From positions 4,432 through 68,431 of IMG/VR virus record IMGVR_UViG_3300032323_002772: 64,000 bases of DNA. One strand, given 5' to 3'. This document shows, one piece after another, positions 1 to 64,000 of this stretch. The translations under genes were made by a program, and so were the position numbers. The notes beneath the pieces were generated by a model. The model searched no databases, was not told where the DNA came from, and saw only the letters and a program-made list of their open reading frames with translations. How positions within the stretch are numbered: the stretch's first letter is position 1; each line of letters starts with the position of its first letter. The stretch comes from a virus.

Positions 1-273
1 TACGATCCTGTAACTCCATCGGGCGCACAAGCAGTGATGGAATGGGCTCGTTTAGCACACGAATCAGTAACTGGCCGCGATGGTTATTCTGATTTCTATA
101 AGAAAGATTTAACTTTAGACATCCTAGGTCCTGTAGGTGATGTTGTTGGTGAGTGGATTATCAAAGGTGCTTATTGCAAAACTGCATCTTTTGGTGAATA
201 TGATTGGGCAAGTGAATCCGCAATCAACTTATCAGTAACAATCGCTATGGATTACTGCGTATTGAACTTCTAA
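1..273 (+). CDS. Tail tube protein (T4 gp19-like), 5' truncated by window
   Basis: Frame open from base 1 (YDPVTPSGAQAVMEW...YKKDLTLDILGPVGDVVGEWIIKGA); gp19-type motifs; upstream of chaperone and tape measure genes. Confidence 0.85.
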   Translation, partial: YDPVTPSGAQAVMEWARLAHESVTGRDGYSDFYKKDLTLDILGPVGDVVGEWIIKGAYCKTASFGEYDWASESAINLSVTIAMDYCVLNF

Positions 274-298
274 TTCCTCCTTCATATTTCTCTCTTTT

Positions 299-329
299 AG
301 GTGTCTGCTTTGCAGGCACCTTCTTTTTT
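299..329 (+). terminator. Intrinsic terminator
   Basis: AGGTGTCTGC-TTT-GCAGGCACCT hairpin followed by TCTTTTTT. Confidence 0.8.
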
Positions 330-331
330 CG

Positions 332-340
332 TATATTTAT
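332..340 (+). promoter_or_regulatory. Putative late promoter motif (T)ATATTTAT
   Basis: Same 8-mer recurs intergenically at 1375, 3640, 11615, 16673, 27023, 31775, 38257, 55241, 55821 and 60050. Confidence 0.65.
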
Positions 341-362
341 ATATATAACAATAAAATAGTTT

Positions 363-1121
363 ATGGCCGAATTAAAGATCCCAACAGAAACAGTTTCGTT
401 ACCTTCAAAAGGATTACTGTATCCCGAATCATCACCGCTAGCTAAAGGTGAAATTGAAATGAAATATATGACTGCAAAGGAAGAAGACATTCTTACTAAT
501 GCTAACTATATTCGTCAAGGTACAGTAATTGACAAATTATTACAAGCATTAATTATTACTCCAATTGACTATAATGAATTGCTAATTGGTGATAAAAATG
601 CAATATTAATTGCTGCTCGTGTATTAGGATATGGTAAAGATTATGAATTTACCTATGCTAATTCTAATGGACAAGAAATAAAAGCAACAGCTGATTTATC
701 TAAAATGGAAGATAAAAAGGTTGATTATAATTTGTATAAAAAAGGAATGAATGACTTTCCTTTCACATTACCCCATTCAGGAAATAACATTACATTTAAG
801 TTATTAACACACGGGGACGAACAAAAAATTGAAGCTGAAATTAAAGGTTTACAAAAAATCCACCCAAATGTTTCATTTGAAGCTACTACACGTTTAAAAT
901 ACATGATTACATCTGTTGAAGGTAAGCGTGAAGCAAAAGATATTCGTGATTTTGTTGATAATTACCTTATTGCAAAAGATGCAAGATCATTACGTGAGCA
1001 CTATAACAAAACATCCCCAGACGTTGATTTAATATACAAGCCCGAAGATGAAGACTATACAGGGGAGGGTATAGTAATACCGATATCTCTTAACTTTTTT
1101 TGGCCTGACTCAGGAGCATAG
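363..1121 (+). CDS. T4 gp26-like baseplate hub / tail assembly chaperone
   Basis: LPSKG...MTAKEEDIL...GDKNAILIAAR...YG motifs; lies between tail tube and tape measure; ends FFWPD. Confidence 0.75.
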   Translation: MAELKIPTETVSLPSKGLLYPESSPLAKGEIEMKYMTAKEEDILTNANYIRQGTVIDKLLQALIITPIDYNELLIGDKNAILIAARVLGYGKDYEFTYANSNGQEIKATADLSKMEDKKVDYNLYKKGMNDFPFTLPHSGNNITFKLLTHGDEQKIEAEIKGLQKIHPNVSFEATTRLKYMITSVEGKREAKDIRDFVDNYLIAKDARSLREHYNKTSPDVDLIYKPEDEDYTGEGIVIPISLNFFWPDSGA

Positions 1122-1365
1122 ATTATTTTTATTTAAGCAAATCCATGAAATAGTATTTAATGGACAAGGCGGTTATGACTGGGACACAGTTTATAATATG
1201 CCTATTTGGTTGCGTAAATTTACGTTTGAAACATTAAAAGAACATTATGAAAAACAACGTGAAAGTATGGAAAAGCAACAAAACATGCTTAAAAATAAGT
1301 CAAATAAAGAAATAGCACGACCAAACGTTACACCAACATACACAGCGAAGGTACCTAAAAAATAG
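1096..1365 (+). CDS. Tail chaperone extension frame (gp51-like), probably reached by frameshift at the T7 run; first ATG at 1198
   Basis: +1 frame reads FFGLTQEHRLFLFKQIHEIVFNGQGGYDWDTVYNMPIWLRKFTF...VPKK*; absent from the supplied ORF track. Confidence 0.65.
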   Translation, partial: FFGLTQEHRLFLFKQIHEIVFNGQGGYDWDTVYNMPIWLRKFTFETLKEHYEKQRESMEKQQNMLKNKSNKEIARPNVTPTYTAKVPKK

Positions 1366-1373
1366 GTACCTTT
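1348..1373 (+). terminator. Hairpin at end of chaperone extension ORF
   Basis: AAGGTACCTA-AAAAA-TAGGTACCTT 10-bp stem. Confidence 0.5.
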
Positions 1374-1400
1374 AATATTTATATGATGTAATATTATATT

Positions 1401-3632
1401 ATGGCAGACCCACAAGAATTAAGGAAACAATTAGAAGATCTAAATAAAGAGTTTGAGCAACTTAACAAAACAGTTGCTAGTGTAGCTTCTCAATTAGGTA
1501 AAGGCTTAAGTAGTGCTGTTATTAATGCTGAAGAATTAACTAAAAAATTCTCTGAAGGGGAAAATATTACTAAAAAAGTAGAAGCACAACTTTTAAAAAG
1601 TAAAAAAGCTCTTGAGGCTAATCTTTTAGATGAAATAAAATATCGCGCTGAGGGTAAAAAACGCCTTGCTGATAAACTTGTAGCTGAAAGACAAATATTA
1701 TATCAACTTGATAATCAACTTCGTACATTACAAAAAATAAACGAAGAATACCAAAGAACTAGTACAGTAGCGGGTCATTTAAAAAATAAGCTAAAAGATA
1801 TAAGCAAATCAGTTAAAGATTTTGTTAGTATAGGAGCTATATTTAAGATAATTATTGATTCGGGATTACGTTTCAATAAAGTATCTGTTGATATAAGCAA
1901 GAATTTAGGTTACGGTGCTGATAATGCTAATAGAACAACTAAAGAATTAGTAAAAGCAGCCCAAAGTTCAGACAACCTAAACTTTACTCTTCAGAACGCG
2001 GCTGACGCAATGAATGAACTGAATACAGCTACAGGACTTGTAGCTGAATATTCAGCCGATGCTCTCGGAACACAGATAATGTTAACCAAACAATTTGGTC
2101 TAACAGCGGATGAAGCAGCAGGTATTTATAAATTTTCTGTATTAACAGGAAAATCATCCAAAGCAGTTAATGATGCAATGGTTGGTGCTTTCGTTGCTAC
2201 TAGAAATACTCTAAAAGTAGGAGCACCATTTAAAGCCACAATAGCCGAAGCAGCTAAAGTATCAGGACAGCTAGCAGCTAATCTCCAAAACAACCCAGCT
2301 TCTATTGTTAAAGCAATAGTACAGGCTAAAGCATTAGGTACCTCTCTTGAACAAGTAAAAAATCAAGGTGAGGCACTTTTAAATTTTGAAACCTCAATTG
2401 AAAACGAATTAAAAGCTGAATTGATTACTGGTCAAGAACTTAATCTTGAAAGAGCAAGAGCAGCCGCTTTAATGGGTGATCAAGTAACATTAGCTAAGGA
2501 ACTTAGTAATCAAGGAATGACACTTGAGAAGTTTCAAGGCATGAATGTTATAGCTCAAAAATCATTTGCTGAAGCTTTAGGTTTAAGTGCAGATCAACTT
2601 GCTGATCAATTACAAAAACAAAAATTAGCTAAAGAAACAGGTAAATCTTTAGCTCAAATAACTAAAGATGAAGCTTTAGAAGCGCAGAAAAGACAAGATA
2701 TCCAAACTAAATTTAATCAAGCCATTCTTAAATTACAAGACTTAATTGGTAACCTAGTTTCAGGACCAATGGCTGCCTTTATAGAAGGCTTATCTAATGC
2801 TTTAGATATTATAGGTAAAATATTTAGTAAATTTGGTTCTTTTGTTGAATTAATAAAAAACATTTTACCTGAAGGATTAAGTAAAGCAATAGGTGGATTA
2901 GCTTCTATTGCAACTATAGGTGCTTTAACAGCAGTAGTAGCTAAATCTCTTACTAAAGGTACTCTTTCTAATCCTATGATTACAAAAGATGCTAGTGCTG
3001 CTGGTGGTGGTGGTGATTTACTTGGTGGTGGTGTAGGACGATTAGGAAGATCATTTAAAGCAGGAGGAATGAAAGGAGTTGGTAAAATGGCTGGTAAAAT
3101 GCTTTCTAAAGGACTGAAAGGAAATGCTCTTACTGCTTTAGCTATGGGAGGAATTGAAGCAGGAGCTAACATATCTGAAGGAAAAGGAGCAGGAGAATCT
3201 ATAGGCCGAGCCTTAGTATCAGGTCTTTTTTCACTTGGTGGTGGTGCTTTAGGATCATTTATAGCACCTGGGGTAGGAACAGTAGGTGGTGGTATTGCAG
3301 GTGGAGCTTTAGGTGGTAAAGTAGCTGATGCTATTTTTGGTACAGCAGATGATATGATAGGATATGGTGCAAGAACACTTATTACACCAACAGGAAATGT
3401 AGCGTTAAACAACAATGATACTGTAATAGCAGGTACCAATTTATTTAAAGGTGATGATGTAATGTCATTCCCTAAAGGTGCCTTAAATATGGGTGGAGAT
3501 ATGTCTGAACTTATTAAAGTAGTTAAAGATGCCCTAACTCGCCCAGCCGTTGCGTATATACCTGAGGGTAGAGAAGCATTTTCTAAACAAATAGCCACTT
3601 CAGCTGTACAAGGATCTTACAAAGCAGCATAA
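1401..3632 (+). CDS. Tape measure protein
   Basis: 743 aa Ala/Leu/Lys-rich helical protein with C-terminal Gly-zipper; position after the chaperone gene. Confidence 0.8.
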   Translation: MADPQELRKQLEDLNKEFEQLNKTVASVASQLGKGLSSAVINAEELTKKFSEGENITKKVEAQLLKSKKALEANLLDEIKYRAEGKKRLADKLVAERQILYQLDNQLRTLQKINEEYQRTSTVAGHLKNKLKDISKSVKDFVSIGAIFKIIIDSGLRFNKVSVDISKNLGYGADNANRTTKELVKAAQSSDNLNFTLQNAADAMNELNTATGLVAEYSADALGTQIMLTKQFGLTADEAAGIYKFSVLTGKSSKAVNDAMVGAFVATRNTLKVGAPFKATIAEAAKVSGQLAANLQNNPASIVKAIVQAKALGTSLEQVKNQGEALLNFETSIENELKAELITGQELNLERARAAALMGDQVTLAKELSNQGMTLEKFQGMNVIAQKSFAEALGLSADQLADQLQKQKLAKETGKSLAQITKDEALEAQKRQDIQTKFNQAILKLQDLIGNLVSGPMAAFIEGLSNALDIIGKIFSKFGSFVELIKNILPEGLSKAIGGLASIATIGALTAVVAKSLTKGTLSNPMITKDASAAGGGGDLLGGGVGRLGRSFKAGGMKGVGKMAGKMLSKGLKGNALTALAMGGIEAGANISEGKGAGESIGRALVSGLFSLGGGALGSFIAPGVGTVGGGIAGGALGGKVADAIFGTADDMIGYGARTLITPTGNVALNNNDTVIAGTNLFKGDDVMSFPKGALNMGGDMSELIKVVKDALTRPAVAYIPEGREAFSKQIATSAVQGSYKAA

Positions 3633-3663
3633 CAATTAAATATTTATATTAAACAATAAAATT

Positions 3664-3966
3664 ATGGGATTATTAGACAAATTAAAAAGTAGCATCTTAG
3701 GATTGGGTGGCAACAAACCACAACAATTCGGTGTTAACCCTATTCCACCAGATTCATTACATCAATTATATTCAGTTGATGGAAATCCTGATGTAAGTTG
3801 GCGTTTAATTAAAGGTAACTTACCAAACAAACCGTTACCTTCTACATTAGACGAATTAGATCCAAACGCTCCTAATTTACAAAATGCAGGTGTTGTATCT
3901 CAAGTATATAAATCCAAAAGAGGTCGCACTTATAGAGATTTAGGACCTACTGAAGGACGTTATTAA
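3664..3966 (+). CDS. Hypothetical virion-associated protein
   Basis: 100 aa ORF in tail module, preceded by ATATTTAT motif. Confidence 0.6.
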   Translation: MGLLDKLKSSILGLGGNKPQQFGVNPIPPDSLHQLYSVDGNPDVSWRLIKGNLPNKPLPSTLDELDPNAPNLQNAGVVSQVYKSKRGRTYRDLGPTEGRY

Positions 3967-3972
3967 TATATT

Positions 3973-6075
3973 ATGCCCCTACTTGACTTAAAAACCGACT
4001 TAAAATCACTTAAGTACGGAAAAGACCAACCAGGAGGAGGTAATAGTGGCCAACCATATCAACAAGTTGATATAAACACTGTTGATACAGGGTTTAACCG
4101 TTTTAGAATGACTAAATTCGACGATGGTTTGATTAGAGGAGGTATAGTAGGTGCCGCTAACGCTTCAATTGTTGATACTTTTCGTATTGGGAAATTTCTT
4201 ACTGATTTTCCACAAGGTCCTCTTTTTATAGTAAGACAAGTAGGTTTACAATTATCAAATCCTAAATTAGAAACTAGAAAATTACCTAGTGGTGGAAGTG
4301 GTGTTTTAGGATTCTTAAGTAATCTTGCTAACACCATAAATGATAAGTTTGGTATAGGACCAACTCGTATCTATAATTTAGGAATCAACACATTAGCACA
4401 AGTACCAGTTAATGCCTTTGGTGTTCATCTTAATAGACATGGTTTATTACCTGTACAAGATGATAATACTAAGTATTTAGCTGTAGTACAAGCAAATAAT
4501 TCTAAAGCATATGTTGGTGCTGGTTTACCTAAATCAAGTACTAACAGATTAGTTCAAAAAGCAATTGAACTTCTCCCACCACAAACCCAAACAGGAAGAG
4601 TATTAAGTACAATTCAATCTGCTTTATCTGTATTTGGTATAACACTACCTAGTGTTCAAAACAGACAAATAATTGATGATTACGTAGGTGGTCCTGGATC
4701 TGTTTATGGGATTGGAAGAACAACAATTAGAAGATATGATTATACTTCAAATGGTATTAATAAACAAGATCCACAAGAAAAAGGTAAAGTAAATTACATT
4801 GGTACTCTAGGACTATCACAACAATATTTCTCCAGCTATAACTCATCCCTAGGAATAGGAGGATTAAATATTTCTTTACCATTACTTTTTAGACCATTAT
4901 TTGGAGCTGCTGCTCAAATAGTTAGTAAAGCAAATGCTGCTAAAAATCTTAGACAGTATAACAGTTTAGACTCTAATAATCCAACTAAGGCTCCTTCTAA
5001 TATTGATACTGCTACTTATGGACGTATTATTACTGAAAATATTCCTCTAACAGCAACAGGCAATAGAATTTCATCTACTCGAGACGCAGTGGTTGCAAAA
5101 TATGTTCCAGTTAAAAATGCTTCTTACCAAACATATCAAAATATAATTAATTCTAAAAAATTAAGAGAAAGAACATATACTTTAAATGGAGTACAAGTAA
5201 ATGCTTTTGGATTATATAATAATGCTACAGAAGGAATAGTAGGAGGACTTGTAGGAGGAGAAATATTACCAGATGCTTTAGAAAAACCTGTATACTCAAA
5301 TGGATCTAAAATAGTAAAAATAGATATTCCTTGGAATAAAGTTAATCGTGAAAATAGAGTAGGAAGTGGATTAGAAGACTCAATTAATTTAACTCCTATA
5401 TTTTCAAACAATAATAGAACAATAGGGGATAAAATTACTATAGAAGGTAAAGAAAATAATATTAATGATTTAGTTAAATTTAGAATACAATCATTAACAT
5501 CAAATAATACAGGCGATATATTAGGTAACTGGATGATATTTAGAGCTTATTTAACCCAATTAACAGATAATACAAATGCTAGTTGGAATGAAATTAAATA
5601 TGCTGGTAGAGGTGATAGATTTTATGTATATGATGGTTTTACTCGCCAATTAAATATTAGTTTTAAAGTAGCAGCATTATCTGCTATTGAAATGGAACCC
5701 ATGTATCAAAAGTTAAATTATTTAATGGGTAATTTAATGCCTGATTATAATAATAATTTAATGAGAGGACCATTAGTAAGAATGACTGTTGGTAACTGGA
5801 TTGATGGACAAGATGGCATAATAAATAGTTTATCATATAATATACCTCAAGATTCACCTTGGGAAATAGCTATAAATGAACCTATAAATAGTGAAAATAT
5901 ATTAATACTTCCTCATATTGTAGAAGTACAAATGACGTTTACTCCTATTGGTTCTCAAACTAGAGGTGTTAATTTGATATCTGAAAAATCAAATACTACT
6001 TCTCATATTGCACAAAATGCAAATGAGTCGTCAACTAATCAATATATAACAGGAAGCATTTTAGCAGGAACATAA
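3973..6075 (+). CDS. Baseplate / tail tube initiator-like protein
   Basis: C-terminal FRAYLTQLTD...W...Y.GRGD.FYVYDGFTR...GPLVRMTVGNW region typical of tube-initiator folds; context. Confidence 0.6.
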   Translation: MPLLDLKTDLKSLKYGKDQPGGGNSGQPYQQVDINTVDTGFNRFRMTKFDDGLIRGGIVGAANASIVDTFRIGKFLTDFPQGPLFIVRQVGLQLSNPKLETRKLPSGGSGVLGFLSNLANTINDKFGIGPTRIYNLGINTLAQVPVNAFGVHLNRHGLLPVQDDNTKYLAVVQANNSKAYVGAGLPKSSTNRLVQKAIELLPPQTQTGRVLSTIQSALSVFGITLPSVQNRQIIDDYVGGPGSVYGIGRTTIRRYDYTSNGINKQDPQEKGKVNYIGTLGLSQQYFSSYNSSLGIGGLNISLPLLFRPLFGAAAQIVSKANAAKNLRQYNSLDSNNPTKAPSNIDTATYGRIITENIPLTATGNRISSTRDAVVAKYVPVKNASYQTYQNIINSKKLRERTYTLNGVQVNAFGLYNNATEGIVGGLVGGEILPDALEKPVYSNGSKIVKIDIPWNKVNRENRVGSGLEDSINLTPIFSNNNRTIGDKITIEGKENNINDLVKFRIQSLTSNNTGDILGNWMIFRAYLTQLTDNTNASWNEIKYAGRGDRFYVYDGFTRQLNISFKVAALSAIEMEPMYQKLNYLMGNLMPDYNNNLMRGPLVRMTVGNWIDGQDGIINSLSYNIPQDSPWEIAINEPINSENILILPHIVEVQMTFTPIGSQTRGVNLISEKSNTTSHIAQNANESSTNQYITGSILAGT

Positions 6076-6077
6076 TC

Positions 6078-6389
6078 ATGAATAACAGATACGAAGACGG
6101 AATCATATTAAAAACTGAATATACAAACAGACCTTATTACAGGGGGAAATATTATCCTAATATTCCTTTGTCAGAATCTGATGTGTATGTTATTACTAAT
6201 GTAGGTGATAGACTCGATAATCTAGCATATTCATACTACAGTGATGCTACTTTATGGTGGATCATATCCGTAGCAAATAATAACATTACAAAGGGCGCAT
6301 TATACCCAGAACCAGGTACTCAATTAAGAATACCAACAGATATAAGTAATGTTTTAAAATCATATAACCGCTTTAATCAAGCTAGATAA
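6078..6389 (+). CDS. LysM-like baseplate wedge protein (gp53-like)
   Basis: GDRLDNLAYSYYSDATLWWIISVANN...PGTQLRIP. Confidence 0.8.
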   Translation: MNNRYEDGIILKTEYTNRPYYRGKYYPNIPLSESDVYVITNVGDRLDNLAYSYYSDATLWWIISVANNNITKGALYPEPGTQLRIPTDISNVLKSYNRFNQAR

Positions 6390-6393
6390 TGTT

Positions 6394-9300
6394 ATGTCAA
6401 TATTTAAAGAATCTTTTAAACCCGAAATAAGTGGATCTCTAGCCGTTAGGCAGAGAGCAATGGTAGAGCGTACCCCTACTAATATCCAATATCTTAATTC
6501 GCGCAATTCTTGGATAAGAATGTCATCCTCTGTAAACGTAGAGGGAACAAATGCTTTAGCTAAATCTTACATTTTACAAGGAGGTACTTTAGATTCAAAC
6601 GGAAACTTAAAATCAGGAGTAGGAAAATCAGGTAATGCATACAGTAGTATGACTCCTTCTGGAACACCTCATAGATTTGGTACTAAACCAATGCCTGGCA
6701 TTACAGGAATAGATGTTAGATCTAAATCAGCATATGGTTCATTAAGAGAAGTAACAATAAATTTCCAATGTTGGGATATTCGTCAACTTGAGGATTTAGA
6801 ATTACTCTACATGCGCCCAGGATATACTGTTTTGATTGAATGGGGGTGGATGCCTTTCTTGGATAACAGTGGTGCTTTAAAAACTAATATAGATTACATA
6901 GATATTATAGATAAAACTTATACTAAAGAGGATTTATATAAAGAAATTTACGACAAGTCTCTTAAATCTGGTGGCAATTATGAAGCCATGTATGGTAAAA
7001 TAATGAACTACGGATGGTCAGCTAGACCTGAGGGAGGATATGATTGTCAAACAACTATTATTTCTTTAGGAGAAATATTAGAATCATTAAAAATAAATTA
7101 CGTTCCTTCTACTTTAGGTTTAGATAATCAATTTAAAGGATTTTTAAATGATAAAATTAAAAACGGAAATCCTATTCCTAGTAATGCTAAACCAAACATT
7201 ACAGAAGCATATAATAAAAACATATTAGCAGGAGTTTTTAGAGAACTCTATTATATGGCTGGAAATAATGGTACTGAAAAGTATCAGGAAATGTACGACG
7301 ACAAAAGTTATTATTATTACTTTGTTAAAAAATTAGAAGTTACAAACACAAATATAGATAAAGAAAAATTAATTGGGGAAAATAGTAACATTCAAGTATA
7401 TGTTTCTTTAGGTTCATTAGTTAATTTATTAAATAACTATGTTATTTTAAAGGCAGGACAAGATCCAAAAAATACAAAAAACAATCCTTGTTATGTTAAA
7501 TTAACAACAAAAGATAGAGATGATAAATCTCTTCTTTGCCTAGCACACCCACTTCAAATATCAGTAAATCCAACAGTATGTGTAATTAATTCTTCTACTT
7601 GGAGTCAATTAACTATTGAAACTCAAGTTGCTGGTAGCACTAATCCTGAAACCGGAGATGTTGTTATAAAGTTTAATAGTAATATTAATGTTAATGAATT
7701 ACTAGATAATATAATAAGAAACACAATCCCTGTATCTAAAATTAATATTAAATCAGCTTTAATTAAATATATAAAAGATACTATACAGGGACCAGAAAAT
7801 AACAGATATTCAACTGAGCAAATAATACAAAACATAAAAGAATTATCTAGAGTTTTTATTGAAAAATTAAATGATCCTAGCTATAAAATTAAATTACCAA
7901 ATAAAAGTGCATCATTTGGATTAATATTTGATGCTACTTCAGAGGATGGAAAAAGAGTAAATACAAGTTTAGTTGAATTTAGAAAAGGAAGAGTATTTAA
8001 TTATTTTTATGATTTACTTTACCAAACCTTTGCTGCAAACCTAGATGATACCTCTATATCAGATATACTAACCCCAGAAGGAGTAAATATAGCTAGAACT
8101 AATCCTATTGTAGTAGCTCAACAAGAAGCTAATAAGGTATCTGAGGATGCAAAACAATTAACAGACGCTGCTAAAGAAAGTACAAGATATTTAAGTGGAT
8201 TATTGCCTTATTTTTATAATGATAAAGAGTATAATAAAAATGGTTTAGGTATTATAGAAAATATATTTATAAATCTTCAATTTTTATATACATTATCTTT
8301 AGATGTTAATTTAGAATCTCAAGATAAAAAAGAGAAGAAAGAAATTAATGCTTACGATTTTATAAAAACTGTACTATCACAAATATCTTCGGCTACAGGT
8401 AATATTAATAATTTTGATATTTTTATTGAAAACGACATTGCTAGAATAATAGATATTAACTATACAGATCCAACTAATAAAAATGATGTGTATAATAATG
8501 CTTTCACTTTTGAAATGCAAAATACAAAATCAATTGTAAGATCATATCAACTAGAATCCCAAATATTCCCAGAACAATCTACTATGATTGCTATTGGAGC
8601 ACAAGTAAGAGGAGGTGCTCTTGGTTCTGATGTTAGTACCCTTACTGCTTTTAATAAAAATATAGAAGATAGAGTAATACCCTATAAAAATACAGACTCA
8701 GACCCCAACCCAGATAATCCTGAAGCTAATATTGGTCAGTTAACCAGAACAATGTCTACATTAACTTCCTTCTTTAAAGATGCTGAAAAAGTTGGATTAC
8801 TAGGTTTATGGACATCTAATGAATATGATTTTGATAAAATAACTGAGTACGAAAATGCATTAAAAGATTTAATTGGTTTCTTTATCTCTATTAATGGAGA
8901 TGATATGAAAAATAGAGCAATTATCCCAACTAAATTATCATTAAATATAGATGGTATTGGTGGACTAATAATTGGAAATATATTTAGAATACCAGATGAA
9001 ATATTACCTAGAGGATATAAAGGAGATAAAGCTGGGGCTAAAATAGGATATTTAATAACAGGACTAGGACATTCACTCCAAGATGGAGATTGGATTACTA
9101 AAATTACATCTCAATTTATCATCCTAGATGAACCTACAGGAAAGAAAAACTTTAATTACACTCAAATTAAAGTATACATACTTCCAGACTCAGGAGGAGT
9201 TACAACTACTATACCGAATATTTCTAATAGTGAAGTTGGAAGTGTAGCTGAAGACAGTCAAAAATATCCTGTATTAGTTAAAAACGAAGGATTTAAAGCA

Positions 9301-9744
9301 GCATATAATTCAACTGTTCAAAAATATGCTAAAGTAATACCGTCAACTCCTGTTGCTAATTCTTTAAGAGCAACTTTAAACAAACAATATATAATTGAAA
9401 AAGATAGAGAATTATCAAGTAACGGTGATATAACAGAAGATCTTAAAAATGCTGTTTTAACATTCCAATCTAAGTTAATAGGTAATAGATCTGCATTTAG
9501 TTTTATTACTCCTACTAAACCTATTGTAATAACAGCGGGTAATGATACTTATCATAGAACATATAATGATAATAGAAACAGAACAACCCACGGTAGAGGA
9601 TTAGCTATTGATATTAGAACTACTGAATTCACCAATTCTCAAATTGGCAGTATAATGAATCTATTAAGAGAATCAGGATTTGTGTACGTTATTTATCACG
9701 GTGGAAGTGCTTTACATATTCATGCTAATATAAAAACTACATAA
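6394..9744 (+). CDS. Baseplate hub protein with C-terminal M15-like Zn peptidase domain
   Basis: N-terminal hub motifs (PMPGITGIDV, LYMRPGYTVLIEWGW); C-terminal H-x6-D (THGRGLAID) and HIH. Confidence 0.7.
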   Translation: MSIFKESFKPEISGSLAVRQRAMVERTPTNIQYLNSRNSWIRMSSSVNVEGTNALAKSYILQGGTLDSNGNLKSGVGKSGNAYSSMTPSGTPHRFGTKPMPGITGIDVRSKSAYGSLREVTINFQCWDIRQLEDLELLYMRPGYTVLIEWGWMPFLDNSGALKTNIDYIDIIDKTYTKEDLYKEIYDKSLKSGGNYEAMYGKIMNYGWSARPEGGYDCQTTIISLGEILESLKINYVPSTLGLDNQFKGFLNDKIKNGNPIPSNAKPNITEAYNKNILAGVFRELYYMAGNNGTEKYQEMYDDKSYYYYFVKKLEVTNTNIDKEKLIGENSNIQVYVSLGSLVNLLNNYVILKAGQDPKNTKNNPCYVKLTTKDRDDKSLLCLAHPLQISVNPTVCVINSSTWSQLTIETQVAGSTNPETGDVVIKFNSNINVNELLDNIIRNTIPVSKINIKSALIKYIKDTIQGPENNRYSTEQIIQNIKELSRVFIEKLNDPSYKIKLPNKSASFGLIFDATSEDGKRVNTSLVEFRKGRVFNYFYDLLYQTFAANLDDTSISDILTPEGVNIARTNPIVVAQQEANKVSEDAKQLTDAAKESTRYLSGLLPYFYNDKEYNKNGLGIIENIFINLQFLYTLSLDVNLESQDKKEKKEINAYDFIKTVLSQISSATGNINNFDIFIENDIARIIDINYTDPTNKNDVYNNAFTFEMQNTKSIVRSYQLESQIFPEQSTMIAIGAQVRGGALGSDVSTLTAFNKNIEDRVIPYKNTDSDPNPDNPEANIGQLTRTMSTLTSFFKDAEKVGLLGLWTSNEYDFDKITEYENALKDLIGFFISINGDDMKNRAIIPTKLSLNIDGIGGLIIGNIFRIPDEILPRGYKGDKAGAKIGYLITGLGHSLQDGDWITKITSQFIILDEPTGKKNFNYTQIKVYILPDSGGVTTTIPNISNSEVGSVAEDSQKYPVLVKNEGFKAAYNSTVQKYAKVIPSTPVANSLRATLNKQYIIEKDRELSSNGDITEDLKNAVLTFQSKLIGNRSAFSFITPTKPIVITAGNDTYHRTYNDNRNRTTHGRGLAIDIRTTEFTNSQIGSIMNLLRESGFVYVIYHGGSALHIHANIKTT

Positions 9745-9745
9745 T

Positions 9746-10270
9746 ATGCCTTATTTTCAAGTACCTGCTAATCAAATAACTTATAAATATACTTCTGGTA
9801 ATGAATATATGTTTGTAAGCACTCAAAGAAATTACCAAGGACATTATTATGAGTTTAATGATAAAGTATATGCTGGTAAGGAATTTAACATTAATGCTCC
9901 TGAATTAATTAGAATTACTTCTAAAAACTTAAATCCGTTTTTATCTCAAGTTGCTAGTATTGTGTATGGAAAATTAACTAAAGTAAAAATAAATAATATT
10001 TCCCCACAGTCTTATATTTTTAATCCTGATAAAGTTAATACTAATGATGTTATTAGATACTTTATAGCTAATATTAAAAATAATCCTTTAATTATAAAAG
10101 AGGTTAATGAAAAAGTTTTTGGAGAATTTCAAAACAACCCAATATACATTTCTGTTGCCCTCCCTTACCAGAATAGTTTTAAAGAATCTGATTTAAAAGA
10201 AGCAGAAAAGAAAATGCCGGGAATAACAATATTTGTTAACTCTACATACTCGCCAGGAGTTACAGACTAA
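9746..10270 (+). CDS. Hypothetical protein (end of tail module)
   Basis: 174 aa ORF, co-oriented. Confidence 0.6.
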   Translation: MPYFQVPANQITYKYTSGNEYMFVSTQRNYQGHYYEFNDKVYAGKEFNINAPELIRITSKNLNPFLSQVASIVYGKLTKVKINNISPQSYIFNPDKVNTNDVIRYFIANIKNNPLIIKEVNEKVFGEFQNNPIYISVALPYQNSFKESDLKEAEKKMPGITIFVNSTYSPGVTD

Positions 10271-10321
10271 TTTTTTAGTCCAAAAATTTGGTCTTATATT
10301 TAAGGATAAAGGTTATGTTAT

Positions 10322-11614
10322 ATGTTTTACATTATAGAAAGATCATCGCAGTTACCTGCTAAATTTGGAGATTGTTTTGTTAGGTTTATTCCTAAAAACG
10401 ATAATTTCCATCCCGCACTTACGGAGTTAAGTTTAGTTTATATTCGTCCACTTGACGATAAGAAAGGATACATTTTATGTATCGACCATACTGAGTCATT
10501 CGGTATTGATAAAATAGAAGTATTAGATTGGTTATTATACCATACAGATAAGCTATGGGTGCTTGATAAAAAGGAAGCATTACATTGGATGTACCCATTA
10601 GCTGATAAATTATTTGACGCTCACTTGTTAGATTTCGTTGACTTAACCCAGACATTAGGTAATAACTGTATTAGCTATTATTATAGTAAACACACTAATT
10701 TACCTAATGTCAATTGTTTAATTCCGATTAGTAAGCATTATGAAGAGAGCGAAGCAATATTTAATGCAACGTTACCTACTATCAACAAATACACATTAAC
10801 CAATACACAATTCCAATTTCAGAACTTTCGTACAACACATGTATTTCATCAAATTGAAAAAAACGGCGTAAAGGTTGATAAAAACTGCTTTATTGGTTTC
10901 TATAAGGATAAATTACAACACCCAGAATTCAATTTAAATAAAGGCAAAATATACACTCAATATAATTTACATACAACAACTACACGCCCCTCTAATACAT
11001 TTAATGGCACTAACTATGCAGCATTAAATAAAGACAATGGCGAGCGTGAATGTTATAAACCATCAAATGATACATTCATTGAGATGGACTTTCAGGGTTA
11101 TCATCCACGTTTGATTGGTGAAATGGTTGAATTTCATTTTCCTAAAGACAAAAACACATATGAAATGCTAGGCCAATTACTTGGTGTAACACAGCAAGAG
11201 GCTAAAGAATTAACATTCAAACAGTTGTATGGTGGTGTTTGGGCTGAATATGTTGATAAACCATTCTTTAAACAGGTAAATATGTTTATAGATGATATGT
11301 GGGATGAATACCAATATGGTAAGTCATATTCAACTATAAATAAAACATTCACACTTGATGAAGATATAACTCGTAATAAATTATTTAACTATATAGTTCA
11401 AAGTACTGAAACATCAACCAATGTTGAATTACTGGAATTAATATTAAAATATTTAGAAGATAAAAAAACTAAATTAGTATTGTATACTTACGACGCATTT
11501 CTATTCGACTATAGTAAAGAGGATGGAAATATAATACAAGACATTGTTAACTTATTAGAATACCCAGTTAGCGTTAAACAGGGTAATACATATCACGGTT
11601 TGAAAAAAATATAA
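10322..11614 (+). CDS. Short, divergent family A DNA polymerase-like protein
   Basis: TTTTRPSN; motif A EMDFQGYHPRL; motif B AKELTFKQLYG; motif C LYTYDAFLFD. Confidence 0.75.
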   Translation: MFYIIERSSQLPAKFGDCFVRFIPKNDNFHPALTELSLVYIRPLDDKKGYILCIDHTESFGIDKIEVLDWLLYHTDKLWVLDKKEALHWMYPLADKLFDAHLLDFVDLTQTLGNNCISYYYSKHTNLPNVNCLIPISKHYEESEAIFNATLPTINKYTLTNTQFQFQNFRTTHVFHQIEKNGVKVDKNCFIGFYKDKLQHPEFNLNKGKIYTQYNLHTTTTRPSNTFNGTNYAALNKDNGERECYKPSNDTFIEMDFQGYHPRLIGEMVEFHFPKDKNTYEMLGQLLGVTQQEAKELTFKQLYGGVWAEYVDKPFFKQVNMFIDDMWDEYQYGKSYSTINKTFTLDEDITRNKLFNYIVQSTETSTNVELLELILKYLEDKKTKLVLYTYDAFLFDYSKEDGNIIQDIVNLLEYPVSVKQGNTYHGLKKI

Positions 11615-11620
11615 ATATTT

Positions 11621-12040
11621 ATGATGGACAATATATTTTACGACTTGAATAAATTATTCTGCACATTTACTGCAAAGGACGAGTTTGAAGCAACAGTTGC
11701 TACTATTAATCGTCGCTACTCAATATTATATAACAAGATATTCATTCTTGAATCGCCACAAAGCGAAGAATTAATGTGTACTTATAATATTGATATGGGG
11801 AACGTCTCTGAAGCTCCATTGCCAAATACTATATTGTTACATCGTAAGAAAGAATCAAATACGTTATATACAATCAATGCACTTAACACATTGATTAAAT
11901 CACTAAATGGTGGTATATTAGACACCAAATATATCGTTAATTGGCATGACTATAAAAATAGTATATTGCTAACCAACGGACCAGACCTACGCAAATTAGA
12001 TACATCTATCTATAAGATTATAGATTTAGCTGCCCATTAG
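11621..12040 (+). CDS. Hypothetical phage protein
   Basis: 139 aa ORF (NKLFCTF...LHRKKESNTLYTINALN). Confidence 0.65.
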   Translation: MMDNIFYDLNKLFCTFTAKDEFEATVATINRRYSILYNKIFILESPQSEELMCTYNIDMGNVSEAPLPNTILLHRKKESNTLYTINALNTLIKSLNGGILDTKYIVNWHDYKNSILLTNGPDLRKLDTSIYKIIDLAAH

Positions 12041-12072
12041 TTTGGAGGTCTAAATAAGCATTCGTACATTCA
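12041..12072 (+). promoter_or_regulatory. Bacteroidota sigma70-like promoter (TTTG-N20-TACATTCA)
   Basis: Same spacing at 28056/28080, 30660/30684, 46215/46239 and 57501/57525. Confidence 0.55.
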
Positions 12073-12092
12073 AGTTATAAAATAAAACAGTT

Positions 12093-12926
12093 ATGGATTT
12101 AAATCTAGCAAAGCAGAAGCTTGCCGCTGCTCAGAACAAAGGCGGCCAACAACGTGAGAAAATTGATTACACAAAGATTTTCTTCAAACCAAAACCAGGT
12201 AAATATGTAGTTCGTATTCTACCTAACAAGTACGATAAGGCATGGCCTATTCGTGAAGTACAATTCCACTATGGTTTCTCTAAAGGACCAATTTTAGCAT
12301 TATCAAACTGGGGTGAAGCAGATCCAATTACGGATTTCGCAAAACAACTTCGTAAATCATCTGACAAAGAAGATTGGCAGTTAGCTAAAAAAATCGAACC
12401 AAAATCTCGTTATTTCGCTGCAGTAATTGTACGTGATGAAGAACATTTGGGTGCTCGTTTGTGGGAGTTCGGTAAATTAACAAATGATCAATTAGTAGGA
12501 ATTGCTGCTGATGAAGATTATGGTGATTTTACTGACATTACAGATGGTAGAGATTTTACTATCGAAGCAACTGAAGACATCATTGCAGGTAGAAAAGGTA
12601 TTAAATGTAACATTCGTGTTAAACCTAAAACTACACCAATTTCAGAAGACGGTGCTTTAGTAGAAAAATTACTTAACGAACAACCTGATATCTTGGGTAT
12701 TAATCGTAAATACACTTACGACGCATTAAAGGACATCTTAACTAAGTGGTTAAATCCTGAAGAAGAAGCAGCCGCTACAGAAGCTCCAATCGCATCTAAA
12801 GATGAAGATGAGGAAGACGATTTCTTAACAGAAATGAATAAACCAGTAGCACCAGCTTACACTTTAGAGACACCTGCAGCTAAAACTAGCAACGCAGATA
12901 AATTTGATAACTTATTTAACGACTAA
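12093..12926 (+). CDS. Single-stranded DNA-binding protein (T4 gp32-like)
   Basis: FFKPKPGKYVVRILP, LWEFGK, DFTDITDGRDF, acidic tail ending FDNLFND. Confidence 0.8.
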   Translation: MDLNLAKQKLAAAQNKGGQQREKIDYTKIFFKPKPGKYVVRILPNKYDKAWPIREVQFHYGFSKGPILALSNWGEADPITDFAKQLRKSSDKEDWQLAKKIEPKSRYFAAVIVRDEEHLGARLWEFGKLTNDQLVGIAADEDYGDFTDITDGRDFTIEATEDIIAGRKGIKCNIRVKPKTTPISEDGALVEKLLNEQPDILGINRKYTYDALKDILTKWLNPEEEAAATEAPIASKDEDEEDDFLTEMNKPVAPAYTLETPAAKTSNADKFDNLFND

Positions 12927-12928
12927 TC

Positions 12929-14011
12929 ATGGCCAAAAGTAAAGACAGCTTAACGACTGTAGTATCTGAATCGTTAAAAAAATCATTTAACATTGATGCA
13001 TTTAAGAAATCTAAATTCTTAGATCAATCTGTTAAATTTAAACCTCAAAGGTGGATTAAACTGTCTGAAGCTTTCCAAGATGTCATTTCATTACCTGGCA
13101 TTCCGATGGGCCACATCTCCTTATTACGTGGCCACTCGGATACTGGTAAAACAACAGCAATGTTAGAGGCAGCAGTAGCAGCCCAAAAAATGGGTATACT
13201 ACCTGTCTTTATCATTACTGAGATGAAGTGGAACTGGGAACACGCTCAACAAATGGGATTCGAAATGGAACCTGTAGTTGACACTGAAACAGGTGAAGTG
13301 ATTGATTATAAAGGATTTTTCGTTTATGTAGATAGAGGATCACTTAATACAATTGAAGACGTAGCAGCATTTATAGCTGATATGTTAAGCGAACAAGCAG
13401 CAGGTAAATTACCATTTGACTTATGTTTCTTTTGGGATTCTGTAGGATCTATTCCTTGTAGATTATCAGTTGAATCTAATAAGAATAACAATGAGTGGAA
13501 TGCTGGAGCTATGTCTCAACAGTTTGGTAACTTTATCAATCAGAAAATTGTATTATCACGTAAAGAAAACCAACCGTATACTAATACGATGGTATGTGTT
13601 AATAAGGTGTGGGTTGCAAAACCAAATTCACCTATGGAACAGCCTAAAATGAAAAATAAAGGCGGTGATACAATGTTCTTTGATTCCTCACTTGTAGTAA
13701 CATTTGGTAATATTTCAAACAGTGGTACTAGTAAAATTAAAGCAACTAAAGACGGCAAAGACGTTGAGTTTGCTAAACGTACTAAGATATCAGTTGATAA
13801 AAACCACGTTACAGGTGTTCAAACAAAAGGTACTGTTACAATGACAGTTCACGGTTTCATTGCTGACGATAAGAAAGCAATTGACCTATATAAGAAAGAA
13901 CATTCTAAAGATTGGTTACAAATTCTAGGTTCAGTTGACTTTGACGTTGTTGAAGAAGATGAAATGGAAGAAAATTTTAAAGAAGTAAATTTAGTAGATG
14001 TCGAAGAGTAA
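12929..14011 (+). CDS. RecA/UvsX-like recombinase
   Basis: GIPMGHISLLRGHSDTGKTT Walker A; FFWDSVGS Walker B. Confidence 0.85.
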   Translation: MAKSKDSLTTVVSESLKKSFNIDAFKKSKFLDQSVKFKPQRWIKLSEAFQDVISLPGIPMGHISLLRGHSDTGKTTAMLEAAVAAQKMGILPVFIITEMKWNWEHAQQMGFEMEPVVDTETGEVIDYKGFFVYVDRGSLNTIEDVAAFIADMLSEQAAGKLPFDLCFFWDSVGSIPCRLSVESNKNNNEWNAGAMSQQFGNFINQKIVLSRKENQPYTNTMVCVNKVWVAKPNSPMEQPKMKNKGGDTMFFDSSLVVTFGNISNSGTSKIKATKDGKDVEFAKRTKISVDKNHVTGVQTKGTVTMTVHGFIADDKKAIDLYKKEHSKDWLQILGSVDFDVVEEDEMEENFKEVNLVDVEE

Positions 14012-15026
14012 ATATGAACAATTACTCTCTAACGTACAACCAGACATCAGAAAAGAACTAAGCTCAATTTTAATCATAGACGGCCTCAATACATTCTTGA
14101 GGTCGTTTACTATGATTAATCATATTAATCCGGACGGGCATCATATCGGCGGACTCACTGGCTTTTTAAAGTCAATAGGTTATGCTATCAGAATGGCTGA
14201 TCCAACTAAAGTAGTTATTGTATTTGATGGTGTAGGTGGTTCAAACGCTAGGAGAAATCTGTTCCCAGCATATAAAGCAAATCGTAATGTTAATCGCATG
14301 ACGAATTATTCCATATTCCAATCGAAAGATGAGGAACAGGAAAGTATTAACAATCAAATGGAACGCTTAATCCAATACCTTAAGTGTTTACCTGTTACTG
14401 TAGTTAGTATTGATGGATTAGAGGCAGATGACATTATTGGTTATCTAGCTACTAAATTTGAGGCGCATGAAGACACTCAAAAGGTAACTATCATGTCTGC
14501 TGATAAGGACTTCCTACAATTAGTATCAGATAAAGTAAACTGCTATTCTCCTACTAAGAAGAAAGTATACACACCAAAAGACGTACTGGAAGAATACGGC
14601 GTTACAAGTCAAAACTTCCTTAACTATAAGGTGTTGATGGGAGACTCAAGTGACAATATACCTGGCGTTACTGGTTTAGGACCTAAAAAACTATTTAAAC
14701 TATTTCCAGAATTAGCAACTGACACTCAGTTAACAGTAGATGATATTATTACTAAATCAGCAGAAAAAATTAGTGAAAATAAATTATATTTGTCTGTTGT
14801 AGAAAGACGCTACCAGTTATATACTAATCATCAATTGATGTCTTTGAATGGTAGTTTCTTATCACCAGAGAATAAACAACTAGTTAAAGACGCATTTACT
14901 AATTCTTATGAATTAAATATACCGATATTCCTTCAATTGTATCATAATGATAAATTAGGTGAATCAATTCCTAATGTACAGTCTTGGCTAACACAATTGT
15001 TTGGTTATCCAAATTCTTTCAAATAA
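13998..15026 (+). CDS. 5'-3' exonuclease / RNase H (FEN family)
   Basis: IIDGLN, YKANR, LEADDII, SADKDFLQL, GDSSDNIPGVTGLGPK. Confidence 0.9.
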   Translation: MSKSKYEQLLSNVQPDIRKELSSILIIDGLNTFLRSFTMINHINPDGHHIGGLTGFLKSIGYAIRMADPTKVVIVFDGVGGSNARRNLFPAYKANRNVNRMTNYSIFQSKDEEQESINNQMERLIQYLKCLPVTVVSIDGLEADDIIGYLATKFEAHEDTQKVTIMSADKDFLQLVSDKVNCYSPTKKKVYTPKDVLEEYGVTSQNFLNYKVLMGDSSDNIPGVTGLGPKKLFKLFPELATDTQLTVDDIITKSAEKISENKLYLSVVERRYQLYTNHQLMSLNGSFLSPENKQLVKDAFTNSYELNIPIFLQLYHNDKLGESIPNVQSWLTQLFGYPNSFK

Positions 15027-15047
15027 ATTTAGACAAACAAATAAGTT

Positions 15048-15263
15048 ATGGAACAACAAACAGGAGAACTAACCGTAATGCAAAGGTTAAGATTAGAAAT
15101 ACAAAATTATTGCGGAGATCAAATTTTTAAAGACATATATCAAGATTTATTTGATAAAGCAATACAGGATGATATTGAACAAATAAAAGATGTTTATGAT
15201 AGAGGTAAAGAAAATGCACCCTTAAACTTATCACTATTTTTTGAAGTCCCTGATAATAAATAA
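15048..15263 (+). CDS. Hypothetical protein
   Basis: 71 aa ORF filling the gap between genes. Confidence 0.55.
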   Translation: MEQQTGELTVMQRLRLEIQNYCGDQIFKDIYQDLFDKAIQDDIEQIKDVYDRGKENAPLNLSLFFEVPDNK

Positions 15264-15281
15264 AAATTAAACAAGTTACGA

Positions 15282-16658
15282 ATGACAACTCTCCAAAAAT
15301 TAAATCAGTACGGACCCGTATTCCAAGTAAAAGTACTAGGTGCTTTACTAACACAAAGACAATTTCTAATTAACATTATAGATTCACTTGATTCAGAATA
15401 TTTTGAATCATCAGCACATAAGTGGGTTGTAGAATATGTTCAAAAATACTTTGGAGAATATCACACTACACCAACAGTAGAAACAATGTCTATTGAGGTA
15501 AAGAAAATTGATAATGAAGTATTAAGAATATCAATTGTAGAGGCGCTTAAAGAAGCTTACAAAATGTCAGATCAATCTGATCTAGAATGGGTTGAAGCTG
15601 AATTTAGTAATTTCTGTCGCAATCAACAAGTAAAGAAAGCAATCCTTAATTCAGTTCAGTTACTTGAAATGAATGATTTTGATAGTATCCTTCAGCTAAT
15701 TGGTAAAGCAGTTAGAGCAGGTGAGGACAAAACAGTAGGTTTAGATTACAATTTAGATATTGAAGCTAGATATCGTGAAGATGATCGTAGCTGTATTCCA
15801 TTCCCTTGGTCTACATTTAACGAATTAACACAAGGTGGATATGGTAAAGGTGATTTAGTACTTGTATTTGGTAATCCAGGAGGCGGTAAATCATGGGCAG
15901 TAACAGCAATGGGTGCTTATGCCGCAGCATTAGGATTTAATGTAGTACATTACTCATTAGAGTTAGGCGAAGGATATATTGGTAAACGTTATGATGCTAT
16001 TTTCTCTGGTATTGAAGTAGATAAACTACATTTACATCGTAAAGAGGTAGATGAAATAGTTAAGAAAGTAAAGGGTAAAGTAATCATTAAAGAATACCCA
16101 CCTAAAAGAGCATCATTTGATACTATAGAAGCACATTTACAGCAACTTGAGCATCAAAATGATTTTAAACCAGATTTAATTATCATCGACTATCTAGATT
16201 ACATGCGTACTAAGGGTAGAAAAGAACGTAAAGACGAAATCGATGATGTTTATGTTGCTGCTAAAGCATTTGGTAAGGAAAAAGGTATACCTATTATATC
16301 ACCATCACAAGCGAATCGTACAGCAGCTAAATCCGATATTATCGAAGGTGATAATGCGGCTGGATCATATGATAAAATTATGATTGGGGATATAATTATA
16401 TCCTTAGCTCGTAAACGTAAAGATAAAATTGAAGGAACAGGACGTTTCCATATTATGAAAAATAGATATGGAGCTGATGGTATGACTTTTAGAGCCAAAA
16501 TAAATACATCAAATGGATATATAGAAGTAGACAGTGACCCAGTAGATGATGATGAATTGGATTCAAATAATGGAAGTAAACCAGTAAATGATTTTTCAAA
16601 TGTTGATATAGAAGAAAGACAATTACTTCAAAAGAAGTTTTTCAAACTTGATTCTTAA
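15282..16658 (+). CDS. Replicative DnaB-like helicase (T4 gp41-like)
   Basis: GNPGGGKS Walker A, YSLEL, IIIDYLD, SQANR, KNRYG. Confidence 0.9.
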   Translation: MTTLQKLNQYGPVFQVKVLGALLTQRQFLINIIDSLDSEYFESSAHKWVVEYVQKYFGEYHTTPTVETMSIEVKKIDNEVLRISIVEALKEAYKMSDQSDLEWVEAEFSNFCRNQQVKKAILNSVQLLEMNDFDSILQLIGKAVRAGEDKTVGLDYNLDIEARYREDDRSCIPFPWSTFNELTQGGYGKGDLVLVFGNPGGGKSWAVTAMGAYAAALGFNVVHYSLELGEGYIGKRYDAIFSGIEVDKLHLHRKEVDEIVKKVKGKVIIKEYPPKRASFDTIEAHLQQLEHQNDFKPDLIIIDYLDYMRTKGRKERKDEIDDVYVAAKAFGKEKGIPIISPSQANRTAAKSDIIEGDNAAGSYDKIMIGDIIISLARKRKDKIEGTGRFHIMKNRYGADGMTFRAKINTSNGYIEVDSDPVDDDELDSNNGSKPVNDFSNVDIEERQLLQKKFFKLDS

Positions 16659-16699
16659 TCAAAGTATATACTATATTTATAACTACAACAATAAAAATT

Positions 16700-16960
16700 A
16701 TGGTAAAGGTTAAGAGATTCACTGCAAAATGGTGTGGACCGTGTCATCAATTAGCTCCGATTTTCGAACAAATGGCTATTGAATTTCCAAATGTGCAATT
16801 CGAAACTATCGATGTAGATACATCCCCTGAAAATGTTCAAGAATATATGGTTACTTCTGTTCCTACAGTAGTAATTGAACATAACGGACAAGCAATACAA
16901 CGTTATGTGGGCCTAAACCCAAAAACAACATACACAAACACAATTAAGTCACTTATTTAA
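16700..16960 (+). CDS. trxA: Thioredoxin
   Basis: WCGPC active site; SVPT cis-Pro loop. Confidence 0.9.
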   Translation: MVKVKRFTAKWCGPCHQLAPIFEQMAIEFPNVQFETIDVDTSPENVQEYMVTSVPTVVIEHNGQAIQRYVGLNPKTTYTNTIKSLI

Positions 16961-16974
16961 AAACAAAACAGACA

Positions 16975-18825
16975 ATGGATGTAACACAGAGTATTCTCAG
17001 TGAGATTACAACGTATATGAAATACGCTAAATTTAGACCAGAATTAAACAGAAGAGAGACATGGGAGGAGTTAGTCACGAGAAACAAAGAAATGCATCAA
17101 ACTAAATTCCCACAACTAAAAAATGAAATCGAAGAAGCTTATAGATTGGTCTACGCTAAAAAGGTATTACCATCGATGCGTAGCTTACAGTTTGCGGGTA
17201 AGCCCATTGAACTTAATAATGCTCGCATATTTAATTGCAGTTTTCTGCCTATTGATGATTGGCGTTCGTTCAGCGAAATAATGTTCTTATTGTTGAGCGG
17301 ATGTGGAGTAGGATACTCAGTACAAACACATCACGTAGATCAATTACCAGAAATTAAGGTACCAACCAAACAAAAAAGATACCTAATAGGCGACAGTATT
17401 GAAGGATGGGCTGATGCTGTGAGAATGCTTTGTAAAGCGTATTTTACGGGTGCTCCTTTGCCTTTATTCGACTTTAGAGACATTAGAGCTAAAGGTGCTC
17501 AGTTGATTACTGTAGGTGGTAAAGCACCTGGTCCTGAACCATTAAAAGAATGTTTATTCAACTTACAAAAAGTATTTGATCGTAAACAAAACGGTGATAA
17601 ATTAACATCATTGGATGCTCATGATATGGCTTGCCATATTGCAGATGCAGTATTATCTGGTGGTATCAGACGTGCAGCATTAATCTCATTATTCAACTTG
17701 GATGATGAAGCAATGTTAACTTGCAAATTTGGAAATTGGTGGGAAGAAAATCCACAAAGAGGACGTGCTAACAACTCTGCAGTTGTAATGCGTCATAAAA
17801 TTGACGAAGAAGAATTCTTCAAATTATGGAAGAAAATTGAATTAAGTGGATCTGGTGAACCAGGTATTTACTTCAGCAACGATAAAGATTGGGGTACTAA
17901 CCCATGTTGTGAAATTGCTTTACGTTCTTATCAGTTCTGTAACTTATGTGAAGTAAACGTTTCAAACGTTGAATCACAAGAAGACTTAAACGAAAGAGTA
18001 CGTGTAGGTGCCTTTATTGGTACATTACAAGCAGCATATACTGACTTCCATTACTTAAGAGATGTATGGCGTAAAACAACTGAGAAAGATGCTTTATTAG
18101 GTGTTGGTATGACAGGTATTGGATCTGGAACTATATTAGCTTATGATTTAAAGAAAGCAGCTGATTTAGCTAAAGAAGAAAATGCAAGAGTAGCTGAAAT
18201 CATTGGTGTTAATAAAGCAGCTCGTGTAACTACAGTTAAACCATCAGGTACTTCATCATTAGTATTAGGTACTGCAAGTGGTATTCACGCTTGGCACAAT
18301 GACTTCTATATCAGACGTATTCGTGTAGGTAAGAATGAAGCTATTTATAATTATTTAGCTGTTAACCACCCAGAATTAGTTGAAGATGATTTCTTCAAAC
18401 CAACAATTCAAGCTGTAATTTCAGTTCCACAACGTGCTCCACAAGGATCAATTTTAAGAACTGAAAACGTAATGGATATGTTAGAGCGTGTTAAGAAATT
18501 TAACATGCAGTGGGTTAAGAAAGGACATCGTAGAGGTGCTAACACAAACAACGTATCTGCAACTGTATCAATTCAAGAAGGCGAATGGGAACAAGTAGGA
18601 CAATGGATGTGGGATAATAAAGACACATTTAATGGCTTATCAGTATTACCTTATTTCGGAGGTACTTACAAACAAGCCCCATTCGAAGATATTACTGAAG
18701 AACAATTCAATGAAATGGCTCAATATTTACATTCAATTGATTTAAGTAAGGTTGTTGAATTTAGCGACGAAACAGCACTAATGGATCAAGCAGCTTGTGC
18801 TGGTGGTGCATGTGAAATAGTATAA
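16975..18825 (+). CDS. nrdJ: Class II (adenosylcobalamin-dependent) ribonucleotide reductase
   Basis: PSMRSLQFAG, FNCS, GGIRRAALI, TNPCCEI, TVKPSGT, C-terminal CAGGAC; no beta subunit adjacent. Confidence 0.85.
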   Translation: MDVTQSILSEITTYMKYAKFRPELNRRETWEELVTRNKEMHQTKFPQLKNEIEEAYRLVYAKKVLPSMRSLQFAGKPIELNNARIFNCSFLPIDDWRSFSEIMFLLLSGCGVGYSVQTHHVDQLPEIKVPTKQKRYLIGDSIEGWADAVRMLCKAYFTGAPLPLFDFRDIRAKGAQLITVGGKAPGPEPLKECLFNLQKVFDRKQNGDKLTSLDAHDMACHIADAVLSGGIRRAALISLFNLDDEAMLTCKFGNWWEENPQRGRANNSAVVMRHKIDEEEFFKLWKKIELSGSGEPGIYFSNDKDWGTNPCCEIALRSYQFCNLCEVNVSNVESQEDLNERVRVGAFIGTLQAAYTDFHYLRDVWRKTTEKDALLGVGMTGIGSGTILAYDLKKAADLAKEENARVAEIIGVNKAARVTTVKPSGTSSLVLGTASGIHAWHNDFYIRRIRVGKNEAIYNYLAVNHPELVEDDFFKPTIQAVISVPQRAPQGSILRTENVMDMLERVKKFNMQWVKKGHRRGANTNNVSATVSIQEGEWEQVGQWMWDNKDTFNGLSVLPYFGGTYKQAPFEDITEEQFNEMAQYLHSIDLSKVVEFSDETALMDQAACAGGACEIV

Positions 18826-18892
18826 AAATGAGTCATGATAATCTAGTACAAAACATAATAAGTGGGATGTACGGAAGCATTAAAGGAAATAG

Positions 18893-19096
18893 ATGAAACA
18901 GTTTATTGAAAATGTAGATTATTATATGGAGGGCGAGCGCGTGATTTTCACAGCGCTCACCCACATTAATCGTGGATCTTGCTGTGGTAATGGATGTAGA
19001 CATTGTCCTTATTCTCCAAGACATGATAGAGGAAATGTGGTGTTGTCAGAAAAATTACTTAAATTTAATTCAAATAAAGAAAATGGATCCAAATAA
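18893..19096 (+). CDS. Small Cys-rich protein (DUF5522-like)
   Basis: VIFTALTHINRGSCCGNGCRHCPY. Confidence 0.7.
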   Translation: MKQFIENVDYYMEGERVIFTALTHINRGSCCGNGCRHCPYSPRHDRGNVVLSEKLLKFNSNKENGSK

Positions 19097-19274
19097 AATG
19101 CATGAGCGAGTGCTCGAAATACAGAAAAATATAGAAATAGCAACCCCAGAACAACAAACAGCTATGTTGTCTGAACTACTTGGTATTGCTTCTAGAATTG
19201 AACAATCACTAGCCGAAATAAAAATTGATGATATCGATATTGAAGATATTAAAATAGAAGAAAATGAAGAATAA
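19083..19274 (+). CDS. Hypothetical acidic protein
   Basis: ORF starting MDPNKMHERV; start moved from 18972 to limit overlap. Confidence 0.55.
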   Translation: MDPNKMHERVLEIQKNIEIATPEQQTAMLSELLGIASRIEQSLAEIKIDDIDIEDIKIEENEE

Positions 19275-19470
19275 TTTTGAAGCAATAATGTATATTATTG
19301 GTTTAGTAATTTTATTGGTTATGTTATTAGGTATGCCACTGCAATTATTGTGGAATTGGTTAATGCCTAATTTATTTAATTTACCTTATATTTCATTTTG
19401 GCAAGCAGTAGGATTAAATTTAATGGCCACTATATTGTTTAGGCCTACAATCAATATAAAGAAAAATTAA
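19264..19470 (+). CDS. Small membrane protein
   Basis: Two hydrophobic segments; LLWNWLMP.LF.LP.I.FWQA.GL. Confidence 0.65.
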   Translation: MKNNFEAIMYIIGLVILLVMLLGMPLQLLWNWLMPNLFNLPYISFWQAVGLNLMATILFRPTINIKKN

Positions 19471-19471
19471 T

Positions 19472-19933
19472 ATGTCAAAGTTTCAGTCAACTAAGTTATT
19501 TGATGGTTTTAGTACAGTATTTCGTCAATTTAAAGCAGAAGGTACCCACTGCAGATTTCTTCATGGTTATGGGGTATCATTTAGAGTATGGTTCGAAGGC
19601 GAACTAGACGAACGTAATTGGGTTTGGGATTTTGGAGGTATGAAACGTGCTAACGGCACTATCGATGGTATGAATCCTAAAGCATGGATGGACCATATGT
19701 TTGACCATACTACAATTGTAGCTGAAGATGATCCTGGAATTGGTGGGTTTAAGACAATGGATCAACTTGGTATTATTCAATTAAGAATACTCCCAGCTGT
19801 TGGAGCAGAACAGTTTGCAAAATATATTTTTGAAAAATTGAACACATTCGTTCAAGAAGAAACTAGCGGTAGAGTTAAAGTTGTAAGAGTAGAATTCATG
19901 GAAAACAACAAAAATACCGCTATATATGAATAA
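19472..19933 (+). CDS. queD: 6-carboxytetrahydropterin synthase
   Basis: HCRFLHGY, WVWDFGG, FDHT, EFMENNKN; clustered with queC, queE and folE. Confidence 0.85.
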   Translation: MSKFQSTKLFDGFSTVFRQFKAEGTHCRFLHGYGVSFRVWFEGELDERNWVWDFGGMKRANGTIDGMNPKAWMDHMFDHTTIVAEDDPGIGGFKTMDQLGIIQLRILPAVGAEQFAKYIFEKLNTFVQEETSGRVKVVRVEFMENNKNTAIYE

Positions 19934-20201
19934 AAAGTCAAAGAAGGCTCAGCGCAAAGAAATTATTGAGCAAAATCCCCCACTATACCTTAGTGAAGGT
20001 CATTGGGATGATGCTATGTTAGAAGATAATAGTTACTATGATATAGATATTATTAATAAAGCTAATGCTCCTATTTTTAGAAAAATAGAAGAATGGGAGA
20101 AAAACTATGCTAATGCCTCTAGCAACATGGGAAAATGGTACTGCCAGTTACAAATTGATAAATGGAAAAAGAAACTACACAGCTATGAAAGTAAGTCATG
20201 A
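19926..20201 (+). CDS. Hypothetical protein
   Basis: 91 aa ORF overlapping both neighbours. Confidence 0.55.
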   Translation: MNKKSKKAQRKEIIEQNPPLYLSEGHWDDAMLEDNSYYDIDIINKANAPIFRKIEEWEKNYANASSNMGKWYCQLQIDKWKKKLHSYESKS

Positions 20202-20970
20202 ATTACCTTTAGGATTAATGCATTATGCCTATGAGTGGAATGATTATGATTATTGTCTTCCACATCTAATAGATCATTACGATCAATATAGAATATTCTT
20301 TCAGAAATCACGTTTAGACAAACGTTTCATTATAATGGACAATGGTCTTTTCGAGGGTGTAGTTCATACAACTGAAGACTTATTAGAAAAAATTAATTTA
20401 GTTCGTCCTAATATATTCATTGTTCCTGATGCTTGGAATGATGCTACAACTACCCTTCGCAACGCTAAGAGTTGGATGATTAACTACAAACAACATATAC
20501 CTGAAGGTGTTAACTTAATGGCAGTATGTCAAGGTAATGATATGGGAGAATTAATTACAACATATCAAACATTAGTGGATTTAGGTTATACTCACATCGC
20601 ATTTAACCACTCAAGTATTGCATACCAGAAAGAATATGAAGGAATGGATCATCTAAAAGCAGCAATGTACGGTAGAATGGAATTTATTAGACGTTTAGTT
20701 GCATCTAATACTATTAGAAAATCACATTATCACCACCTACTAGGATGTTCACTACCACAAGAATTTATGTCATATAAAGACTGGACATTTATTAAATCAG
20801 TAGATACGTCTAATCCAATTTTAGTTGGTGCTGAAGGCGAAAAATATAGTGATAGTGGTTTAACATGGAAACCTAAAGAGAAACTTGAGTACTATTTTGA
20901 AAAAGATTTAAGTGGGCAGAAAGAAGATATTACATTTAATGTACACAAATTTAGATCATTTATTAAATAA
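20185..20970 (+). CDS. Divergent TGT-fold transglycosylase (DpdA-like)
   Basis: Ordered TGT-like motifs IMDNGLFE, IVPD, AVCQG, HHLLG, SVDTSNP; inside preQ0 cluster; start MKVSHE. Confidence 0.65.
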   Translation: MKVSHELPLGLMHYAYEWNDYDYCLPHLIDHYDQYRIFFQKSRLDKRFIIMDNGLFEGVVHTTEDLLEKINLVRPNIFIVPDAWNDATTTLRNAKSWMINYKQHIPEGVNLMAVCQGNDMGELITTYQTLVDLGYTHIAFNHSSIAYQKEYEGMDHLKAAMYGRMEFIRRLVASNTIRKSHYHHLLGCSLPQEFMSYKDWTFIKSVDTSNPILVGAEGEKYSDSGLTWKPKEKLEYYFEKDLSGQKEDITFNVHKFRSFIK

Positions 20971-20977
20971 AAAAGTT

Positions 20978-21178
20978 ATGACAGAATTTATTTCACTTTA
21001 CGATTATTTAGGTAAAGCAGCAGGTAAGGAATTAGGTAAGCAAGTAGCAGAAGTTGCAGCAGCATCTAGAGTACCATGCAAAACAAGACAAGTATCAAAT
21101 ACAAAATATGCTGGTCCTGTTATGTTATATCCAAGAATATTTTTAGAGTTATATTTTATAGCACATAATAACGCTTAA
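20978..21178 (+). CDS. Hypothetical phage protein
   Basis: SLYDYLGKAAG.ELGKQV...Y.G.VMLYP. Confidence 0.6.
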   Translation: MTEFISLYDYLGKAAGKELGKQVAEVAAASRVPCKTRQVSNTKYAGPVMLYPRIFLELYFIAHNNA

Positions 21179-21230
21179 ACGGGAGTAAGCGTTTAATAAG
21201 TAAATACGATCCCAAATAAACTCATTTTAA

Positions 21231-22094
21231 ATGAAAAAAGCAGTTTTATCATTATCAGGTGGAATGGACAGTAGTTCATTATTGTTACACCTATTAGCTA
21301 ACGGCTATGAAGTAACAGCATTAGGTTTCGATTATGGCCAGAAACACAAAGTAGAATTAGAACGTGCTACATCATTAGTACAGTACGTTAACGAAAAGAA
21401 TTGTGGATGTGGTGGTAAACCTATCTATGGAAATATAACTTTCCAAATCATCAAATTAGATGGTTTATCACAATTACTAAACTCATCTTTAGTAACTGGT
21501 GGAAGTGATGTACCAGAGGGACACTACGAACAGGACAACATGAAAGAAACAGTTGTACCTAACAGAAATAAAATATTTAGTTCATTGATTCAAGCAGTAG
21601 CATTATCAGTTGCAACTAAGAATATTGGTGATGATTGTGCTGTAGGAGAGCCAGTAGCGATTGCGATGGGGATCCATGCTGGTGATCATGCTATTTATCC
21701 TGATTGTAGACAAGAGTTCCGTGATGTTGATTTTGAAGCATTTAAAGCAGGTAATTGGGATGCTGACTTAGTATACCATTACACTCCATACCTTGAAGTT
21801 AATAAATTTGATATTTTAGAGGACGGGCAAAAATCTTGTGATATCTTGGGTCTCGATTTTAATGAAGTATATAAGCGTACAAATACATCTTATAAACCAA
21901 TCTACTATTGCCAAGGTGATGAATTCGGAGAATGGTTCTCAGATTACAAGTCAGCAGCATCAGTAGAACGTATTGAAGCATTTATTAAATTAGGACATCC
22001 TGATCCTGTAGAATATGCTGATGAAACAGGACCAGTAACATGGGAAGTAGCTAAGGCTCATGTAGAAAAAGTATTAGCTGAACACAATTCGTAA
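21231..22094 (+). CDS. queC: 7-cyano-7-deazaguanine synthase
   Basis: SLSGGMDS PP-loop, FDYGQKH, TVVPNRN, YPDCR; no amidotransferase fusion. Confidence 0.9.
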   Translation: MKKAVLSLSGGMDSSSLLLHLLANGYEVTALGFDYGQKHKVELERATSLVQYVNEKNCGCGGKPIYGNITFQIIKLDGLSQLLNSSLVTGGSDVPEGHYEQDNMKETVVPNRNKIFSSLIQAVALSVATKNIGDDCAVGEPVAIAMGIHAGDHAIYPDCRQEFRDVDFEAFKAGNWDADLVYHYTPYLEVNKFDILEDGQKSCDILGLDFNEVYKRTNTSYKPIYYCQGDEFGEWFSDYKSAASVERIEAFIKLGHPDPVEYADETGPVTWEVAKAHVEKVLAEHNS

Positions 22095-22113
22095 ACAAAA
22101 ATCAAATATAGTT

Positions 22114-22350
22114 ATGAGTTATCAAACTAAGGTTCGTGCGAACTACCTTAACCGCACAGCAAAATTGTCATTCTTCACACACCGTCAACGCACTGGTGAT
22201 TTGACAAGATTGTCTGAAGAAACAGGTTATTCAGTTAGCCACTTGTCAAACATTACAAGTTTGAGACGTAGAGTAACAGATGAGATTGCTAATGCAATGT
22301 ACATGTTAACACGTCGTCGTATGAAAAACACTGAATTCGCTCAAGCGTAA
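22114..22350 (+). CDS. Small basic HTH DNA-binding protein
   Basis: LTRLSEETGYSVSHLSNI helix-turn-helix pattern. Confidence 0.55.
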   Translation: MSYQTKVRANYLNRTAKLSFFTHRQRTGDLTRLSEETGYSVSHLSNITSLRRRVTDEIANAMYMLTRRRMKNTEFAQA

Positions 22351-22357
22351 TTCACCC

Positions 22358-22390
22358 AACATCCACCCCTAAAAAGGTGGATGTTTTTTT
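22358..22390 (+). terminator. Intrinsic terminator
   Basis: AACATCCACC-CCTAAAAA-GGTGGATGTT followed by T-run. Confidence 0.85.
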
Positions 22391-22401
22391 AATTTATTAT
22401 T

Positions 22402-22524
22402 ATGCATGAAATATTACATATATTAGGACTATGTGGAGATAAACATCCGAGTGTCATCGCTGTAATTAGTGAGTGGCATAATTTTAGTCCTATATTCAAT
22501 TATATAAAAACATTATTTAAATGA
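22402..22524 (+). CDS. Small hypothetical protein (40 aa)
   Basis: MHEILHILGLCGDKHPS...TLFK*; ATGA overlap with queE start. Confidence 0.5.
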   Translation: MHEILHILGLCGDKHPSVIAVISEWHNFSPIFNYIKTLFK

Positions 22525-23360
22525 GCAAAATTGATCCACATAAACTACTAATCAGTAGTGATTTCTACACTGTGCAGGGTGAAGGTATTTCATCAGGCGT
22601 TCCTTCATACTTCGTACGTTTTGGTATTTGCAACCTAACTTGCGGTATGAGTAGAGCATTTACTAACCAATTAATGAAAGATAAGAATCTAGAAGACGGT
22701 GAAATCTTCGAAGGTGATCTACATAAGGAAGGTAAAGCAACCTGGACTTGTGACTCTACATCTCAGTGGTTATGGAGAGGTGAAGATAAAGAGTTCGATT
22801 ATCTAATTAATCGTTGGAAAGAAGAAGGCGTATACGACTACATTAAAGATGGTTCTGTTCATATTATCTGGACTGGTGGTGAACCAACAATTAAAGGGCA
22901 CCAAGAATCAATCGTTAACTTTACTAATTATTGGTTGAGTAGATATCTTGATAGAAATGATGTAACACCGTTCTATGAAATAGAAACTAATGGTACAATT
23001 GTAATTGAAGAACCATTATTCGTAATGTTGGATCAGATTAACTGTTCACCTAAGTTAAATAACTCAGGTATGACTGAGAAACAACGTATTGTTCCTGCTG
23101 CTATCAAGCGTATTATGGAACATAAAAACTATCAGTTTAAGTTCGTTATCAGCACAGAAGAAGATGTACAAGAATTATTCCGTGACTTCATAGTACCATT
23201 TAATATACCGCTTAAAAACGTTGTTTGTATGCCTGGCTTAGACGATGCTGCTAACTTTGAAGAGCGTACTCAGTTCTGTCTTGAAATGGCTAAGAAGTAT
23301 AGATTCCGTGGTTTAACTAGATTGCATATTGCAGCTTGGAATAAAACATTAAACGTATAA
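22521..23360 (+). CDS. queE: 7-carboxy-7-deazaguanine synthase (radical SAM)
   Basis: FYTVQGEG, CNLTC...WTCDS (long insert within the Cys motif), WTGGEP, EIETNGT, CSPKL. Confidence 0.85.
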   Translation: MSKIDPHKLLISSDFYTVQGEGISSGVPSYFVRFGICNLTCGMSRAFTNQLMKDKNLEDGEIFEGDLHKEGKATWTCDSTSQWLWRGEDKEFDYLINRWKEEGVYDYIKDGSVHIIWTGGEPTIKGHQESIVNFTNYWLSRYLDRNDVTPFYEIETNGTIVIEEPLFVMLDQINCSPKLNNSGMTEKQRIVPAAIKRIMEHKNYQFKFVISTEEDVQELFRDFIVPFNIPLKNVVCMPGLDDAANFEERTQFCLEMAKKYRFRGLTRLHIAAWNKTLNV

Positions 23361-23361
23361 T

Positions 23362-23550
23362 ATGGAAACTTTAGAAATAAGAATTAAATCTAGCTATTTA
23401 GAAGGTGAACTAGTCGTAAAATTAAATTCAGAAGAGAGTGATATAGAAAATATTCGTAAAGAAATTATGTCTATTATTATAAAAGAAAGTGACAGAATTG
23501 CTCAAGGTAAACCATCATATGAAGAATTAATAAAAACATTAAACGTATAA
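23362..23550 (+). CDS. Repeat-flanked mini-gene 1 (62 aa)
   Basis: Starts and stops inside the repeat; ends KTLNV like QueE. Confidence 0.6.
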   Translation: METLEIRIKSSYLEGELVVKLNSEESDIENIRKEIMSIIIKESDRIAQGKPSYEELIKTLNV

Positions 23551-23551
23551 T

Positions 23552-23713
23552 ATGGAAAATATAATAGAAGTAAAATTTTGGATGGAACTTGAAACTACAG
23601 TAGATAATATGAATGAATTTACTAAAAGTGAAGATTATAGATTAGTAGCTGAAATACTTAAAAAGCATTCTATTGATGCAGTTATTTGCTCTAAAGTAAA
23701 ACCAAAACATTAA
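23552..23713 (+). CDS. Repeat-flanked mini-gene 2 (53 aa)
   Basis: MENIIEVKFW...KVKPKH*; absent from the ORF track. Confidence 0.6.
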   Translation: MENIIEVKFWMELETTVDNMNEFTKSEDYRLVAEILKKHSIDAVICSKVKPKH

Positions 23714-23722
23714 ACATATAAT

Positions 23723-23956
23723 ATGGAAAAAGATCATTGTATATTATGTGGTGTGGAAACCATATATGACAAATCAACTCACGTTGATATGAGGCTTGGC
23801 TATATTGAAGGTGCTGGCCAATTATGTCCTAAATGTTATGAAGCAGGAACATACCGCAACCATATTCTAGTACCAGAATGGTTAGTTGAAAAGAATCCTA
23901 ATAATCAAGAGTTGGGAGCCAAAGTAAGGGCATTATATTTCGAAAGTAAAAAATAA
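23723..23956 (+). CDS. Small Zn-finger-like protein
   Basis: CILC...YIEGAGQLCPKC. Confidence 0.65.
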   Translation: MEKDHCILCGVETIYDKSTHVDMRLGYIEGAGQLCPKCYEAGTYRNHILVPEWLVEKNPNNQELGAKVRALYFESKK

Positions 23957-23960
23957 ATAA

Positions 23961-24593
23961 ATGGAATTATTAAAGAAATCAAATGGTAGTTTAGCTCGTA
24001 CACCAGAACAAGTGGAGCAAATGATTAATAATGCATCTGAAGCGTATGCTCAGTTCCTTACAGCAGTAGGATTTGACTACAAAGCAGATAGACAAACTGA
24101 AGATACACCTCGTCGTGTAGCTAAAGCGTGGTTAAAGGACTTAATCGTAGGTAGTATTAGTGATGAACCAAACATTACAGTATTCCCTAATGATGAAGGT
24201 TATAGTGGATTAGTAATTCAATCAGGTATTCCTATCGTTAGTATGTGTGCACATCACAACTTAGCCTTTACAGGTTATGCTACTGTGGCTTACGTACCAG
24301 GCGAAAACGTTATTGGTTTAAGTAAATTAAACCGTATTGTAGAATGGTTTAGCCGCAGACCACAAATGCAAGAATCATTAACACAACAAATTCATGATTA
24401 CATTGCTGATAAAATGTCATGTGAATCAGTAGCAGTTAGTATTGCTTGTAAGCACACATGTTGCTCACATAGAGGTATTAAACATCCATCTGTAATGACT
24501 ACAAATAAGTTTAGTGGTGTGTTTATGGAAAAAGATAATTTAATTAGAGAAGAATTCTTACACGCGATTGAAGTAAATGGAACAAAATTTTAA
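23961..24593 (+). CDS. folE: GTP cyclohydrolase I
   Basis: DTPRRVAK, SMCAHH, IGLSKLNR, RRPQMQE, HTCCSHRG. Confidence 0.92.
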   Translation: MELLKKSNGSLARTPEQVEQMINNASEAYAQFLTAVGFDYKADRQTEDTPRRVAKAWLKDLIVGSISDEPNITVFPNDEGYSGLVIQSGIPIVSMCAHHNLAFTGYATVAYVPGENVIGLSKLNRIVEWFSRRPQMQESLTQQIHDYIADKMSCESVAVSIACKHTCCSHRGIKHPSVMTTNKFSGVFMEKDNLIREEFLHAIEVNGTKF

Positions 24594-24594
24594 T

Positions 24595-24987
24595 ATGAAC
24601 AAAAGATTTATTACCTGGGACTATATTGAGACTGCTGTGGATAACATAGCATCTCAAGTAGAATCCAGTGGGCTAGATATTCAATATATATTTGGAATGC
24701 CTAGAGGAGGATTAATACCTGCTGTAATGTTATCTCATAAATTAAACATTCCACTATTTAAATTTGGAATGGTATTAAATAATAAAGTACTGATAGTAGA
24801 TGATATTTGCGATTCAGGACTAACATTACACAAGTATAATGTTCCAACAGCAGCAATTCACACAAAAGAAACTGCATCTATACAACCAACATTCTACTAT
24901 GAAATAGTAGATAAAGATTGGATAAATTATCCATGGGAGAGAGCAGATTCAAAAACAATACAAGATTATGCAACCAAAGGAGAGTAA
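24595..24987 (+). CDS. Type I phosphoribosyltransferase (xanthine/guanine PRT-like)
   Basis: GMPRGGLIPA, VLIVDDICDSGLTL PRPP loop, WINYPWE. Confidence 0.85.
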   Translation: MNKRFITWDYIETAVDNIASQVESSGLDIQYIFGMPRGGLIPAVMLSHKLNIPLFKFGMVLNNKVLIVDDICDSGLTLHKYNVPTAAIHTKETASIQPTFYYEIVDKDWINYPWERADSKTIQDYATKGE

Positions 24988-25129
24988 AACAAGTAGACAC
25001 TTTAGAATAAGTGTATTAAAATCAGGCATCAGAATGATTGGATGTGGTGTATTAATGTTTGGAAATGTATTTGCAGCAGGATGTTTACTCTTTGCAGCTG
25101 AATGTTTCGGAATACTAGAAGAACTATAA
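24968..25129 (+). CDS. Small membrane protein (53 aa)
   Basis: MQPKESKTSRHFRISVLKSGIR...AECFGILEEL*; stop overlaps next ATG. Confidence 0.55.
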   Translation: MQPKESKTSRHFRISVLKSGIRMIGCGVLMFGNVFAAGCLLFAAECFGILEEL

Positions 25130-25794
25130 TGAAGAAAATCATATTTTGCCTCCCAGGCCGAGAATTTAGTGGTCGTTTCCTACAAGCATGGACTGAATTG
25201 GTTTATGCTTGCTTATCAAATGGCATCCAACCAATAATGTCACAGCATTATTCTCCATTACTGTATTACGTTCGTAATATGTGTTTAGGAGGTGATAATA
25301 CTCAAGGCATCACTCAAAAACCATTTCAAGGTCAAGTTGATTATGACTATATAATGTGGATTGATTCTGATATTGTATTTACACCTGATCAATTATTCAA
25401 ATTGATTGATAATGATAAAGATATTGTTAGTGGCTTATATAAAATGCAAAACAATACTCACTACGCTACTGTAGAGAAGTGGGATGATAATTTCTTCTTA
25501 AAGCATGGTAGCTATGAGTTTCTAACTCCTGAAATGGTATCTAAAAAGAAAGATCTATTCCCTGTAGCATACACTGGCTTTGGCTGGATGTTAATGAAGA
25601 AAGGTGTATTTGAATCATTAGAATACCCATGGTTTCAGCCAACATGGAAAGAATACGAGCATAATGGTAAACACATAAGAGAGTTTACAATGGAAGATGT
25701 CGCGTTCTGCGATTTAATTCAACGAAAAGGATATCAAATATTCATTGATCCTGAAATAGTAGTTGGTCACGAAAAAATGATGGTATTAATATAA
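25129..25794 (+). CDS. GT-A fold glycosyltransferase-like protein
   Basis: MWIDSDIVF DxD, IVSGLY, YTGFGWML, EDVAFC, VGHEK. Confidence 0.75.
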   Translation: MKKIIFCLPGREFSGRFLQAWTELVYACLSNGIQPIMSQHYSPLLYYVRNMCLGGDNTQGITQKPFQGQVDYDYIMWIDSDIVFTPDQLFKLIDNDKDIVSGLYKMQNNTHYATVEKWDDNFFLKHGSYEFLTPEMVSKKKDLFPVAYTGFGWMLMKKGVFESLEYPWFQPTWKEYEHNGKHIREFTMEDVAFCDLIQRKGYQIFIDPEIVVGHEKMMVLI

Positions 25795-26492
25795 TGAAAG
25801 TATTTATTCCTTTAATCTGCTACAACCATACCTGTAACACAGAATGGATGATGTCTATTCTTAAGCTACTAAACTCAGCTAAAGAAACAGGATTAAATAT
25901 GTCATTCTATCCTATATTCTTTGAAAGCCTAGTATCACGAGCTAGAAATGCAGCCGTTGCTCACTTCCTAGAAGATGAGGAAAATACTCACTTGTTATTT
26001 ATAGATTCTGATATTATATTTGAACCCGAAGATGTTTATCGTTTGATTCAAGCTGATAAAGAAGTTATAGCAGGAATGTATCCTAAAAAATACATTGTAT
26101 GGGATCGATTAAAGAAAAATCCTGATGCTGAACGTGTTGATTTTCCTATTGGAGGTGAAATTAAAGTAACAGAAGACGATTTTATTGAATCTGGTTACTT
26201 ACCAACAGGCTTCCTAATGATCAAACGTGAAGCAATATTAAAATTAATAGCAGAACATCCCGAACTAAAATACAGAAATGATATTGATGGATATGGTTTT
26301 GATAATGATAATTTCTACAATCTATTCAATGCTGGGGTTAGAAACGGAATATACGAAAGTGAAGATTGGGGCTTCTGCTCATTATGGAAAGAATCAGGTG
26401 GTCAAGTATTAATACACCCAGATATAAACTTAAAGCATGTGGGATGGCACGAATACTCTGGTAACTTAGTAAATTATATATTTAAACAATAA
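25794..26492 (+). CDS. GT-A fold glycosyltransferase-like protein (paralog)
   Basis: SLVSRARN, LFIDSDI, PTGFLMIKR, SEDWGFC, LKHVG. Confidence 0.75.
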   Translation: MKVFIPLICYNHTCNTEWMMSILKLLNSAKETGLNMSFYPIFFESLVSRARNAAVAHFLEDEENTHLLFIDSDIIFEPEDVYRLIQADKEVIAGMYPKKYIVWDRLKKNPDAERVDFPIGGEIKVTEDDFIESGYLPTGFLMIKREAILKLIAEHPELKYRNDIDGYGFDNDNFYNLFNAGVRNGIYESEDWGFCSLWKESGGQVLIHPDINLKHVGWHEYSGNLVNYIFKQ

Positions 26493-26495
26493 AAT

Positions 26496-27023
26496 ATGTT
26501 AAACGCAAAACAAATCGTAGACGAGGGTCTATTACTATTAGAACACACACAAGGTAAACCTGCACAAGTAGGTTATGATTTATCAATTAAAGCAGTACAG
26601 AAAGTAGGATTTCCAAATACTACTTCCAACAATGATGATTATAGGATTGGTAAAGTATTAAAAGACAAAACTGAATTAACAACATACACTCCACTAAAAG
26701 TAAGTGTAGTAGATGGAGTTGTGGGTTGGTTACTATATGAAGGTATTTATGATATTACATTCAATGAAGGTTGTAAAATACCTGATAATCGTGTAGCATT
26801 TATTAAGCAACGCTCATCATTATACCGTAATGGTGCAATCATCAATAGCCCTGTATTCGATCCAGGATTTGAAACTGAATTTATGGGTACATTAGTATAT
26901 GTTTATGAAACAATATTCATTGAGAAGGATGCTCGCGTAGCACAAATTTACTTCCACGAATGTAACGGTGCTGAACTATACAATGGACAGTGGCAGAACG
27001 ATAAGCAAAGAAATTCGCTATAA
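26496..27023 (+). CDS. dCTP deaminase / dUTPase family protein
   Basis: GYDL, RSSLYRNG, VFDPGF, RVAQI, YNGQWQ. Confidence 0.8.
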   Translation: MLNAKQIVDEGLLLLEHTQGKPAQVGYDLSIKAVQKVGFPNTTSNNDDYRIGKVLKDKTELTTYTPLKVSVVDGVVGWLLYEGIYDITFNEGCKIPDNRVAFIKQRSSLYRNGAIINSPVFDPGFETEFMGTLVYVYETIFIEKDARVAQIYFHECNGAELYNGQWQNDKQRNSL

Positions 27024-27044
27024 TATTTATACGTAAATGTATAA

Positions 27045-28055
27045 ATGTCGTTAGAGTTAAGGAACGTTAATGGTAATGGTTCTTTTGAATTAAAGAATAT
27101 AAATAATAGTGGGTACTTCAGTTTAGCCTTTTCGGGCAGTGAGGTACCTACTACTACAACCACTACTAGTACAACTAGCACTACTACAACGGTTCCAACA
27201 ACAACGACAACGACTACAACAACAACAACAACAACCACAACTACTACGAGTACAACAACTACTACCACTACTATTATTCCTATTAGTGGATCTGTATTTA
27301 CACAAATAAACACTATTATGCCTTATTTAAGAGCAAATAGTGGTAGTTTAAGAAATCCAAGTTTCTTTACTTATTTCTTAGATGGCAATGCCTACTCTAT
27401 AACAGATGGTGGTAACGATATGTTTGATGGAGGTAATTTTACTGCACCTTGGCTACGCAACAACACAAGCTATATAGCAGGTAATTCAATACCTACACCA
27501 ACACCATCATTAAATTATAGTTCTCAATCATCTACATTAACTGATACTAACTTCTATTATGCTGCTTCAGGATATATTCCAGCAACAGGATCATTCCCAG
27601 CTGGTACTCAAAGCGGAATTTTCCATCCATTAACAATGATTGGTGCTAGAAGTGGATCAGGACCTATTGGATTCCAAAAGGCAGGTAATATTGGAGCTGA
27701 TGGTGGTGGTTCCTTAATTACTGGAAGTATATATTCTGGATCTGTGGTAAATGGATTTACAGCACATGCTTTCTATCGCCAATCATTTGGTCAGTTATCC
27801 GATCCATCAATATGTGACGTTTATGTATTATTAGGTCATCCAAATTGGGGTTCTACATTTGATATAGTAGTATCTAGCTCAGTAGCTGGTACTCAACTTC
27901 AAGGTGCTGCTTTATACGCTACTGGTTCATCTAGTGAATTATTAGCAATGACTACATTGTTAAGTAGTCTTTCATCATCTGCAATACCATCTGGTAGTGT
28001 TAAAACAGTAGTTGATAATTACATTACATTAGTAAAAACAGTACTTAACTACTAA
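27045..28055 (+). CDS. Thr/Ser-rich (mucin-like linker) putative virion protein
   Basis: ~40-residue poly-Thr tract then a Gly/Ser-rich domain; ATATTTAT motif upstream; no signal peptide. Confidence 0.65.
   Translation: MSLELRNVNGNGSFELKNINNSGYFSLAFSGSEVPTTTTTTSTTSTTTTVPTTTTTTTTTTTTTTTTTSTTTTTTTIIPISGSVFTQINTIMPYLRANSGSLRNPSFFTYFLDGNAYSITDGGNDMFDGGNFTAPWLRNNTSYIAGNSIPTPTPSLNYSSQSSTLTDTNFYYAASGYIPATGSFPAGTQSGIFHPLTMIGARSGSGPIGFQKAGNIGADGGGSLITGSIYSGSVVNGFTAHAFYRQSFGQLSDPSICDVYVLLGHPNWGSTFDIVVSSSVAGTQLQGAALYATGSSSELLAMTTLLSSLSSSAIPSGSVKTVVDNYITLVKTVLNY
27150..27272 (+). repeat. ACN codon run encoding poly-Thr
   Basis: Mixed ACT/ACA/ACG/ACC codons. Confidence 0.85.
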
Positions 28056-28091
28056 TTTGATTCTGTCAAGATAATATCTTATATTTAAGGT

Positions 28092-30668
28092 ATGTATCAA
28101 TCAATATTTTACGAGGGCAAACCCAACTATAAATTTCATCTACGCGACGATAAGAAAGGCTGGAGCGAATTCAGCTACACTGTACCTCGCTTTGCTATTG
28201 ATCCAAATGGTCAATACCCAACATTAGATGGTAAACGAGCTAAATCCGTTACCAAATATGAATGGAACGATAATCATCTATATGAGTCTGATATTGATAG
28301 GCTAACTGCTGTATTAATTGATAAATACAAAGACAGTGATGATACTCCTGAATGGCAGAATATAGTTTACTTCGATATTGAGTGTGAGATTGGAGGTGCC
28401 TTAACTACAGAATACATTAAGACAGCACCAATGAAGATTACTTCAATCTCATTGTATGATGCTACAGCTAAAAAATATTACTGTCTAATATTAGACGAGA
28501 AAAAACAATTAACGTCTATTGATGAAGAAGATAAGCAGGTTATACCATGTGATGATGAAGAACAATTATTACGCTTATTCCTTGATTTATGGGAATCGGT
28601 TGATCCAACTATCATCACAGGATGGAATAGTGGATTCTTTGACGTTCCTTACCTGTATTATAGATTATGTAATGTATTAGGTAGAGATGAAGCTGCTCGT
28701 TTATCTCCAATCCGTAAAATTAAATTTACTGAATGGGATCAAGCTCAACCTATTGAATTAGGAGGTATTAATCACCTAGACTATCTATTACTATATAAGA
28801 AATATAATCCTAAAAACGAACCGTCTTACAAACTAGGTGATATAGGAACTAAATACGTTAATTTAGGTAAGATTGAATATGAAGGTAATTTAGATCGTTT
28901 ATTTAGAGAGGATGTAAATAAGTACATTGAATATAATATTCGTGACGTTGAAATTATTATTGAATTAGAAAAGAAATTCAAATTTATTGAATTAACAGTT
29001 GCTATCTGTCATTTGTGTCATGTGCCTTATGAAATGATTTATTTATCAACTGTACTGAATGATGGCGCTATATTAACTTACTTAAAACGTAACAATATAG
29101 TATCACCAAATAAACCAACTACTACTAATCCATCACTTAAAGAAGCACATGAAGAATATGCTGGTGGATACCTAAAAGATCCAGTACCAGGATTATATGA
29201 ATGGGTTATAGATTTGGACTTTACGTCGTTGTATCCGTCCATTATACGCTCGTTAAATATTGGTATTGAAACGTTCGTTGGACGAATAGTAAATAGAGAT
29301 AAATACGATAATAACTGGACATTAGATGATCTACGTCAAATGGATCCTAATGAAGTGATTACTATTGAGAAACTAACCCCAAGACAAACAACACAACAAG
29401 CACAAGTAAAAGTAGGTACTTTACTATCATTAATCCAGGAAAATGGATGGCTACTAGCAGCATCAGGTGCTATGTTTAGAACAGATCGTTCATCAGTTGT
29501 ATGTGAAGTATTAACTGATTGGTTTAATAAGCGTGTCGAATATAAAAATAAAATGAAGAAAGCCTATAAAGCAGGCGATGCTGTTAAAGGTGAATTCTAT
29601 AATCGTAGACAACACGCATATAAAATTAAATTGAATGACGTTTATGGTTGTTATGCTATTAATGGTTGGCGCTATACTGATGGCCATAAAATGATATCTA
29701 AAGCTATTACATTAACCGGTCAACGTGTAACACAAGAATCAATTAAGTTCTGTAATGAATGGATGAATACACAATTAGGTACTGAAAATAAAGATTATGT
29801 TGTTACTTCAGATACTGACTCATTATTTATTCAGGTTAAGGACTTAGTATTACAACGTTATCCTGAAACTAAAACTAAGGACGAATACATTAAAGCAACA
29901 TTAGAAATCACTACTGAAATACAAAAAGCAGCAAACGATAATATTGATCGTGTTACTAGAGATTATTTCAATGTTGGTACACGTGAGCATTATTTTGAAT
30001 TAAAGCAGGAAGTGATTATTGAAAGGGGTTACTTTGCAGGTAAACGTCGTTATGCAATGTACATTGTAAATAAGGAAGGTGTTACTGTTGATGAATTAGA
30101 TATGAAGGGATTAGACCTAATGAAATCAAATATGACTCCAATGTACTCTAAATTTGGAGAGAAATTGATCCAAGACATTATGTTTGGTAAACCTAAACCA
30201 GAAATTGATCAACAAATAATTGACTTTAAAAAATACGTTAAGGACATTCCTATCGATCAATTAGCTAAACCAACTGGGGTTAAGAATGTAGAATCATATA
30301 TTGAGCGTGCCCCTAAAGCAGGCGAAATATTTAGCATATTAAAACTAAAATGTCCTATCAATACTAAAGCTGCTATCTACTACAATGATCTACTTAAATT
30401 TAAAAAAGTAGATAAGCAATATCCTCGTTTTACCGTTGGAGATAAAATGAAATATATTCAATTAAAAACTAACCCATACAATATCGATGTAATTGGATTT
30501 ACAGGTAATGATCCTGATTTCATTAATAAGCTGATTGATGAATTTGCTGATAGAGAGGAGGGATTCGAATCAACATTATTAAATAAACTGAAAGGCATTT
30601 ATGAGGACTTAGGATGGAATTTCCCGTCATTAAACGATAAGGTAAATAAATTCTTTAAATTTGTTTAG
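28092..30668 (+). CDS. Family B DNA polymerase
   Basis: Exo I FDIE, GWNS.FFD, YNIRD; DFTSLYPSII; KIKLNDVYG; SDTDS. Confidence 0.95.
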   Translation: MYQSIFYEGKPNYKFHLRDDKKGWSEFSYTVPRFAIDPNGQYPTLDGKRAKSVTKYEWNDNHLYESDIDRLTAVLIDKYKDSDDTPEWQNIVYFDIECEIGGALTTEYIKTAPMKITSISLYDATAKKYYCLILDEKKQLTSIDEEDKQVIPCDDEEQLLRLFLDLWESVDPTIITGWNSGFFDVPYLYYRLCNVLGRDEAARLSPIRKIKFTEWDQAQPIELGGINHLDYLLLYKKYNPKNEPSYKLGDIGTKYVNLGKIEYEGNLDRLFREDVNKYIEYNIRDVEIIIELEKKFKFIELTVAICHLCHVPYEMIYLSTVLNDGAILTYLKRNNIVSPNKPTTTNPSLKEAHEEYAGGYLKDPVPGLYEWVIDLDFTSLYPSIIRSLNIGIETFVGRIVNRDKYDNNWTLDDLRQMDPNEVITIEKLTPRQTTQQAQVKVGTLLSLIQENGWLLAASGAMFRTDRSSVVCEVLTDWFNKRVEYKNKMKKAYKAGDAVKGEFYNRRQHAYKIKLNDVYGCYAINGWRYTDGHKMISKAITLTGQRVTQESIKFCNEWMNTQLGTENKDYVVTSDTDSLFIQVKDLVLQRYPETKTKDEYIKATLEITTEIQKAANDNIDRVTRDYFNVGTREHYFELKQEVIIERGYFAGKRRYAMYIVNKEGVTVDELDMKGLDLMKSNMTPMYSKFGEKLIQDIMFGKPKPEIDQQIIDFKKYVKDIPIDQLAKPTGVKNVESYIERAPKAGEIFSILKLKCPINTKAAIYYNDLLKFKKVDKQYPRFTVGDKMKYIQLKTNPYNIDVIGFTGNDPDFINKLIDEFADREEGFESTLLNKLKGIYEDLGWNFPSLNDKVNKFFKFV

Positions 30669-30695
30669 GCCAAATATTAATCATATATTAGCGTT

Positions 30696-31034
30696 ATGAA
30701 TTTATTAAAAGGTTTTATATTTGGTCTACTAGCCCAAATCGTTACATTTCTCCAACTACAAGGACAAATTAAATATGAGTGGTTTAAAAATAATACATTA
30801 TTAGTAGCGTGTATGGGAATACCCATTTCTCTATTATTTATGTATTCTGTGAAACACTTTGTAGCAGCATATGATGGTGCTATATGGCCTTCACGTTTAA
30901 TTGGGTTTGGAATTGGAGTAACAGTATTTACAATCATGTCTCATTATATGTTTAATGAACCACTAACTCCTAAAACACTTACTTGTTTGAGCCTAGGAGT
31001 TGTCATAATTTTAATTCAAATATTTTGGAAATAA
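30696..31034 (+). CDS. Four-TM membrane protein (SMR/DMT-like)
   Basis: Four hydrophobic helices; FNEPLT near C-terminus. Confidence 0.55.
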   Translation: MNLLKGFIFGLLAQIVTFLQLQGQIKYEWFKNNTLLVACMGIPISLLFMYSVKHFVAAYDGAIWPSRLIGFGIGVTVFTIMSHYMFNEPLTPKTLTCLSLGVVIILIQIFWK

Positions 31035-31035
31035 T

Positions 31036-31767
31036 ATGGAAAAACAATTACTAACATCAGTCATCGAAAAATATTACTTAGGTGGAATACACGAAAAAGT
31101 AAAATGGACTGTTAAGGATAAGAAAGTAACTATCCTATTTACATCTCAAACAAAGGATCTAGCTGGCTCGATTGAGGCACCTGAATTTGATATTGAAGAT
31201 TGTACTTTAGGTATTTACGACACAAATAAATTACTTAAACTAGTAAACATCACTAACCAATTTATTCAGCTAAACGTTGAAACCAAAAACGGTACATCAA
31301 CTAAGTTATCGATTGCTGATAATGAATACGATTTGGTTTACCATCTGGCCGATTTAAGAATGATGCCTATGGAAACAATGGTATTAGATGAAACACAAAT
31401 TGACTTTACTTATTCATTTGATATTGATAGTGAATTTATCGAGCGTTACAATAAAGCTAAAAAAGCATTAGGTAGCGATGAAGTTAAAATACAAGCATTA
31501 ATAAACGACAGTGGCGATAAAGGTATTTACTTTACATTAGGAGGTAAAACCTCACACGATGATAAGATTAGCTTCCAAGCTGCTGCTAGTAAAATGGAAT
31601 TACCATCTCCCGAATTTCAGTTTAATGCAAATTATTTATTCGAAATATTTACAGAGAATAAAGGCGCTCAGGGTACAGGTTACTTTGATGAAAATGGAAT
31701 ATTGAAATTAGAGTTTATAGACGAAAACTCTATCAAAGCCTTATATTATCTCCCACCGAAGAACTAA
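31036..31767 (+). CDS. Sliding clamp (T4 gp45-like)
   Basis: 243 aa, GIYDTNKLLKL, beta-rich; near PolB and clamp loader. Confidence 0.7.
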   Translation: MEKQLLTSVIEKYYLGGIHEKVKWTVKDKKVTILFTSQTKDLAGSIEAPEFDIEDCTLGIYDTNKLLKLVNITNQFIQLNVETKNGTSTKLSIADNEYDLVYHLADLRMMPMETMVLDETQIDFTYSFDIDSEFIERYNKAKKALGSDEVKIQALINDSGDKGIYFTLGGKTSHDDKISFQAAASKMELPSPEFQFNANYLFEIFTENKGAQGTGYFDENGILKLEFIDENSIKALYYLPPKN

Positions 31768-31787
31768 TCCGTATATATTTATTAGCG

Positions 31788-32324
31788 AGATACGACAGGT
31801 CTCAGTTATGATATATTAATTAACCGCTCACCTTAGGGGAGCACAAATGTAAAAAAATGACACAAATACCTCGTGGATTTGAACATTGGGCATTAGACCC
31901 ATTCGACATCGTTTGGAAGAACTTCTTCGATTCAAACGCACAATTTAACACACTAGAAAACAAAATCAACTATCCAGTTGATATTTACGAAACAGGAAAC
32001 GGTTTACGTTTCGAATTAGCAGTAGTAGGTCTCGATCAAGAAGACTTAGACATTCAAGTAGAGGGAGATACCCTTAGAATCGCACACGACAGAAAGACAG
32101 CAAATGACGTCCGCCCTTATATTCAAAGGGGTATTGCTAGACGCTCATTTGATTTAGCATGGAAAGTAGCAGGTAAATTTGACTTAGCTCAATTAACAGC
32201 TACAATGGATAAAGGCTTGTTAATTATTGATATTCCTTTATCAGAAGAAAGAGCACCAAAGAAAATAGAAATTAAAGTTCCGAAGAAAAAATAAGTTTTG
32301 AAATCAAGAAGACCTGTCGTATCT
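31788..32324. repeat. Perfect 15-bp inverted repeat bracketing hsp20
   Basis: AGATACGACAGGTCT (31788-31802) and AGACCTGTCGTATCT (32310-32324). Confidence 0.9.
31857..32294 (+). CDS. Small heat shock protein (Hsp20/IbpA family)
   Basis: YPVDIYE, ELAVVG, RGIARRSF, ATMDKGLLII, PKKIEI. Confidence 0.9.
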   Translation: MTQIPRGFEHWALDPFDIVWKNFFDSNAQFNTLENKINYPVDIYETGNGLRFELAVVGLDQEDLDIQVEGDTLRIAHDRKTANDVRPYIQRGIARRSFDLAWKVAGKFDLAQLTATMDKGLLIIDIPLSEERAPKKIEIKVPKKK

Positions 32325-32350
32325 TTAATTTAATTAACTAAAGTTATAAT

Positions 32351-32644
32351 ATGAAAATAAAACCGTTACACAATCACGTAGTGATTAAACAACAAGACGA
32401 AACTGAAACAATGTATGGTAACATTGTAGTACCTGATATGGGTAAAGAAAAACCATTAATGGGTGAAGTAGTAGCAGTAGGACCTGGTGTCTATTCTATT
32501 ACTGGAGAATGCTTTATTGAAACCAAAATTGAAGTAGGTGAAACGGTAGTGTTTCCTGCCTTTGGTGGAACCAAAATGACCGTTGAAGGAGAAGAATTCA
32601 TTGTAATGAAAGAATCTGATTTGTTGGCAATTTTAGAAAAATAA
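32351..32644 (+). CDS. groES: Co-chaperonin GroES
   Basis: MKIKPLHNHVVIK, KEKPLMGEVVAVGPG, ESDLLAIL. Confidence 0.92.
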   Translation: MKIKPLHNHVVIKQQDETETMYGNIVVPDMGKEKPLMGEVVAVGPGVYSITGECFIETKIEVGETVVFPAFGGTKMTVEGEEFIVMKESDLLAILEK

Positions 32645-32647
32645 GAT

Positions 32648-34267
32648 ATGAGTAAAATAATAAAATTTAATCGCGAAGCGAAAGAAAAACTACAAGCAGG
32701 TATTGATAAAGTAAATAACGCTGTAGCAGTTACGATGGGTCCTTTTGGACGTAATGTACTAATTGAAAAAGAACATGGACAAGTAAGTAGCACTAAGGAT
32801 GGTGTTACAGTTGCTAAAACAATTTCATTGGAAGATCCAATTGAAAATATGGCTGCAACAGTAATTAAGCAAGCAGCATCTAAAACAGTTGATGCAGCTG
32901 GTGATGGTACAACTACATCTACTGTATTGGCTCATGCTATTGCTAAACAAGCATTAGATATTACTGCTCATTCATCTACTAATGCTACTCAAGTAAAACG
33001 TGGTATCGAAGAGGCTGTTAAAATAATAGTTGCTGAATTAAAGAAAATGTCTGTAGACATTACTGATGAAAAGCAAATTAAACAAATTGCCACTCTATCA
33101 GCTAATGGCGATACCGAAATTGGAGAATTAGTAGCTACAGCTATTGATAAAGTAGGTAGAGACGGAATTGTAACAGTTGAAGAATCTAGATCAGGTGAAA
33201 CTGAACTTGAAGTAGTAGAGGGATTACAATTCGATAGAGGTTATAAATCACCTTATATGGTGACTGATAACAACACAATGCAATCAATTTTAAATGATGC
33301 CTTTGTATTGCTATATGATGGTCGTTTAAGTGCAATTAAGGATTTACTTCCTGTTCTTGAGCGTGTATCATCTGATAATAAAGCATTATTGATTGTAGCT
33401 GAAGATATTGATGGTGAAGCACTATCTACTCTTATTGTAAATAAAATGAGAGGTATCTTGAAAGTAGCTGCTGTTAAAGCACCTGACTTTGGAGAACGTA
33501 GAACGTTAATTTTAGAAGATATTGCTACTGTAACTGGTGGTACTGTAATTTCACCTGCTAAAGGTATGAAATTAGAACGCTTCAATATGGAGTGGTTAGG
33601 TAAAGCTAGAACAATTACTGTAGGTAAAGATACTACTACTATTGTTGATGGTAAAGGAGGTGAAGATAAAATTAACGAGCGTATTTTAGAAATCAAATCT
33701 CAGATTGAAGGATCTAATTCACCATATGAGGTAGAACGTTTACAAGATCGTTTAGCTAAAATCGTTGGTGGTGTAGCTATTATTAATGTAGGTGGTGGTA
33801 CTGAAATTGAGATGAAAGAAAAGAAAGATCGTATCGATGACGCTTTACAAGCTACAAAAGCCGCTCTTGAAGAAGGTGTATTACCAGGTGCTGGTGTAGC
33901 ATTACTACAAGCAAGAAAAGCTCTTGATATTAACAACTCAGGTAATGATGATAAGAATAAAGGTAAACAAATTGTATTTGTAGCTTGTGGAAAACCATTT
34001 AAACAAATCTTAACAAACGCTGGTGAAGATCATAATAATTGGTGGATGCAATTAATTAAAACCATTAATATGGTTCCTAATATTGCCGATGGAACAATAG
34101 TAGACGCATTTGAATCAGGTATTATCGATCCTACTAAAGTAGTACGTTGTGCCCTTGAAAATGCTGCTCACGCTGCGGTTACATTGTTGATGACTGAATG
34201 TGTTATCCACGATAAGCCAACAGAGAAAAAGAAAGACGAACTTGATTTATCATCATTAGGAATGTAA
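32648..34267 (+). CDS. groEL: Chaperonin GroEL
   Basis: TMGPFGRNV, TKDGVTVAK, AGDGTTT, GLQFDRGY, GIIDPTKV. Confidence 0.95.
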   Translation: MSKIIKFNREAKEKLQAGIDKVNNAVAVTMGPFGRNVLIEKEHGQVSSTKDGVTVAKTISLEDPIENMAATVIKQAASKTVDAAGDGTTTSTVLAHAIAKQALDITAHSSTNATQVKRGIEEAVKIIVAELKKMSVDITDEKQIKQIATLSANGDTEIGELVATAIDKVGRDGIVTVEESRSGETELEVVEGLQFDRGYKSPYMVTDNNTMQSILNDAFVLLYDGRLSAIKDLLPVLERVSSDNKALLIVAEDIDGEALSTLIVNKMRGILKVAAVKAPDFGERRTLILEDIATVTGGTVISPAKGMKLERFNMEWLGKARTITVGKDTTTIVDGKGGEDKINERILEIKSQIEGSNSPYEVERLQDRLAKIVGGVAIINVGGGTEIEMKEKKDRIDDALQATKAALEEGVLPGAGVALLQARKALDINNSGNDDKNKGKQIVFVACGKPFKQILTNAGEDHNNWWMQLIKTINMVPNIADGTIVDAFESGIIDPTKVVRCALENAAHAAVTLLMTECVIHDKPTEKKKDELDLSSLGM

Positions 34268-34268
34268 T

Positions 34269-34877
34269 ATGAATGTACATTATATTTGGATAGGAAATAA
34301 AGAAATACCAACTAATTATCTAACTAATTTTAGAAACTGTGCGGCCCTAAACCCACAGCTTACTTTTACTATTTGGAAAACTGAAGATTGTCTTCAATTA
34401 GTAGAAGAACATGGATTAACAGATACTTTTAGTCCTTTATCATTTATCAGTAAATGTAATTTTTTAAAGTACCTTGTATTACACAAGTATGGGGGTATTT
34501 ATTCTGATTTTGATATTGAATGGAAACAACCATTTGCCAAAATAATAAATAATTATAACTTCCCTGGAGGATCAGATCTAGTATTAACATCAATAGACCC
34601 TACTTTAATGGATGACCCATTTATTATTAGTAAACCAGGTATATTAGGTAGTTTAATTACATATTGTAAAAACAGAACTAACCTAAAATATGATGGAGAA
34701 TTATATAAAAAAACAGGCCAACTGCAAACACATCGTTTAGAGCCATTTGGTCCGTTTGGGTTAACAGAGTGGGTAAGAGCTAATAATATTAACTTTACTT
34801 ATTTCCCTCAGGAAACCTTACTAGATCATAACGGATTTTTAGGTGTGCATCACCAAAAAAGTACTTGGAAGCTTTAA
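34269..34877 (+). CDS. Glycosyltransferase, GT32 (OCH1-like, DXD)
   Basis: VHYIWIG, LHKYGGIYSDFD, FGPFGLT. Confidence 0.8.
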   Translation: MNVHYIWIGNKEIPTNYLTNFRNCAALNPQLTFTIWKTEDCLQLVEEHGLTDTFSPLSFISKCNFLKYLVLHKYGGIYSDFDIEWKQPFAKIINNYNFPGGSDLVLTSIDPTLMDDPFIISKPGILGSLITYCKNRTNLKYDGELYKKTGQLQTHRLEPFGPFGLTEWVRANNINFTYFPQETLLDHNGFLGVHHQKSTWKL

Positions 34878-34908
34878 TTGGGCAGAACTAGTACATTATA
34901 TTCATAAT

Positions 34909-35274
34909 ATGAAAAAATTATATTTGGATGATATCCGCATCCCACAAACCGAGGGATGGAATATTATTCGCAATTACGATGATTTCGTAGCGTGGGTTAG
35001 ATTAAATGGTGTGCCTGATGAAGTATCATTCGATCACGATTTAGGAGAAGATGTAGCTAAAGCAAAGGTAGAGGCAGGAATGTCTAAACGCAAAGCAAGA
35101 GAGCAGAAAAAGGAAACTAAAAGTGGATATGACGCTGCTAAATGGTTAGGTGAATATTGTCTTGATAAGAACATTCCGTTTCCAAAATGGAATTGTCATT
35201 CTGCAAATCCTATTGGAAAGGCAAATATAGAAGCGTATATTTCAAATGTAATTAAACATCAAAATCAGTTATGA
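34909..35274 (+). CDS. Standalone receiver-like (cyclic-phosphate processing REC) protein
   Basis: LYLDDIR.P, VSFDHDLG, KSGYD, HSANPIG. Confidence 0.7.
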   Translation: MKKLYLDDIRIPQTEGWNIIRNYDDFVAWVRLNGVPDEVSFDHDLGEDVAKAKVEAGMSKRKAREQKKETKSGYDAAKWLGEYCLDKNIPFPKWNCHSANPIGKANIEAYISNVIKHQNQL

Positions 35275-36191
35275 AACAACATTCACTTTGGATCGAGAAA
35301 TACAGGTCAGAAAATTTAGAACAATACATAGGCAACGATGCGATTAAATACCGTATCGCTGCCTGTATTGCTTCAAACGATATACCTCACTTTATATTTA
35401 GTGGCACTGCAGGTACTGGTAAAACAACATTAGCAAAACTTATAGTTAAAAACATCAAATGTGATTATCTATATTTGAATGCTAGTGATGAAAATGGTAT
35501 TGATGTAATTAGAGATAAAGTAAAAGGATTTGCATCCACATCAACATTCCAACCGCTTAAGGTTGTCATTCTAGATGAGGCTGATTTCCTAACTCAGCCC
35601 GCACAAGCAGCGCTTCGTAACCTAATTGAAGAGTATTCAATCACAACTCGATTTGTACTTACTTGTAATTACATTGAACGTTTGATTGAACCTCTTCAAT
35701 CACGCTGTGAAATTCATGTTTTAAAACCACCAACTAAAGGTGCTGTTGCAAAACATATTTGCACTAACATCCTAGATGTTGAAGGTGTTAAATATGAACT
35801 TTCTGATGTTGCATTGTTAGTTAAAGAATTCTATCCTGATGTTCGCTCAATCATTAAAAACCTACAAGCAGGTGTTAAAGATAGTAAATATGAATGGATT
35901 GCTCTTAATACTGATTGGCTTGCTGCTATAGTAGAGGTATTGAAATCTAGAGATAACAAAGCATGGTATACTATTAGACAAATAGTAGCTGATGCTCAGG
36001 TAGATGATTTCCAAGCAGCATACAAATATCTATTTGATAATCTAGATAAATTCAGTTACGGACACGATGCTGAATTATCGATTGTACTAGATGAACATAT
36101 CTGGAGAGCAGGTGTAGTGCCTGATAAGGAAATTAACTTTGCTGCATCAATAGCAAAAATATTAGAAACAACTAAAAAACAAGTAATATGA
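35271..36191 (+). CDS. Clamp loader ATPase (RFC / gp44-like)
   Basis: LWIEKYR, GTAGTGKT, LNASDENG, ILDEAD, LQSRC. Confidence 0.92.
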   Translation: MKQHSLWIEKYRSENLEQYIGNDAIKYRIAACIASNDIPHFIFSGTAGTGKTTLAKLIVKNIKCDYLYLNASDENGIDVIRDKVKGFASTSTFQPLKVVILDEADFLTQPAQAALRNLIEEYSITTRFVLTCNYIERLIEPLQSRCEIHVLKPPTKGAVAKHICTNILDVEGVKYELSDVALLVKEFYPDVRSIIKNLQAGVKDSKYEWIALNTDWLAAIVEVLKSRDNKAWYTIRQIVADAQVDDFQAAYKYLFDNLDKFSYGHDAELSIVLDEHIWRAGVVPDKEINFAASIAKILETTKKQVI

Positions 36192-36445
36192 GTCAATTTG
36201 ACCCTCAACAACAACAAGTAAACATAGCAGCTACACTTCCTATAGTATGTGAAGATTGTGGTAATGAAACATTTAAAGAGGTAATGTACATGCGTAAAGA
36301 ATCTCGTTTAGCATCTGGTCTACCAATGGATAGAATGGTACCTATTCAATTAATTGCCTGTGATAAATGCGGTACTTTTCTTGAAGACTTCATTCCAGCA
36401 CCGTTAAAACAATTCTATGGTAAATCTGCTAATCAAAATATTTAA
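36188..36445 (+). CDS. Zn-ribbon hypothetical protein
   Basis: CEDC...CDKC. Confidence 0.6.
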   Translation: MSQFDPQQQQVNIAATLPIVCEDCGNETFKEVMYMRKESRLASGLPMDRMVPIQLIACDKCGTFLEDFIPAPLKQFYGKSANQNI

Positions 36446-36455
36446 TAAACACAAA

Positions 36456-36674
36456 ATGAAATCACAAGAACTACAAACTGAAAATGAGCAATTAAAAGCC
36501 CAAGTAATAGGCTTATCAGAAACCCTTAAAGCATCTGATAATAAAATTAAATTTCTAGAAACAGAAATTCAGAATATTTTCCAAAAATATCAAGATGTTT
36601 TGGCTGAGCTAAACCACCTTAATATGTTGAAGACAAATTCTAATAAAAACCAAAACGATTCAAGGAACTATTAA
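36456..36674 (+). CDS. Small coiled-coil protein
   Basis: Heptad pattern. Confidence 0.55.
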   Translation: MKSQELQTENEQLKAQVIGLSETLKASDNKIKFLETEIQNIFQKYQDVLAELNHLNMLKTNSNKNQNDSRNY

Positions 36675-37045
36675 TGAATATATTTGACCATATTAAAAAC
36701 ATTACAACTAATAAGGGACCATACTTAGGTGACGAAGGTTGGAACAACTGGATGATTAATCGTTATCTTAGTATGGACCCCGATTACTGTGAGGTAGTTA
36801 ATTATGTTCAAAAGAATACTTGGCAGATGAAAGGAGTATACTTATACAATCTATATAAGGATCTTATTCCAAAGCAATACAAGTATCTTAAATATATTAA
36901 AGCCAAGAATAAAAAGGAATATAAAGTAGAACAAATAGAAGCAGTAGCTGCTTACTATGAAATTAGTAAAAAGGAAGCTAAAGAATATATTGATATGCTC
37001 CCTAAAGATGAACTAGAAAATATAATATTACAAATCAATGGGTAG
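36674..37045 (+). CDS. Clamp loader small subunit (gp62-like)
   Basis: WMINRYLSM, LIPK...YLKYIK, VAAYYEISKKEAKEY. Confidence 0.7.
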   Translation: MNIFDHIKNITTNKGPYLGDEGWNNWMINRYLSMDPDYCEVVNYVQKNTWQMKGVYLYNLYKDLIPKQYKYLKYIKAKNKKEYKVEQIEAVAAYYEISKKEAKEYIDMLPKDELENIILQING

Positions 37046-37328
37046 ACAAATTAATAACGAAACTGATTATAGAAACTATTTAGTCGAAATGGAACAACAA
37101 CAAGAAGATACATTCCAACCTGATTCAATAGTAACATCCATTATAGGTCAATTTATTGATCGTTCTAAAAAAGGTAAAGCAAAATATGGTGTTGATTTAG
37201 ATCGTACTGATTTAGAATTAATAGAATGGATAGAACATGCTAAACAAGAGCATATGGATGCTATCTTATATTTAGAAAAAATTAAACAAGACTTAATAAT
37301 AAGTGGCAGCCAAGAAAAAGTTATCTGA
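37038..37328 (+). CDS. Hypothetical protein (possible MazG-like all-alpha fold)
   Basis: KYGVDLDRTDL...WIEHAKQEHMDAILYL. Confidence 0.55.
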   Translation: MGRQINNETDYRNYLVEMEQQQEDTFQPDSIVTSIIGQFIDRSKKGKAKYGVDLDRTDLELIEWIEHAKQEHMDAILYLEKIKQDLIISGSQEKVI

Positions 37329-38250
37329 GATAGAGCTTAAAATAAAAAACTACCAGAAACCTGAGATTAATCATGCATTCCAAAGAAGCGTGTCTTATTC
37401 TCAGTTTTCTATGTGGGCGTCATGTCCTCATAAGTGGTATCTTACTTACGTAGAGAACAAACAACCATACCAGGCTAGCATACACACTGTATTCGGAACA
37501 GCATTTCACGAAACGATACAAGACTACATTACAGTAATGTATAATGAGAGTGGAGCTGCAGCTGATAGAATGGATTTAATTAACTTATTCCAGTCTAAAT
37601 TTGCAGAGGTATATGCTAAAGAATATAAAGCAGCAGGTGCACACTTCACCAATGCTGAGGAAATGGGTGAATTCTTCGATGATGCAGTAGCGATATTAAC
37701 ATTTATTAAGAAAAACCGTAATAAACTATTTACTATACGTAAAATGCGCTTACTTGGTATAGAGATACCCCTATTACTAAATGTAGCTAACAACGTTTAT
37801 TTAAAAGGTTTCATTGACTTCGTACTATACGATGAAGAATTAGATAAAATCTACATATATGACATCAAAACATCAACACGAGGATGGAGCGATAAAGAAA
37901 AGAAAGACGATAGTAAAATTGCTCAAATCTTACTATACAAGGAGTACTTTTCAAAACAATTTGGGACGGATGTTGAAAAAATCGAAGTCGAATACTTCAT
38001 CGTTAAACGAAAAATCTGGGAACAATCCGAATATGCTATCCCTAGAACCCAATCCTTCAAACCAGCAAGTGGGAAAAATAAGCGTAAACAAGCAGTAGAT
38101 AACTTTCAATCATTTATTAAAGATTGCTTTGATGAAGGTGGAAAACCTCAATTAAAGTCGTACCTTAAAAATGTAGGTGAAAGCAGCTGCAAATGGTGCC
38201 CTTATAAAGACTCACCAGAACTTTGCGATAAAGTTGCGTCCTCCGTATAG
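37303..38250 (+). CDS. PD-(D/E)XK exonuclease (RecB/Cas4-like)
   Basis: SYSQ...CPHKW, FGTAFHE, GFID, YDIKTS, Q..LY, CKWCPY. Confidence 0.85.
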   Translation: MAAKKKLSEIELKIKNYQKPEINHAFQRSVSYSQFSMWASCPHKWYLTYVENKQPYQASIHTVFGTAFHETIQDYITVMYNESGAAADRMDLINLFQSKFAEVYAKEYKAAGAHFTNAEEMGEFFDDAVAILTFIKKNRNKLFTIRKMRLLGIEIPLLLNVANNVYLKGFIDFVLYDEELDKIYIYDIKTSTRGWSDKEKKDDSKIAQILLYKEYFSKQFGTDVEKIEVEYFIVKRKIWEQSEYAIPRTQSFKPASGKNKRKQAVDNFQSFIKDCFDEGGKPQLKSYLKNVGESSCKWCPYKDSPELCDKVASSV

Positions 38251-38279
38251 TCGTATATATTTATATCAAATATAATATT

Positions 38280-38474
38280 ATGGGAAACAAAATGCAATTA
38301 ACAAGCGTGAAAGTTCCTGAAGATTTATTTGAGCAATTCAAAATTGCATGTGTAAAATACAAATTCAGCGTACAAAAATTAACAGAACGCTCAATGTACT
38401 TATACCTAACAAATGAAGATTTCAGAAAAACAATTCACAATCAACTAGACACACAATTTACAGGAAGTATTTAA
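38280..38474 (+). CDS. Ribbon-helix-helix-like small DNA-binding protein
   Basis: LTSVKVPEDLFEQFKIAC. Confidence 0.6.
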   Translation: MGNKMQLTSVKVPEDLFEQFKIACVKYKFSVQKLTERSMYLYLTNEDFRKTIHNQLDTQFTGSI

Positions 38475-38482
38475 ATTAGTTT

Positions 38483-39943
38483 ATGAAAGAAGGTTATATT
38501 CCGCAAGAAAAACGTAAGAAAATCTTATTGTTATGTGACGACATCCGAATGACAAGTGGTATTTCCACTATGGCTCGTGAAATCGTTATTGGTACTGCTC
38601 ATCACTACAACTGGATAAATGTAGGTGGAGCAATTACCCACCCTGATAAAGGTAAACGCTTTGATCTCAGTGAAGATACTAACAACAATGCTGGTATTAC
38701 TGATTCAAGTGTATTTCTATATCCAACAGATGGATATGGATCACCAGAATTAATTAGACAGCTAATCCAGGTTGAAAAACCAGACGCATTGATGATGTTT
38801 ACAGATCCAAGATATTGGATTTGGTTATTTCAAATTGAACATGAGATTAGAAAGCAAATGCCAATTATTTATTTAAATATTTGGGATGATCTACCTTATC
38901 CAATGTACAATAAGTCGTTCTATGAATCATGTGATGCTCTGTTAGCTATTAGTAAGCAAACTGAAAATCTTAATCATTGTGTATTAGGACCTGAGTTGGC
39001 AGCTGAAAAAGTAATTAAATATGTTCCACACGGGATTAATGAAAATTTCTTCTTCCCTATTAAACCAGAACATCCTGAGTATTTAGCTTTACAAGAATAT
39101 AAGAAAGCACTTTATGGTAGTGAGCAATATGATTTTAATTTACTTTACAATGCTAGAAACATTCGCCGTAAATCAGTTCCTGATTTGATGCTAGCTTGGA
39201 AAATATTCATTGATCAGTTGCCATTGGAAGAAGCTAAAAAGTGTGTATTTACACTCCATACCCAACCAATGGATGAGAATGGAACAGATCTACCAGCAGT
39301 AAAAGATATGTTATTTGGAAGACTACCTCAATACAATATTGCATTCTCAACAGGTAAAAATCCATCCAACATAATGAACCTACTTTACAATACAGCTGAT
39401 GCAGTAGCTCTTATCAGCTCAAATGAAGGATGGGGATTATCATTAACAGAAGGAATGATATGTGGTAAACCAATCATCGCTACTGTAACAGGTGGTATGC
39501 AAGACCAAATGCGTTTTGAAGACGAAAATGGTGAGTGGATTAAATTCACTGAAGAATTCGGTTCAAACCATAGAGGCAAATATAAGAAACATGGTAGTTG
39601 GGCTTTCCCAGTATTCCCTTCAAACCGTAGTTTAGTTGGATCAATTCCAACACCTTATATCTTTGATGATAGAGCTGAACCACATGATATAGCTGAGCAA
39701 ATAATGAAGGTATATAGATTGAAAATGGATCAACCGGATTTATATAATACAGTTTGTCAACAAGCTCACGAGTGGGTTCATTCAGATGAATCAATGATGA
39801 CAGCTGCTAATATGTGTAAAAACGCAATTGAAGGCATTGATGAAACATTTAAAAAGTGGCAACCTAGATATGCATTTGAATTGATGAAAGTAGAACCACT
39901 TGAACAACCTAAACATTTTGTAAAACACGTTATCGCACAATAA
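38483..39943 (+). CDS. GT-B (GT4-like) glycosyltransferase
   Basis: YVPHGIN, RNIRRK, SSNEGWGLSLTEGM.CGKPII. Confidence 0.85.
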   Translation: MKEGYIPQEKRKKILLLCDDIRMTSGISTMAREIVIGTAHHYNWINVGGAITHPDKGKRFDLSEDTNNNAGITDSSVFLYPTDGYGSPELIRQLIQVEKPDALMMFTDPRYWIWLFQIEHEIRKQMPIIYLNIWDDLPYPMYNKSFYESCDALLAISKQTENLNHCVLGPELAAEKVIKYVPHGINENFFFPIKPEHPEYLALQEYKKALYGSEQYDFNLLYNARNIRRKSVPDLMLAWKIFIDQLPLEEAKKCVFTLHTQPMDENGTDLPAVKDMLFGRLPQYNIAFSTGKNPSNIMNLLYNTADAVALISSNEGWGLSLTEGMICGKPIIATVTGGMQDQMRFEDENGEWIKFTEEFGSNHRGKYKKHGSWAFPVFPSNRSLVGSIPTPYIFDDRAEPHDIAEQIMKVYRLKMDQPDLYNTVCQQAHEWVHSDESMMTAANMCKNAIEGIDETFKKWQPRYAFELMKVEPLEQPKHFVKHVIAQ

Positions 39944-39944
39944 T

Positions 39945-41237
39945 ATGAAACCACTAGTTTTTATAAGCTGCCCAATTGATACATTTTCTGGTTATGGCGC
40001 TAGATCAAGAGATATTGCTTTAGCAATTATCAAATCAGACAAATATAATGTTAAAATATTACCTCAACGTTGGGGAGCAACTCCATTTGGATTCCTACAA
40101 CAAGACAATCCAGATCATAAATTAATAATGGACTGTATATGGCAACAACCACAACTTCCAAAACAACCAGATTGCTGGATTCAAATTACTGTACCTAATG
40201 AGTTTCAAGCTGTAGGTAAATTTAATATTGGTATTACTGCTGGTATTGAAACCACAGTATGTGCTCCTCAGTGGGTTGACGGTATTAATAGAATGGATTT
40301 AACATTAGTATCATCTGAACATGCTAAAAAGGTATTTCAAGGAAGTACATTTGAAGAAAAAAATAACCAAACCGGTCAAGTAATTAGAAAAATTACACTT
40401 GAAAAACCAATAGAAGTATTATTTGAAGGTGTAAATACAGACATTTATAAGAAATTAGATAATGTTGAAGGTGAAGTAGTAGAAGCATTAAATGATTTAG
40501 TTAAAGAAGATTTTAATTTCTTATTTGTAGGTCACTGGTTACAAGGTGAAATAGGACAAGATAGAAAAGATGTCGGAATGATGATTAAGACATTTCTTGA
40601 AACATTCAAAAATAAAAAACAACGCCCTGGTCTTATCCTTAAAACATCAGCTGGTAACTATTCTATTATGGATAGAGATTCTATCTTGGATAAGATTAGA
40701 CAAATTGAAGAAGCAACTGAAGGCGATTTACCAAGTATCTACCTACTGCATGGTGAATTAAGCGATGAAGAAGTAAATATACTTTATAATCATCCTAAAG
40801 TAAAAGCACACGTATCATTTACTAAAGGTGAAGGATATGGTCGCCCACTTATTGAAGCATCTATCAGTCAAAAACCAGTAGTAGTTTCAAATTGGAGTGG
40901 ACATTTAGATTTCCTTGATCCAGAAATGTCAACTTTACTTCCAGGACAATTAACACAGATACATTCCTCATCAGTGGTACAAGACATGTTATTGCCTGAA
41001 TCAAGTTGGTTTACTGTTGATTATAAAAAAGCAGCTGATACACTTGAAGATGTTTATAAGAATTATAAGAAATATACTGATGGAGCAAAGAGACAGTCGT
41101 ACCGTTCACGTACTGAATTTAATTTAGATAAAATGTCTGAAGAGATAGTTAGCTTATTGGATTCAAAAATCCCAAAACAAGTTGAATTTAAACTTCCTCA
41201 ACTACAAAAGATTGAATTACCTAAAAAACCAGTATAA
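39945..41237 (+). CDS. GT-B (GT4-like) glycosyltransferase
   Basis: SGYG, FLFVGHW, RKD, TKGEGYGRPLIEA, WSGHLDF. Confidence 0.85.
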   Translation: MKPLVFISCPIDTFSGYGARSRDIALAIIKSDKYNVKILPQRWGATPFGFLQQDNPDHKLIMDCIWQQPQLPKQPDCWIQITVPNEFQAVGKFNIGITAGIETTVCAPQWVDGINRMDLTLVSSEHAKKVFQGSTFEEKNNQTGQVIRKITLEKPIEVLFEGVNTDIYKKLDNVEGEVVEALNDLVKEDFNFLFVGHWLQGEIGQDRKDVGMMIKTFLETFKNKKQRPGLILKTSAGNYSIMDRDSILDKIRQIEEATEGDLPSIYLLHGELSDEEVNILYNHPKVKAHVSFTKGEGYGRPLIEASISQKPVVVSNWSGHLDFLDPEMSTLLPGQLTQIHSSSVVQDMLLPESSWFTVDYKKAADTLEDVYKNYKKYTDGAKRQSYRSRTEFNLDKMSEEIVSLLDSKIPKQVEFKLPQLQKIELPKKPV

Positions 41238-41632
41238 TGAAAGAACAACTAATAATATGTCCTAGATGTGGAGGTAATGCTTGTCACGAAGCATCAAACG
41301 AACAATTCACAGTATGGAGTTGCTTCGGATGTGGATTTACGGCAAACATTACCACCACAGATGACAATTTAGAAAATATTGAAGGTGTAATGCCTCAGCT
41401 TTACATTGATCTTAAATTTAAAGATGATAAAGGATATAACTGGTATCCATCTACAGTAATCTTAGAAGACAAATCAATGGTATTTGCTGATGGTAAAACA
41501 ACTGAAGATTGGAAGTGGGCAGGTGTGCAATCAAAAGATGATAAAGCAGATATGACTACTATTAAACACTTTGAAGAAAAAGACTTTATGGAAGCTTTAG
41601 ATTATATTGGCTTCTTCCAAAAACAAAAATAA
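41237..41632 (+). CDS. Zn-ribbon hypothetical protein
   Basis: CPRC...CFGCG. Confidence 0.6.
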   Translation: MKEQLIICPRCGGNACHEASNEQFTVWSCFGCGFTANITTTDDNLENIEGVMPQLYIDLKFKDDKGYNWYPSTVILEDKSMVFADGKTTEDWKWAGVQSKDDKADMTTIKHFEEKDFMEALDYIGFFQKQK

Positions 41633-41636
41633 TGTT

Positions 41637-42287
41637 ATGCTCAGAATCAGTTATGCTATCACTGCTTGTAATGAGCATGTTGAATTAGATAGACTATTAA
41701 GTCAATTATTATCATCTATTAGAGATGAAGATGAAATCATAGTACAGATGGATGCATCACCACATGATAAATACCATCTCCCTGAAGATAAAAAAAAGGT
41801 TCTAGGGTATATTATGAACCTACAGGAGCAAGGACGTATTCGTGTTACTCTTTGCCCATTAAATAATGATTTCGCTGCATTTAAAAACAATCTTAAAAGT
41901 CTATGCACTAAAGAATTCATATTCCAGATTGATGCTGATGAATATCCTCATCCACATTTATTAGCTTCATTGCCTGAAATATTAGAATATAATTACAATG
42001 TAGATGTATTTTTAACTCCTAGAATAAACACAGTTGAAGGCTTAACTGAACAACATATTCAACAATGGGGATGGAATGTTAATGATAAAGGATGGGTTAA
42101 TTTTCCTGATTACCAATGGCGTGTTTGGAAAAATAGTAGCAAAATAAAATGGATAAATAAAGTACACGAGCGATTAGATGGGTTCAATGAATACTCTATG
42201 TTCCCACAATCAGAAGAATACTGTTTATTCCATCCTAAAGATATTAAAAGACAAGAAAAACAAAACCAATTTTACAGTACATTATGA
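41637..42287 (+). CDS. GT2-like glycosyltransferase
   Basis: ISYAITACNE, DFAAFKN, FQIDADE, PDYQWR, KVHE. Confidence 0.85.
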   Translation: MLRISYAITACNEHVELDRLLSQLLSSIRDEDEIIVQMDASPHDKYHLPEDKKKVLGYIMNLQEQGRIRVTLCPLNNDFAAFKNNLKSLCTKEFIFQIDADEYPHPHLLASLPEILEYNYNVDVFLTPRINTVEGLTEQHIQQWGWNVNDKGWVNFPDYQWRVWKNSSKIKWINKVHERLDGFNEYSMFPQSEEYCLFHPKDIKRQEKQNQFYSTL

Positions 42288-42697
42288 GCGACAGAAAGTA
42301 TCTCCCAACATTAAGTGAACTAATCGATAGATTAAGTATTACACAATTAAAAGAAGTGTTTATTGTAGAACACAAAGCAGAATATGCTCAAGAAATAGCT
42401 GACATCGTACATGATATTCAGTTACATCTTAACGAGAGTAAAGAACCAATTACTGCTGATACAATCAGAGCAATTGTAGTATTATCTCAAATGAACTTAC
42501 ATATTTGGCATAACGAATCAAATGTAAGATCAGGTAAATCAGGTCCAAATGCATTAGCATTAACTCACGGATTGAATGGTATTCGCAATACTGCTAAAAA
42601 CCAAATTCAAGAAGTAATGGGCGGACGTAAGGACTATAAAATTGACTGCTTAGCTGCTGATTTTAAAGACTGGGAAATATCATGGAAAAACCAATAG
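42284..42697 (+). CDS. Helical hypothetical protein (DUF4254/DUF6165-like)
   Basis: SELIDRLSI, NLHIWHNE..R, LNGIRN. Confidence 0.5.
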   Translation: MSDRKYLPTLSELIDRLSITQLKEVFIVEHKAEYAQEIADIVHDIQLHLNESKEPITADTIRAIVVLSQMNLHIWHNESNVRSGKSGPNALALTHGLNGIRNTAKNQIQEVMGGRKDYKIDCLAADFKDWEISWKNQ

Positions 42698-43053
42698 TTT
42701 GTGAAGGTTGCAAAGTACCTAAAGGCTGGGGTGAGGAACTGATCATTGAAAATAATGAAATGTACTGTGGCAAACTGCTTATATTCAAAGCAGGATGTAA
42801 ATTCAGTATGCATTACCATATGATTAAAGATGAAACATGGTACGTTGATAAAGGAGAATTCATCTATAGATGGATTGATACTGAAACAGCAGAAGTACAT
42901 GAACAATATCTAAAAGTAGGAGACATTGTAAGACAAAGACCAGGTCAACCTCATCAGTTGGAAGCCAAAACAGAAGGTACTATCTTCGAAGTATCAACAA
43001 CACATTCAGATTCCGATTCATACCGCGTATGGAAAGGAGATAGCCAAAAATAA
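42682..43053 (+). CDS. Cupin (sugar isomerase-like)
   Basis: KGWGEE, SMHYH..KDETW, PGQPH, EVST. Confidence 0.8.
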   Translation: MEKPIVCEGCKVPKGWGEELIIENNEMYCGKLLIFKAGCKFSMHYHMIKDETWYVDKGEFIYRWIDTETAEVHEQYLKVGDIVRQRPGQPHQLEAKTEGTIFEVSTTHSDSDSYRVWKGDSQK

Positions 43054-43057
43054 TAAT

Positions 43058-43975
43058 ATGAAGAAAATAACAGTACAAGACATTGAAGAAGTGGTTGGAT
43101 TTGAAGTTAGCGATAATGTAAAAGCATTAGTTAACGAATTTGACTTAACATACAGTGAATTAACCCAACCAGAACGTGATAGTGTTATCTTAGATATTAT
43201 CAATACTTTAAACGATGATATTGAATATGTAGGTAAACATAGATTAGAAAAATGGGAAAACGGATGGTATGAGAATTTAGAATTACTAAAACAAAATAAA
43301 GACGCTAGTAGTTTAGTTCCTAAATACTTTAACAAATATAAAGTTGCTCGTTGGAAAGGTGATTTAGTTAAATGTGAAACTGAATACTTCGATTATAAAC
43401 TACATATTATTTTAGTTGATGCCATCTTACATAGATTCGTAGACACCGATTATTCTAATTTATATGAATTTGGTTGCGGGCCTGCTTATCACCTATTACG
43501 CTTTGGAAAATTCAATCCTGAAGCTAACCTAATTGGATTAGATTGGGCTACAGCATCTCAAAATATTATTAAAGAAATTAATGATTTAGGAATAAACAAT
43601 AAAATAACAGGTTATAACTTTGATTATTTTAAACCAGACTATAACATTGATATTGCCCCTAACTCAGCTATATTTACTTGTGCTTCATTAGAGCAGATTG
43701 GAGAAAACTATAAAGAGTTCGTAGATTATATCTTAGCTAAGCAGCCTGATTTATGTATTCACTTTGAACCTGAAGCTAAAATATTAGACGAAAATAGTCT
43801 AGTAGATAAACTTTCAATCTTATACTTTAATAAAAGAAAATATTTAAAAGGATATTTATCTTATTTAGAAAGCCTACAAGCAGAAGGTAAAATTGAAATA
43901 CACACTCAAAGACTATGGGGTGGATCTTACTTCATTGAAGGGTACCCAGCAATTATTTGGAAAATTAAAAAATAA
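43058..43975 (+). CDS. Class I SAM-dependent methyltransferase-like protein
   Basis: YEFGCGPA, GLDW, ASLEQI, HFEP. Confidence 0.7.
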   Translation: MKKITVQDIEEVVGFEVSDNVKALVNEFDLTYSELTQPERDSVILDIINTLNDDIEYVGKHRLEKWENGWYENLELLKQNKDASSLVPKYFNKYKVARWKGDLVKCETEYFDYKLHIILVDAILHRFVDTDYSNLYEFGCGPAYHLLRFGKFNPEANLIGLDWATASQNIIKEINDLGINNKITGYNFDYFKPDYNIDIAPNSAIFTCASLEQIGENYKEFVDYILAKQPDLCIHFEPEAKILDENSLVDKLSILYFNKRKYLKGYLSYLESLQAEGKIEIHTQRLWGGSYFIEGYPAIIWKIKK

Positions 43976-43978
43976 CAT

Positions 43979-44866
43979 ATGAGTAATTTAATTGAAAACA
44001 GAAAAAAAGTATATGCAAATTTTCCACAAGAAGGAAAAAATGTAGCTTCTACAGACATCGTTTTATTTTATGATATTAATGATGCTGATTATAGTGCTTT
44101 AACGGAAGCAACACAAAATTTTATTTGCAAATCATTATCATTAGTACATGAAAAAGAATTTACATGGACTGATAATTTCTTAGAAGATAATGATGCTTTA
44201 ATTCAAGCATTACCTAATAAAACTCCAAACGGTGTTTTAAATCCTAAAAATGAAACCTCTGCTGAATTTGAAGAAATTGTAAAAGCAGTAAATAATATTT
44301 TTAATAGTACAGGAGTTTACCCTCACATTAAAAAATTAGCTATCCCTAATATCAGATATAAAAGTACACTAGAGTCAGAAGGAGCTAAAAGCCGACCTTA
44401 TTACACTAGTAAGATTCATTCTGATGCTTGGGTTGGACATAAAGGTGATTCTATATTTTTGATTGGTATTTTAGGTGATATATCTAATAATACAGTTGAA
44501 TTTAACGAACCTATTAATCCACATGATAACTACCTCCATAAAGCAGATAGCTTTGATGAAGGGAATACTCGTTACGAATCACTTAAATATCTAGGACAAC
44601 TAGATAAACAAATACTTGGTGTAATGGATCACGCATGTGCTCATAGAACATTAGTTAAAGAAAATGCAGGACCAAGAGTATCACTTGATATTGCTGTATT
44701 AGTTGATAGTGAGTTTTCTCATGCTAATGATGAAGGATTTGATGAAAATGCTTATGCTTATTATGAATCTAATACTGTAAAAGCAATTGGCTCATCTAAT
44801 AAAATTTCAGTTGAACAATCAATATTCAATTCAACATCAACTAAAATTCAAATTCAATCAGTGTAA
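43979..44866 (+). CDS. Putative 2OG-Fe(II) dioxygenase
   Basis: HSD (HxD)...distal H (CAHRT)...RVS (RxS). Confidence 0.55.
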   Translation: MSNLIENRKKVYANFPQEGKNVASTDIVLFYDINDADYSALTEATQNFICKSLSLVHEKEFTWTDNFLEDNDALIQALPNKTPNGVLNPKNETSAEFEEIVKAVNNIFNSTGVYPHIKKLAIPNIRYKSTLESEGAKSRPYYTSKIHSDAWVGHKGDSIFLIGILGDISNNTVEFNEPINPHDNYLHKADSFDEGNTRYESLKYLGQLDKQILGVMDHACAHRTLVKENAGPRVSLDIAVLVDSEFSHANDEGFDENAYAYYESNTVKAIGSSNKISVEQSIFNSTSTKIQIQSV

Positions 44867-45741
44867 TGCTTAAATTTTACTCTAATTTTGATCCAATATT
44901 TCATTTCCTGAAAGACAAATACCAGGATAAGCCCTTTACTATATGGCATGAGTCATTTCCTAATAATGTTAAACAATTAGAAGAAAACCCATATAACTTT
45001 TTAATTATAGCTGAACCAAATGAATTCTTCGGGTTACATAATATTGCTATAGCTAATTATAATTTATTTACTGCTATATTAACGTGGAGTGATTTTATAC
45101 TTAAAAATTGCCCTAATGGTGTTAGATTTACTTTTAATGGTAGAGTATTAGATGATGAATTTCTAAAATCAATAGAAAATAAACCCAAACAATTTGAAGT
45201 ATCATTCTTATCAGGAGATAAAAATATTATAGAAGGTCATAACCTTAGACAACGAGTATATTCTTTAGGAGATCAAGTATCAATACCTAAAAAATGGTTT
45301 CATACCTTAGAGGATTACGATCAAGAAAATGGAGTTAGACCTGGTTATAGCAATTATAGTAAAGATTTATCTCACATACCTGAGGGAGTAGATATAGTAG
45401 GATACGGCAAGCGTGTATTATATGATTCTATGTTTAATGTAATAATAGAAAATGTTAAACATACTAACTGGTATAATAAAATAGGAGATAGCTTCCTAAC
45501 TAAATGTATTCCTATCTATTGGGGTTGTCCTAATATAAGTGAATTTGGATATGATGAAAGAGGCATTATTAGGTTTAATAATGAGCTTGAATTAATTCAG
45601 ATTTTAAATTCTTTAACACCCGAATTATATAACCATATGAAACCTTATATTGATTATAATTATGAGGTAGCTAAATTAGATATGGTTGAAAATAAAGCAA
45701 CACAATTTTTTGATTCATTTATACAAGCAAACAATTTATGA
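44866..45741 (+). CDS. GT10 (fucosyltransferase-like) glycosyltransferase
   Basis: FNVIIEN....WYNKI.DSFLTKCIPIYWGCPNI. Confidence 0.75.
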   Translation: MLKFYSNFDPIFHFLKDKYQDKPFTIWHESFPNNVKQLEENPYNFLIIAEPNEFFGLHNIAIANYNLFTAILTWSDFILKNCPNGVRFTFNGRVLDDEFLKSIENKPKQFEVSFLSGDKNIIEGHNLRQRVYSLGDQVSIPKKWFHTLEDYDQENGVRPGYSNYSKDLSHIPEGVDIVGYGKRVLYDSMFNVIIENVKHTNWYNKIGDSFLTKCIPIYWGCPNISEFGYDERGIIRFNNELELIQILNSLTPELYNHMKPYIDYNYEVAKLDMVENKATQFFDSFIQANNL

Positions 45742-46214
45742 TATTTCCAGAAGTTATAGTACGCCAAGCAGATTCATTTGAAGATTATAGAGGTGAATTG
45801 TATACTGTGTTTGATCAAGATGATTGGGATGTAGTTTTCAATCACGATAAAGCATCTGTTTCAAGACAACACGTATTGAGAGGATTACACGGAGATAAAA
45901 AATCAACTAAATTAATTAGCTGTTTACACGGTGAAGTATATTTGGTTGTAGTTGATTGTCGCCCTGAATCACCCAATTATTTAAAATGGGATTCAATTGT
46001 ATTAACAGATAAAAATAAAAAGTCAGTATTAGTACCACCTATGTTCGCGAATGGGCATTTAGTATTAAGTCCCAATGCTGTATTCTTCTACAAATGGTCA
46101 TACCCAGGAAATTATCCTGACGTAGATGAACAATTTACTGTGAAGTGGAATGATGAACGAATAGGAATAAATTGGCCTATAAACAATCCAATTTTATCTA
46201 AACGTGATAGATAA
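45738..46214 (+). CDS. RmlC-family NDP-4-keto-sugar 3(,5)-epimerase, heptose-type
   Basis: DYRG, HDK, VLRGLHGD, VVVDCRPESP, WNDERIGINWP, PILSKRD. Confidence 0.85.
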   Translation: MIFPEVIVRQADSFEDYRGELYTVFDQDDWDVVFNHDKASVSRQHVLRGLHGDKKSTKLISCLHGEVYLVVVDCRPESPNYLKWDSIVLTDKNKKSVLVPPMFANGHLVLSPNAVFFYKWSYPGNYPDVDEQFTVKWNDERIGINWPINNPILSKRDR

Positions 46215-46260
46215 TTTGGAGAGGTGAAAAAAATTAATTAAATTTATAAAAATAAAACAA

Positions 46261-46812
46261 ATGGCAAAAGCACTTATTATTACTTGGGAAAAATTCCAAG
46301 ACCATGAATTAATTTATCCTTATTACAGTTTAAAAGAAGCTGGTTATGAGGTAACATTAATGGCAAATAAAGTAGGTAAAATTTGGGGCTCATTAGGCAC
46401 ACACATGCCTTGTGATGTTGAAACATCTATCTTCTTAGATGAAGCAACAAGACAACAATACCTAAACGAATACGAAATCCTATTAGTACCAGGTGGTGTT
46501 AAAGCACTTGAAAAGGTAAGACAAGAACAAGGCGTATTACAATTCATTAGAGAATGGAATGCAGCTGATAAAACAATTTTCTCCGTTTGTAATGGAGCTC
46601 AGTTATTAATCTCAGCTAAAATATTACAAGGTAGAACACTTTCAGGATACTATTCAATTGATGTAGATATCGAGAATGCAGGTGCTACTTATAGTAGAGG
46701 TCCTGTAGTAGTAGATGGTAATATCATTTCATGTCCACACTATGACTTTATGGGTGACTGGATGAGAACAGCTTATCAAGTACACAACGAAAGAAAATCA
46801 ACCAATGAGTAA
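46261..46812 (+). CDS. DJ-1/PfpI family protein
   Basis: FQDHELIYP, VPGG, SVCNGAQLL, VVVDGNIIS. Confidence 0.85.
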   Translation: MAKALIITWEKFQDHELIYPYYSLKEAGYEVTLMANKVGKIWGSLGTHMPCDVETSIFLDEATRQQYLNEYEILLVPGGVKALEKVRQEQGVLQFIREWNAADKTIFSVCNGAQLLISAKILQGRTLSGYYSIDVDIENAGATYSRGPVVVDGNIISCPHYDFMGDWMRTAYQVHNERKSTNE

Positions 46813-47470
46813 TTACAATACAAATGTAGTTAAGAAGCCTTGGGGCTATGAGTATCTTGCTTATGAAAATGAGCATGCTGCTATTTGGTTTCTATATATC
46901 AAATATAACCACGCTACCTCTCTTCATTGCCACCCAAACAAAACAACTGGGTTGATATTATTAGATGGGCAAGCTGAGACATCGTTTCTAAACAACACAA
47001 ATCAGCTTAATCCAACTAATAAGGTAATGATTCGTAAAGGATTATTCCACTCAACGAAGGCAACTGATGAAAGAGGTGCTTGGATATTTGAAATCGAAAC
47101 ACCAGTTGACAAACAAGATCTGGTTAGATTCAAAGATAGCTATGGTAGAGAAGGTAAACCATATGAAGATGAAACCTTCGAAATACCTAAAGCAGAAGAT
47201 TGCTTATGGATTAAAGACACCCCAGAAGTATATAACTTTGCTAACTGTATACTTGACGTTAAACATATTACTGATGTAAATGAATTTGCAGATATAGACG
47301 ATTCATTAAATGTAATGTTTTTAAAAGGTGGATTAATAACTGACTACAACCAAAAAGTAGCAGGTCCTGGAGATATAGTATTATCTTCAACAATTAAAGA
47401 ATTAACTGAGGTATTTACAGCAGTAGATCCTAGTACATTAATAATGATAATAAAACAACAAAATGGCTAA
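46805..47470 (+). CDS. Cupin domain protein
   Basis: KKPWGYEY, TSLHCHPNK, FHST, EIETP. Confidence 0.75.
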   Translation: MSNYNTNVVKKPWGYEYLAYENEHAAIWFLYIKYNHATSLHCHPNKTTGLILLDGQAETSFLNNTNQLNPTNKVMIRKGLFHSTKATDERGAWIFEIETPVDKQDLVRFKDSYGREGKPYEDETFEIPKAEDCLWIKDTPEVYNFANCILDVKHITDVNEFADIDDSLNVMFLKGGLITDYNQKVAGPGDIVLSSTIKELTEVFTAVDPSTLIMIIKQQNG

Positions 47471-47849
47471 TTTTTATCCTCCTGGATATAAAAACGACAG
47501 AGTAGTAATTGCAGTTGATTTTGACGGTGTATTACATAATGCTAATCAAGGGTGGGGAGATGGAACATGTTATGGAGACCCACTCCCAGGCGCTATTGAA
47601 GCAATAAAGAAATTAGCTGAAAATTATGATATTGTTATTTTTACTGCTAAAGCAAAACCTGATCGTCCATTAGTGGATGGTAAAACAGGTGCTGTGTTAG
47701 TAAGAGAGTGGTTTGTAAAATATGGTATTGCTGATTACATTAAAAGTATTACTAGTGAAAAACCAAGAGCTGAACTATATATTGATGACAACGGTTATCG
47801 TTTCGTAAATTGGAATGATACTTTAAAATTTGTAGAAAATGAGTTATAG
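47463..47849 (+). CDS. HAD-superfamily phosphatase
   Basis: AVDFDGVLH, IFTA, KP...YIDD. Confidence 0.8.
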   Translation: MANFYPPGYKNDRVVIAVDFDGVLHNANQGWGDGTCYGDPLPGAIEAIKKLAENYDIVIFTAKAKPDRPLVDGKTGAVLVREWFVKYGIADYIKSITSEKPRAELYIDDNGYRFVNWNDTLKFVENEL

Positions 47850-48669
47850 ACTAAATGCTTTTAAAAAAGCGTCGTTTTGTAGACACTTCGAAAATGAAGT
47901 TTATAAAAACGTACAAAATAAAAATATTAAAATACCAGTTTATTTATCTGCAGGACAAGAATATATTCCTGCTAGTATAGCTACTATAATGGAGAGTAAA
48001 GGTATTGAACCTAATATCTTCATTCAACATAGAGGACATTCAACATACCTTTCATTTGGTGCTTCACCAATTGAATTGATTGATGAATTACTAGGTAGAA
48101 AAACAGGATGTGCTGGTGGAATGGGAGGATCAGCTTCTATTCATTCACATGAAAAGAATATATTCGGACATGATGGGTTAATGGGTAGTCAAGTTCCTAT
48201 TGCTGTAGGACATTGTTACTCCACTCGCAAACCAACCATCGTAACTATGGGTGATGCTTCAGCAGAGGAAGATTACGTTATGGGTGCTTTAGGTTGGGCT
48301 TCAACTAAAAACTTACCTATCTTATTCATAGTAGAAGATAATAACTTATCTATATTAACTGAAAAGAAAGTAAGACGTAATTGGGAAATGGATGCTGTAG
48401 CTAAAGCATTCAATATGAAAGCAGTTAATATACAAGATGATCCATTAGTGATTAATATGCACCTTGAAAATTATAATTTTAATGGCCCTATGCTATTAAA
48501 CATCAACACCAATAGAAAATACTGGCATTCAGGTGCAGGTCAAGATGGGGACAACTTCGATCGCTACAATAATGAACTTAAAGCATTAGGAGAAGAAGCA
48601 ACTAAAATTGATTTAGAAAACAAACAACTAGTAGAAACGTTATGGGAACAACAGTTAGGGATACAATAA
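47839..48669 (+). CDS. TPP-dependent E1 alpha-like subunit
   Basis: YLSAGQE, HRGH, GMGGS, GDAS.EE...EDNN TPP motif. Confidence 0.85.
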   Translation: MSYRLNAFKKASFCRHFENEVYKNVQNKNIKIPVYLSAGQEYIPASIATIMESKGIEPNIFIQHRGHSTYLSFGASPIELIDELLGRKTGCAGGMGGSASIHSHEKNIFGHDGLMGSQVPIAVGHCYSTRKPTIVTMGDASAEEDYVMGALGWASTKNLPILFIVEDNNLSILTEKKVRRNWEMDAVAKAFNMKAVNIQDDPLVINMHLENYNFNGPMLLNINTNRKYWHSGAGQDGDNFDRYNNELKALGEEATKIDLENKQLVETLWEQQLGIQ

Positions 48670-49556
48670 AAGAAATTACACGAAAACACCTTACCGAAGG
48701 TAAAGGTAAATGTTACGGACAGTGCCTTACAGCTGTAGGTTGGGTAGGTGGTACCTTACCTGAATTATATGAAGAAGATGGTATGGTTGAATTATCTATG
48801 GCTGATGTAGCTGGAGGATCAATAGTAACTGGAGTAGCATTAGCAGGTGAAAGACCAATATACGTTGTCCGTTATCAAGGATTTCAATGGTATAATGCAG
48901 TATCAGTAGTTAACTACGCTGCTAAATCAAAAGAAATATGGAATCGCCCTTGCCCTATACTTGTAAGAAGTATAGCAATGGAAGGTGGAGTAGGTCCTGT
49001 CGCAGGATCATCTCATCACTCACTAGTTAGCCGTATGCCTGGTATTAATGTAATAGCGCCTATGACACCTAAAGAATACCAATACGCTTACGATTGCTAT
49101 ATGAGTGAAGATGAACCATATTATATCTCAGAACATAGAAAGTCATATGACAATACTGAAGAATTAGAAAGTATCATTCATGAAGAAGAAGTTGACTTTA
49201 CTATATTTCCAGTATCAATCACTCGTTTAGAAATGGCTAAATTGGTTGAATTAGCAGGTAGAGAGAATATTAAATTAAATATAATACATCAGGTATGGAT
49301 TAGACCATTTGAAATTAGTCCATTATGGGCTCAAGCGCTTAACCGCTCTAGACATGGTGGGTTAGTTACGGATGATGACTATGTTGAAGGTGTAGCTAGT
49401 AGCATGGCTAATGAATTAAGTTTGGTTACCACCAAGAGAGTTCATACCTTGGGCCTAGAACCAAGAACAGCTGGTTTCTACCCATCAGTAGATAATTTAC
49501 CCCCAAGCGCTGAAAAAATACTTGAAAAACTAAAACAAATAAAAAATGGGATATAG
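48642..49556 (+). CDS. TPP-dependent E1 beta / transketolase C-terminal-like subunit
   Basis: G.ALAGERP, NYAAK, GPVAGSSHHS, PGINVIAPMTP, YISEHR. Confidence 0.8.
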   Translation: MGTTVRDTIKEITRKHLTEGKGKCYGQCLTAVGWVGGTLPELYEEDGMVELSMADVAGGSIVTGVALAGERPIYVVRYQGFQWYNAVSVVNYAAKSKEIWNRPCPILVRSIAMEGGVGPVAGSSHHSLVSRMPGINVIAPMTPKEYQYAYDCYMSEDEPYYISEHRKSYDNTEELESIIHEEEVDFTIFPVSITRLEMAKLVELAGRENIKLNIIHQVWIRPFEISPLWAQALNRSRHGGLVTDDDYVEGVASSMANELSLVTTKRVHTLGLEPRTAGFYPSVDNLPPSAEKILEKLKQIKNGI

Positions 49557-50727
49557 TTGGCCTTTAATAAATGACAACATCACTCAAAGTGATAGAAAAG
49601 TATTATCTGACTTTTGTCTCTATGGTGAGCGTTTCACTAATGGAACTAAAGTAAAAGAATTTGAAAAACAATGGTCTGAATGGTTAGGAGTTAAGCATTC
49701 AGTAATGGTAAATTCAGGTGCATCTGCTAATTTCATTTCCATTGCAATGGTAAAGGAATTAAAAGGTATAGGTGAAGTAATTGTACCTCCAATTGGATGG
49801 GTATCTGATATATCTTCAGTAGTGCAGTTAGGAATGAAACCTGTATTCGTAGATGTTAGTATAGATGATTTCAATATCACAGCTGAAAATATTAAAGCAG
49901 CTATTACTAAAGACACTAAAGCAATTGTATTAGTTCATACTTTAGGATTTAATGCTATTAACGATGAAATCATCAAAATAGCAAAAGACAATGATATCTT
50001 ACTAATTGAAGACTGTTGTGAAGCACACGGTGCAAAATATAAAGATAAAAGAGTAGGATCATTTGGTGATATTAGCTTATTCTCATTCTACTTTGGACAC
50101 CACATTACAACAATTGAAGGTGGTACTGTATGTGTTAACGATGATAAATTATACGATTTAGCTAAATTATTCCGTTCACATGGTATGACTAGAGAAGCAT
50201 CACCTGAACTACAAGAAAGATATAAACTAACAAACCCAGACTTAAATCCATTATTCACATTCGCTGTAGCTGGATTTAATATGAGATCAACTGAAATCAA
50301 TGCTGTATTAGGATTAGAACAGCTAAAACGTTTAGATTATAACATCGAGTGTCGTAGAAAGAATCTTGATACTTGGTTAAAACATCTAAACCCAAGTAAA
50401 TTTATTACATCGTTTAAAACAGATGGTAATAGTAACTTCGCTTTACCATTAGTAATGCAAAGTATTACTAGAGATAGATTACGTATCAATGATGACTATA
50501 GCAGCGTATGTGATGTTTTAGATTTAAATGGAGTAGAATACAGACTAGGAACCGCAGGTGGTGGAAACCAAGCTCGTCAGCCATATCTTAAAAAATTCTC
50601 TCACGAAATAAGTGGAGTATTAGCACAAGCTAATTATATTCACGAGAACGCTCTTTATATAGGTAATCATCCTGAATTAAAAGAAGAGCAAATTATCGAA
50701 CTTTGTAAAAAATTAAATAATGTTTAA
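49546..50727 (+). CDS. PLP-dependent NDP-4-keto-6-deoxysugar 3-dehydratase (ColD/RfbH-like)
   Basis: VNSGASAN, IEDCCEAHG, SFYFGHHITTIEGG with His at the Schiff-base Lys position. Confidence 0.8.
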   Translation: MGYSWPLINDNITQSDRKVLSDFCLYGERFTNGTKVKEFEKQWSEWLGVKHSVMVNSGASANFISIAMVKELKGIGEVIVPPIGWVSDISSVVQLGMKPVFVDVSIDDFNITAENIKAAITKDTKAIVLVHTLGFNAINDEIIKIAKDNDILLIEDCCEAHGAKYKDKRVGSFGDISLFSFYFGHHITTIEGGTVCVNDDKLYDLAKLFRSHGMTREASPELQERYKLTNPDLNPLFTFAVAGFNMRSTEINAVLGLEQLKRLDYNIECRRKNLDTWLKHLNPSKFITSFKTDGNSNFALPLVMQSITRDRLRINDDYSSVCDVLDLNGVEYRLGTAGGGNQARQPYLKKFSHEISGVLAQANYIHENALYIGNHPELKEEQIIELCKKLNNV

Positions 50728-51682
50728 AGACCAAAAAGTACTAGTTACAGGTGGAAATGGAATGATTGGCCGCCAATTAGTAAAATTATTACTTGAAAGA
50801 GGAGCTAAAGTATATGTTGCCGATCTTAACAAAGCAGATTTACCTGAAGGAGTAGTTCACCTTAAAATTGACCTAAGACAGTTTAATGACTGTGTTAGTG
50901 CTTGTGAAGGTATGGATTATGTATTTAATTTAGTTGGAATTAAATGTTCACCTAAAGTAACAATGGAACAACCATTCGATATTATGGGTCCAATGATGCA
51001 ATTCAATACTAATATGATTGAAGCAGCATTAACAACTCCAAGTGTAAAATGGTTCCTATATACTAGTACAGTTGGTGTTTACACCCCAGCTGAAATATTC
51101 TATGAAGATGCTGTTTGGGATGGTTTTCCATCTAGAAACGACTGGTATGGTGGATGGGCTAAGAGAATGGGAGAATTACAATGTGAAGCATATGAAAAGC
51201 AACATGGTGAAGGTAAATGCTCAATTATCAGACCAGCTAATGTATATGGTCCTTATGATAACTTCGATCCTAAAAACTCAATGGTAGTTCCTTCATTGAT
51301 TAGAAAAGCAGCTGAAAACGATATTATTGAAGTATGGGGTGATGGTTCATCAATTAGAGACTTCGTTCATGCTAAAGATGTAGCTCGCGGAATGATATTT
51401 GCTGTTGAAAATAAAATAACCAAACCACTTAATATTGGTAGTGGTTCAGGAGTATCTATTAAACAATTAGCTGAAATCGTAGCAGAATACTTTGGAAAAG
51501 AAATTAAATGGTTAACTGATAAACCTTCAGGAGATGCTAAACGTATCTTTAGTATGGAAAGAGCTAGATCATATGGTTTTGAAAATGAAGTATCTCTTAA
51601 AGAAGGAGTAGTAGATGCTATTGAATGGTTCATAGCAAATAAAGATATAGTAGATAATAGATTTAATATTTTAAATAAATAA
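50720..51682 (+). CDS. SDR NDP-sugar epimerase/reductase
   Basis: VTGGNGMIG, YGGWAKR, RPANVYGP, VWGDG. Confidence 0.85.
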   Translation: MFKDQKVLVTGGNGMIGRQLVKLLLERGAKVYVADLNKADLPEGVVHLKIDLRQFNDCVSACEGMDYVFNLVGIKCSPKVTMEQPFDIMGPMMQFNTNMIEAALTTPSVKWFLYTSTVGVYTPAEIFYEDAVWDGFPSRNDWYGGWAKRMGELQCEAYEKQHGEGKCSIIRPANVYGPYDNFDPKNSMVVPSLIRKAAENDIIEVWGDGSSIRDFVHAKDVARGMIFAVENKITKPLNIGSGSGVSIKQLAEIVAEYFGKEIKWLTDKPSGDAKRIFSMERARSYGFENEVSLKEGVVDAIEWFIANKDIVDNRFNILNK

Positions 51683-51685
51683 AAA

Positions 51686-52645
51686 ATGGAATTTTACACT
51701 GGTAAAAATGTATTAGTAACAGGTGCTGCTGGAATTACAGGTCATGCTGCTGTTAAAAGATTATTAGCTGAAGGCGCTAACGTTAGAGCCACAGTATATA
51801 GTAATAGAGGATTAAAGATTGACCCTCAACCAAATCTTGAAGTAGTAAAGTGCGATCTTATGAAACATGAAGATTGTATGATGGTATTAAAAGATATTGA
51901 TGTAGTATTTAACTTTGTAGCCTTCATTAGAGGAGCTAAAGGACAAACAGAGTACGGAAATGCTTTAGATTTAGTAAGAAACAATCTATTCACTTCAATC
52001 AACATGATTGATGCTGCTGTTAGAAGTAAAACTCCATTATTCGGATTCATTGGTAGTTCAACTATGTATCCTGACGTTTCTCACCCTGTAAATGAAGATG
52101 AAGCATACGACGCTGAACCTCATAAACTATACAGAGGTGTAGGTTGGATGAAACGCTATGTAGAACAAGTAATTCGCTATTACCAAGACATTTCAGAAAC
52201 CAAATTCGGAGTTGTCCGTACAACTGCAATTTATGGTCCACACGATGCATTCAATGAAAATGGACATGCAATTCCTCAACTGATTCTAAAAGCAGATGCT
52301 GGTATGAATCCGTTTGAAGTATGGGGTGATGGAACTCAAACTCGTGATTTCATCTATGTAGATGATGTAGTTGATGCTGTTATGACTGTAGTAGAAAAAG
52401 CACCTACAGGAAGACCATATAACGCCTCTACAGGTAAAGGAACAACTGTAACTGAATTAGTAGAAATTATTACAGACATTTACGGATACAAACCAGAATT
52501 CAACTACGATACAACAAAGCCAACAATGATACCAGTTCGTTTAGTAGACGTATCAAGAATTAAAGATGAAGTAGGCTGGGAAGCTAAAACATCATTAAGA
52601 GAAGGATTAGAGAAGACTATTGAATGGTATAAAAATAATAAATAA
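51686..52645 (+). CDS. SDR NDP-sugar epimerase/reductase (second)
   Basis: VTGAAGITG, GWMKR, IYGPHD, VWGDGTQTRDF. Confidence 0.85.
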   Translation: MEFYTGKNVLVTGAAGITGHAAVKRLLAEGANVRATVYSNRGLKIDPQPNLEVVKCDLMKHEDCMMVLKDIDVVFNFVAFIRGAKGQTEYGNALDLVRNNLFTSINMIDAAVRSKTPLFGFIGSSTMYPDVSHPVNEDEAYDAEPHKLYRGVGWMKRYVEQVIRYYQDISETKFGVVRTTAIYGPHDAFNENGHAIPQLILKADAGMNPFEVWGDGTQTRDFIYVDDVVDAVMTVVEKAPTGRPYNASTGKGTTVTELVEIITDIYGYKPEFNYDTTKPTMIPVRLVDVSRIKDEVGWEAKTSLREGLEKTIEWYKNNK

Positions 52646-53652
52646 TGAACGTATTAATTACAGGAATTACAGGGATGGTAGGATCGCACTTAGCGGACTA
52701 CCTCCTAGAAAATACAGATTGGAAAATATACGGTTTAGCTCGTTGGAATGATTCACTAGAAAACATTGAGCACCTATCTACTGAAATCAATAGTAAAGAG
52801 CGTATTGAATTAGTGTATGGTGATTTGAATGATCTAGCTTCACTACTAGTTGCTGTAGATAAATCAAAACCTGCTTATGTATTTCACTTAGCAGCACAAT
52901 CATACCCACAAACGTCATTTGACTCGCCTGTTGAAACACTTCAAACTAATATTTTAGGAACTACTAACTTATTAGAGGCATTAAGACGATCAAAATATAA
53001 AGAAGCAGTAATTCACGTTTGCGCTTCAAGTGAAGTATTTGGACGTGTACCTAAAGAAAAATTACCAATCAATGAGGAATGTTCATTCCATCCAGCTTCA
53101 CCTTATGCTATTTCAAAAGTAGGAACTGATTTAGTTGGTCGTTATTATGCTGAGGCATATGGAATGAAAATTATGACTACTCGTATGTTTACTCATACTG
53201 GCCCTAGACGTGGTGATGTATTCTCAGAATCAACATTCGCTAAACAAATTGCAATGATTGAAGGTGGATTACAAGAACCAAAAATATATGTTGGTAACTT
53301 AGAATCATTAAGAACATATGCTGACGTTAGAGATGCTGTTAGAGCATATTATATGTTAGTAACAATGAATCCAATTGGAGGTGAATATTACAATATTGGT
53401 GGTACTTACACTTGTAAAATTGCTGATATGTTAAATTACTTAGTAAGTAAATCAACAGTACCTAATATTGAAATTGTAACTGATCCTGAACGTTTAAGAC
53501 CAATCGATGCTGATTTGCAAGTACCGGATACTACCAAATTCCAAAATCATACAGGTTGGGCTCCTGAAATACCATTTGAAAAAACAATGGATGATCTATT
53601 AGAATATTGGAGAGCTAAAGTAAAATCAGGCCGTAAATTTTTAAGACGATAA
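52645..53652 (+). CDS. GDP-sugar 4,6-dehydratase (Gmd family, DmhA/WcbK heptose-type)
   Basis: ITGITGMVGSH, HLAAQSYPQTSF, SPYAISK, THTGPRRGDVF, LRPID. Confidence 0.85.
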   Translation: MNVLITGITGMVGSHLADYLLENTDWKIYGLARWNDSLENIEHLSTEINSKERIELVYGDLNDLASLLVAVDKSKPAYVFHLAAQSYPQTSFDSPVETLQTNILGTTNLLEALRRSKYKEAVIHVCASSEVFGRVPKEKLPINEECSFHPASPYAISKVGTDLVGRYYAEAYGMKIMTTRMFTHTGPRRGDVFSESTFAKQIAMIEGGLQEPKIYVGNLESLRTYADVRDAVRAYYMLVTMNPIGGEYYNIGGTYTCKIADMLNYLVSKSTVPNIEIVTDPERLRPIDADLQVPDTTKFQNHTGWAPEIPFEKTMDDLLEYWRAKVKSGRKFLRR

Positions 53653-53653
53653 T

Positions 53654-54391
53654 ATGAAGATACTAGTTATAGGTGATAGCTGTACCGATATATTTCGTTA
53701 CGGTAAAGTAGAAAGAATAGCACCAGAAGCACCTGTACCAGTAATAGTACCTGAAAGAGAAACATCAACACCAGGTATGGCAGGCAATGTGGTTAGAAAT
53801 CTTGAAGCGTTAGGTGCTGAAGTTGACTTTATCACTAATAAAGTAGAAATTAAAAAAATAAGATACGTTTGCTCTAAGTATAATCATTTACTTTTAAGAG
53901 TAGATGAAAATGATAAATGCGAACCACTACCAGAAACAACTATTGGTGATGTAGATTGGAGTGATTATGATGCCATTGTAATAAGTGATTATTGTAAAGG
54001 ATTTATTGATAAACTAGATATCGAATATATTTCAAAACAACATCCATTAGTATTTCTAGACACTAAAAAGATATTAGGTGAATATGCTCATGATGTTAAT
54101 TGTATCAAAATTAACTACCAAGAGTACGAAAACAATTTAAGTGTAATAGTAGCAGATAAAGTTATAGAAGATAAAGTTATAGTTACTAGAGGTAAATATG
54201 GATGTGATTTCAGAGGAGTAAATTACCCAACTAAAGAAGTACCTGTAAAAGACGTTTCTGGAGCAGGAGATACATTTTTAGCTGGTTTAGTAGTAGAATA
54301 TTTAAAAACAAAAAACTACGAAAAGGCAATTGCGTTTGCTCAATATTGCACAACAATAGTAGTTCAAAAATCAGGAGTATCAACAATATGA
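53654..54391 (+). CDS. PfkB sugar kinase (RfaE/HldE heptose kinase-like)
   Basis: RIAPEAPVPV, GMAGNV, ISDYCKG, DVSGAGDTF. Confidence 0.85.
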   Translation: MKILVIGDSCTDIFRYGKVERIAPEAPVPVIVPERETSTPGMAGNVVRNLEALGAEVDFITNKVEIKKIRYVCSKYNHLLLRVDENDKCEPLPETTIGDVDWSDYDAIVISDYCKGFIDKLDIEYISKQHPLVFLDTKKILGEYAHDVNCIKINYQEYENNLSVIVADKVIEDKVIVTRGKYGCDFRGVNYPTKEVPVKDVSGAGDTFLAGLVVEYLKTKNYEKAIAFAQYCTTIVVQKSGVSTI

Positions 54392-55239
54392 CAAAAGCAG
54401 TAGTATTGGGATGTAGAAACGATGGCTATAAAGAAGATGAAAGGGTAGTAGCCTGTCTTAATTCAATGATAGACACATTTGACCAAGTATGGTTCTGTGA
54501 TTGGAACTCACCATCATCAAACGGACCATTGCTTTGGAAATTAGGTGACCAAATACAAAAAACAGGTAAAATAAGACACTTTATAATCGATGAAAACGCG
54601 GCTAAAATACTTACCAATAATAATGATAAAGTAAGTCCTTACGCGTTTATATTGGCCCAAAATTTAATGATTAGGAGATGTGATGCTGATTGGATTACAT
54701 CAACGGCAATGGATATTGTAGCTCCAAGTAAAGAAAATTTAGATAATTTTATCTCTAAAGCTAATAAAAACACATTTTATTCTATTTCAAGACGCGATGT
54801 AGAATATTCAGAATTAGAAAATAGAAACTTCGATTGGAAGTTATTCAGAGATGAAATGGATAAAACAAGCGAACCTAGAATATTCCCAGCTAGAGTATGC
54901 CCTAACGACAACTACAGTCTAATAAACTGCTGTGGTGATTTTCAAACAGCAAGTAAAGAAGTATGGCATAAAATTAAAGGATTTGAAGAACAAATGCTGT
55001 ATGCTTGCTATGGAGATACAAATGTACAGAAAAAAGCTGTATTAGGTGGTTTTAATCTTGAGGCGTATTATGATCTTCCATTATATCATTTATCACATAG
55101 AGGAATGGGTAATGATGGTTCATCACCATCAAAACAATACTATAATGACGTATGGGATTGGGTAGAGTGGTTTGAGGAATCACAAAACACAGAAGATTGG
55201 GGTTTTTCCAATATAGATATAGAATATGAAATTTGGTAA
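54388..55239 (+). CDS. Glycosyltransferase-like hypothetical protein
   Basis: RNDGY, DWNS, N..IRR, CCGDFQ, GFEE, YHLSH. Confidence 0.55.
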   Translation: MTKAVVLGCRNDGYKEDERVVACLNSMIDTFDQVWFCDWNSPSSNGPLLWKLGDQIQKTGKIRHFIIDENAAKILTNNNDKVSPYAFILAQNLMIRRCDADWITSTAMDIVAPSKENLDNFISKANKNTFYSISRRDVEYSELENRNFDWKLFRDEMDKTSEPRIFPARVCPNDNYSLINCCGDFQTASKEVWHKIKGFEEQMLYACYGDTNVQKKAVLGGFNLEAYYDLPLYHLSHRGMGNDGSSPSKQYYNDVWDWVEWFEESQNTEDWGFSNIDIEYEIW

Positions 55240-55263
55240 TATATTTATTGAAAATTTTAGTTT

Positions 55264-55821
55264 ATGTCAAAACCCCTTCGCACACCTCAACGCAAGCAGG
55301 AATACCTAAGTAGAGTAATAACACTTGGAGAAATAGACAATGAAATAGCATGTGAAGTAATGGGGTTGATATACGAAATCAACAACGAAGATAAAAACAA
55401 AGCAGCCGAAAACCGTGAACCAATTAAATTCATTCTAAACTCACCAGGTGGAAACGTATATGATGGAATGGGTATAATCGATGCAATTCAAACATCAGTT
55501 ACACCAATACACATGTATATACATGGTCAAGCAATGTCAATGGGGTTTGCTATTGCAACTTGCGGTGATTATCGTTACGCTACTAAACGTACTACATTCA
55601 TGTACCATGAAATGAGCTGGGATACGGGACAGGAGAAAATGAAATACCACGAACAGGAATTAAAAGAAGGTAAACGACTATGGAAAGTATATGATGATAT
55701 AATTGTTGCAAATACTGAGATACAATTAAAATCATTGCAAACTGTACGTAAAGAACAAAAAGAATGGTACATAACTGCAGATCAAGCATTAAACCTTGGT
55801 ATCATTGATGAAATTTTATAA
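55264..55821 (+). CDS. clpP: ClpP-family protease
   Basis: LNSPGG, GQAMSMG (Ser), FMYHE (His), YITADQA..LGIIDEI. Confidence 0.85.
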   Translation: MSKPLRTPQRKQEYLSRVITLGEIDNEIACEVMGLIYEINNEDKNKAAENREPIKFILNSPGGNVYDGMGIIDAIQTSVTPIHMYIHGQAMSMGFAIATCGDYRYATKRTTFMYHEMSWDTGQEKMKYHEQELKEGKRLWKVYDDIIVANTEIQLKSLQTVRKEQKEWYITADQALNLGIIDEIL

Positions 55822-55843
55822 TATTTATACATAAACGCATATA

Positions 55844-56161
55844 ATGGCTGAATTAAAACCAAAACTTAAAGTAGACGTAAATCACAACCCAACTAAAAAG
55901 GGTATTAAGGTACAATTCGTATTACCATCAGCAATTGAAGGTGATGCTAAGGCAGCCGCTACTCAAAAATTACAAGCTAAACTAAATCAAGGTTTACAAC
56001 AATATAATTTAACAGTTAGCCAAGATACAGATGTACCTTATTCTAACGTTATTGGATTCTTAATTCCTATCTCTGATGTAAAATTATTCATTAAGAATGC
56101 AATCAGTGGTGGTGAGGTAGCGCCTGAAGCACCAGCAGAAGAGGCTCCACCAGCAGTATAG
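55844..56161 (+). CDS. Hypothetical protein
   Basis: 105 aa ORF after ATATTTAT motif. Confidence 0.6.
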   Translation: MAELKPKLKVDVNHNPTKKGIKVQFVLPSAIEGDAKAAATQKLQAKLNQGLQQYNLTVSQDTDVPYSNVIGFLIPISDVKLFIKNAISGGEVAPEAPAEEAPPAV

Positions 56162-56164
56162 TTT

Positions 56165-56482
56165 ATGATTAAAACCAAAAAAATGAGGAGAAAAATACCT
56201 GTATTCAGAGTAAATTTGCCTCCAGATATTCCGTATAGTCATCTTACGGAAGTACCTGAAATAAAGCAAGTGGTTATGGAAGAGGTAGTTTATGCTATCA
56301 AGGAAGGAATTACTAAAAACAAAAAAATTATCTCACTATTTGAAGTAGGTAATTCAGAATACACGGTTGAATTAGAAAAAGACAAATGGCAAACCTCACT
56401 TGAATCTGCTATTGAGTATTATGCTGAAAAGGAAGAATACGATAAGTGTATTGAGTGTAGAGATTTGATCACTAAAATTTAA
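56165..56482 (+). CDS. Hypothetical protein with C-terminal UVR-like motif
   Basis: LESAIEYYAEKEEYDKCIECRDLI. Confidence 0.55.
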   Translation: MIKTKKMRRKIPVFRVNLPPDIPYSHLTEVPEIKQVVMEEVVYAIKEGITKNKKIISLFEVGNSEYTVELEKDKWQTSLESAIEYYAEKEEYDKCIECRDLITKI

Positions 56483-56485
56483 GTT

Positions 56486-56905
56486 ATGGATGAACATGCT
56501 AAAGGAGTGCAACAATCAATAGAATCTATTATTGGTGCAAATACAGTTTTAAAACGTAGAAAGAAAACAGAAGACGACATTAATAGAGATACATTTGAGA
56601 AAATCATATTAACTCTAGAACAAGCAAACGTTAGATCATCTATTATAGGTGGTGATTTTAAATTAGACTTTACTTCATACGACGAAACATTCTATGAAAT
56701 AATTGATAACCTAATACTAATGCAGTTTGGAAAAGAAGCATCTGAAATTATATTCTTCTATGTTTATGAAAGAATAAACCCAGATGGTACTGTAAATGAA
56801 TTAGCTGATCAAGATGGTCAAGTTGTTGCTCTTAATAATCCAACTGATTTATGGATGTTAGTTAACCATATAAAAAATAAAACTAACAAAACAAAGAAAA
56901 AATAG
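56486..56905 (+). CDS. Hypothetical protein
   Basis: 139 aa ORF. Confidence 0.6.
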   Translation: MDEHAKGVQQSIESIIGANTVLKRRKKTEDDINRDTFEKIILTLEQANVRSSIIGGDFKLDFTSYDETFYEIIDNLILMQFGKEASEIIFFYVYERINPDGTVNELADQDGQVVALNNPTDLWMLVNHIKNKTNKTKKK

Positions 56906-56907
56906 TT

Positions 56908-57510
56908 ATGCCTTTAGCTAAACCTATATCTAGGGAAGACGTTTTGCGCGCAATGCGCTTTACGAAATCAAATCGTGCTGCCGCTAAGTATTTAGGTTGC
57001 TCATACCAACACTATAAGCCGTTTGCTAAATTATTTAAGGTAGATGAAAGCGATCACAATTCGCCTTCACTATTTGATGTTCATAAAAACCAAAGCGGTA
57101 AAGGTATTCCTAAATTCCTACCTGATAGAAAACGTTCACCAAACGTTAAAAACATAGTTGAAACAGGTACTGGATGGGAATCATTTACACCTGAAAAGAT
57201 AAAATCAAGATTAATAGCTGAAAACTATTTAAGAGAAGAATGTTACGCTTGTGGCTTCTGCGAACGCAGAGTTACTGATTATAAAATACCACTATTATTA
57301 AATTTTAAAGATGGAAACAAATTTAATTACCTACTTGATAATTTGGAGCTGTTATGTTACAACCACTATTTTCTGCTTGTGGCCGACCCTCTTACCCCAG
57401 ACCAAGTACGTCATATCGAAGATAATACAACTGTCAAAGCTGTCTCGCACGATTGGGATCTAGATGAAGCTCATTTAGAGAACATGAAAGCATTAGGATT
57501 GTTGGATTAG
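56908..57510 (+). CDS. HTH plus degenerate HNH-like Zn-finger protein
   Basis: SNRAAAKYLGCSY HTH; CYACG...LNFKDGNKFN..LDNLELLCYNH (catalytic His not evident). Confidence 0.6.
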   Translation: MPLAKPISREDVLRAMRFTKSNRAAAKYLGCSYQHYKPFAKLFKVDESDHNSPSLFDVHKNQSGKGIPKFLPDRKRSPNVKNIVETGTGWESFTPEKIKSRLIAENYLREECYACGFCERRVTDYKIPLLLNFKDGNKFNYLLDNLELLCYNHYFLLVADPLTPDQVRHIEDNTTVKAVSHDWDLDEAHLENMKALGLLD

Positions 57511-57552
57511 GCAAAATAAGGTCGTACATTTACGGTATAAATAAATAAAAAT

Positions 57553-57840
57553 ATGAGTTACGAATTAGCACAAAAATATGCTGACTTTCAAATTCCAAAG
57601 GAAGTTAAACAAGCATACAAATCAGGAGTTCAATTGATCGGATCGTTAGGATTCACTAAGATGATGATGTTCGCAAATGAAAATCAAATCACAAATGATG
57701 ATATTGATTATTACATGAACAGAAAACCTCAAAGACAAGAAGATGAGACAGTAGAACAAATGAAATTAAGAGGTAAATTCTCACAAGCATTATATAAGTA
57801 CAGAGCATATTTGTACGATTATTCAGTATATCAAAATTAA
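57553..57840 (+). CDS. Hypothetical protein
   Basis: 95 aa ORF after host-type promoter. Confidence 0.6.
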   Translation: MSYELAQKYADFQIPKEVKQAYKSGVQLIGSLGFTKMMMFANENQITNDDIDYYMNRKPQRQEDETVEQMKLRGKFSQALYKYRAYLYDYSVYQN

Positions 57841-57845
57841 TAAAC

Positions 57846-58067
57846 ATGGGACAGTATTTTCAAGTAAAAGTACAATTTTCTGATATCGATGATAAAGGAA
57901 AGGTAAAAAAGGAAAACATTGCATATTTAGTCGACGCGCAGTCAGTTACTGAAGCAGAAGCTAGAGTAGTAAAGTTCTTAACAGATGAAGATGAAACTAA
58001 CTTTGAAGTTAAAGCAGCATCTGAATCTAAAATTGCTCAAGTAATTGTTGCTGATTCAGCAGAATAA
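57846..58067 (+). CDS. DUF4494-like protein
   Basis: YF.VKV...G..KK...YLVDA.S.TEAEAR. Confidence 0.7.
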   Translation: MGQYFQVKVQFSDIDDKGKVKKENIAYLVDAQSVTEAEARVVKFLTDEDETNFEVKAASESKIAQVIVADSAE

Positions 58068-58074
58068 CTAGCAG

Positions 58075-58146
58075 GCTCTCATCGTCTAACGGTTAGGACA
58101 CCAGGTTTTCATCCTGGTAATACGAGTTCGATTCTCGTTGAGAGTA
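58075..58146 (+). tRNA. tRNA-Glu(TTC)
   Basis: GCTCTCA/TGAGAGT acceptor; CCAGG-TTTTCAT-CCTGG; T arm GTTCGAT. Confidence 0.9.
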
Positions 58147-58148
58147 CA

Positions 58149-58308
58149 AGGTTGATTGGAATGGATTAATCAGCAGGGGATTTGTAAACCCCATTGCAAG
58201 ACAATGACAAACACAGGTCAAAACTGATGCAATATGCTGAATTATATCAATCGGTTAGAAATGCCAATCGTAAAAGTAGATGTCCACGCACCCATCTTCT
58301 ACTTTCCT
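58149..58308 (+). ncRNA. Unknown multi-stem structured RNA
   Basis: Nested helices GATTGG/CCAATC, TCAGCA/TGCTGA, GGGG/CCCC, ATTGCA/TGCAAT, AAAGTAG/CTACTTT; lies between two tRNAs. Confidence 0.55.
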
Positions 58309-58312
58309 AAAT

Positions 58313-58385
58313 TCCAGAATAGCTCAGCAGGTAGAGCAACTGATTTGTAATCAGTAGGTCGCAAGTTCGATTCTTGTTTCTGGAT
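58313..58385 (+). tRNA. tRNA-Thr(TGT)
   Basis: TCCAGAA/TTCTGGA; GCTC/GAGC D arm; ACTGA-TTTGTAA-TCAGT. Confidence 0.9.
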
Positions 58386-58388
58386 CAA

Positions 58389-58487
58389 GGATGAGAGTAG
58401 ACGAAAGTGGAAGCACCCGTCAGTCACGTGTAACTCGTGGTGCAGCAAGTAGAAACTTTGTTTAGTCGGCCAACTAAACCTCATCCA
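58389..58487 (+). ncRNA. Unknown cloverleaf-like RNA
   Basis: GGATGAG/CTCATCC closing stem with four internal hairpins. Confidence 0.5.
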
Positions 58488-58490
58488 TAT

Positions 58491-58585
58491 AGTCAGGTAG
58501 CTTACTATAGGAAGCACTCCTCGCTTGGGGAGTTCCATCTCAGCTCTCCGGAGGGCTGATACAGGTTCGAACCCTGTCCTGACTA
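58491..58585 (+). ncRNA. tRNA-like RNA with non-canonical anticodon arm
   Basis: AGTCAGG/CCTGACT, GCTT/AAGC D arm, ACAGG-TTCGAAC-CCTGT T arm; 8-nt anticodon loop; long extra arm. Confidence 0.65.
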
Positions 58586-58647
58586 CGAAACCCAAGAGCC
58601 TCTCAAAGTAAGCACACTGGTTGACAGCTTGGAAAGACGAGCAAATT

Positions 58648-58734
58648 GGAAGCTTGCCAGAGTGGTTGAATGGAACGGTCTTGAAAACCGTCATACTGGA
58701 AACGGTATCTGGGGTTCGAATCCCTGAGCTTCCG
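58648..58734 (+). tRNA. tRNA-Ser(TGA)
   Basis: GGAAGCT/AGCTTCC; ACGGT-CTTGAAA-ACCGT; long variable arm; G73. Confidence 0.92.
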
Positions 58735-58739
58735 CAAAC

Positions 58740-58810
58740 TGCCCTTTAGTATAACGGTAGTACGACAGTTTTTGGTACTGTTTGTTGAGGTTCGAATCCT
58801 TGAGGGGCAA
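58740..58810 (+). tRNA. tRNA-Gln(TTG)
   Basis: TGCCCTT/AGGGGCA; ACAGT-TTTTGGT-ACTGT; GGTTCGAATCC. Confidence 0.9.
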
Positions 58811-58841
58811 CATTAGGTTCGTATATTTAAAATAAAAAATT

Positions 58842-59069
58842 ATGTTTTGGACAATTTACGCAATAAGCGTTATTTATTGCTTTTATCAATTAGTAAAACG
58901 CTACAGAGCAACTGACTTAAGAGGCGGTGGATTAGATTCAGCCCCAGGATTAGATGGAGTTATGGTACTTTTCCTAGCACCAGTATTAGCTGTAGTTGAC
59001 GTTACTTTAACTTGGATAAGAATTTATAAAGAAGCTGAAGAAGCAAGACGAAGAAACAATACACTGTAG
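58842..59069 (+). CDS. Small two-TM membrane protein
   Basis: Two hydrophobic segments in 75 aa. Confidence 0.6.
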   Translation: MFWTIYAISVIYCFYQLVKRYRATDLRGGGLDSAPGLDGVMVLFLAPVLAVVDVTLTWIRIYKEAEEARRRNNTL

Positions 59070-59221
59070 GGTGGTGAAATGGCTCTAGAGCTTGGCAGAC
59101 ACACCCACTCGTCTCGTGGGCACAGAGCATGAAATAGATAAATGATACGGGTTGACCACAAAGCCGGCTTATTTGTCATTTATCAAATCACTGTGTGCTG
59201 GTTCGACTCCAGCCCCTACAG
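59065..59221 (+). ncRNA. Large tRNA-like RNA with D-loop insert and ~75-nt extra arm
   Basis: TGTAGGG/CCCTACA; CCCAC-TCGTCTC-GTGGG; GCTGG-TTCGACT-CCAGC. Confidence 0.65.
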
Positions 59222-59226
59222 CTAAT

Positions 59227-59316
59227 GCCCTTGTGGTGGAATAGGTAGACACGCAGGACTTAAAATCCTGTTCGCCGAAAAAGCGAGTGCGGGTTCGATT
59301 CCCGCTGGGGGCACCA
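59227..59316 (+). tRNA. tRNA-Leu(TAA)
   Basis: CAGGA-CTTAAAA-TCCTG; variable arm; encoded CCA. Confidence 0.92.
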
Positions 59317-59328
59317 ATAGTTATTGAT

Positions 59329-59658
59329 ATGGCATGTCACTGTTTAATGTTAAAGGATCAACGTGAATTCTTTCAAATGATGAAAGATAGGAATAGCGAT
59401 TTGATTCTTAAAATGGTTAAATGTGTACTTAGCGCATATAAACGAAATAAAGACGGAATTGAAATATTCGATATCACATTCAAGGATATGAGTGGTATGA
59501 TATTTAATATTGAAAAATCGCAATATACTGAATTATTATCTAATTGCTTAAACGACTTAATTGCACTTGAAGAATATGAACTGTGCGCTGAAGTTAAAAA
59601 AATATTAGATAAAAAATCTAAAAAAACATCTGGGGATGTTCCGGTATTTGATCAGTAA
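59329..59658 (+). CDS. Hypothetical protein with C-terminal UVR-like motif
   Basis: LIALEEYELCAEVKKIL; resembles 56165-56482; 3' end overlaps tmRNA. Confidence 0.55.
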   Translation: MACHCLMLKDQREFFQMMKDRNSDLILKMVKCVLSAYKRNKDGIEIFDITFKDMSGMIFNIEKSQYTELLSNCLNDLIALEEYELCAEVKKILDKKSKKTSGDVPVFDQ

Positions 59659-60016
59659 TTCGGAGGTAATACCACACGCGGACAAAGTAAGATAAGTCCT
59701 TAAAACCTTGCGAAACAATAACTGTAGAATTATCTACTATGACCTTCGAAGATATGATGTCTTTCGTTGGTGCGGATTACGCAGTAGCTGCCTAGTCCAA
59801 CTCGGGTCGGTGCACATATAACCTAGGAACAGAAGTGTTTACAAAGGCTTTATTCGTTGAGCCCATTAATCAACGAATTGGTGGAACGCTATTCTAACCA
59901 AATGGCCCCAATTCTTCTGGAACAGTAGTAAGATTAAACTGTTATACTAAGCGTGTGAGACGTTGGTATTATTGTTCATTATTGAGACACGAGTTCGACT
60001 CTCGTCATCTCCACCA
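59632..60016 (+). ncRNA. ssrA: tmRNA
   Basis: GGGGATG/CATCTCC-ACCA acceptor with G3:U; T arm ACGAG-TTCGACT-CTCGT; tag ORF ending YAVAA* after ATAACT-G. Confidence 0.9.
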
Positions 60017-60019
60017 ATT

Positions 60020-60048
60020 AGAGCAACCGTAGCTGGTTGCTCTTTCTC
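60020..60048 (+). terminator. Intrinsic terminator after tmRNA
   Basis: AGAGCAACC-GTAGCT-GGTTGCTCT then TTCTC. Confidence 0.7.
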
Positions 60049-60082
60049 TATATTTATAATTAACCACATTAAAAATTAAGAG

Positions 60083-60733
60083 ATGCAACAAAAACCAGTT
60101 ACAACGGCCATAAGCCTACGCGAACGGATTGCGCAAGGCGTATTATTTCTATTCGGAGCGCTTATAATCACGGGCCTAGCAATACAATTATACTTCGTAT
60201 ATTGTCAATTCTTTAAATCTTACGACGAAAATTTACAAATGTCTAATGCAATTAGTCATAAAATTGATGGGACATTTAAAAATAGTCCTGGTAATATATG
60301 GTATGATGCAGATGAACATATCTGGGTTCAAAGTGTAACTAACAAAGTAGTTATCGGTAAATTAGCAGGTAACCGCAATTTAGAATTTGGTGTTAAGAAT
60401 GTATTAGAAGAATACTTACAAGAAAAAGGATTGAATTTATCTCCTGAAGCTGAAAATAAACTAAAAGTAGAAATCATTTATTTAGACGTTCTAACTACTA
60501 AAAAGAACGTATCTGTATTTCATAAAAACGAACAAGAAGTCGTTATTCGTTTAAAAGGTATCCTATACAAAGACGGTATCAAAGAAAAAGAGGTTATCGT
60601 TGAAGAAAGCTCATCTGAAATCTCTATGTCAACTCTGATAGTAGATGAAGGTGGTAAATTCAACCAAACAAGTCTAAGTAATGCGCTTAAGAAAGGTTGT
60701 GACAAATTAATCACAAAACTATTAGAAAAATAA
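60083..60733 (+). CDS. Membrane-anchored protein (possible CsgG/TolB_N-like fold)
   Basis: N-terminal TM helix; GVKNVLEEYL...SLSNALKKG. Confidence 0.5.
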   Translation: MQQKPVTTAISLRERIAQGVLFLFGALIITGLAIQLYFVYCQFFKSYDENLQMSNAISHKIDGTFKNSPGNIWYDADEHIWVQSVTNKVVIGKLAGNRNLEFGVKNVLEEYLQEKGLNLSPEAENKLKVEIIYLDVLTTKKNVSVFHKNEQEVVIRLKGILYKDGIKEKEVIVEESSSEISMSTLIVDEGGKFNQTSLSNALKKGCDKLITKLLEK

Positions 60734-60734
60734 A

Positions 60735-62369
60735 ATGAAAAAATTACTAATTCTTATTGGAATACTTATAGTATCCATAACAACTAACGCTCAGATAGTT
60801 GTAAACCAATCTATTTCTGCTGGACCTTACAAAGTAGGTGATACTGTAACTGTAACATATACCGTAGATAAAGGTATAACTAAACCACGTTATTTCTGGT
60901 TAAGATACCAATTTAACAATAAGGCTTTAACTTATTTATCAACTACATTCTCACAAGGTAGTCAAGCTCAAACATTCTATACTGGTTGGACTAACTACAG
61001 ATTTACACCTAAATCAAATATAAGCGATACATCGCTATATGGTCAGTATCAAGCTACACCTTGGTCATATGCTGTAAACGCAGATTGGAACGTTGGACAA
61101 TTAGCAATCCAAAGAGCAGACAGAAGTATAGATGGCGTGATAGCAACCCAAAGATATATCCTTAAAGACCAAAACACATACCAGAATTTTCATGATTTAG
61201 ACTTATCATACGCATTAGATAGTGCAAGTGGTAATAATATCCCATTTGTAAGAACAACATCAGTTCCTCTATCAATTACTGGAGTAAGTGGTAATACATC
61301 TTTCTTTAAAGTAAGAGTATTATTCCCATCTGGATATAACATTAGTGATCATTCAGTTCAGTTAATGAGATTAAAAACTGATGGCAGTGGAGATATTGAT
61401 TGGTCACAACAACCACTTCAACAAAAGGCATTAGATGGTAGTGGCGAGGCTATATTCACAACAGGTGTTAAAGTTGGTGATTCGTTAGGTGTATTCATTG
61501 GAAACTCATCATCTAAAAGTTGGATGAACAATATAATAACTGTATCAGATGCCTATAGAGCATTTTTAGGACATTCTCAAACTGATATAGCAGGTAATAG
61601 TACATTCTTTACAAGACCTACACTTGAAAGAAGAATTGGTAATGTGACTAGAAACGATATGACATTTACTGAAGCAGATGCTTATTATTCATTTGCATAC
61701 GTAATGGGAATTGATGTATCTGCTAATGCTTTCATTCCAACATCAACATCTACATCTTGGAGATGGCACAGTGGATTATTAAATCAAAGTTGGTTAGATG
61801 GTACTTCAAGGTATAGAGTATATATTACCCAACCAGCACAAACTGTAGACGCTGTATTTGCTTGGGGTGGTGACTTAGATTGGTCACATTCATCTCATCC
61901 TGATACAATCGCTGCAAGAATATCAAGTGGTGTCTTTACAAATTCAGCTAACATGAGTGAAACTATAAAAATTGGTACTATGTCTTATAAAGCACCAGTA
62001 TTGGAAAAAGCAACATTAAGTTTAACCTCAGCAATTGAAAGTAATAAAGTAACATTATCAGCAAACTTAACTAAAGCGGATTTAGCTGGTTTAGAAGTGA
62101 TCATGCAGTACGACAGTACTAAATTAACATTAACAGATGTTATATTTGATGCTGGTTCTACCATTACAAATTTCTCAACACATAATGATGGTAGATTAAC
62201 ATTCGGTTCAATTGACCAATTAAAAACAGCTAGAATTAAAGTTGGTACTCCATATAAATTAATATTCACACCTAAAGTACCTTTAAGTAACACTGCAGGT
62301 TTATTCTATACGGTATTAGCAGATGCAGTTGATGCGACTGGTAAAAAGATAGAATTAATAGTTGAATAG
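60735..62369 (+). CDS. Secreted protein with cohesin-like and dockerin-like modules
   Basis: Signal peptide MKKLLILIGILIVSITTNA-Q; VGDTVTV; ITVSDAY..F...FTEADAY; AGLEVIMQYDSTKL. Confidence 0.6.
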   Translation: MKKLLILIGILIVSITTNAQIVVNQSISAGPYKVGDTVTVTYTVDKGITKPRYFWLRYQFNNKALTYLSTTFSQGSQAQTFYTGWTNYRFTPKSNISDTSLYGQYQATPWSYAVNADWNVGQLAIQRADRSIDGVIATQRYILKDQNTYQNFHDLDLSYALDSASGNNIPFVRTTSVPLSITGVSGNTSFFKVRVLFPSGYNISDHSVQLMRLKTDGSGDIDWSQQPLQQKALDGSGEAIFTTGVKVGDSLGVFIGNSSSKSWMNNIITVSDAYRAFLGHSQTDIAGNSTFFTRPTLERRIGNVTRNDMTFTEADAYYSFAYVMGIDVSANAFIPTSTSTSWRWHSGLLNQSWLDGTSRYRVYITQPAQTVDAVFAWGGDLDWSHSSHPDTIAARISSGVFTNSANMSETIKIGTMSYKAPVLEKATLSLTSAIESNKVTLSANLTKADLAGLEVIMQYDSTKLTLTDVIFDAGSTITNFSTHNDGRLTFGSIDQLKTARIKVGTPYKLIFTPKVPLSNTAGLFYTVLADAVDATGKKIELIVE

Positions 62370-62370
62370 T

Positions 62371-64000
62371 ATGAGAAAAATATTAGTTACATTATTCTTA
62401 TTAATATCATTTTTAGGGTTCGGACAGAGTGTATCTGCTCCGGACTCTAAATCGTTCTTACCTTCTACAACTGGACAAGATGCTAGTGGATTTGTTTTAA
62501 GTGAATTTAACTCAACTGCAACTCTATTAGCATCAATCAGTTTAGTTAATCCTCCAACAGGTACAACATTTAACCTAACTACAACAACAGGTCTAACCGC
62601 AGCAAGTGGATTCACATTACCTGGTAATAAGACTCGTTTAGTAGTAACGGGAACAATGGCTAATATCAATACAGCATTAGCATCTCTAAAAGTAAATACA
62701 GGCTCAGTAAGAGGTAATATTACATTATCAGTAGCAGCAACTGTAAATCCAACGGGTTTCTTTTACAATGGAACAAACGGACACTTTTATAGACCAATAT
62801 CACAAGGAACAACTTATACAAATGCTAGAGCAGCAGCATTAAACACTACATTTAAAGGACAAAGAGGATATTTAGTAACAATTACATCAGCAGATGAAGA
62901 TGTATTTGTATTTAATAATGTTCCACAAGGTAATATATGGTTTGCACTAACTGATGAAGCAGTCGAAGGACAATGGAGAATTGATGCTGGTCCTGAAGCT
63001 GGAACTTTAATTAAAACATCAAATGGACAATTTGCTGGAAATATAGCTGGACAATATAACAACTGGGCGGGTGGTGAACCAAACAATGCTGGTAATGAAG
63101 ATTATGCTGTAACTAAATGGAGTGGTGGTTCTCAATGGAACGATTTACCAAATAACTTTAGCTGCCCTTATGTAATTGAATATGGAACTTGGACTAACCC
63201 AGATGATGCTACATTTACTGAGTTCTATACTAATAGTGTAACACATTCAAATGGTGAAGTATTAACAGCAAGATTTAATTTTGATTTTGGTGGTAATATA
63301 GACGAAACTAAATTCTCAGCTAAAGCAAATACATTTGTAAACAATACTTGGGGCGTAACTACTAACACGTCAAGAGCAATAAGTGGATTAGGTAAAGCAG
63401 ACATCACAAACGATTTAGATACTGTAAAAGTAAATGGTGGTGGAGTAAGAGCAACAACAACAGGTGGACAAGTAGAATGGTGTGTAGTATATGATTATGA
63501 ACCACAAAACCAGAGATACCAAATTTTAGTTGATAAAAGAGAATTTCCACAAGGCATTTCAGCAAATAGTGTTACGAGTTTACAATTATTTGATTTGTGG
63601 AATGGGCCTGTAACTTATCAATGGGATGATGGGACATGGGCTGCTTATTGGATTTATACACCAACAGAACTTAATTTTTCAGGTTCATCATTTACATCTA
63701 ATATAAGACGAGCTGGGTTTTTTTGGGGATTACGTGCCGAATTTACATTTACCCCAAACACAATATTTAAACAACATGGTATTGAATTAACAACTAATCA
63801 AAATGACTTAAATACATTATACAACAGTATAGTAACTGTGTCAGATGTATTCTTAGCATTTAAGGAATTATCAAACGGTGGGATATTTGGAAATGAAAGT
63901 GGTAATGAATTTGGGTATGGGATTCAATTTATGAATGCTGACGTTGATGGTAACGGTGTATTTAATGAAGCTGATACTTATAAATTATTACAACACCTAA
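62371..64000 (+). CDS. Large secreted protein with C-type lectin-like and dockerin-like modules (3' truncated)
   Basis: MRKILVTLFLLISFLGFG-Q signal; NGHFY...YLVTITSADE...NWAGGEPNN...WNDL; DVDGNGVFNEADTY; frame open to window end. Confidence 0.75.
   Translation, partial: MRKILVTLFLLISFLGFGQSVSAPDSKSFLPSTTGQDASGFVLSEFNSTATLLASISLVNPPTGTTFNLTTTTGLTAASGFTLPGNKTRLVVTGTMANINTALASLKVNTGSVRGNITLSVAATVNPTGFFYNGTNGHFYRPISQGTTYTNARAAALNTTFKGQRGYLVTITSADEDVFVFNNVPQGNIWFALTDEAVEGQWRIDAGPEAGTLIKTSNGQFAGNIAGQYNNWAGGEPNNAGNEDYAVTKWSGGSQWNDLPNNFSCPYVIEYGTWTNPDDATFTEFYTNSVTHSNGEVLTARFNFDFGGNIDETKFSAKANTFVNNTWGVTTNTSRAISGLGKADITNDLDTVKVNGGGVRATTTGGQVEWCVVYDYEPQNQRYQILVDKREFPQGISANSVTSLQLFDLWNGPVTYQWDDGTWAAYWIYTPTELNFSGSSFTSNIRRAGFFWGLRAEFTFTPNTIFKQHGIELTTNQNDLNTLYNSIVTVSDVFLAFKELSNGGIFGNESGNEFGYGIQFMNADVDGNGVFNEADTYKLLQHL

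Follow-up and report, generated by a model that had tools for sequence, protein, structure and literature searches.

A phage tRNA array contains a strand-specific, structurally constrained RNA gene, which our comparative analysis showed to be single-copy in the large genomes examined and often to fit a tRNA slot exactly. The family to which it belongs comprised, when pooled, at least 155 distinct element sequences of 73-160 nt from IMG/VR phage contigs, and covariation showed that its core is a predicted three-way junction of the helices P1, P2 and P3. We consider it very probable that this is a real functional RNA. Our preferred reading of its biology, to which we assign a probability of roughly 0.6 for the whole picture, is that of a small trans-acting RNA that would be co-transcribed with the tRNAs and freed by tRNA processing.

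The window analyzed here is a 64-kb stretch of a 68-kb IMG/VR virus record with a completeness estimate of 29%. Its G+C content is 33%, and all ORFs of at least 60 aa lie on the + strand. PHROG matches to baseplate and tail proteins, a gp32-type SSB, UvsX, a clamp loader and a family-B polymerase, with further matches to GroES/GroEL and a 7-deazaguanine gene set, point to a distant T4-like myovirus. The identity of its PolB to those of cultured phages was at most 35.6%, the closest being that of Microcystis phage Mel-JY01. The matches to the 7-deazaguanine pathway (QueD, QueC, QueE and GTP cyclohydrolase) and the GroES/GroEL pair are located at 19472-24984 (+) and 32351-34264 (+), and the Que gene set has a phosphoribosyl-transferase-like neighbor.

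ARAGORN identified five tRNAs and a tmRNA at 58075-60016, and Rfam 15 at gathering scores found five tRNAs, the tmRNA and nothing else in the whole window. A terminator scan of 57400-60400 revealed no terminator-like site in the array interior; the sole + strand terminator-like site with 10 pairs was at 60020-60043, directly 3' of the tmRNA. The element occupies 58149-58308 (+) inside the 165-nt spacer between tRNA-Glu and tRNA-Thr, 1-2 nt from the 3' end of the former and 4 nt from the start of the latter. The first-pass annotation had described it as filling the spacer and as containing no ORF; the spacer has 1 and 4 nt to spare, and the + strand ORFs at the element are of 38 aa only. Both CM and pattern searches found one copy of the element in the window. 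The neighboring tRNAs and the parts of the window copy, with values from the alignments A1, A2 and A3 described below, are as follows.

58075..58147 (+): tRNA-Glu(UUC), upstream neighbor (ARAGORN; Rfam tRNA, 64 bits)
58149..58151 (+): P1 5' strand AGG, pairing with CCT at 58306-58308 (A3: 100% of cells paired, double changes in 2/3 pairs)
58153..58159 (+): P2 5' strand TGATTGG, partner CCAATCG at 58264-58270 (A3: 99.8% paired, double changes in 4/7 pairs)
58160..58162 (+): P2 inner extension, 5' side AAU, partner GUU at 58254-58256 in the MFE fold
58163..58248 (+): module B, an inserted Y-shaped domain (MFE fold, IMG/VR instances)
58257..58263 (+): internal-loop strand AGAAAUG (family consensus AGWAAYG; columns invariant or nearly so in A1 and A2)
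58264..58270 (+): P2 3' strand CCAATCG (A1 and A3 covariation)
58273..58282 (+): P3 5' arm AAAGTAGATG (double changes in 5/9 pairs; one pair in four Watson-Crick types)
58283..58295 (+): P3 apical loop UCCACGCACCCAU (flanks UCCAC and CCAU conserved, middle 4 nt variable)
58296..58305 (+): P3 3' arm CTTCTACTTT (A3 covariation)
58306..58308 (+): P1 3' strand CCT, running on from the P3 3' arm
58313..58386 (+): tRNA-Thr(UGU), downstream neighbor (ARAGORN; Rfam tRNA, 71 bits)

Every helix that had been proposed from the letters of the window was found in place and recurred in the MFE fold: AGG (58149-58151) with CCT (58306-58308), GATTGG (58154-58159) with CCAATC (58264-58269), TCAGCA (58170-58175) with TGCTGA (58235-58240) and the GGGG/CCCC hairpin, ATTGCA (58193-58198) with TGCAAT (58228-58233), and the 3' hairpin at 58273-58305. 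The fold of the window copy alone was no better than that of shuffled sequence, with z values of -0.72 on the + strand (44 of 200 shuffles folded equally well) and -1.33 on the - strand (23 of 200). That the structure exceeds chance was indicated by comparative evidence, since each of the three outer helices shows conservation and covariation throughout the family; the inner three helices of the window copy are a rare insert, module B, found in eight places. The first-pass annotation had presented the element as a structured RNA of about 160 nt. Its structure was borne out and its unity was not: the window copy consists of a three-way-junction scaffold of about 73 nt and an 86-nt lineage-specific insert.

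Relatives were gathered with partly fixed patterns. An exact 33-nt pattern of the P3 hairpin matched 51 IMG/VR stretches, which upon alignment shared a common 5' end, AGGUUGAUUGG(G/A)A, and a common 3' end, GCCAAUCRUAAAAG-hairpin-CUUUCCU, on either side of a middle of very different length and sequence. Conservation of the element was very high among these loci and their flanks were dissimilar; the flanks of the element are A/U-rich and single-stranded. The P2-anchored pattern, which fixed both P2 strands only, matched 98 stretches, of which 51 were unrelated, mostly coding DNA and the other 47 contained the element in full. The loop-anchored pattern, which fixed only UAAAA and the loop flanks, gave at least 123 matches in at least 120 stretches; those listed included two chance matches, one element truncated by the contig end and one shortened form. 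The window copy was among the three longest of the element sequences listed.

Three alignments were analyzed. A1 comprised 79 distinct sequences and was used to build a covariance model (CM R1), and A2 comprised 45 sequences of the GGAGUU (long) class. A3 was obtained by a CM search of 100 sources, which yielded 98 matches (exactly one in the window) and 84 distinct rows. Because the pattern behind each set fixes part of the sequence, conservation of the pattern-fixed parts is by construction; because the alignment rows are related, shuffle controls overstate significance. Slid controls and the number of pair types are safer measures than shuffles.

The core consists of P1 (AGG/CCU), P2 (UGAUUGG/CCAAUCR, with a conserved asymmetric internal loop) and P3, a hairpin of 8-10 bp with the 13-nt loop UCCAC-N4-CCAU, in which at least 18 variants of N4 occur. 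P3 stacks on P1 via the continuous 3' strand. All members share three features: the junction, the P3 loop, and an internal loop of P2 in which GG(G)RA lies across from AGWAAYG. The AGAAAUG strand of the window copy faces GG(G)RA at 58158-58161, and the minimal 73-nt relatives carry AAC/GUU or AAU/GUU at the P2 inner extension, as judged by eye.

Under the three-helix model, 99.3% of the cells in A1 were paired and 8 of the 19 pairs showed double changes; when the 3' partners were shifted by 1-3 columns in the slid control, 36-62% were paired. The 84 distinct rows of A3 gave 99.1% and 11 of 19, respectively, against 34-67% paired in the slid control, and none of 500 shuffles attained any of the measures. 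P3 was the most telling helix, one of its pairs occurring as C-G (28), G-C (24), U-A (23) and A-U (7). Covariation in P1 took the form of A-U to U-A in three sequences and G-C to A-U in one. The first pair of P2 in A3 was U·G in 56 of 83 sequences and U-A in 27, and the RNA is read from the + (tRNA) strand, because this U·G would be A·C on the other strand. With homologs collected and covariation seen in A1, A2 and A3, the earlier reading of the spacer as a structured RNA is supported.

A complement to the P3 loop was absent from both strands of the window at up to 3 mismatches. When an intramolecular partner of the loop was sought by eye, short complements were found in some subclasses, none of them common to all, and the 73-nt forms were without a candidate. 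The P2 internal loop was also compared with the k-turn and with loop-E/sarcin-ricin (AGUA opposite GAA); neither motif is claimed here, the registers not fitting either consensus cleanly.

The tip of P2 tolerates insertions, carrying nothing, a hairpin, a pseudoknot domain (in an element of about 125-135 nt) or the 86-nt module B. Among the sequences listed, at least 5, of 73-75 nt, had almost nothing at the tip, and module B was present in 3 (the window and two other contigs). At least 31 sequences had a hairpin with the conserved loop AACUGUAGR, at least 54 had a larger domain with GGAGUU, and at least 62 had inserts of other kinds. RNAalifold found compensatory changes in 17 of 26 pairs in A2, and a hand-drawn model added a 3-bp helix and an 8-bp pseudoknot in which a hairpin loop pairs with a segment 3' of GGAGUU. 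With the hand-drawn model, 96.6% of the cells were paired and 26 of 38 pairs were double-changed, the pseudoknot helix itself being 98% paired with double changes in 6 of its 8 pairs. Complex folds thus occur in the family, since the pseudoknot model of A2 is supported by covariation.

Module B is made up of an outer stem, the TCAGCA/TGCTGA helix, the GGGG/CCCC hairpin, and ATTGCA/TGCAAT around a GAC/GTC-type hairpin. It was found in eight places in all, the window and seven other IMG/VR contigs: as a solitary unit flanked by tRNAs and closed by a 7-bp stem of its own (2 contigs), downstream of a complete element (3 contigs), and nested in P2 (the window and 2 contigs). Since nesting recurs in copies that differ in sequence, misassembly is not the explanation. 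Covariation among seven sequences was confined to 3 of the 25 predicted pairs, all in the outer closing stem; the inner helices never vary and are therefore neutral as evidence. The UUUGUAA loop of the GGGG/CCCC hairpin is identical to the anticodon loop of tRNA-Thr(UGU), a match that we treated as coincidence because it is lost in one of the two other nested copies.

Tandem pairs of different subtypes were observed at 8 of the 51 hairpin-pattern loci (L004, L009, L019, L032, L034, L038, L048 and L051, at about 1914-2173 in each). The two copies lay 8 nt apart between tRNA-Trp and tRNA-Tyr, the first with the loop middle GCAC and a hairpin-type insert and the second with UGAA and a pseudoknot-type insert. 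They are two paralogous subtypes in which the loop sequence tracks the insert type.

Genomic context was analyzed for a sample of 107 instances with flanks of 300-1500 nt. A tRNA called by ARAGORN ended at most 4 nt upstream in 32 instances and started at most 8 nt downstream in 36; tRNAs were this close on both sides in 15 and on either side in 53. A tRNA or tmRNA was present within the flank in 76 of the instances and absent in 31, and none of the tRNAs around the 107 instances was on the strand opposite to the element. The tRNAs before the element (Glu, Ser, Trp, Met, Cys, Gly, Val or Leu) and after it (Thr, Tyr, Glu, Leu, Met or Ile) vary, as does its position within arrays of up to 17 tRNAs. 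Copies without tRNAs lay 3-9 nt past a stop codon and 11-45 nt ahead of an unrelated small ORF. Since several of these were tight between two ORFs, tRNA processing is not the sole release route.

The same data led us to reject a cis-regulatory 5' leader of one gene family, because the ORFs downstream of the tRNA-less copies encode unrelated small proteins and most copies precede tRNAs. Five records of 237-322 kb, four of which are at least 90% complete, each contained one CM match. Each of these records also gave one exact match to the loop pattern, and matches with one mismatch were at the level of the reversed-pattern control. With one copy in each of the five records and one in the window, a repeat, MITE or REP-like element was likewise rejected. 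So was an intrinsic terminator: the P3 hairpin is followed by CCUAAAUUCC, and the scan of 57400-60400 showed no site there.

Several other segments of the array are conserved. The 58387-58490 (+) spacer between tRNA-Thr and the next, odd tRNA has a closed multi-hairpin fold (closing stem GGAUGAG/CUCAUCC, z -2.18), is 81-91% conserved in 5 of the 51 hairpin-pattern loci, and is a second candidate spacer RNA. The odd tRNA, at 58491-58587 (+), is an unannotated type-II tRNA-like gene that was missed by ARAGORN and scored 36.3 bits with the Rfam tRNA model (gathering score, 29) in a permissive-threshold search. Its cloverleaf fold has a long variable arm (z -2.63), and its anticodon arm is unusual, with either a 7-bp stem and a 4-nt loop or a 5-bp stem and an 8-nt loop; at related loci, ARAGORN reported 'anticodons' of 4 nt ('atga', L056) and 2 nt ('tg', L079). 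Just upstream of tRNA-Leu, at 59065-59226 (+), lies another tRNA-like gene, in which the 7-bp acceptor stem (UGUAGGG/CCCUACA) is separated from a canonical T-arm, CUGGUUCGACUCCAG, by an insertion of about 90 nt. It was called by neither ARAGORN nor Rfam, and at least 19 of the 51 hairpin-pattern loci show conservation of its 3' part.

The 315 nt between tRNA-Leu and the tmRNA (59317-59631, +) are 73-90% conserved in 6 of the 51 hairpin-pattern loci, with no Rfam match and a weak fold signal (z -1.77); they could be another non-coding RNA or a tmRNA leader. The phage tmRNA itself (59632-60016, +; Rfam, 76.6 bits) has a tag peptide ending in GADYAVAA and is followed by the 10-bp terminator-like hairpin at 60020-60043; related contigs have tmRNAs with different tags. 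L049 (2048-2190), L021 and L011 share a block, UUUAAGGAACGYUGGGGYUACGGAUUCCGUCCUCUCACGUUUAAAC..., located downstream of module B or the element and before the next tRNA, which suggests a set of interchangeable non-tRNA modules in these arrays.

Searches for known RNAs agreed with the earlier statement that the element could not be matched to a known family. Rfam 15 (4227 models) gave nothing over 58148-58312 when 57900-60300 was searched at E≤10. Because the insert of the window copy might mask a match, 10 representative relatives (minimal, hairpin, pseudoknot and module-B forms) were also searched, at E≤5, and nothing was found over the element. A tRNA was rejected, as neither ARAGORN nor RF00005 gave a match at 58148-58312, and so were the known self-cleaving ribozymes (hammerhead, twister, twister-sister, pistol, hatchet, HDV-like and hairpin), for which there was no Rfam match.

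When three variants were searched by blastn, none matched any of 50,697 GenBank phage records, and a 4-kb query matched tRNAs only. By CM, the RNA was absent from Microcystis phage Mel-JY01, the closest cultured PolB relative, and from a Flavobacterium phage with shared tRNA similarity. None of 401 sampled genomes of one bacterial phylum contained a 26-nt search pattern, and CM R1 detected nothing in three sampled genomes of that phylum. A 14-base loop pattern was also run against genome contigs; the hairpin was present in none of the at least 120 stretches among the matches listed, and we regard these matches as chance because of this and because the pattern is too loose. Searches of the full-text literature yielded no description of this RNA.

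The nearest precedents are the small RNAs rnaC (species 1, 139 nt) and rnaD (species 2, 119 nt) of T4, which lie directly after tRNA-Arg in the tRNA cluster, on the same strand, with gaps of 1 and 6 nt. The phage of the window is also T4-like, distantly (UvsX, gp32-type SSB, clamp loader, PolB), and the element likewise lies directly after a tRNA in its cluster. We know of no function for rnaC or rnaD. Homology with them was rejected: CM R1 with filters off gave a best score of 11.2 bits (E 0.15) in the T4 tRNA region, off rnaC/rnaD, and no match at E≤0.1 in the whole T4 genome. By eye there was no likeness between rnaC or rnaD and the family; the 3' part of rnaC is truly T-arm/acceptor-like, unlike that of the family RNA.

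GOLLD and ROOL are phage or prophage non-coding RNAs of unknown function that PMC12286853 describes as 'often near tRNA islands'; their folds are complex, backed by covariation and pseudoknotted; many GOLLD RNAs exceed 800 nt, ROOL is large, and both form multimeric nanocages (PMC12286853). Going by this description, the vicinity of tRNAs and pseudoknots are common to them and the family, although the family RNAs are of only 73-160 nt among the sequences listed. Membership was rejected on this size and because neither Rfam model matched.

The DNAVirus_N catalogue (Comput Struct Biotechnol J 2023, PMC10690425), with 8495 candidates of 29-151 nt, used the same source (IMG/VR intergenic regions) and the same method (covariation) as this study. 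Four motif strings were absent from six supplementary files of PMC10690425, its two alignment files apart, and the portions of the article considered here describe no tRNA-spacer family of such architecture; the motif or the P3 hairpin may be listed there unnamed. The family also resembles tRNA-like RNAs (the tRNA-like domain of tmRNA, and YrlA) in its tRNA slot, its end-clamping terminal stem with a variable domain between, and its coaxial stack with a continuous 3' strand, but it has no cloverleaf or T-loop and its terminal stem is of 3 bp; ARAGORN and the Rfam tRNA, tmRNA and YrlA models scored the element in no case. The sequence, the architecture and the modular insertion site are new, apart from the possible listing in PMC10690425. 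The kind is already known, being that of phage RNAs of unknown function beside tRNA genes (T4 species 1/2, GOLLD and ROOL).

According to our preferred reading, the RNA would be transcribed as part of the tRNA/tmRNA operon and released by an RNase P cut at the next tRNA and by 3'-end processing (RNase Z/E type) of the previous one; the close fit against the tRNAs makes such discrete release plausible. With its ends shielded by P1, the RNA would be stable. Its action in trans would consist in offering the invariant unpaired nucleotides (the P3 loop, the P2 internal loop and the junction) to a conserved partner, most likely a protein or RNA of the tRNA/translation machinery, and a second contact would be provided or adjusted by whichever P2 domain is present. 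The probability of any particular partner is much less than that of the picture as a whole. It is also conceivable, at well below even odds, that the RNA is a natural modular scaffold, which would make it a new class of trans-acting phage RNA: an invariant three-way-junction handle in a tRNA slot, matured and stabilized like a tRNA, would dock a host tRNA/translation component via its double-CCA loop, and swappable cargo at the P2 tip (the pseudoknot domain, the AACUGUAGR hairpin, or module B, which also stands free between tRNAs) would set the target or effect.

We considered it unlikely that the element works only in cis, in the processing or stability of the tRNA operon, and is functionless once released; it would then be a structured spacer directing RNase E/III/P cuts or insulating neighboring tRNAs from misfolding. 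Abutment to a tRNA on at least one side in 53 of 107 instances, A/U-rich single-stranded flanks and the constant use of the tRNA strand are in keeping with such a role; however, punctuation would be expected at many spacers, and arrays with as many as 17 tRNAs have a single copy per genome. Copies also lie between ORFs with no tRNA nearby, and the invariant 13-nt loop, the conserved internal loop and the pseudoknot domain far exceed the needs of a spacer. We rate as very improbable a new class of ribozyme that would cleave itself at its boundary and thereby help to part neighboring tRNAs: the many invariant junction and loop nucleotides, the pseudoknot of the largest class and a 5' end 1-4 nt past a tRNA in 32 of 107 instances would suit it, but no known ribozyme family matches, the 73-nt minimal forms have no pseudoknot domain, and a swappable P2 domain is unlike a catalytic core.

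The tRNA arrays of phages counteract defenses directed at tRNAs. The RNA might be imagined as a mimic of the tRNA end, a decoy that titrates a host tRNA-recognizing factor, be it an anti-phage nuclease that attacks tRNAs, RNase P, an enzyme that handles CCA, a site on the ribosome or the like; we hold this to be improbable. With its uninterrupted 3' strand and its length of about 11-13 bp, the coaxial stack of P1 and P3 is reminiscent of an acceptor/T-arm minihelix, every P3 loop variant listed has a CCA in each of its two conserved flanks, and the gene sits in the tRNA array of a phage with a tmRNA and other odd tRNA-like genes. This resemblance to tRNA is our own reading, however, and the RNA has no T-loop or cloverleaf, is not scored by ARAGORN or the Rfam tRNA models, has a P1 of 3 bp only, and carries its CCA triplets internally rather than at the 3' terminus. 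Least credible of these alternatives, with a very low probability, is that the element works as DNA, whether as a miniature mobile element, as a site for attachment or packaging, or as a palindrome bound by a protein. Very high conservation against differing flanks, a variable position in arrays and the nested or free-standing occurrence of module B speak for it; the single copy in five of five large genomes and in the window, the G·U pairs that make the helices strand-specific, and the compensatory changes that maintain the three helices and the pseudoknot speak against it.

Unexplained stable RNAs of phage tRNA clusters began with T4 species 1/2 and later came to include GOLLD and ROOL; the family described here is a compact and abundant example, with its at least 155 distinct sequences and one copy per jumbo-phage genome examined. 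Its covariation-resolved fold, pseudoknot subclass and clear insertion-tolerant site make it tractable for probing, pull-downs and structural work, and it constitutes a natural experiment in RNA modularity. The array region may be a reservoir of undescribed RNAs. If its targets are tRNA-processing or translation factors or tRNA-directed defenses, this family would partly explain the elaborate tRNA regions of large phages.
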